A stretch of DNA of 63,229 bases, filler included, from Octopus bimaculoides (Eukaryota): NCBI RefSeq assembly GCF_001194135.2. It is 6 parts of 6 records of this genome, joined end to end, with 100 filler letters (N's around TTAATTAATTAA, not from the genome) between each part and the next. Parts side by side here need not be neighbours in the genome. Positions count along the whole stretch, not along the records: positions 1 to 16,785 come from NC_068986.1; 5 more parts are not named here. The stretch is one strand, 5' to 3'. A model generated the notes under the pieces. That model saw only the letters and a program-made list of their open reading frames with translations, searched no databases and was not told the origin of the DNA. The translations under genes and the position numbers were made by a program. This document shows positions 1 through 63,229 of this stretch, piece by piece; the stretch's first letter is position 1, and every line of letters starts with the position of its first letter.

Positions 1-41
<41 letters not shown>

Positions 42-98
42 CATACACACATATATAAACTTTCAAAATGTTACGCATTTGTGACTCCTCACACAATT

Positions 99-346
99 CT
101 ATGATTTACATCCTAGAAAGATCTTGCTTACAGATCCATGTTGAAAAATTTGCGTTCTTGCAGATCTTAACGAAGATGCAAAAAAATTATTTCCGTGAAT
201 TATGTGCAGATAGTCTCTGTCAATAAACATAGAATCGATATCTCGAAGACTGGTTAGAAATCCGGTTGGTCTTGCATTGGAAATCAGTGAACAGCCTTGT
301 CTACGTAACCATTTCACACACCTTACTGCTTGGAGAACATTGGTTC
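99..346 (-). CDS. MMP terminal exon: end of hemopexin blade 3 and blade 4 (G-TNVLQAVRCVKW...RDIDSMFIDRDYLHIIHGNN...KIFLGCKS*)
   Basis: Acceptor ctcttcag|GA at 346, phase 1, matching the upstream donor. The exon is 248 nt (2+82 codons) and ends in TAG at 99-101. IDSMF...LHIIHG is a hemopexin blade motif and the terminal FLGC is the canonical closing Cys of MMP hemopexin domains. There is no TM or GPI tail. Confidence 0.85.
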
Positions 347-479
347 CTGAAGAGGGAGATAGATAAATAATTAACTAAGTTTACATATAAAGATGTCTAC
401 ACTAAGACATATGCACCTATACACTCAAATGCATACATATAGATTCACATATTCACACGCACGTACATACTTATACACC

Positions 480-1410
480 TACATACATATATCTTCATAC
501 AATTACATAATAAAATGTGATAGCCGATGCAGACTTTGTGGTGTTAACACCGAAAATATCACCCACATCATAAGCAGTTGTCTGAAAATGTCATTACGGT
601 AACATCTACCGTTGAGACATGATGTTGTAGCTAGGACACCGTTAACGAGACCCTGGAAAGGATAACCCCGAGGACAAAGAAATAAGAGCCCATAATACGG
701 TGGAAGATATAGCTACTTAAAATAAAATGGAGTGCTGGTAGAATGTCCCAGTGAAAATCTCGATAAAATGTAAAAGCCATAGAGTTGATATAATGATTTG
801 GGACAAAGAAGAGAAACTGTGTACAGTTGTGGAAACCAACTTCCCAGTGGATGTTAGCACAAAGCTGAAGATGAGTGAAAAAGAGAATATCTACGCTGAA
901 CTATTGAGAAATCTGAAGTTACCCTATCCAGATTACAAGTTCAGATGTATACCTATAATTATTGGGGCCCTGGGATATGTAGCACACTGCCTAAATACCA
1001 ATCATGAGAAATTAGGTTTCTCAAAACCAGAAAGGAGAATGCTGATTCGAAGACTACAGATCCAAGCCATCACTAGAACTGTAAAAATCTGTGAGACTTT
1101 CCAGAAGTTTATCATTTAAGTATATATGAGCATGTCTAGATATGCGACTATATGCATAAGAATACATACATAAAACAAAACATATAAATCTGCACATAAA
1201 CATACATACATACATACATACATACATACATACATACATACATACATACATGCATATATATACATACATACATACATACATACATACATACATACATACA
1301 TACATACATACATACATGCTGAAATTCCAATGAAGGAGCCCTGGATCTAGGTTAGAAACCGGGTCTTTCTCTATTGGCAAGAAATCTTGAAAGAAAACTG
1401 AATAATGACA
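480..1410 (+). mobile_element. 3' remnant of an R4/Dong/CRE-type non-LTR retrotransposon (CCHC knuckle + restriction-like endonuclease), with a (CATA)n tract in its 3' region
   Basis: Frameshifted translation CRLCGVNTENITHIISSC...RHDVVA, RVDIMIWDKEEKLCTVVE, EKENIYAELL, PIIIGALG, QIQAITRTVKICETF are typical REL-clade C-terminal motifs. It lies in the last MMP intron. Confidence 0.8.
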
Positions 1411-2471
1411 TACATATGTATTCACATATCAACACACATGTACATACATACGCTCATACATACATATATATTCATACAGTGACACACACGTACACACATA
1501 CATATATAAATATTCACACATTCACACGCACATACATACGTTCGCTCGAGCGCGTACGGACACACATACACACACACACACACACACATTGTTCACATCA
1601 TAAGAATTTAGAAACTTCGAAAGAACGTGAAATAACTTTTTAACTGTGGAACTCGAAGTAGATAAAGTTATCGATAATAACATGTATGTGTTGTGTTAAA
1701 TACACTTTGTATAGAAAAGTCGAAGACTGCACCTGAAGTTGCCGATTTAGTCGTCGACGACCCGATTATATGACAAGTTGTACTGGGTTACATGTTACAA
1801 GTACCACTGAAAAGCGCTCAATTTCATAAAAATGAGATTAGTATCATTAGCGTTGTGAATGTTTCTCATTCTTTCTTTAAATGTTTCTTATGCACGAAAG
1901 TATGCATGCCTGATGCTGGTATGAGATCGTACAAGCGTGCCCATGTGGTAATGCACACATGAACTATTGGAATTTCATTTAGAATGACCAGTTTCAATGT
2001 CATATTTGTCAAAATACCTGCAAATCCCGCAGAGGATTGAAGCGGTATTTGAACACGCGGAAAATGGAGTCAATGCTGAAATGCGACAATGCTGCAAAAA
2101 CATTCCATATCAATCCGACCAAATTTCAAAAAATCTTGCACGTGATCAACTCGGATTTGACTGAATTTATTGTACTTTTTAGGTAATACCTCTATATGCA
2201 TAAGGGCAACATAGATTCTCCTTCATATCTACTGGTAAAGACAAATAGAAATACTTGTATTGCCTACATATACCTTTTTTTCTGTCTCTTTTTATTAGAG
2301 AGGATATAATCAATCGAATTGGCCTTAATATCTTATAGATACTTATTTTATTGATTAGACGTCTACAAAATTCGATCTCACAATTATGAATCATTAAACT
2401 TTAAATGTCGGCTTTATCGTCGTTAACTAACCAGTTTAATGTCTTATAAGAATATCTAAACGAAATATTAC

Positions 2472-2628
2472 CGTTAAATAGATAAAGTGTTCTCCTCCTG
2501 GTGTGAATATAGGCCGCAGTTACCTGCCCTTGTAAGGCAATCCCAAATTCTTCGGTTATATTTCTAGGATAGCCTCGATCCAGGCAGAACCTACCACGAC
2601 ATTTCCGATACCTCCAAATACGGTCATC
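2472..2628 (-). CDS. MMP hemopexin exon (DDRIWRYRKCRGRFCLDRGYPRNITEEFGIALQGQVTAAYIHTRRRTLYLFNG)
   Basis: Acceptor ttttcag|GAT at 2628 and donor AACG|gtaat at 2472; 157 nt, phase 0 to phase 1. WRY...LDxGYPRxI and TAA...LYLFxG are hemopexin motifs. The exon is too short to appear in the ORF track. Confidence 0.9.
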
Positions 2629-2832
2629 CTGAAAAGAATGAACATATAAACAAGGTTTTTATGGGGCAGAAATTAAGTTACATCAGAAATATAGACAGGA
2701 ATAGAATAAAGTCGCATTCATCTCACCACCAAATTCAAAAGAATTAATATATCGTCTTTTAATAACCTATAAACTACTGCAATTAAAGGAGTTAACATAT
2801 CGCCCGTTAATGACCTGTGTATTTGATAATTA

Positions 2833-3410
2833 GGATCTATTTTAAAACGGGGGCCACATTTTTCATTAAGGTTTTACGTAGTGTTTTTGGTACGGAAAGA
2901 CTTTCAAACTTCGTATACTTATCTATTTTGTGTTATAGAACAGAAAAATATTTTTGTATTCGAATTTATTTCATGTAAAAAATTGTCTTATTTCGCTAAT
3001 TTCAACCAATCACTGACAAGTATTCAGTTGTTTACATTTACTTCTTTGGCTGATTAAGCGATGTAAAGCGTATTTAATCTCCATACCTTCGTTTTATTTG
3101 CTTTTTTCATTTTAAATTTGCTTTAACCCTAACCCTAACCCTAGGGTTAGGGTTAGGGTTAGGGTTAGGGTTAATTGTTTCAGAATCGTTTGTTTATGTA
3201 GTCGGCACTTAATGTATATCGGCTGAATGGACGTCAGTGATTGGTTGAAATTACAGAAATACAACTTTAACATGGAATAACTTATGGATTTCTTTTTTTT
3301 TTTAAGAAGACTAAGAGAGAAAGATGTTTTATATGACACATTCTACCAGTGTTCCAAGTTTCAAAGTGTTTCGTTAATGAAAAATGTGGCCCCCGTTTTA
3401 AAAAAGATCC
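2833..3410. mobile_element. Non-autonomous DNA transposon (MITE) with ~38-bp TIRs, 8-bp TSD and a central telomeric-repeat palindrome
   Basis: Left end ggatctattttaaaacgggggccacatttttcattaa; right end ttaatgaaaaatgtggcccccgttttaaaaaagatcc. The 8-mer gataatta occurs at 2825-2832 and 3411-3418. An inner inverted repeat atttcaaccaatcactgac / gtcagtgattggttgaaat is also present. Confidence 0.85.
3124..3173. repeat. Interstitial telomere-type repeat, head-to-head (TAACCC)3-TA-(GGGTTA)5
   Basis: Read directly from the sequence. Confidence 0.95.
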
Positions 3411-3487
3411 GATAATTATTAACTCACGTAAAATTAAATAAAATTATTCATTTCTATATTTAAGAGAAGAGGAATTATGTACATTAT

Positions 3488-3720
3488 TTACATTTGTCCT
3501 CATCTTGTTTGTTAACACGTTTCGGCTGATATACCCTCCATCAGGTGTCTTGGGGAAATTTCGAACCTGGGTTCGCATTCAGGTCACTGCCTGGAATCGA
3601 ACTCGGAATCTAGGGGTTTGTAGCCCGCGCTCTTAATCACTACGCCATATGTCCGTGGGCAATTATGGAGTGAATTTTAGGGCTTATAAATTTTATATTT
3701 TCCTATCCTTCCTTAATACT
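3488..3720 (-). mobile_element. tRNA-headed SINE-like repeat, inverted partner of 3790-4075
   Basis: The reverse complement matches the 3790-4075 copy; A-box/B-box-like ggcgtagtgattaagagc...gagttcgattcc. Confidence 0.75.
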
Positions 3721-3789
3721 GGTTCTCATATGCTATTCATGTCTGCACTCGGTCTACATTGGAGGTTGTTGTGTCCTAGCATATATGCT

Positions 3790-4075
3790 AGGTATTAAGG
3801 AAGGCTAGGAAAATATTAGATTTATAAGTCCTAAAATTCACTCCATCATTGTCCACGGGTATATGGCGCAGTGGTTAAGAGCGTGGGCTACTACCCTCAC
3901 GATTTTGAGTTCGATTCCAGGCAGTCACCTGAATAATAATAATAATTACATCAAAAAATACCTTAGGAATGAGAACCCATGTTCCAAATTTCTCCACGAC
4001 ACCTGATGGAGGGTATATCAGCTGAAACGTTGTGTTAACAACAAACAAAATGAGGACAAATATCCGTCAAATGAA
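3790..4075 (+). mobile_element. tRNA-headed SINE-like repeat with a Penelope-like hammerhead-type 3' segment
   Basis: ggcgcagtggttaagagcg...gagttcgattccagg (Pol III A/B boxes), followed by gacacctgatggagggtatatcagctgaaacgttgtgtt. Confidence 0.75.
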
Positions 4076-4399
4076 AATTATTCATGTATCTTCTTAATTT
4101 TTATCTCGGATTGAAATTTAAACAAATGTTTTGATAAGAATTCCAAAAATATTTTGACCATATTTTACTACTTAATCTTTTAGGAAGATTATTCTCCCTA
4201 TGGCAATCACAACAGCAAAATTAACAAATCCAGCGACTCAAATTATATGTAGCGGAAGTAGTATTAGATTAAAATAGCTGCTTTTGTATTATACTTATTA
4301 TGTTATAATATCACGATGTATTATACATCGTGATAGGCAAATTTACTGCAGCATTTGTGCGGTGAAAATATTTCTTGTGGCCGTACTGTGTTTACGAAC

Positions 4400-4605
4400 A
4401 AATACTTATTGGAGGGGTCGACTTGGCAGAATACTTGGCACGAAATTGGACGGATGAAATGCTTAACGGCATTTCATCCGTCTTTACGTTCTGTGTTCAA
4501 ATTCTGCCGAGGTCGACAAATTAAGTACCAGGGAAACACTGGGGTCAATCCAATCGACTATTCCTCTCCTCCAAAATGTCAGGCTTTGTGCCTTTAGTAG
4601 AAAGG
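4400..4605 (+). mobile_element. SINE family B copy (degenerate), followed by an (ATT)n tract
   Basis: Shares cttggcagaa...cgaaatgcttaacggcatttc...ttcaaattctgccgaggtcga...taagtaccag...aatcgact with the copies at 41350-42420 and 55192-55425. Confidence 0.7.
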
Positions 4606-4652
<47 letters not shown>

Positions 4653-4659
4653 CATTATT

Positions 4660-4911
4660 TGGATCCTAACTCATACGTCTTGGTCGTGGATCCTAGGAAA
4701 CGTCAAAGTAGGAGAACGCTTGGGAGGATGAAGTACGGATTGGCGTTCGGAGACCCTGAGCCGTTATGGTAGCCTTGAAGGCTTGTGAAGAACCTTGAAG
4801 CGGTAGGCTGAAGGAACTCTGGTATCATCCTTTGGGCTGGTGTCAAGACGATCCTCAAAAGATCTTGGTTTCGGCAACTCGGTGCAGCTCCATTGTTTAA
4901 GACCGCCTGTC
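4660..4911 (-). mobile_element. Probable 3' end of a non-LTR retroelement ending in an (AAT)n tail
   Basis: On the minus strand the sequence runs into (AAT)n. There is weak resemblance (DLLRIVLT) to the ILRKVL end motif of REL LINEs. It is truncated by a gap. Confidence 0.3.
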
Positions 4912-5489
4912 NNNNNNNNNNNNNNNNNNNNNNNNNNNNNNNNNNNNNNNNNNNNNNNNNNNNNNNNNNNNNNNNNNNNNNNNNNNNNNNNNNNNNNNNN
5001 NNNNNNNNNNNNNNNNNNNNNNNNNNNNNNNNNNNNNNNNNNNNNNNNNNNNNNNNNNNNNNNNNNNNNNNNNNNNNNNNNNNNNNNNNNNNNNNNNNNN
5101 NNNNNNNNNNNNNNNNNNNNNNNNNNNNNNNNNNNNNNNNNNNNNNNNNNNNNNNNNNNNNNNNNNNNNNNNNNNNNNNNNNNNNNNNNNNNNNNNNNNN
5201 NNNNNNNNNNNNNNNNNNNNNNNNNNNNNNNNNNNNNNNNNNNNNNNNNNNNNNNNNNNNNNNNNNNNNNNNNNNNNNNNNNNNNNNNNNNNNNNNNNNN
5301 NNNNNNNNNNNNNNNNNNNNNNNNNNNNNNNNNNNNNNNNNNNNNNNNNNNNNNNNNNNNNNNNNNNNNNNNNNNNNNNNNNNNNNNNNNNNNNNNNNNN
5401 NNNNNNNNNNNNNNNNNNNNNNNNNNNNNNNNNNNNNNNNNNNNNNNNNNNNNNNNNNNNNNNNNNNNNNNNNNNNNNNNNNNNNNNNN

Positions 5490-5647
5490 AAAAAGATAAG
5501 TTCGGGACCATTTCTTCTTCCTTCCAAACTCCATAGACACCGCTGCCGTAATATTTCCTGGATTTCTTGGAAACATTTCAGATATTGATGAAATATTTCT
5601 ATGCTTAGTTGGTAATCTGCACAACGAGAACCAATAAACCGTGTTTC
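5490..5647 (-). CDS. MMP hemopexin exon, blade 1 end/blade 2 (G-NTVYWFSLCRLPTKHRNISSISEMFPRNPGNITAAVSMEFGRKKKWSRTYLF...), 3' end lost in N gap
   Basis: Acceptor ctctctgtccag|GA at 5647, phase 1, matching the donor at 7040. ISEMFP..P.NITAA...TYLF is a hemopexin pattern. The donor falls inside the 4912-5489 gap. Confidence 0.85.
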
Positions 5648-5992
5648 CTGGACAGAGAGAGAAACAAAACCTGACTTTTCAGTAGAGGTGATATGTGTAT
5701 ACATACATGCATGCATACATACATACATACATACACATACATCCACACATACATACATACATACATACATACATACATACATACACACATACATGCATAC
5801 ACACACATACTTCCACACATACATGTATAAATACGTACATACACGCATACACACATACACACACATACATGCATCCACACACACATACATACATACATAC
5901 ATACATACATACTTCTACACACACATATATACATACATACAGACATACATACAGACATACATACGTACGTACATACATACATACATACAAGC

Positions 5993-6157
5993 TGCAGGCG
6001 TGGCTCTTTGGTAAGTAGTTTGCTTTCCACCCACATGGTTTCGGGTTCAGTCTCACATCGTAGCAAGTGTCTTTTTGGGCAAGTGTCTTCTACTATAACC
6101 TCGAGTCAACCAAAGCCCTGTGAGTGGATTTGGTAGACGAAAACTGAAAGAAGCTCG

Positions 6158-6201
<44 letters not shown>

Positions 6202-6397
6202 CTGCGTTTGTCCCCCACCACCTCTTGACAACCGGTGGTGGTGTGTTTATGTTCCCGTAAACTAGCGGTTCGGCAAAAGATACCGATGGAATAAGTACCA
6301 GGCTTCAAAAATAAGCACCGGAGTCGATTCGTTCGACTAAAGTTCCTCAAGGTGGTGCCCCAGGATAACCGAAGACTGAGACAAATAAAAAGTAAAA
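5993..6397 (+). mobile_element. SINE family A (tRNA head, CORE-like ttgggcaagtgtcttctac, internal (GT)n, tail)
   Basis: gcaggcgtggctctttggtaag...ggtttcgggttcagtc...ttgggcaagtgtcttctactata...caaagccctgtgagtggatttggtagacgaaaactgaaagaagc; the same family recurs at 16520, 18340, 19005, 22226 and 22388. Confidence 0.75.
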
Positions 6398-6490
6398 CAT
6401 ACACACATACACAATATACATACACACACACACACACACATATAGACACACACACATAGAGTATATATATATATATGTATACATATGGAC

Positions 6491-6800
6491 GTGGAGGCGC
6501 AATGGCCCAGTGGTTAGAGCAGCGAACTCGCGGTCGGAGGATCGAGGTTTCAATTCCCAGACCGGGCGTTGTGTGTGTTTATTGAGCGAAAATACCTAAG
6601 TTCTACGAGGTTCCGGCAGGTGGTGGTGGCGACCCCTGTTGTACTCTTTCGCCCCAACTTTCTCTCACTCTTTCTTCCTGTTTCTTGAGTAACGCTGCGA
6701 TGGACTGGTGTCCCGTCCAGCTGGGGGAAACACATACGCCATAGAAACCGAGAAACCGGGCCCATCAGCCTGGATAGGCTTTAAAAGGGCGCATAATAAA
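6491..6800 (+). mobile_element. tRNA-derived SINE family C
   Basis: gtggaggcgcaatggcccagtggttagagcagcg...gaggtttcaattccc (A/B boxes). The internal segment is the reverse complement of the tail at 50730-50825. Confidence 0.7.
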
Positions 6801-7039
6801 ATAATATGAATAATGTTGAACATTATATATTTGTAAAAGACAATTTGCTGTTGAAGAAGGGCCATCATTACACGAACAGGAATCGAACAACGAATTATGT
6901 AGGGTTTAAATCATACAAGAGAATCTCAGCTCTGTTGTTCGGTCTGCTAAGAATAATAGCCAAGAAAATTCGAGTCAGCTTACGAAATAAACAGATTACT
7001 TTATGACTTAATTATTTAATAAAAGATTACGTTACTCAC

Positions 7040-10000
7040 CACTAAATATATACAGAGTGCGACTCGGATCAACAAATGTAGCATCAATAGGTATGAAGCA
7101 TACATCGCTCGAATTTCTATTTTGTTGCGAAGATCGACCCATTGTGGTTGGCTGTGTAGAAAATGCTCTGTTGTGTGCTATTACATCAGATGGCTCTTGA
7201 GTTTGAAAGTCCCCTGGACGCATCGTTTGTCTTTTAGCAGGTTTATCACTCGTAGGTTGCCAAATATCCCTGATAGTTTGTCTTTGTTGAGTTTGATCTC
7301 GGTTTCTAGTCACAAACAGTGGTAATACAGTCGATGTTTTCGTTCCCGAGGATTTAAAACACCCAGTTACACCTGAAACAGTTGTCAGCGGAATTCGAAC
7401 GTCCATCGGTCCGGTTCGAAATTCACTTCCTGTATCGGGACCTAACGTATCCATTTCTGGATAACTGCGTTTGACCCGTTTAAAGAAGTCACGTTCGATT
7501 TTGTGTCGGTTTCCGCTCTCTAACAGAGTATTGAAGTTTCGCAAATGCCCCGTTTCCTTACCTATTTGAACGTGGGGCCACAGCTGTGGCTTATATTTGT
7601 TCTTTCGACGAAGCAGTTTGTACAACGTTCGTTTCCCACCCGAGACGGTGTTGTCGTTGTTGTTGTCGTTGTTATATTGTTGCATGTCTGCAATACGTTT
7701 TTGAGTGGTATGTGTTTCGTAGGAGCTCTTCAGTTGTACGCCTGGAACTGTGTGTCGATTATCAATAGTGAAAACTATCATATTTCGTTCGTTTGGTCCA
7801 TGACTGAAATTTGTGACGGAAGTTGTTCCGGGCGAATGTAACACATCAGGAGAGATTTTGACCTTAGAACTAATTTTTGTGGTGTTTGCAGAGTTTTTGA
7901 TATTATTGTCAGTGGAGCTGATGGAAGAGGTGCTCCTGGTGTTAGTGGTAGTGTTGCTTATATTGCTATCAGTTGTGTTATAAGGGCTGTTTTTAGTGTT
8001 AGCGGTAGTGTTGTTACGGGTCGTATTATTGGTGTTGCTATCGATGGAATTAATGTAGTTGTCGGTGTTGCTAATGTTGATATCGGTGCTGTTAACGACA
8101 CTATAATTAGTGTCAGTGGCAACGTTACTGGTGTTGCTATCGGTGGTGCCAATGAGGTTGTTTGTGTTGTTAACGTTGCTATCGGCGTTGTTAATGAGTT
8201 TGTTGCTGGTGTCACTGGTAGAGCTGATACTGATGGTTTTACTGGTTTTGCTATCGGTAATGACAGCATTTCTGATGTTGCTACCGGTGGTGCTAATGAG
8301 GTTGCTATTGGCGTTAGTAATATCAACAGTCGCGCTGTTGTTACTGTTGTTGCTATTGGTGGTGCTATTGAAATTATAAATGTTAGTGTTAGAGGTATTT
8401 ACGGACATGGTGCTATTACTGGTGTTCCTATGGTTAAAGACCCTGTTGGTATTAACAGGGCTCTTGGTTTTCATATCACTAGTAGCGTTAAGGACAATAT
8501 TTGTGACTGCAATGCTGATGGTGTCAGAGATGGTGGTGGTGGTGGTGGTGGAGTTAACAGCAAAAGTGGCAGCAGCAGTCGTAGTGGTGAAGTCGACAGG
8601 GAAAATGTTATCTGTTTCTTTTGAAACTTCAGTTCTTTTTGTTGTTGTAGTTGTTGTTGCTGTTGATGTTGTTGTATTCATTGGTGTTCTTGTTGTTCTT
8701 ACCATCGTGGCCATCGACGTCGTTTGACGCTTAGTCTGGGCTTCAGCGGATCGAACCCGCTCTGTTCGGTTTACAGTTTTTATGGCTGCTGTTCTGTCTA
8801 GCAGTGTCTGAGTTGTGATCCCAAGAGATATATGGCGGTTTTCTGAAGTTCTGTCTCGAACGGTAGACCTTCCAGGAAAATTGACATCTTGGGTGTCCAA
8901 GGAGGGAATCTGATTTGCAGCTTCCGGTGCTTTAGAGGGAACCGTTTGTAGGTTCGCATAAGTCTGGAATGTAGAAAGGTTTGGGCTAGGAGATGCGTAC
9001 GTTGAGGGCAAAAAGCCATAAATGGGTGGCTGATCTACAAACGTTGACTGTACCGGGGTGGCATATACACTACTAAATGGATGATCAGATTTTGGTGTGT
9101 TTAATGTTGTTGTCGTTGTTGGTGTTTGTGATGATGGTGATGATGGGGTTCGTTGTGGTGATGGTGGCGGTGATAACGGTAGAAATGACGGTGGTGGTGT
9201 TTGCGTTAATGAGGGTGATAGTATTTCTGGTGGTCGTCGTGGCGTTTGTGGTGGCGGCGGTGGTTGTTTTGATGGTGCTGGTGTTGATGGCGGTTGAGGT
9301 GGTGGTGATTGTGGCGGTGTTGATGGTGGTGGTGGTGATGGTGGTGGCGTTGGTAGTGGAGATGGTGATGGTGGTTGTGATGATGGAGCTGGTGGTCGTG
9401 TTTGTGGAGGTGGAGTTAGTTTTAGTGATGGGCGTGTTTCTGCTGGTGGTGGTGTTTGTGGAGGTGGAGTTAGTTTTAGTGATGGGCGTGTTTCTGCTGG
9501 TGGTGGTGTTTNNNNNNNNNNNNNNNNNNNNNNNNNNNNNNNNNNNNNNNNNNNNNNNNNNNNNNNNNNNNNNNNNNNNNNNNNNNNNNNNNNNNNNNNN
9601 NNNNNNNNNNNNNNNNNNNNNNNNNNNNNNNNNNNNNNNNNNNNNNNNNNNNNNNNNNNNNNNNNNNNNNNNNNNNNNNNNNNNNNNNNNNNNNNNNNNN
9701 NNNNNNNNNNNNNNNNNNNNNNNNNNNNNNNNNNNNNNNNNNNNNNNNNNNNNNNNNNNNNNNNNNNNNNNNNNNNNNNNNNNNNNNNNNNNNNNNNNNN
9801 NNNNNNNNNNNNNNNNNNNNNNNNNNNNNNNNNNNNNNNNNNNNNNNNNNNNNNNNNNNNNNNNNNNNNNNNNNNNNNNNNNNNNNNNNNNNNNNNNNNN
9901 NNNNNNNNNNNNNNNNNNNNNNNNNNNNNNNNNNNNNNNNNNNNNNNNNNNNTCTTCCCCCACAGCATCACGAACTTTCTTTGTGATCTGGGTCGAGTGG

Positions 10001-11270
10001 CCCAAAATAAGTTGTGTTGTCTTTGCCTTTACATTGCGTGTTGACCGAACAGTCGGTAAAGATGATGACGATGACGACGACGACGACGACGACGACGACG
10101 ATGATGATGATGATGATGATGATGGTGTCTCCCTTGCCAACAAATATCCAGTTGGCGTTTGGTTCCCTTCAAACAGTGTGGATGAGACATATTCCGTCGC
10201 TTGATCGTTCGACAAAGATGTTTGTGCCAGGCGTTCAGATCTTGCGGTCACATCCTGATTAGTGGCGGTCTCGGTTTCGAACGGTGCCGAATACACTGCA
10301 GTAGTTTCTGCTGCTGCTGCTGCTGTTGTTGTTGTTGTTTTTGTCGTTATAGATGGTGTTGTTATTGTTGCTGCTGTTCTCTTGGCAGTAATAGTAACAT
10401 TGTTACCCGTTCCTGTGGACTCTGGTCTCGTAGTCATGTTTAACGCGTCCCTAGTAGTTACGTTTGCTATACGTCTGGTCACGTGTGATGGTTTGGTCAA
10501 ATCTGTTGTTGGTTTGGTCACGTGTGTTGTTGGTTTGGTTACGTATGCTGTTCGTCTGGTCACGTGTGTTAATGGTCTAAATCTGTTAGTTTTAGAACTG
10601 ATCACATGTGTTGGTCTGGTTACATCTTTCGCTCGCCTCGTCACATGTGTTGTTCGTCTAGTCACGTGGTTTGCCTTTCTGGTTACATGTTCTGTTCGTC
10701 TGGTCACATGTGTTGTTAATGGTCTAGACTTATCTGTTTTACGGCTGGACACGTGTGTTGTTGGTCCGGTCACGTATGTTGTTGATCTGGTCACGTGTGC
10801 GGTTGATCTGGTCACGTGTGTTGTTGGTCTGGTTCCCTGCGTTTTTCGTCTAGTCAAGCGTAAGCGTACAGTGTGTCCTGTCACGTGTGGAGTTGATTGT
10901 TTGTCATTGTTTGTTTTAGGTCTAGCCACATGGGTTGTTGGTTTGGTCACGCGTGTTTTTCGTTCGATTCCGTGTGTTGATGCTCTCGTGGCCACGTGTG
11001 TTGATGCTCTTGCGGTCACATGTGCTGATGTTCCTCTGGTCACGTGTGTTGATGCTCCTCTGGTCACGTGTGTTATTACTTCTCTGGTCACATGTGTTGT
11101 GTCATGCGATACTGTTGGTGGCAGTGCAGTTGATGGTTGCGATGTCGCCGTCGAATTTGGTTTGTTTGGCAACGACGGGGATGACGGCAATGACGATGAT
11201 GAAGACGACGATGGCAAGGTCCGGAAGAAGAAAAAAGGACGTCTTGGAAATATTCCTCCTTTAGCGACAC
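7040..11270 (-). CDS. MMP giant linker exon (Ser/Thr/Pro/His/Asn-rich) plus the start of the hemopexin domain (DVCFIPIDATFVDPSRTLYIFSG)
   Basis: Acceptor aattaacag|GT at 11270 (phase 1, matching the exon at 11829) and donor AGTG|gtgagt at 7040. The frame is stop-free from 11270 to the gap (9512-9952) and from the gap to 7040. The frame offset across the gap is explained by the estimated gap length, but an intron inside the gap cannot be excluded. Confidence 0.8.
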
Positions 11271-11330
11271 CTGTTAATTTGAGGTAGGTAGACGTTAGCA
11301 GAGGTATGGAAAGTATCAGGCTACGTAAAT

Positions 11331-11372
<42 letters not shown>

Positions 11373-11723
11373 CACCACTACCACCACCACCACCACCACC
11401 ACCACNNNNNNNNNNNNNNNNNNNNNNNNNNNNNNNNNNNNNNNNNNNNNNNNNNNNNNNNNNNNNNNNNNNNNNNNNNNNNNNNNNNNNNNNNNNNNNN
11501 NNNNNNNNNNNNNNNNNNNNNNNNNNNNNNNNNNNNNNNNNNNNNNNNNNNNNNNNNNNNNNNNNNNNNNNNNNNNNNNNNNNNNNNNNNNNNNNNNNNN
11601 NNNNNNNNNNNNNNNNNNNNNNNNNNNNNNNNNNNNNNNNNNNNNNNNNNNNNNNNNNNNNNNNNNNNNNNNNNNNNNNNNNNNNCACTACTGCTACCAC
11701 CACCACCACCACCACCACCACTT

Positions 11724-11755
<32 letters not shown>

Positions 11756-11828
11756 GCAACTGCTGCTGCTGCTGCTGCTGCTGCTGCTAATTTTTTCCAC
11801 CCCGAAAGCATGAATGCATGTAACTCAC

Positions 11829-11978
11829 CATAAATCGTTTGGATGACAGCAATGTCAAATTTGGACAGGGTACAGTCTCCTTTCATCCATGGCCACATGA
11901 TAGACAGGGGCCATCGGGAATGCATCAGCCCAAGGCTGTGTCCAAATTCATGTACAGCAACGCAGTAGAGTTCAGCAT
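11829..11978 (-). CDS. MMP catalytic exon with zinc-binding motif and Met-turn (N-AELYCVAVHEFGHSLGLMHSRWPLSIMWPWMKGDCTLSKFDIAVIQTIYG)
   Basis: Acceptor cataag|AT at 11978 and donor TATG|gtgagt at 11829; 150 nt, phase 1 to 1. HExGHxxGxxH and SIMxP are intact, ending in IQxIYG. No ORF in the supplied track covers this exon in full. Confidence 0.95.
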
Positions 11979-12033
11979 CTTATGAAAGAAAGAAAGACAG
12001 AAAGAAACATAGATGAAAGTTATAGGTTTATGT

Positions 12034-12067
<34 letters not shown>

Positions 12068-12988
12068 CATAATTTGTCTCCACTTTGGAGTCTGTTTGAT
12101 TACAAATACATATATGCACACACACACATTCACAGTTACGTGCACGTGTGTAAGTGTTTTTGAAGGTGATAGCTTTTACTAGGCGCATACTTCTTTTTCC
12201 TGAGAATTATTCTGAAAAGATGCGTATATTCGTGTATTTACAAACACGTGCGTATGTGTATATGTATATGTGTATATATATGTATGTATGTATATATATA
12301 TATATATANNNNNNNNNNNNNNNNNNNNNNNNNNNNNNNNNNNNNNNNNNNNNNNNNNNNNNNNNNNNNNNNNNNNNNNNNNNNNNNNNNNNNNNNNNNN
12401 NNNNNNNNATATAGAGAGAGAGAGAGAGAGAGAGAGATATAGATATATATACATACATATATATATACACACACATACATACAAACAACGTTTGCTAAAC
12501 TCTGCTTCACAAAAAAATGTATGAGACATTTTGTAGTAGCCACTATTGACGACAAAGTTCAAAATACAGTAACGGTAGTACCAAAAGAACTAAAACTCTT
12601 GGCTTGCGTTGATTATGTTGACACGTTTCAACAATATTTCATTTGCTTCGTAGTGACACTTTAAGGTTTAAAATATCATTACACTGTCTCTAGCTCCATC
12701 AAATGAACTGTCTTTAGCACCAATGAAATGACCGAAACGAATTAGCAGTTGGTATTGTTTGGGATGTGGTTGAAACGAATCTGAATAACTAATGTTCTGT
12801 GTCACAGCGATTCTAGAGAAAGCCATGTTTCAAACAGGTCTGATTATATAGAAAGGAAAATGGCTATGCAGAGTCACCCTCTGCATAGCCATTCGACTTC
12901 TAAGAAATAGTATCTCAAATTCCGAAAACGCGCAGTCCTCAGTGATGAGACAGGGCTAATAGTAATTACAAAAACTGAACCGACTCAC

Positions 12989-13214
12989 TTCTGTTGATGA
13001 AATTTCTCGAACCCCAGTCTTCGTCCGCATCAAAGTGGGCATCACCTGATAGACCCGGTGAGTTGTCGTAGGGAAAGAACGCATGCGCCAGAATGCCACC
13101 ATTTCCATCAAATGGACTACCATCGCCATGTCTACCAGTGAGAAAATTCACTTCTATGTCAACCGGGCCGCGTCTCTTGCGAGTGAATGTCAACTGTGTG
13201 ACTCGTTCCCATGC
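12989..13214 (-). CDS. MMP catalytic exon (AWERVTQLTFTRKRRGPVDIEVNFLTGRHGDGSPFDGNGGILAHAFFPYDNSPGLSGDAHFDADEDWGSRNFINR)
   Basis: Acceptor aattag|GCA at 13214 and donor AGAA|gtgagt at 12989; 226 nt, phase 0 to 1. HGDGxPFDGxGGxLAHAF and GDAHFDxDExW are structural Zn/Ca motifs of the matrixin family. Confidence 0.97.
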
Positions 13215-14455
13215 CTAATTAATAAACGAGTATGAAATGAATAAAGAAAAAAAACGACAAACACAAAAAGCAATTACGAACAAACTTCATTATAAACAAC
13301 AAATAAGTTAGCAATATTAACATTAACAATGACAGCCACGCGAGGGCCAAGAAATAACAAACGTACTGTTCTCAAATTACATCTTAACGTTTTCATACGT
13401 GAAGGTACATTGGATGACATATCCTACACACACACACACACACACACACACANNNNNNNNNNNNNNNNNNNNNNNNNNNNNNNNNNNNNNNNNNNNNNNN
13501 NNNNNNNNNNNNNNNNNNNNNNNNNNNNNNNNNNNNNNNNNNNNNNNNNNNNNNNNNNNNNNNNNNNNNNNNNNNNNNNNNNNNNNNNNNNNNNNNNNNN
13601 NNNNNNNNNNNNNNNNNNNNNNNNNNNNNNNNNNNNNNNNNNNNNNNNNNNNNNNNNNNNNNNNNNNNNNNNNNNNNNNNNNNNNNNNNNNNNNNNNNNN
13701 NNNNNNNNNNNNNNNNNNNNNNNNNNNNNNNNNNNNNNNNNNNNNNNNNNNNNNNNNNNNNNNNNNNNNNNNNNNNNNNNNNNNNNNNNNNNNNNNNNNN
13801 NNNNNNNNNNNNNNNNNNNNNNNNNNNNNNNNNNNNNNNNNNNNNNNNNNNNNNNNNNNNNNNNNNNNNNNNNNNNNNNNNNNNNNNNNNNNNNNNNNNN
13901 NNNNNNNNNNNNNNNNNNNNNNNNNNNNNNNNNNNNNNNNNNNNNNNNNNNNNNNNNNNNNNNNNNNNNNNNNNNNNNNNNNNNNNNNNNNNNNNNNNNN
14001 NNNNNNNNNNNNNNNNNNNNNNNNNNNNNNNNNNNNNNNNNNNNNNNNNNNNNNNNNNNNNNNNNNNNNNNNNNNNNNNNNNNNNNNNNNNNNNNNNNNN
14101 NNNNNNNNNNNNNNNNNNNNNNNNNNNNNNNNNNNNNNNNNNNNNNNNNNNNNNNNNNNNNNNNNNNNNNNNNNNNNNNNNNNNNNNNNNNNNNNNNNNN
14201 NNNNNNNNNNNNNNNNNNNNNNNNNNNNNNNNNNNNNNNNNNNNNNNNNNNNNNNNNNNNNNNNNNNNNNNNNNNNNNNNNNNNNNNNNNNNNNNNNNNN
14301 NNNNNNNNNNNNNNNNNNNNNNNNNNNNNNNNNNNNNNAACAGGTAAAAAATTATAGAGATCACGAATGAGGATTAATTCGTATGCCATGGCAATAAGAG
14401 CAAGTCGGCGTTTATTTCTTCCTTCCTTCTTTCCTTACTACCTTCCTTCTTTCCT

Positions 14456-14498
<43 letters not shown>

Positions 14499-14593
14499 CA
14501 AACGGAGAGACAATCAGCTACAATTTCATCCTACACTCTTATCGAAACACAAAACCTTTTCAGTTTTAAATGGAAGGTAAAAATTTAACTCAC

Positions 14594-14694
14594 CCGTAAG
14601 GCAGCGGTTATCACATACTCCAGTTGATGTTTATTAGGATATTTCGGTGGAGTGTTGATGTTGTACGTCAAGTCTTTCTTATACCATTTTGATC
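14594..14694 (-). CDS. MMP first catalytic-domain exon (G-SKWYKKDLTYNINTPPKYPNKHQLEYVITAALR)
   Basis: Acceptor aatgtag|GA at 14694 and donor CGG|gtgagt at 14594; 101 nt, phase 1 to 0. KWxKxxLTYxI is the typical N-terminus of the MMP catalytic domain. Confidence 0.9.
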
Positions 14695-15223
14695 CTACAT
14701 TTTACCAAAAATCAAATAATAAAGCATAAATCATGTATGAATATATAAACACGTACATACATCCATCCATCCATACATACATACACACATACATACATAC
14801 ACAAACACACATACATACATACATACAGACATACATACATGTGTGTATGCGTCTGTGTGTGTGTGTGTTATGTGCGGCCGAAAGAGTATTAGTTCAAAAT
14901 AGCAGTCTGTGTATCATACATAAAGTATATACGTCGTCGGAAGCCTAATAAACCTAGCTATTTGTGTCGATGAAGTACTTCTTATAGACGTATAGTATTA
15001 AAAGGCACAGAATTATATTAGCATTAGACGAAAATTGGGCAGCTGCGATGCCAGTATTTCCAAATATGTATTTCTGACTTCGAGCTTCGCCAGTAGCAAG
15101 TAATCACTAGCAACCGCATGCCAAAGAGATGGTTTCTCGAGTCTAAAACTGTAGCTTATCAGACTTTCAACATGTGTATTCTTTAAGTATGGAATACAGA
15201 TTGATATATATATATATATATAT

Positions 15224-15816
15224 ATGGGTACAAAAGTTGTCCCAACATACGCCAACTTAGTCATGACATATTTAGAAGTCCAGGTGTGTGAACAAGTCAG
15301 AACAAAGTACGTTATTAACTTCAAAAATTATTTGGTGAAAATAATTTTACCGTTAGAGAAATATTTTCTCTACGGTAACTACAGAGAATTTGCCTTTTAG
15401 CAGTTGAAATATGTCACAAACATATTTTAACTAACCATATTTTGCTTATGTCTAGACACTGCTTGGCGCTAATATTTCGTTATTTTTTCACGATCGGGCG
15501 ATCTACCAGCAGAAATCAGTCAAGGTTGTTGGCTGTATTTTACATAAAGCTATTGCTTTATAAGATTTTTTCAGATTTGTCTCTCTCTCGGTACACCCCA
15601 TTGATAAAACAAAGTAGCTTGAAACGTCGATGTTTGGGATTTCTAACAGATGGCGACACTGATTAAATAGGGTGTTTTCACACCTTTTTATCATAAGAAA
15701 AATATTTTTTCTACAGTAACTTCAGAGAATTTGCCTTTTTAGCAGTTGAAATATGTCGCAGAAACATTTTAACTAACCTAAATCTTGCTTTTGACTAAAC
15801 ACTACTTGGCGCTAAC

Positions 15817-15820
<4 letters not shown>
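15224..15820 (+). mobile_element. Penelope-like element fragment: RT motif (MGTKVVPTYANLVMTYLE) plus ~120-bp direct repeats (15357-15475, 15698-15818)
   Basis: The translation matches the PLE RT MGTxxAPxYANLxMxxLE motif. The direct repeats were seen by eye, and a degenerate hammerhead-like gaaacgtc motif lies near 15620. Confidence 0.65.
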
Positions 15821-15850
<30 letters not shown>

Positions 15851-16519
15851 ATCAGCTTGAATCAGCTCACTTAAAATTTCGAGGATGTGTAGGACAAGTC
15901 TGTTTCATCAGATGGAATCGAGTCAAACTTTCAGGAAGATCATTTGAAGCTACTATCATATACGTTGAGTGCTACTTTCCTTCGTATCTGACCATACAAC
16001 CGTTTCTTATGAATAAAACTATAGCTACAAGATACTGGCGAATTAATCTTAGAAAATTACTCTTAGAAAATTTCGTCAGCTGATTATCTTGTGTCGAGCA
16101 ATACAACTAATTCGCAAGTGAAAATGTTAGGAATCACCTGGGGTAGTCTCCCTTGTTGATGAATATAGAAGTTGGGCGAGTCATCTCCCTTGCATCTTAG
16201 AAGCTCCCGCGATGTAAGTGCTTGCAACAATTTTAATTACATAACCTACTAGCCGCAACAACCGACCTTCACTACGACAAATACAGAGCGGCCCCAGCAG
16301 CGTGCTATTAAAGATCCATTCATTTCACAGGGGTCACCTCAAAATCACATACATTTTCCCCTCATGTGTGAGACTTGAATAATGAGCGAGTCAACTATAT
16401 ACGCATGTGTGCGCGAACGTGTATTTAAGTGTATACATACATGTAAATGATCGTAGCTAAATATGAAAGAGGTTTTGTTAGTCTACCCCAACAATTTCTC
16501 TCAATTCTTCCCATTTACC

Positions 16520-16710
16520 GATGTACTCTGCCCAAAGCCACGTGGTTAAAATGCAAGCTATGCACACTTGGTTTCAGGTTCGGTCTTACTGAGTGGAATT
16601 TTGGGCCTGTGAGTGGAATTTTGGGACTGTAGCACGTAGCCGACCAATCCATTGTGAGTGAATTCGGTAGATGGAAAGAAACTGTGGAAACTCGTCATAT
16701 GTCTGTCTGT
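16520..16710 (+). mobile_element. SINE family A, degenerate
   Basis: ggtttcaggttcggtc...accaatccattgtgagtgaattcggtagatggaaagaaactg. Confidence 0.55.
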
Positions 16711-16785
16711 CTGTCTGTCTGTCTGTATGTATGTATGTATGTATATCAATGTATCTATCTTTCTCTCTCTCCCCCTCTCTCCCCT

Positions 16786-16885
16786 NNNNNNNNNNNNNNN
16801 NNNNNNNNNNNNNNNNNNNNNNNNNNNNNTTAATTAATTAANNNNNNNNNNNNNNNNNNNNNNNNNNNNNNNNNNNNNNNNNNNN
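16786..16885. other. Artificial 100-bp scaffold spacer N44-TTAATTAATTAA-N44 (also at ~35431-35530, 50832-50931, 58843-58942, 61573-61672)
   Basis: The same 12-mer, with stops in all six frames, is centred in 100-bp N blocks five times. Confidence 0.9.
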
Positions 16886-17071
16886 GGTCGTGGACGGCGT
16901 CCTGTGGGGGGGGGTAGTGGCAGTGGTTGAGGCTTGTGTGTGTGTGCGGTGGTGTTGGTGTTGGTGGTGGGGGTCCGTGAGAGATGAATTAGAAAGGGGT
17001 GGAGGTGTGACGGGTGGGTGTGTCGGTCGCGCTTTTCACGGTTTAATGCAATTAACAGACCTCTATACTTC

Positions 17072-17109
<38 letters not shown>

Positions 17110-18339
17110 ATTCTCTCTTTCTCTGTCTCTCTCTCTCTCTCTTGCTGTCTTACTCTTTCTCTCTCTGTCTGACTGTCTGTCTCTCTCTGTCCTCTCCTTC
17201 TCTTTCTGCCTCTCTCTGTTCCCTCTCATTTCCCTCTCCCTCTCTTTTCCTCCCTCTGTCTGTCTCTTTCTCTCTCATTCTATCTATTTTTCTGTCTCTC
17301 TCTGTCCTTCTCTCTCTCTCCCTCTCTATCTCTCTCTCTCTCTCTCTCTCTCCTCCTTCTGTCTCCCTCTCTCTCTCTGCCGTTTCCTCTCCCTGTCTCT
17401 TTTCCTCCCTCTCTCTGTCATTTTGTCTATTGTTCTGTATCTCTCTCTCTCTCTCTCTGTCCTCTTCCTCTCACTTTCCCCTCTCTCTCTCTTCCTCCTC
17501 CCCTATCTCCCTTCCTCTCCCTCCCCCCTTGGGGATTTCTTCAATTGTTGCTTGAGAGGCGGAGCAGTGGCAAAGAAAGCGGGGGAGGGGGGAAAAGAAG
17601 GGGTTAGACGAACGGATAGGGGAAGGCATGGCTGGACGGGTAGAGGAAGGGCAGGGCGAGCAGGCGGCGATGCAGTTGTTGTGTACAACATAACTGTGGG
17701 TATNNNNNNNNNNNNNNNNNNNNNNNNNNNNNNNNNNNNNNNNNNNNNNNNNNNNNNNNNNNNNNNNNNNNNNNNNNNNNNNNNNNNNNNNNNNNNNNNN
17801 NNNNNNNNNNNNNNNNNNNNNNNNNNNNNNNNNNNNNNNNNNNNNNNNNNNNNNNNNNNNNNNNNNNNNNNNNNNNNNNNNNNNNNNNNNNNNNNNNNNN
17901 NNNNNNNNNNNNNNNNNNNNNNNNNNNNNNNNNNNNNNNNNNNNNNNNNNNNNNNNNNNNNNNNNNNNNNNNNNNNNNNNNNNNNNNNNNNNNNNNNNNN
18001 NNNNNNNNNNNNNNNNNNNNNNNNNNNNNNNNNNNNNNNNNNNNNNNNNNNNNNNNNNNNNNNNNNNNNNNNNNNNNNNNNNNNNNNNNNNNNNNNNNNN
18101 NNNNNNNNNNNNNNNNNNNNNNNNNNNNNNNNNNNNNNNNNNNNNNNNNNNNNNNNNNNNNNNNNNNNNNNNNNNNNNNNNNNNNNNNNNNNNNNNNNNN
18201 NNNNNNNNNNNNNNNNNNNNNNNNNNNNNNNNNNNNNNNNNNNNNNNNNNNNNNNNNNNNNNNNNNNNNNNNNNNNNNNNNNNNNNNNNNNNNNNNNNNN
18301 NNNNNNNNNNNNNNNNNNNNNNNNNNNNNNACATATATA

Positions 18340-18460
18340 CGACGTGCTTCTTTCAGTTTCTGTCTACCAAATCCACTCACAAGGCTTTGGTCGGCCTGAG
18401 GCTATATTAGAAGACACTTGCTCAAGGTGCCACGCAGTGGGACTGAACCTGGAACCAATA
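18340..18460 (-). mobile_element. SINE family A (reverse)
   Basis: gcttctttcagtttctgtctaccaaatccactcacaaggctttggtcggcctgaggctat...aagacacttgctcaaggtgccacgcagtgggactgaacc. Confidence 0.75.
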
Positions 18461-18499
18461 TTTGATATATCTAGTTTGTTTATCCACATAATTGCCTGT

Positions 18500-18532
<33 letters not shown>

Positions 18533-19004
18533 TGTCTATCTTCCATGCATGCATAGGTAGGGCAGTTGACAGGAGCCGGCCAGGTAGAAAACCTACCCTA
18601 GACCAGACTGAATGCTTTTTACATGGCACAAGCACAGGTGGGGGGCAGTTTTGGCAAGGTTTTTTATAGCTGGATGCCCTTCCAAATGCCAACCACTTTA
18701 CTGTGGGGACTGGGTGCTTTTTATGTGGCACCAGCTCTGACAGAGTCATCAAGTAACTCGCAAGACATACACACACACACACACACATACATGTGCTTAT
18801 ATACATGTCGCTGGGCCACAGCCTTGAGAAACTTTCACTTCAATGTATCAACCTCACTATTTGTTCCGTTGATCTGTTTTGTTGAACTGCTAAGTTATGG
18901 GGTGGAGGGTGTGAACACACTAGCATTAGTTGCCAAGAAGTCATGGGGGGGACATCAATGGCATAAAGACACACCTACACACTCACACACACATATATAT
19001 ATAT

Positions 19005-19160
19005 ACGATGGGCCTCTTTCAGTTTCCGTCTACCAAATCTACTCACAAGGCTTTGGCGGCCCTAGGCTATCTTAGAAGACACTTGCCCAAGGTGCCATGC
19101 AGTGGACTGAACCCAGAACCATGTGGTTGGTAAGCAAGCTACTTACCACACAGCCACACC
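19005..19160 (-). mobile_element. SINE family A (reverse)
   Basis: Same sequence family as 18340-18460, including the head (aagcaagctacttaccacacagccac). Confidence 0.75.
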
Positions 19161-19436
19161 TCAACCTATCTATCTACGTAATGATAACGAGCCCGATAGA
19201 GGATAGATGGAAAATTAGACAGACAGATAAATGAAAGGATTGATTGATTGATTGATTGATCGATTGATTGACAGACAGACAACGAGACAGTATTTAAACA
19301 GATAGTTTTCAATAAATATAGTCACTGGATATTTTTTACCCACCTCTTCACACTGTCCCCTCTCTCAATAGGCAAACATGCCTTAACTCATTCGATGTAT
19401 GCGTGTATAAGAATACATCGTGATGATGATAACAAG

Positions 19437-19481
<45 letters not shown>

Positions 19482-20461
19482 CTCATATCTATGTATACAT
19501 AAAGAGGTACATATATCCAAAGATATATATATATATGTGTGTGTGCAAAAATGTGTATATATTCACACACACGTGCGTATATACACATAAAAATGTATAT
19601 ATTTTCACACCACAGACACCTCNNNNNNNNNNNNNNNNNNNNNNNNNNNNNNNNNNNNNNNNNNNNNNNNNNNNNNNNNNNNNNNNNNNNNNNNNNNNNN
19701 NNNNNNNNNNNNNNNNNNNNNNNNNNNNNNNNNNNNNNNNNNNNNNNNNNNNNNNNNNNNNNNNNNNNNNNNNNNNNNNNNNNNNNNNNNNNNNNNNNNN
19801 NNNNNNNNNNNNNNNNNNNNNNNNNNNNNNNNNNNNNNNNNNNNNNNNNNNNNNNNNNNNNNNNNNNNNNNNNNNNNNNNNNNNNNNNNNNNNNNNNNNN
19901 NNNNNNNNNNNNNNNNNNNNNNNNNNNNNNNNNNNNNNNNNNNNNNNNNNNNNNNNNNNNNNNNNNNNNNNNNNNNNNNNNNNNNNNNNNNNNNNNNNNN
20001 NNNNNNNNNNNNNNNNNNNNNNNNNNNNNNNNNNNNNNNNNNNNNNNNNNNNNNNNNNNNNNNNNNNNNNNNNNNNNNNNNNNNNNNNNNNNNNNNNNNN
20101 NNNNNNNNNNNNNNNNNNNNNNNNNNNNNNNNNNNNNNNNNNNNNNNNNNNNNNNNNNNNNNNNNNNNNNNNNNNNNNNNNNNNNNNNNNNNNNNNNNNN
20201 NNNNNNNNNNNNNNNNNNNNNNNNNNNNNNNNNNNNNNNNNNNTGGGGAAGGGGATGGAAGGGCAGCGCCGGGGGTGGTGGTGGCAGAACTCATTCGTTG
20301 GTGGCACAGTGGTGGTGGCACAGTGGTGGTGGCACATTAATAGCTCGTTCTCTGGCACACCTCCTCGACACCTAACCTTTTAATTTTTCGCCGTCTGTGT
20401 GTGTGTGTGTGTGTTTTTGTGTGTATATCTGCCTGTGTGCATGTGTCTATGTATATCTGCC

Positions 20462-20506
<45 letters not shown>

Positions 20507-20510
20507 TTTA

Positions 20511-20541
<31 letters not shown>

Positions 20542-20568
20542 GTGTGTGTATTTTTGTGTCTGTATATC

Positions 20569-20627
<59 letters not shown>

Positions 20628-22165
20628 ATCTGTGTGTGTATATGTGTGTGTGTATTTTTGTGTTTGTATATCTGTGTGTGTGTGTGATTTTGTGTGTATA
20701 TATGTATGTATATATGTGTGTAATTGTGTGTGTGTGTGTATATGTCTGTGTCTGTATGACCGTGTATATGTAACTGNNNNNNNNNNTGTGTGTGTGTGTG
20801 TATATGTCTGTGTCTGTATGACCGTGTATATGTAACTGTTATATATATTTATATATGTGCATGTGTGTGTGTATATATGAGTGTGTGCATGTGCGTGTGT
20901 GTATGTGTGTATATATATGAGTGTGTGCGTGTGTGTGCATGTCTCTCCGTCATTTTCCGTATGACTTTGTCTGTGTGTCTCTCTGTGTGTGTTGTCCATG
21001 TGATGTACGCCAACAATTGTGTATAGCAATTCACTCGTGCTCCATCCACACCTCTGGTGCTCCACCGCCTATCTTTCCTTCCCCCCCGCCTCTCTCCCTC
21101 TCTCTCTCCCTCCCTCTCTTTCTCTCTCTCTCTCTCTCCTCTTCGTCTGTCGATTGGTTTTGTACGAAATTGATTGATCCCCCTCCGCGGGGACTCCTTT
21201 TCTGTGGCCCATACCACNNNNNNNNNNNNNNNNNNNNNNNNNNNNNNNNNNNNNNNNNNNNNNNNNNNNNNNNNNNNNNNNNNNNNNNNNNNNNNNNNNN
21301 NNNNNNNNNNNNNNNNNNNNNNNNNNNNNNNNNNNNNNNNNNNNNNNNNNNNNNNNNNNNNNNNNNNNNNNNNNNNNNNNNNNNNNNNNNNNNNNNNNNN
21401 NNNNNNNNNNNNNNNNNNNNNNNNNNGTGGTGGTGGTTGGTTGGTTCTAATGGTGATGATATTACTGTTTATTGGTGGTGATGGTGGTCGGTTTTTCAAT
21501 GGTGCAAGCATTAGTCTGGTGGTGGTGGCGGTGATGGTGATGACAATGATGATGATGGTTGTGATAATGCTGCTGATGATGATGACAGTGATGACGATGA
21601 TGCTGGTGGTGATGATGGTTTGGGTGATGGTCATGGTGATGCTGATGAGGCTGTTGACGGCAGCGGTGATGACAACGATGATGTTGATGATGATGATGAT
21701 TGTCATGGTGGTGGTGGTCGTCGTGGTATTTCTGGTGATGCTTGTCGACGTGATGCTGGCGTTAGATTCCTTGACGGCTGTTTTAACATCCGCTTTTCCA
21801 TGCTTGCATGGGTTAGAGGCGAACTCGAAAACTCTGCAAGGCAGATTTTCCCTGTGAGTAAGAGGCCCTCTCTGTTGCTGACCCCTATCTCTTTTGAAGC
21901 AAGGTCAATGTTTTACACCCCTGGTTCTTGAAGCACAAGCACCAAAACGACCGGACATGTTTTTACAGAAGATTGCAAACAACACTGCTTGTATGGTGGG
22001 GACATTTGTTTACTGCAAGGCAAAAATATACACACACACATATACATACTTATATACATACATATATATATACATATATATACATACTTATTATACATAC
22101 ATATATACATACATATATATACATACTTATATACATACATATATACATACATATATGTACATACT

Positions 22166-22197
<32 letters not shown>

Positions 22198-22225
22198 CAT
22201 ACATATATATACATATATATACACA

Positions 22226-22545
22226 ACAGGCTTCTTTGAGTTTCTGTCTATCAAATCAGCTTAAAAGGCTTTTGGTTGGCCCAAGGCTCTAGTAGAAGGA
22301 ACTTGCCCAAGGTGCCATGCAGTGGGACTGAACCTGGAACCATGTGGTTGTGAGGCAAGTTACTTACCACACAGCCACACTTACTATAGGGTTCTTTCCA
22401 GTTTCTGCCGACCAAATCCACTCACAAGGCTTTGGTTGTCTCAAGGCTGTAGCAGAAGACCCTTTGCCCAAGGTGCCATGCAGTGGGACTGAACTTGGAA
22501 ACAAGGTGGTTGTGAAGCAAGCTTCTTACCACATGGCCATGCCTG
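22226..22545 (-). mobile_element. Two tandem SINE family A copies (reverse)
   Basis: 22226-22385 and 22388-22545 each contain aggctttggttg...cccaaggtgccatgcagtgggactgaac...ttaccaca. Confidence 0.75.
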
Positions 22546-23610
22546 CATCATCATCATCATCACCATTATCATCATTAATGTCTGCTTTGGCATGGTTTCT
22601 ATGGCCGGATGTATGTGTGTGTGTGTGTCTGCTGCTTTGTTCTGAGTTCAAATCCCGCCGATGTTGGCTTTGCATTTTATTCTTTTGGGGTTGATATATT
22701 AAGTACCAGAGAAGCAATGGGGTCGATGAAATCAACACAACTGACAACTACAACACAAACACCAGTACCACCACCATTACAACCACCACAGCAACCACAA
22801 CCCCTACTACCACTACTAGCACCGCAACCACCACCATTACCACATCACCACAGCCACTACCACCACCACCACCATCACAACCACCACAGCCACTACCACA
22901 CCACTACCACCACCATAAACACCATCACCACTACAACCACTACCTCCACAAACACCACAACCACCACCACACCATCGCAGCACTACCACAGCTACCACCA
23001 CCACCACCAACAACACTGGCACTTTTACCCTCATCACTGCCACTACCACCACCACCACCACCATCGCCACCTTTGCAATCATCGTCACCAGGACCACCAC
23101 CACCACCACCACCACCACCGCAAACAGTATCACTGTTCATGCACAGAACCACACCATCGGCCCTCCCCCCCACACCAACGTCTCCNNNNNNNNNNNNNNN
23201 NNNNNNNNNNNNNNNNNNNNNNNNNNNNNNNNNNNNNNNNNNNNNNNNNNNNNNNNNNNNNNNNNNNNNNNNNNNNNNNNNNNNNNNNNNNNNNNNNNNN
23301 NNNNNNNNNNNNNNNNNNNNNNNNNNNNNNNNNNNNNNNNNNNNNNNNNNNNNNNNNNNNNNNNNNNNNNNNNNNNNNNNNNNNNNNNNNNNNNNNNNNN
23401 NNNNNNNNNNNNNNNNNNNNNNNNNNNNNNNNNNNNNNNNNNNNNNNNNNNNNNNNNNNNNNNNNNNNNNNNNNNNNNNNNNNNNNNNNNNNNNNNNNNN
23501 NNNNNNNNNNNNNNNNNNNNNNNNNNNNNNNNNNNNNNNNNNNNNNNNNNNNNNNNNNNNNNNNNNNNNNNNNNNNNNNNNNNNNNNNNNNNNNNNNNNN
23601 NNNNNNNNNN

Positions 23611-23669
<59 letters not shown>

Positions 23670-24099
23670 TGAGAGTATATATGCGTGTGTGTATATGTAT
23701 AGATAAATATTTGTGTACCTAGAAGACAGAATTCTCATGACAGCAGGAATATCAATCTATATATAACAATAGTTGAGATTACTCTCCACTAGTATTTAGA
23801 GTTTGGTATATAATATTGTTTGTGATCACGTGTATATATGTGTGTGTATGAGTGCTGAATGTGCATGTGTATGTATATATACATATATATATTTATAATT
23901 ATTACAATTAAAAGGGTAAAGGTTTATCAATTTATTAATTTATTAATAAATCAACAATTAATAATTTTACCAAGCCCTTCGGTATGTAAACACCATTATC
24001 GGTGGAGAACTTATTTAAAAGTTCATATACATTTATAAACATAATTAAACATAATTGACCCTGATCCCTTAATTATGTATATATATTTATATGTAGATC

Positions 24100-24380
24100 G
24101 TTGCCAGTGCCGATGGACTGGCTCCTGTGCAGGTGGCACGTAAAATACACCATTTTGAGCGTGGCCGTTGCCAGTACCACCTGACTGGCCTTCGTGCGGG
24201 TGGCACGTAAAAAGCACCCACTACACTCTCGGAGGGGTTGGCGTTAGGAAGGGCATCCAGCTGTAGAAACTCTGCCAGATCAGATTGCAGCCTGAACAAG
24301 TCCCGGGGTCAATTTGTTTGACTGAAGATGATTCTCCAGCATGGCCACAGTGAAATGACTGAAACAAGTAAAAAAATTGG
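24100..24380 (+). mobile_element. SINE/LINE-related interspersed repeat
   Basis: Internal duplication ttgccagt..actggc...gtggcacgtaaaa and ggcgttaggaagggcatccagctgtagaaac; a related reverse copy lies near 18640-18740. Confidence 0.5.
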
Positions 24381-24383
24381 AAC

Positions 24384-24418
<35 letters not shown>

Positions 24419-24924
24419 GGTTCTTGTCAGCCTGGGTTACCCTCCACCACTGCCACCGCCACTTCTGCCTCTGTCTCCACCACCACCACAGTTTTAGAAA
24501 ACAACCCTACCACCTTATTCTCAACCTCAACCACTCCACTATGGTAGAGTGGCGTCATGGTTGAGAGAACAGAGAAAAAAACAAAGCATAGAGAAGGCTG
24601 TAGAGGGGGGGGGGTGAGAGAGAGAAAGCGATAGAGAGAGAGAAGAGCTGCAGGGAAGAGAAAGATGGAGAAAGAGAATGGGTACTATAGAAGAGAGAGA
24701 GAGAGAGTGTGTGTGTGTGTGTAAGGGATAGAGATGAGCCAAGTGGTGGCACTGTGCCACCCACTTTTTTCTGTTGCCTTAAGATATTGGCCCAAGGGAA
24801 TTGAAGTAACATTATGGAAATGGAAGGGCGGAGAACGTGGACATTAAGACTTAAAAGGAGGTGGGCTTCTATGGACTGGGGTATGTGGATGTGGGAGAGA
24901 GGGATGGGAGTGGGTAGTTGTTGT

Positions 24925-25225
24925 TGTTGTTGTTTAGCCCCAGGTCAGTCCTGGTCCAGAGAGACTTACGATCAAAGATGTTTTCAGCTGTGACCATTCC
25001 ATCTTTTATTCAGGCATAGTGTATCTAGGACTACATTATATAATGTACAGTATAGGAGTTAGTATTAGTGGCTATAGCTGTTGTTGTTTAACCCCAGGTC
25101 AGTAATGATCCAGTAGACTTATGATTAAAGAGGCTCCAACTGTGACCATCCCATCTTTTATTCAGGCATAGTGTATCTAGGACTACATTATCTAATGTAC
25201 AGTATAGGAGTTAGTATTAGTGGCT
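24925..25225. repeat. Tandem duplication of a ~150-bp repeat unit
   Basis: gttgttgtttagccccaggtcag...gtgaccat..catcttttattcaggcatagtgtatctaggactacatta...gtataggagttagtattagtggcta occurs twice. Confidence 0.8.
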
Positions 25226-25285
25226 ATCTATCTATCTATCTATCTTACTGTTTGTCTCTATATAGATGTCTATCTATCTTTATCA

Positions 25286-25317
<32 letters not shown>

Positions 25318-25469
25318 TTCTCTCTCTCTTTCTCTCTTTCTCTCTTTCTCTCTCTGTCTCTCACTCTCTCTCTTTCTCCCTATTGATAGTAATAATAATA
25401 ATAACAATAGATTAAATGAGGTACACCGTTGCATATTATGAATGGGATGTTCTTTTTATACCTCTCTTT

Positions 25470-25740
25470 CTGTTTTTAAAACCTAACAGGTTCATGAGTC
25501 GACTAAGGGGCCTGCACGAGATGCCTAGCTCATTGAAAGCCTTCTTTTGATTTCTGGGGACTTTGAGTGAATGCTTGACCCATAAGCATTTCACTTTCTT
25601 CAGTGTGAACACTGACCGGTTGACCACATTTCTGCGCATTGCAGATGGACCCAGTCTGCTCAAATTTGTCACATATTCCCTGAACTGTTAATCTTGATGG
25701 AGCTGGTCTTTGGAAATAATTTCATTATTTCAAAACATTC
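25470..25740 (-). mobile_element. Degenerate Tc1/mariner transposase N-terminal (HTH) fragment
   Basis: KFEQTGSICNAQKCGQPVSVHTEE...QSPQKS / ELGISCRPLSRLMNLLGFK resembles the KFxxTGSV..GRP...SPxxS.R..ELGIS pattern; frameshifted. Confidence 0.55.
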
Positions 25741-25887
25741 TGTTGCTTACTTGTTTATTATTCATTTACACTGGGCAAATATGAATTTTCTCACGTGCAA
25801 GCTTCTCAACGCTTGTTCTTGTCTAGTATTTACTGCATTACCTTTAGATGTAAAAATCTGGTAAAATTCTTCTAAACACAGGTCACA

Positions 25888-26935
25888 TCTATCTATCTAT
25901 CTATCTATCTATATATATACAAGAATAAGGGCAGAGAATCGTCAATTAATAATAGAATTAATAATTAACAATTTTGCCAAGTAGTTCAGTATGAAAAAAA
26001 CCTTTATCGGTAAAACTATTTATCATTATAAATATACAGGGATTAGCAATTGAGTTGCTTCTCCAACATACTGAAAATTTAGAAATAGCAGTCAAAGAAC
26101 TACTGATTCTAAACTACAAATTTTTCTCTAAAGTGGATGGCGATATTTATGGCACACATAGAACAAAAAGCCGGAGGGAAAAGCGCAAACAAACCAAGCC
26201 TTTAGTTAATTGGATACGAATCGTTTCATGGTTAAGTGAATGAAAATTTCACTATTCCAATCTTCAGCCCAAATNNNNNNNNNNNNNNNNNNNNNNNNNN
26301 NNNNNNNNNNNNNNNNNNNNNNNNNNNNNNNNNNNNNNNNNNNNNNNNNNNNNNNNNNNNNNNNNNNNNNNNNNNNNNNNNNNNNNNNNNNNNNNNNNNN
26401 NNNNNNNNNNNNNNNNNNNNNNNNNNNNNNNNNNNNNNNNNNNNNNNNNNNNNNNNNNNNNNNNNNNNNNNNNNNNNNNNNNNNNNNNNNNNNNNNNNNN
26501 NNNNNNNNNNNNNNNNNNNNNNNNNNNNNNNNNNNNNNNNNNNNNNCATCTATCTATCTATCTATCTATCTATATATATACAAGAATAAGGGCAGAGAAT
26601 CGTCAATTAATAATAGAATTAATAATTAACAATTTTGCCAAGTAGTTCAGTATGAAAAAAACCTTTATCGGTAAAACTATTTATCATTATAAATATACAG
26701 GGATTAGCAATTGAGTTGCTTCTCCAACATACTGAAAATTTAGAAATAGCAGTCAAAGAACTACTGATTCTAAACTACAAATTTTTCTCTAAACGGATGG
26801 CGATATCTATGGCACACATAGAACAAAAAACCGGAGGGAAAAGCGTAAACAAAACAAGTCTTTAGTTAATTGGATACGAATCGTTTCATGGTTAAGCGAA
26901 TGAAAATTTCACTATTCCAATCTTCAGCCCAAATA
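25888..26935. repeat. ~390-bp near-identical direct duplication (25888-26274, 26548-26934) flanking an N gap; probably a Penelope-type terminal repeat
   Basis: The two copies differ by about 8 substitutions or indels; a related segment occurs at 23920-24020. Confidence 0.8.
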
Positions 26936-27143
26936 TTCTGATAAATTTGAAAGTGTCTCTAAAAAAAAATTCACGGTAATTTTTGGCCATGCGACACCAA
27001 AAATCAACGATAAGAAAGGCACTTACGAATTCATCGGCCAGTGAGTTCAGGCACCTCACCTCAAAGAAATCTATATATATATTTATGTGAACATCCTGGT
27101 TTTATGTTTGCAAGACTTACCTCCTCTTTGCTTCTCGTTTCAG

Positions 27144-27230
27144 AAATCTACCGAAAACATGGCCAGTGTGTCTTCGATAACGCTGTCCATTTCATACAAA
27201 GGAGTGAAATTTATTGACGCTGAATCCAAA
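27144..27230 (+). CDS. ANKS1: ANKS1A/B (Odin/AIDA-1)-like PTB domain exon ([29 protein letters not shown])
   Basis: Acceptor ctcgtttcag|AAA and donor AAA|gtgagt; 87 nt, phase 0 to 0. It matches the recalled vertebrate ANKS1B PTB [29 protein letters not shown]. Confidence 0.9.
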
Positions 27231-28044
27231 GTGAGTCTCTCGTCTTTCGTTTGCTTCCGCATCTCTGTCCCGTCTTCCTGTCTCTGCTCCCCCCCCCTTG
27301 TTGGTATGCGAGGAAAAGGGTATGTGGGCGTATGTGCATATGTGTGCATGTATATGTATGTTTATGAGTATATGTGTGTGTATGTATGTGTATATATGGG
27401 AGAGTATATGTATGTGTGTATGTATATATATATCTGTATGTGTGTTTATATGTGTGTATATGTGTGTGTACGTGTATATATATGTGTGTGTGTGAGTATA
27501 GGTGTATATCTATATATATGCGTGTATATATGTGTGTGTATATATATGTGTGTGTATATATGTATGTGTATATGTATATATTTGTGTGTATATATATGTC
27601 TGTATAAGTATATATATATGTGTGTGTGTGTATATATGTGTATATTTGTGTGTGTGTATATATGTTTGTGTGTGTGTATATATATATATGTGTGTGTGTA
27701 TAGATAAATGTATATGTACGTATAACCCTTTATTATTCAAATCACCCTGTTAAATATAATTCCTATTTATTCCCATTGTCTTGAATTAATCCTGGATTAT
27801 CCCATAGCTCTGAGATTTCAATGACGACATCGTTGATTGTTAGAACGACATTGTAGGGTAAGTGTGAGAGGCTGGATCTGACCAGTTTAAAACATTAAAG
27901 AAGCAGAATATTTGAGCCAAATATATGACTGGTCCAAATGCCAAAGTTTCTGACATAAACTCTGTCAACTTCACTCTCTCTCGTTCTGTATTAAATAAAA
28001 CTCTGTAACCTAACCAGGGGTCTCTTTCTCTCGCTTCATTTCAG

Positions 28045-28182
28045 CGTGTTGTGTGTGAACATGAAATCTGTAATATATTCTGTGCATGCCAAGACAGTGA
28101 AAACTTAAACTTCTTCGCGTATATCACGAAAGACAAAGAATTCGACAAGCATTATTGTCATGTCTTCTGTGTACGTAGTACG
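28045..28182 (+). CDS. ANKS1: ANKS1A/B-like PTB domain exon (RVVCEHEICNIFCACQDSENLNFFAYITKDKEFDKHYCHVFCVRST)
   Basis: Acceptor ttcatttcag|CGT and donor ACG|gtaagt; 138 nt, phase 0 to 0. EHEIxNIxCAxQD...FAYITKD...HYCHVF is characteristic of the ANKS1 PTB domain. Confidence 0.93.
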
Positions 28183-28295
28183 GTAAGTCGACGTTCTTCT
28201 TATTTTTGTTTCCCATTTGTGTTGCGTGTATTTCTGTCTGTTTGTCTTTTCCTCGTCATCACCATTGTTGTCATTATCATCGTTGTTATCGTCGT

Positions 28296-28331
<36 letters not shown>

Positions 28332-28719
28332 TTTGCCACGTCATGTACCCAGTTATGTATCTATATGTACATGTAGATGAACGTATATACATACATGTAC
28401 ATATATATGCATATACTCATATATTGTTTGTATCACGACAGAACGCACGCGTTACCTTTATACAGTAAGTTTTAACTATATATATATCTACATACATACA
28501 TTTATATATGTCTGCGCCTGTCTAGTCTTGTGTATATATGAATTTTAACCCCAGGTCATGACACTTAAACATGACCACCCTTCCTCTTCAGTGTATATAA
28601 TTTGAATGGTCTTGTCCTTCTTATTTAAGACATGAAAACGCAAGCTCACAGAGGTAGTGACTGTTATTTTTAGCAGGCTGGTCTACCAGACAGTGCTTGC
28701 TGCTTGTGATGGTGTGTGT

Positions 28720-31449
<2,730 letters not shown>

Positions 31450-32120
31450 NNNNNNNNNNNNNNNNNNNNNNNNNNNNNNNNNNNNNNNNNNNNNNNNNNN
31501 NNNNNNNNNNNNNNNNNNNNNNNNNNNNNNNNNNNNNNNNNNNNNNNNNNNNNNNNNNNNNNNNNNNNNNNNNNNNNNNNNNNNNNNNNNNNNNNNNNNN
31601 NNNNNNNNNNNNNNNNNNNNNNNNNNNNNNNNNNNNNNNNNNNNNNNNNNNNNNNNNNNNNNNNNNNNNNNNNNNNNNNNNNNNNNNNNNNNNNNNNNNN
31701 NNNNNNNNNNNNNNNNNNNNNNNNNNNNNNNNNNNNNNNNNNNNNNNNNNNNNNNNNNNNNNNNNNNNNNNNNNNNNNNNNNNNNNNNNNNNNNNNNNNN
31801 NNNNNNNNNNNNNNNNNNNNNNNNNNNNNNNNNNNNNNNNNNNNNNNNNNNNNNNNNNNNNNNNNNNNNNNNNNNNNNNNNNNNNNNNNNNNNNNNNNNN
31901 NNNNNNNNNNNNNNNNNNNNNNNNNNNNNNNNNNNNNNNNNNNNNNNNNNNNNNNNNNNNNNNNNNNNNNNNNNNNNNNNNNNNNNNNNNNNNNNNNNNN
32001 NNNNNNNNNNNNNNNNNNNNNNNNNNNNNNNNNNNNNNNNNNNNNNNNNNNNNNNNNNNNNNNNNNNNNNNNNNNNNNNNNNNNNNTATATATATATATA
32101 TATACACACATATATATATA

Positions 32121-34413
32121 TACGTAAGTACGTTCGTTTTTTAATTAGTTCGATTGTTCGTTCGTACGTATGTTTTTTCGTTATTTCCTGCCTGCGTACG
32201 TACGTTCGTTCCTTCAATCGTTCGTATGTACGTACGTATATATGTACGTTCGTTCGTTCTTACGTACGTCCGTTCTTTCGTTATTTCCTGCCTACGTAAT
32301 ACGTTCGTTCCTTCGTACGTAAGTACGTTTTGTTGTTATTTCCTGCCTACGTACGTACGTAAGTTCGTTCGTTCTTTCGTACTTACGATCGTTCGTTAAT
32401 TCGTTCGTTCATACTTGCGTAAGTACGTTCGTTTTTTAATTCGTTCGATTGTTCGTTCGTATGTTCGTTTGTTCGTTCGTTAGCACGTACGTACGTTCGT
32501 TCGTTCTTATGAACGTAACTACGTATGTACGTTCTTTCGTACGTACGTTCGTTCGTACGTATCTTTTTTCGTTATTTCCTTTCTGCGTACGTACGTTCGT
32601 TCCTTCAATTGTTCGTACGTACGTACGTATATATGTACGTTCGTTCGTACTTACGTGCGATCGTTCGTACTTACGTACGTTCGTTCGTACGTACGATACT
32701 TCGTTCGTTCGTACGTACGATACTTCGTTCGTTCGTTCATACGTACGTACGTTCTTTCGTTATTTCCTGCCTACGTAATACGTACGTACGTACGTTCGTT
32801 CGTTCGTTCGTTCGTTCGTACTCACGTACGTACGTACGTTCTTTCGTTAATTCCTGCCTTCGTAATACGTACGTACGTTCGTTCCTACGTACCTTAGTTC
32901 GTACGTACGTACGTTCGTTTATTCGTTCATACGTTCGTTCGTTCGTTCGTATGTACGTACGTTGTTTCGTTATTTCCTACCTATGTAATACGTACGTACG
33001 TTCGTTCGTTCGTTCGTTCGTACGTTCTTTCGTTATTTCCTTTCTGCGTACGTACGTTCGTTCCTTCAATTGTTCGTACGTACGTACGTATATATGTACG
33101 TTCGTTCGTACTTACGTGCGATCGTTCGTACTTACGTACGTTCGTTCGTTCGTACGTACGATACTTCGTTCGTTCGTTCGTTCATACGTACGTACGTTCT
33201 TTCGTTATTTCCTGCCTACGTAATACGTACGTACGTACGTACGTTCGTTCGTTCGTTCGTACTCACGTACATACGTACGTTCTTTCGTTAATTCCTGCCT
33301 TCGTAATACGTACGTACGTTCGTTCCTACGTACCTTAGTTCGTACGTCCGTACGTTCGTTTATTCGTTCATACGTTCGTTCGTTCGTATGTACGTACGTT
33401 CTTTCGTTATTTCCTACCTATGTAATACGTACGTACGTTCGTTCGTTCGTTCGTTCGTACGTTCTTTCGTTATTTCCTTTCTGCGTACGTACGTTCGTTC
33501 CTTCAATCGTTCGTACGTACGTACGTATATATGTACTTCGTTCGTACTTACGTACGTACGTACGTTATTTGGTACGTACGTAAGTGCGTTCGTTCGTTCA
33601 TACGTACGTTCTTTCGTTATTTCCTGCCTATGTATTACGTTCGTTCCTTCGTACGTAAGTACGTTTTGTTGTTATTTCCTGCCTACGTACGTACGTAAGT
33701 TCGTTCGTTCTTTCGTACATACGATCGTTCGTTAATTCGTTCGTTCATACTTACGTAAGTACGTTCGTTTTTTAATTCGTTCGATTGTTCGTTCGTACGT
33801 ACGTATGTACGTTTGTTCGCACTTACGTTCGTTTGTTTGTTCATACGTAAGTTCGTTCGTTCGTACGTACGTACGTTCTTTCGTTATTTCATGCCTATGT
33901 AATACTTACGTACGTTCGTTCGTTTTTACGTACGTACGTTCGTTCTTACGTACGTACGTTCGTTCTTACGTACGTACGTTCGTTCTTACGTACGTAAGTT
34001 CGTTCTTACGTACGTACGTATGTACGTTCTTTCGTTATTTCCTGCCTACGTAATACGTTCGTTCCTTCGTACGTACGTTCCCTCGTACGTAAGTACGTTT
34101 TTTCGTTATTTCCTGCCCACGTACGTACGTAAGTTCGTACGTACGATCGTTCGTTAATTCGTTCATTCATACTTACATAAGTACGTTCGTTTTATAATTC
34201 GTTCGATTGTTCGTTCGTACGTACGTACGTTCGTTTGTTCGTTCGTTAGCACGTAGGTACGTACGTTCGTTCTTACGAACGTAACTACGTACGTACGTTC
34301 TTTCGTACGTACGTTCGTTCGATCGTACGTATGTTTTTTCGTTATTTCCTTCCTGCGTACGTACGTTCGTTCCTTCAATCGTTCGTATGTACGTACGTAC
34401 ATATGTACGTTCG
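32121..34413. repeat. CpG-rich (TACG/TTCG)-based satellite with a ~390-460-bp higher-order period
   Basis: The landmark ccttcaat(c/t)gttcgta recurs at 32211, 32602, 33063, 33500 and 34372; the sub-motif ttcgttatttcctgcctacg recurs many times. Confidence 0.95.
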
Positions 34414-34599
34414 CATGGTGCTCTTTTCATGCCCCAAAGAACAAAAATAAAAATAGGACTGCAGCTGGAAGTGCTCAGGTGTCACTGGGGCAGGCATTGA
34501 TGATTCAGTGCTTAGGAATGCTTCTGTAGGAGAAAATGTAGACCTTATTAAATATGCAAGGACCCTGAAACTTATGTTCTCTTAAGGGGTTTTTGCTTA

Positions 34600-34950
34600 A
34601 TAAAAAAAAAAATCTCTGTAAATGTAGTAGTGTTAGAGAGGAGAATAATTTGGTAAGGGGATATATTGGGACCACTATTGAATCTAAAAGGAGATATCGG
34701 GTCCACATGAGCTCATTTTCGAATGCCAAATACTCCAATTCTACTGCATTGGCATATTATATTCATGATTTGAAGAGGAGGAATATGAGCTATACTATTG
34801 AATGGTTAGGCCTATCCNNNNNNNNNNNNNNNNNNNNNNNNNNNNNNNNNNNNNNNNNNNNNNNNNNNNNNNNACACTTTAATGCTAATTTAAACAGATG
34901 TAGATTATGCTTAAAGGAATCGTACTTGATTTGTAAATGTTTTGGGCCAA
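34600..34950 (+). mobile_element. Penelope-like GIY-YIG endonuclease fragment
   Basis: GYIGTTIESKRRYRVHMSSFSNAKYSNSTALAYYIHDLK...YTIEW and RCRLCLKE are typical of PLE C-terminal GIY-YIG regions. Confidence 0.75.
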
Positions 34951-34959
34951 ACACCTTAA

Positions 34960-35415
34960 TATTTTCTTATGTAGCTACACCAATGCTAGAACGGGACGAC
35001 ACTGCATAGTGCCAAAGATCCAAGCAATGCCATCGCTCTTCAGGACCAGTTACTGCAATAGTTTGGGTTTCAGGGGCCCACAGCTTTTTAATATTCACCC
35101 AAAGAGCCTGAGGAACCTGCACAAAGTAGATGTAGCGGTTTTTAAATCAAAGCTGGANNNNNNNNNNAAAGAGCCTGAGGAACCTGCACAAAGTAGATGT
35201 AGCGGTTTTTAAATCAAAGCTGGACCTCTTCCTGTCGAGAGTCCCAGATGAACCTACCTCGCGGCAGGAGGTGCAAATGAGGGTTGGTCAATCAAACTCC
35301 ATTCTTCACCAAGTGCCACAAATTGTAAGAGGCTCCCCGTAATAACAGTGTAGCAACACGGCGGTGCATCAGCATGGCCGCAGCTTGAAGCTGAAACTAT
35401 AATAAAAAAAAAAAA
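34960..35415 (+). mobile_element. CR1/L2-clade LINE 3' end with A-rich tail
   Basis: RTGRHCIVPKI...NSLGFRGPQLFNIHPKSLRN...FKSKLDLFLSRVPDEP, then ctgaaactataataaaaaaa. Confidence 0.75.

Positions 35416-63229: not shown

What the first reader, a model, noticed from the sequence alone, without database searches (positions are those of the whole stretch)
99..14694. Matrix metalloproteinase with a giant (>1,200 aa) modular mucin-like linker between catalytic and hemopexin domains
Seen: seven exons give an intact MMP catalytic domain and a complete four-blade hemopexin domain, with matching splice phases wherever a junction can be checked. Between them lie about 1,260 sequenced codons (~1,400 with the gap) in what appears to be a single 4.2-kb exon. 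Established: MMP hinges are usually tens of residues; the O-glycosylated linker of MMP-9 is ~60 aa and Drosophila Mmp2 has a hinge of a few hundred aa. Inference: this secreted enzyme (no TM/GPI tail) would carry its catalytic head on a very long glycosylated tether. The tether has ordered zones: His/Arg heptads, Thr/Ala and poly-Ser, Pro-rich, Asn/Thr-rich, then basic. It could act as a protease-mucin/ECM structural hybrid. Whether this architecture is already described for cephalopods cannot be checked here.
Basis: partly seen in the sequence, partly recalled or inferred. Interest (0 to 1): 0.78.

Follow-up and report, generated by a model that had tools for sequence, protein, structure and literature searches.

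The report
Octopus metalloproteinase with giant disordered hinge
This is a real octopus matrix metalloproteinase gene in which one exon encodes a disordered hinge of about 1,400-1,550 residues, some twenty times longer than in any human MMP, and public annotations split and misname it.

Summary
On the minus strand, seven exons (14694-14594, 13214-12989, 11978-11829, 11270-7040, 5647-5490, 2628-2472, 346-99) encode a full Peptidase_M10 catalytic domain. They also encode a four-blade hemopexin domain ending LGCKS*. All checkable splice phases match.

Exon 4 holds 1,241 sequenced linker codons. With the nominal 441-N gap (9512-9952) the frames on its two sides do not join. Gap-free orthologous loci of Octopus vulgaris and O. 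sinensis carry one uninterrupted exon of 4,698 and 4,521 nt, giving linkers of 1,545 and 1,486 aa. The mismatch is therefore best explained by a wrong gap length.

The reading frame is under selection:
- There are 0 stops, against 30-116 in the other five frames.
- 22 of 23 indels are multiples of three.
- Linker dN/dS is 0.60, against 0.09 for the folded domains.
- A fourth, more distant octopod keeps 543 open codons.

A RefSeq model uses exactly my exon 4-7 junctions but starts inside exon 4. It is named "hybrid signal transduction histidine kinase M-like".

Still inferred rather than shown: glycosylation, secretion, tissue of expression, and a full-length transcript. The hinge has no detectable homologue outside octopods.

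Verdict: a new variant of a known kind, of moderate to high interest.

The parts
14594..14694 (-). Exon 1 of the piece. It is the start of the mature catalytic domain (G)SKWYKKDLTYNINTPP...AALR, phase-1 acceptor, phase-0 donor.
   Evidence: Pfam M10 match begins here
12989..13214 (-). Exon 2. It is the catalytic-domain core with the structural Zn/Ca ligands (GRHGDGSPFDGNGGILAHAF...GDAHFDADEDW).
   Evidence: alignment to MMP-1; 100% amino-acid identity to O. vulgaris
11829..11978 (-). Exon 3. It carries the zinc-binding motif HEFGHSLGLMH (11952-11920) and the Met-turn SIMWP (11904-11890), and ends ...QTIYG.
   Evidence: 100% nucleotide identity to O. vulgaris
11271..11828 (-). Intron 3, made almost wholly of a GCN/GTN triplet array, and holding gap 11406-11685. 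Its length differs modulo 3 between species, as expected of an intron.
7040..11270 (-). Giant exon 4 (phase 1 to phase 1). It encodes the whole hinge plus the first strands of hemopexin blade 1, and is interrupted by assembly gap 9512-9952.
   Evidence: Orthologous exon is 4,698 nt in O. vulgaris (L001 6030-10727) and 4,521 nt in O. sinensis (L002 7236-11756), both without stops.
10453..11109 (-). Hinge zone 2: T-H-V-T-R-type heptad/octad repeats. pI is about 12, with 10% His and 20% Arg+Lys. Length is 219 aa here against about 372 aa in O. vulgaris and 272 aa in O. sinensis.
   Evidence: (21-nt period, 17 copies)
9953..10452 (-). Hinge zone 3: Thr/Ala-rich, with an acidic patch and a run of 21 Ser.
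9512..9952 (-). Assembly gap inside exon 4. The nominal length of 441 breaks the frame, and the true length must be 2 mod 3. O. vulgaris has about 130 Pro/Ser-rich codons here.
   Evidence: a 54-nt tandem repeat at 9388-9511 abuts the gap
9087..9511 (-). Hinge zone 4: Pro-rich PTS-type segment (42% Pro, 30% Ser+Thr).
7860..8480 (-). Hinge zone 6: Asn/Thr/Ser-rich (25% Asn) with 19 N-x-S/T sequons. It aligns residue by residue with a distant octopod.
7101..7859 (-). Hinge zone 7: non-repetitive, basic (pI 10.2), and the best-conserved part of the hinge (dN/dS 0.31-0.42).
7467..7478 (-). R-V-K-R|S, the only R-x-[KR]-R motif in the hinge, 126 residues before the hemopexin Cys. It is kept in all four octopods.
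7040..7100 (-). Start of the hemopexin domain: first Cys and blade 1 (CFIPIDATFVDPSRTLYIFSG).
5490..5647 (-). Exon 5: rest of blade 1 and first half of blade 2. Its last codon (Gln in the orthologues) and its donor are hidden in gap 4912-5489.
2472..2628 (-). Exon 6: second half of blade 2 and first half of blade 3 (DDRIWRY...TLYLFNG).
99..346 (-). Exon 7: rest of blade 3, blade 4, the last Cys (110-108) and the stop codon (101-99). There is no TM or GPI tail.

Best explanation
**Shown.** The piece holds most of one octopod gene for a matrix metalloproteinase (matrixin, M10A). Its signal, propeptide and cysteine-switch exons lie just outside the piece. The ordinary hinge exon has grown to 4.2-4.7 kb. 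It encodes a basic, low-complexity linker of about 1,400-1,550 residues, rich in Ser, Thr, Pro and Asn, between an apparently active catalytic domain and a four-blade hemopexin domain. The exon is read in one frame over its whole length, because selection has kept it free of stops and frameshifts in four species. Its sequence and repeat number nonetheless drift quickly.

**Inferred.**
- The protein is secreted.
- The hinge is natively unfolded and heavily O- and N-glycosylated.
- The hinge works through length, charge and glycan load rather than exact sequence. It would hold the catalytic head on a tether of order 0.3-0.5 micrometres from whatever the hemopexin domain binds. My estimate assumes 0.25-0.35 nm per residue. 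Alternatively, its strongly basic His/Arg repeats fix the enzyme to polyanionic matrix or mucus.
- The conserved R-V-K-R|S site in the best-conserved hinge zone suggests a furin-type convertase can sever the hemopexin end from the catalytic-plus-hinge part.
For: **Domains.** Peptidase_M10 matches profile positions 1-159 of 159, E=7e-47. Identity to the MMP-1/3/12 catalytic domains is about 45%, with HEFGHSLGLMH and the Met-turn intact. Hemopexin scores 41.9 bits and hits the MMP-12 hemopexin domain at E=7e-10. The first and last Cys are present.

**One exon, one frame.**
- The ORFs of 1,565 and 1,506 codons in O. vulgaris and O. sinensis contain no N.
- There are 0 stops against 30-116 in the other frames and about 67 in shuffles.
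- A neutral simulation at 8% divergence gives 12 +/- 3 stops, and none of 500 runs was stop-free.
- 22 of 23 indels are multiples of 3, against 4 of 13 in the introns.

**Selection.** Linker dN/dS is 0.60 (dS 0.127), against 0.09 for the folded domains. O. vulgaris versus O. sinensis gives 0.43. A fourth octopod at dS 0.42 gives 0.46 with 543 open codons.

**Splicing.** RefSeq XP_036359593.1 uses my E4/E5, E5/E6 and E6/E7 junctions. The upstream O. sinensis model (754 aa) ends inside exon 4, in the correct frame and without a stop. Its size leaves about 100 residues for signal plus propeptide. A PRRRCGVPD cysteine-switch exon lies upstream.

**Composition and the RVKR site:**
Against: - No transcript or protein evidence spans the whole exon. 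Every public model I could see is fragmentary, and about 1.3 kb in the middle of the exon is unannotated in O. sinensis.
- In the window itself the frames on the two sides of gap 9512-9952 do not join at the nominal gap length.
- Glycosylation, disorder and secretion are not demonstrated.
- Both AlphaFold runs were uninformative. pLDDT was below 50 everywhere, including the hemopexin domain, so low confidence cannot be read as disorder.
- Overall Ser+Thr content (32%) is below that of classical mucin domains.
- Tissue of expression and substrates are unknown.
Confidence: 0.78

Rival explanations
1. There are two separate genes, as current annotations imply. One is a hemopexin-less MMP with a low-complexity tail. 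The other is an independent Asn/Thr-rich protein with a C-terminal hemopexin domain, transcribed from a start inside the 'exon'.
For: O. sinensis RefSeq has two models (754 aa and 773 aa) and O. vulgaris has three (707, 220 on the opposite strand, 244 aa). The 773-aa model starts at an internal Met.
Against: - The upstream O. sinensis model stops at L002 8716 in the open frame without a stop codon, so it is 3'-partial.
- The 1.3 kb between the two models is open in the same frame in all species.
- The frame is kept by in-frame indels and dN/dS below 1 on both sides of the internal Met.
- A product starting at that Met would have no signal peptide, yet it carries an extracellular disulfide-closed propeller.
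- The O. vulgaris 244-aa model ends by read-through into the intron (IFSGE*), so it looks like an ORF call on a fragment.
Confidence: 0.06
2. The exon is real, but the main mRNA removes a large internal part of it (an exitron or alternative 3' acceptor). The abundant enzyme would then have an ordinary short hinge, and the giant form would be a minor isoform.
For: Long low-complexity exons often hold cryptic splice sites. The O. vulgaris 707-aa model ends in another frame at L001 8934, so its builders inferred at least one internal intron. No full-length transcript is on record.
Against: Every 150-codon window of the exon is free of stops and frameshifts in three to four species. That requires translation of all parts in some isoform that matters for fitness. 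Both RefSeq models read long stretches of the exon unspliced.
Confidence: 0.12
3. The linker is a decaying or neutral microsatellite-type expansion, or an assembly artefact, with no function of its own.
For: - Linker nucleotide identity to O. vulgaris (91-93%) is close to that of the introns (77-92%).
- Some windows have dN/dS at or above 1.
- Repeat numbers differ even between O. vulgaris and O. sinensis.
- Gaps sit at repeats.
Against: - The same architecture appears in three independent assemblies plus short-read contigs from three sequencing runs.
- No stop occurs where about 12 are expected under neutrality.
- Indels are in-frame.
- dN/dS is 0.46 at dS 0.42 against the distant species, with residue-level alignment even in the Asn-rich zone.
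Confidence: 0.03
4. This is a rival on mechanism only. The giant polypeptide is a precursor, not a tether. It is cut at R-V-K-R|S in the secretory pathway, so the catalytic-plus-hinge part and a small hemopexin protein act separately.
For: The hinge has a single R-x-[KR]-R motif. It is kept in all four octopods and sits in the most constrained hinge zone. Furin-type motifs are used elsewhere in MMPs and ADAMTSs (established knowledge; PMC4448532 for ADAMTS processing).
Against: A four-residue motif in a basic region (15% Arg+Lys) can be conserved or arise without being used. No cleavage data exist.
Confidence: 0.3

Closest known systems
Human MMP-9 (gelatinase B), with its O-glycosylated (OG) linker
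   Same: A secreted matrixin whose catalytic and hemopexin domains are joined by a flexible, Pro/Ser/Thr-rich, glycosylated hinge.
   Different: Human MMP linkers are 14-69 aa (PMC7290392), whereas this hinge is about 1,400-1,550 aa. There are no fibronectin type II inserts here. This hinge is strongly basic, zoned, and includes His/Arg heptads and an Asn-rich N-glycosylation zone.
Drosophila Mmp2
   Same: An invertebrate matrixin with an unusually long hinge. R477 is still in the hinge of a protein of about 730 aa (PMC5353688). From memory, the hinge insertion is about 200 aa.
   Different: The Drosophila hinge is roughly seven times shorter. Mmp2 is GPI-anchored, whereas this protein ends two residues after the last hemopexin Cys.
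ADAMTS7 / ADAMTS12
   Same: Secreted metzincin proteases with an interposed mucin/proteoglycan domain that affects localisation and furin processing (PMC4448532).
   Different: They belong to a different family (M12B reprolysin-type, with TSR modules). Their mucin domain lies between ancillary repeats, not between catalytic and hemopexin domains, and it is much shorter.
RefSeq XP_036359593.1 'hybrid signal transduction histidine kinase M-like' (O. sinensis) and CAI9724839.1 (O. vulgaris)
   Same: They are fragments of the orthologous gene. The RefSeq model covers the last 558 hinge codons plus the hemopexin domain, and the O. vulgaris model covers the last 244 codons of exon 4.
   Different: They are annotated as separate genes. 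The name comes from Asn/Thr low complexity, not from any kinase domain. Neither is linked to the MMP catalytic domain.

Membership tests
Matrixin (MMP, MEROPS M10A) | Catalytic domain with the HExxHxxGxxH zinc site and a Met-turn | tested here: met
   HEFGHSLGLMH at 11952-11920 and SIMWP at 11904-11890. Pfam PF00413 matches positions 1-159 of 159, E=7e-47.
Matrixin (MMP, MEROPS M10A) | Structural zinc and calcium ligands (HGD...DG.GG.LAHAF...GDAHFD) | tested here: met
   These residues align with MMP-1 3shi_A across the motif.
Matrixin (MMP, MEROPS M10A) | Propeptide with the cysteine switch PRCGxPD | not testable with these tools
   It is not in the piece. The O. sinensis orthologue has PRRRCGVPD in an exon that maps about 450 nt beyond the piece edge.
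Matrixin (MMP, MEROPS M10A) | Signal peptide for secretion | not testable with these tools
   The first exon(s) lie outside both the piece and L002. The only hint is the size of the 754-aa O. sinensis model, which leaves about 100 residues ahead of the catalytic domain.
Matrixin (MMP, MEROPS M10A) | C-terminal four-blade hemopexin propeller closed by a Cys-Cys bond | tested here: met
   PF00045 scores 41.9 bits with two stretches. PDB hits include the MMP-12, MMP-13 and MMP-1 hemopexin domains. Four blade motifs can be read by eye, and the first Cys (7100) and last Cys (110) are present. The fold prediction failed.
Mucin-domain (PTS) proteins | Long Pro/Thr/Ser-rich, often tandemly repeated region | tested here: inconclusive
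   Overall content is 32% Ser+Thr and 9-11% Pro. Only zone 4 (42% Pro, 30% Ser+Thr) is classical PTS. Other zones are His/Arg heptads, Asn-rich or non-repetitive.
Mucin-domain (PTS) proteins | Dense O-glycosylation | not testable with these tools
   This needs glycoproteomics or lectin/PAS staining of the protein.
Hybrid signal transduction histidine kinase (the RefSeq name of the orthologous fragment) | Histidine kinase, ATPase or receiver domains | tested here: not met
   Pfam finds no such domain in the 825- and 438-aa hinge pieces or in zone 7. The precomputed Pfam record for the RefSeq model lists only Hemopexin.

The most novel reading that the evidence does not exclude
Octopods have turned an MMP hinge into a module of about 1,500 residues that works as a material rather than a spacer. 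It would be a polycationic, His/Arg-repeat plus glycan brush that embeds an active protease in mucus, egg coat or another extracellular material. A conserved convertase site would release the hemopexin end on demand. This would be a lineage-specific protease-mucin hybrid with no counterpart among described MMPs.
Probability: 0.3. Interest if true: 0.7.

Novelty: new variant of a known kind. Interest (0 to 1): 0.55.

Why it matters
In MMPs, hinge length and flexibility set how the catalytic and hemopexin domains cooperate on large substrates. Human hinges span 14-69 residues, and the longest invertebrate case I know of has a few hundred. A conserved hinge of about 1,500 residues is an extreme natural experiment on that relationship. 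It suggests a way of localising a protease, by a long tether or by embedding it in matrix or mucus, that has not been described for this family.

There is also a practical point. The gene is split and misnamed in the two chromosome-scale octopus annotations I could inspect. Gene-family counts and expression studies in cephalopods therefore currently miss it, or count it as two or three unrelated genes.

Tried and rejected
- **Catalytic-domain homologue search.** It returned only short, mostly vertebrate MMP fragments plus one identical fragment (P0001). No cephalopod orthologue appeared, so it was useless for comparing linker lengths.
- **Full-length 1,609-aa query.** It returned only multi-catalytic fusion models and not even the known O. 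vulgaris fragment. This wasted the last search of that kind.
- **P0001.** It is not on record in the contig index.
- **Spliced catalytic+hemopexin query.** I searched the 823-aa lower exon piece instead. It found a single relative among 1.84 billion representatives.
- **Pfam on the hinge pieces and zone 7.** No domain was found. The weak SR-25 hit is a composition artefact.
- **AlphaFold.** I ran zone 7 with a two-sequence alignment and the 773-aa O. sinensis model as a single sequence. Both gave pLDDT below 50 throughout, including the hemopexin domain. They are uninformative for or against disorder, so I did not run a fold search.
- **Literature searches.** Searches for octopus or cephalopod MMPs, mucin-like MMP hinges and the RefSeq name found no description of this architecture. 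The SRA run numbers of the fourth octopod could not be tied to a species.
- **Donor after ...KTLNW for exon 6.** I considered it and rejected it, because the GT shifts by one base between species. The conserved GTAATA donor after LYLFN-G fits the phase and the RefSeq model.

Full report
**1. What is in the window.**

The gene lies on the minus strand. Stop-free segments and splice-site inspection give seven exons: E1 14694-14594, E2 13214-12989, E3 11978-11829, E4 11270-7040, E5 5647-5490 (running into gap 4912-5489), E6 2628-2472 and E7 346-99. Every acceptor is AG, and the donors are GTGAGT (GTAATA for E6). Phases agree at E1/E2 (0), E2/E3 (1), E3/E4 (1), E4/E5 (1) and E6/E7 (1).

E1-E3 translate to 160 residues that match Pfam Peptidase_M10 over the whole profile, positions 1-159 of 159, E=7e-47. 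They are about 45% identical to the catalytic domains of MMP-1, -3, -8, -12 and -13. The zinc site HEFGHSLGLMH, the Met-turn SIMWP and the structural-metal ligands are all present.

The end of E4 plus E5-E7 give a 208-residue domain running from CFIPID... to ...FLGCKS*. It scores 41.9 bits for Pfam Hemopexin and hits the hemopexin domains of MMP-12, MMP-13, MMP-1, MMP-2, hemopexin and vitronectin. Four blade motifs are readable: IDATF..LYIFSGNTVYW, ITAAV..TYLFQDDRIWRY, VTAAY..LYLFNGTNVLQ and IDSMF..HIIHGNNFF. The protein ends two residues after the last Cys, so there is no TM or GPI tail.

No propeptide or signal exon is in the piece.

**2. The gap test.**

Upstream of gap 9512-9952 the open frame (11268-9955, 438 codons) differs from the frame that is open downstream (9509-7041, 823 codons). 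With the nominal 441 N, exon 4 would be 4,231 nt, which is 1 mod 3. A phase-1-to-phase-1 exon must be 0 mod 3. The window alone therefore cannot show continuity. The true gap must be 2 mod 3.

A 54-nt tandem repeat (2.3 copies, 98% matches) abuts the gap at 9388-9511. It is a likely cause of the assembly break.

**3. Orthologous loci settle the question.**

A search with the hinge tail found one protein, an O. vulgaris 'hypothetical' of 244 aa (P0121). Its locus is L001 (OX597819.1, 20.7 kb, no N). L001 is collinear with the window at 80-94% nucleotide identity. It carries a single ORF of 1,585 codons from just before the exon-4 acceptor to LYIFSGE. The exon itself is L001 6030-10727, which is 4,698 nt with 1,565 full codons and no stop.

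The 90% cluster of P0121 also holds RefSeq XP_036359593.1 from O. sinensis (P0144, 773 aa). Its locus L002 (CM016864.1, no N) has the same exon at 7236-11756, which is 4,521 nt with 1,506 codons and no stop.

Linker length to the first hemopexin Cys is 1,545 aa in O. vulgaris and 1,486 aa in O. sinensis. In the window it is 1,241 aa sequenced, plus whatever the gap hides. O. vulgaris has about 130 Pro/Ser-rich residues at that position.

**4. Is the frame kept by selection?**

- The O. vulgaris exon has 0 stops in frame, against 77, 101, 95, 116 and 30 in the other five frames. Shuffles give about 67.
- Window and O. vulgaris differ by dS 0.127 and dN 0.077, so omega is 0.60 over 1,234 codons. 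The non-repetitive last 240 codons give 0.31-0.42. Two 150-codon windows are at or above 1.
- The folded domains give omega 0.09 at a similar dS of 0.143.
- Twenty-two of 23 indels in the exon are multiples of three. The single 1-nt exception is an out-of-register start of the alignment in the Pro repeat. In the introns only 4 of 13 indels are multiples of three.
- Random substitution of the exon at 8% gives 12 +/- 3 in-frame stops, and no stop-free case in 500 runs.
- O. vulgaris versus O. sinensis gives omega 0.43.
- The one hit of an exhaustive scan of 1.84 billion representatives (P0145) comes from short-read contigs of a more distant octopod (SRR11869384, SRR11869390 and SRR11869391). In contig L003 the frame is open for 543 codons up to the same GTGAGT donor. 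Against the window it shows dS 0.42, omega 0.46 and 67% amino-acid identity, and it aligns residue by residue even in the Asn-rich zone.

The whole exon is therefore translated in at least one isoform that matters for fitness. It is under weak purifying selection on sequence and strong selection on frame.

**5. Independent support for the gene model.**

XP_036359593.1 reads ...LYIFSG|NTVYW......TYLFQ|GDRVWRY... and ...LYLFNG|TNVLQ..., ending LGCKS. These are the junctions I derived.

The O. sinensis model upstream (754 aa) ends at L002 8716 on a CCA codon of the open frame, with no stop, so it is 3'-partial. Its length fits about 100 N-terminal residues, plus 160 catalytic residues, plus 493 hinge codons. 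An exon encoding PRRRCGVPD, the cysteine switch, lies at about L002 1166-1290. By alignment this is roughly 450 nt beyond the window's edge.

The O. vulgaris annotation breaks the locus into three pieces: a 707-aa model, a 220-aa model on the opposite strand inside the Asn-rich zone, and the 244-aa fragment. No database entry that I could reach shows the protein whole. The name 'hybrid signal transduction histidine kinase M-like' has no domain support.

**6. Anatomy of the hinge.**

| Zone | Window coordinates | Character |
|---|---|---|
| 1 | 11270-11110 | Ser/Pro-rich |
| 2 | 11109-10453 | T-H-V-T-R-type repeats, commonest spacing 7-8 residues, pI about 12, 10% His, 20% Arg+Lys; 219 aa here, about 372 in O. 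vulgaris, 272 in O. sinensis |
| 3 | 10452-9953 | Thr/Ala-rich, acidic patch, run of 21 Ser |
| 4 | gap to 9087 | 42% Pro, 30% Ser+Thr |
| 5 | 9086-8481 | mixed |
| 6 | 8480-7860 | 25% Asn, 19 N-x-S/T sequons |
| 7 | 7859-7101 | non-repetitive, pI 10.2, lowest omega |

Over the whole hinge, Ser+Thr is 32% and Pro 9-11%, with 31 N-x-S/T sequons and two Cys. The only R-x-[KR]-R motif is RVKR|S at 7478-7467. It is conserved in all four species.

**7. How it most likely works.**

*Shown.* This is one gene, with an intact active-site signature, a hemopexin propeller signature, and a giant hinge that is conserved in frame but fast-evolving.

*Inferred.* The protein is secreted as a zymogen, and the hinge is unfolded and glycosylated. 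Selection acts on length, charge and glycan-acceptor density rather than on exact sequence. That pattern fits a tether or brush. Such a hinge would let the catalytic head range a few hundred nanometres from the hemopexin anchor. My estimate assumes 0.25-0.35 nm per residue. Alternatively, it pins the enzyme to polyanionic matrix or mucus through the basic His/Arg repeats. The RVKR site may allow convertase cleavage that uncouples the two ends.

*Unknown.* Tissue of expression, substrates and glycosylation are all unknown.

**8. Comparison and novelty.**

Human MMP linkers are 14-69 aa (PMC7290392). The Drosophila Mmp2 hinge extends past residue 477 of a protein of about 730 aa (PMC5353688). 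ADAMTS7 and ADAMTS12 show that metzincins can carry mucin/proteoglycan modules that affect localisation and furin processing (PMC4448532), but in a different family and position.

Literature searches found no description of an MMP with a hinge of this size, and none of cephalopod MMP architecture. The hinge sequence has no detectable relative outside octopods. I could not measure hinge lengths in squid or other molluscs.

I rate this a new variant of a known kind.

**9. Failures.**

- Two of the three homologue searches were unproductive.
- Both structure predictions were uninformative.
- The species of the window was not established. It is an Octopus about 8-9% diverged from O. vulgaris. A UniParc fragment identical to E1+E2 exists (UPI000695863D).

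Noticed in passing
window 11271-11828 (holds gap 11406-11685); L001 5449-6029: Intron 3 is almost entirely a GCN/GTN triplet array. In O. vulgaris it stays open in the exon-3 frame for about 178 codons of poly-Ala/Val before a stop. Intron retention would therefore add a long hydrophobic tail to a hemopexin-less enzyme.
   Followed up: partly
window 9388-9511: A 54-nt tandem repeat (2.3 copies, 98% matches) encodes the duplicated unit TPPPAETRPSLKLTPPPQ directly below gap 9512-9952. O. vulgaris has one copy. It is probably why the assembly broke here.
   Followed up: partly
L001 about 2182-4747 (O. vulgaris intron 2); window gap 12309-12408: The O. vulgaris intron between exons 2 and 3 holds five tandem copies of a 534-nt unit and is about 4.9 kb long. 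The window's intron is about 1 kb with a 100-N gap. The satellite is either species-specific or collapsed in this assembly.
   Followed up: no
window 751-1119 (+ strand): A 122-aa ORF (GTG start) lies on the opposite strand inside intron 6. It has no Pfam match. The region is shared with O. vulgaris at 89% nucleotide identity. It may be an old mobile-element fragment, but I did not classify it.
   Followed up: partly
window about 1150-1350, 5700-6050, 14710-14900: Long (TGTA/TGCA)-type microsatellites in three introns give spurious 'CMYVCMYV' ORFs in several frames and cross-match each other.
   Followed up: no
L001 9116-9778 (minus strand): The O. vulgaris annotation carries a 220-aa gene on the strand opposite the Asn/Thr-rich hinge zone. 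That frame has few stops only because of the biased composition, so the model is almost certainly spurious.
   Followed up: partly
L002 about 1166-1290: In the O. sinensis propeptide exon, the cysteine switch PRRRCGVPD is followed by ...VRLGKR|SLYW. This is a dibasic site just ahead of the mature N-terminus and may be the activation cleavage site.
   Followed up: no
L001 6030-10727; L002 7236-11756: Exon 4 is phase 1 to phase 1 and a multiple of three in both gap-free species, so skipping it would keep the frame. Skipping would, however, delete the first hemopexin Cys and half of blade 1.
   Followed up: no
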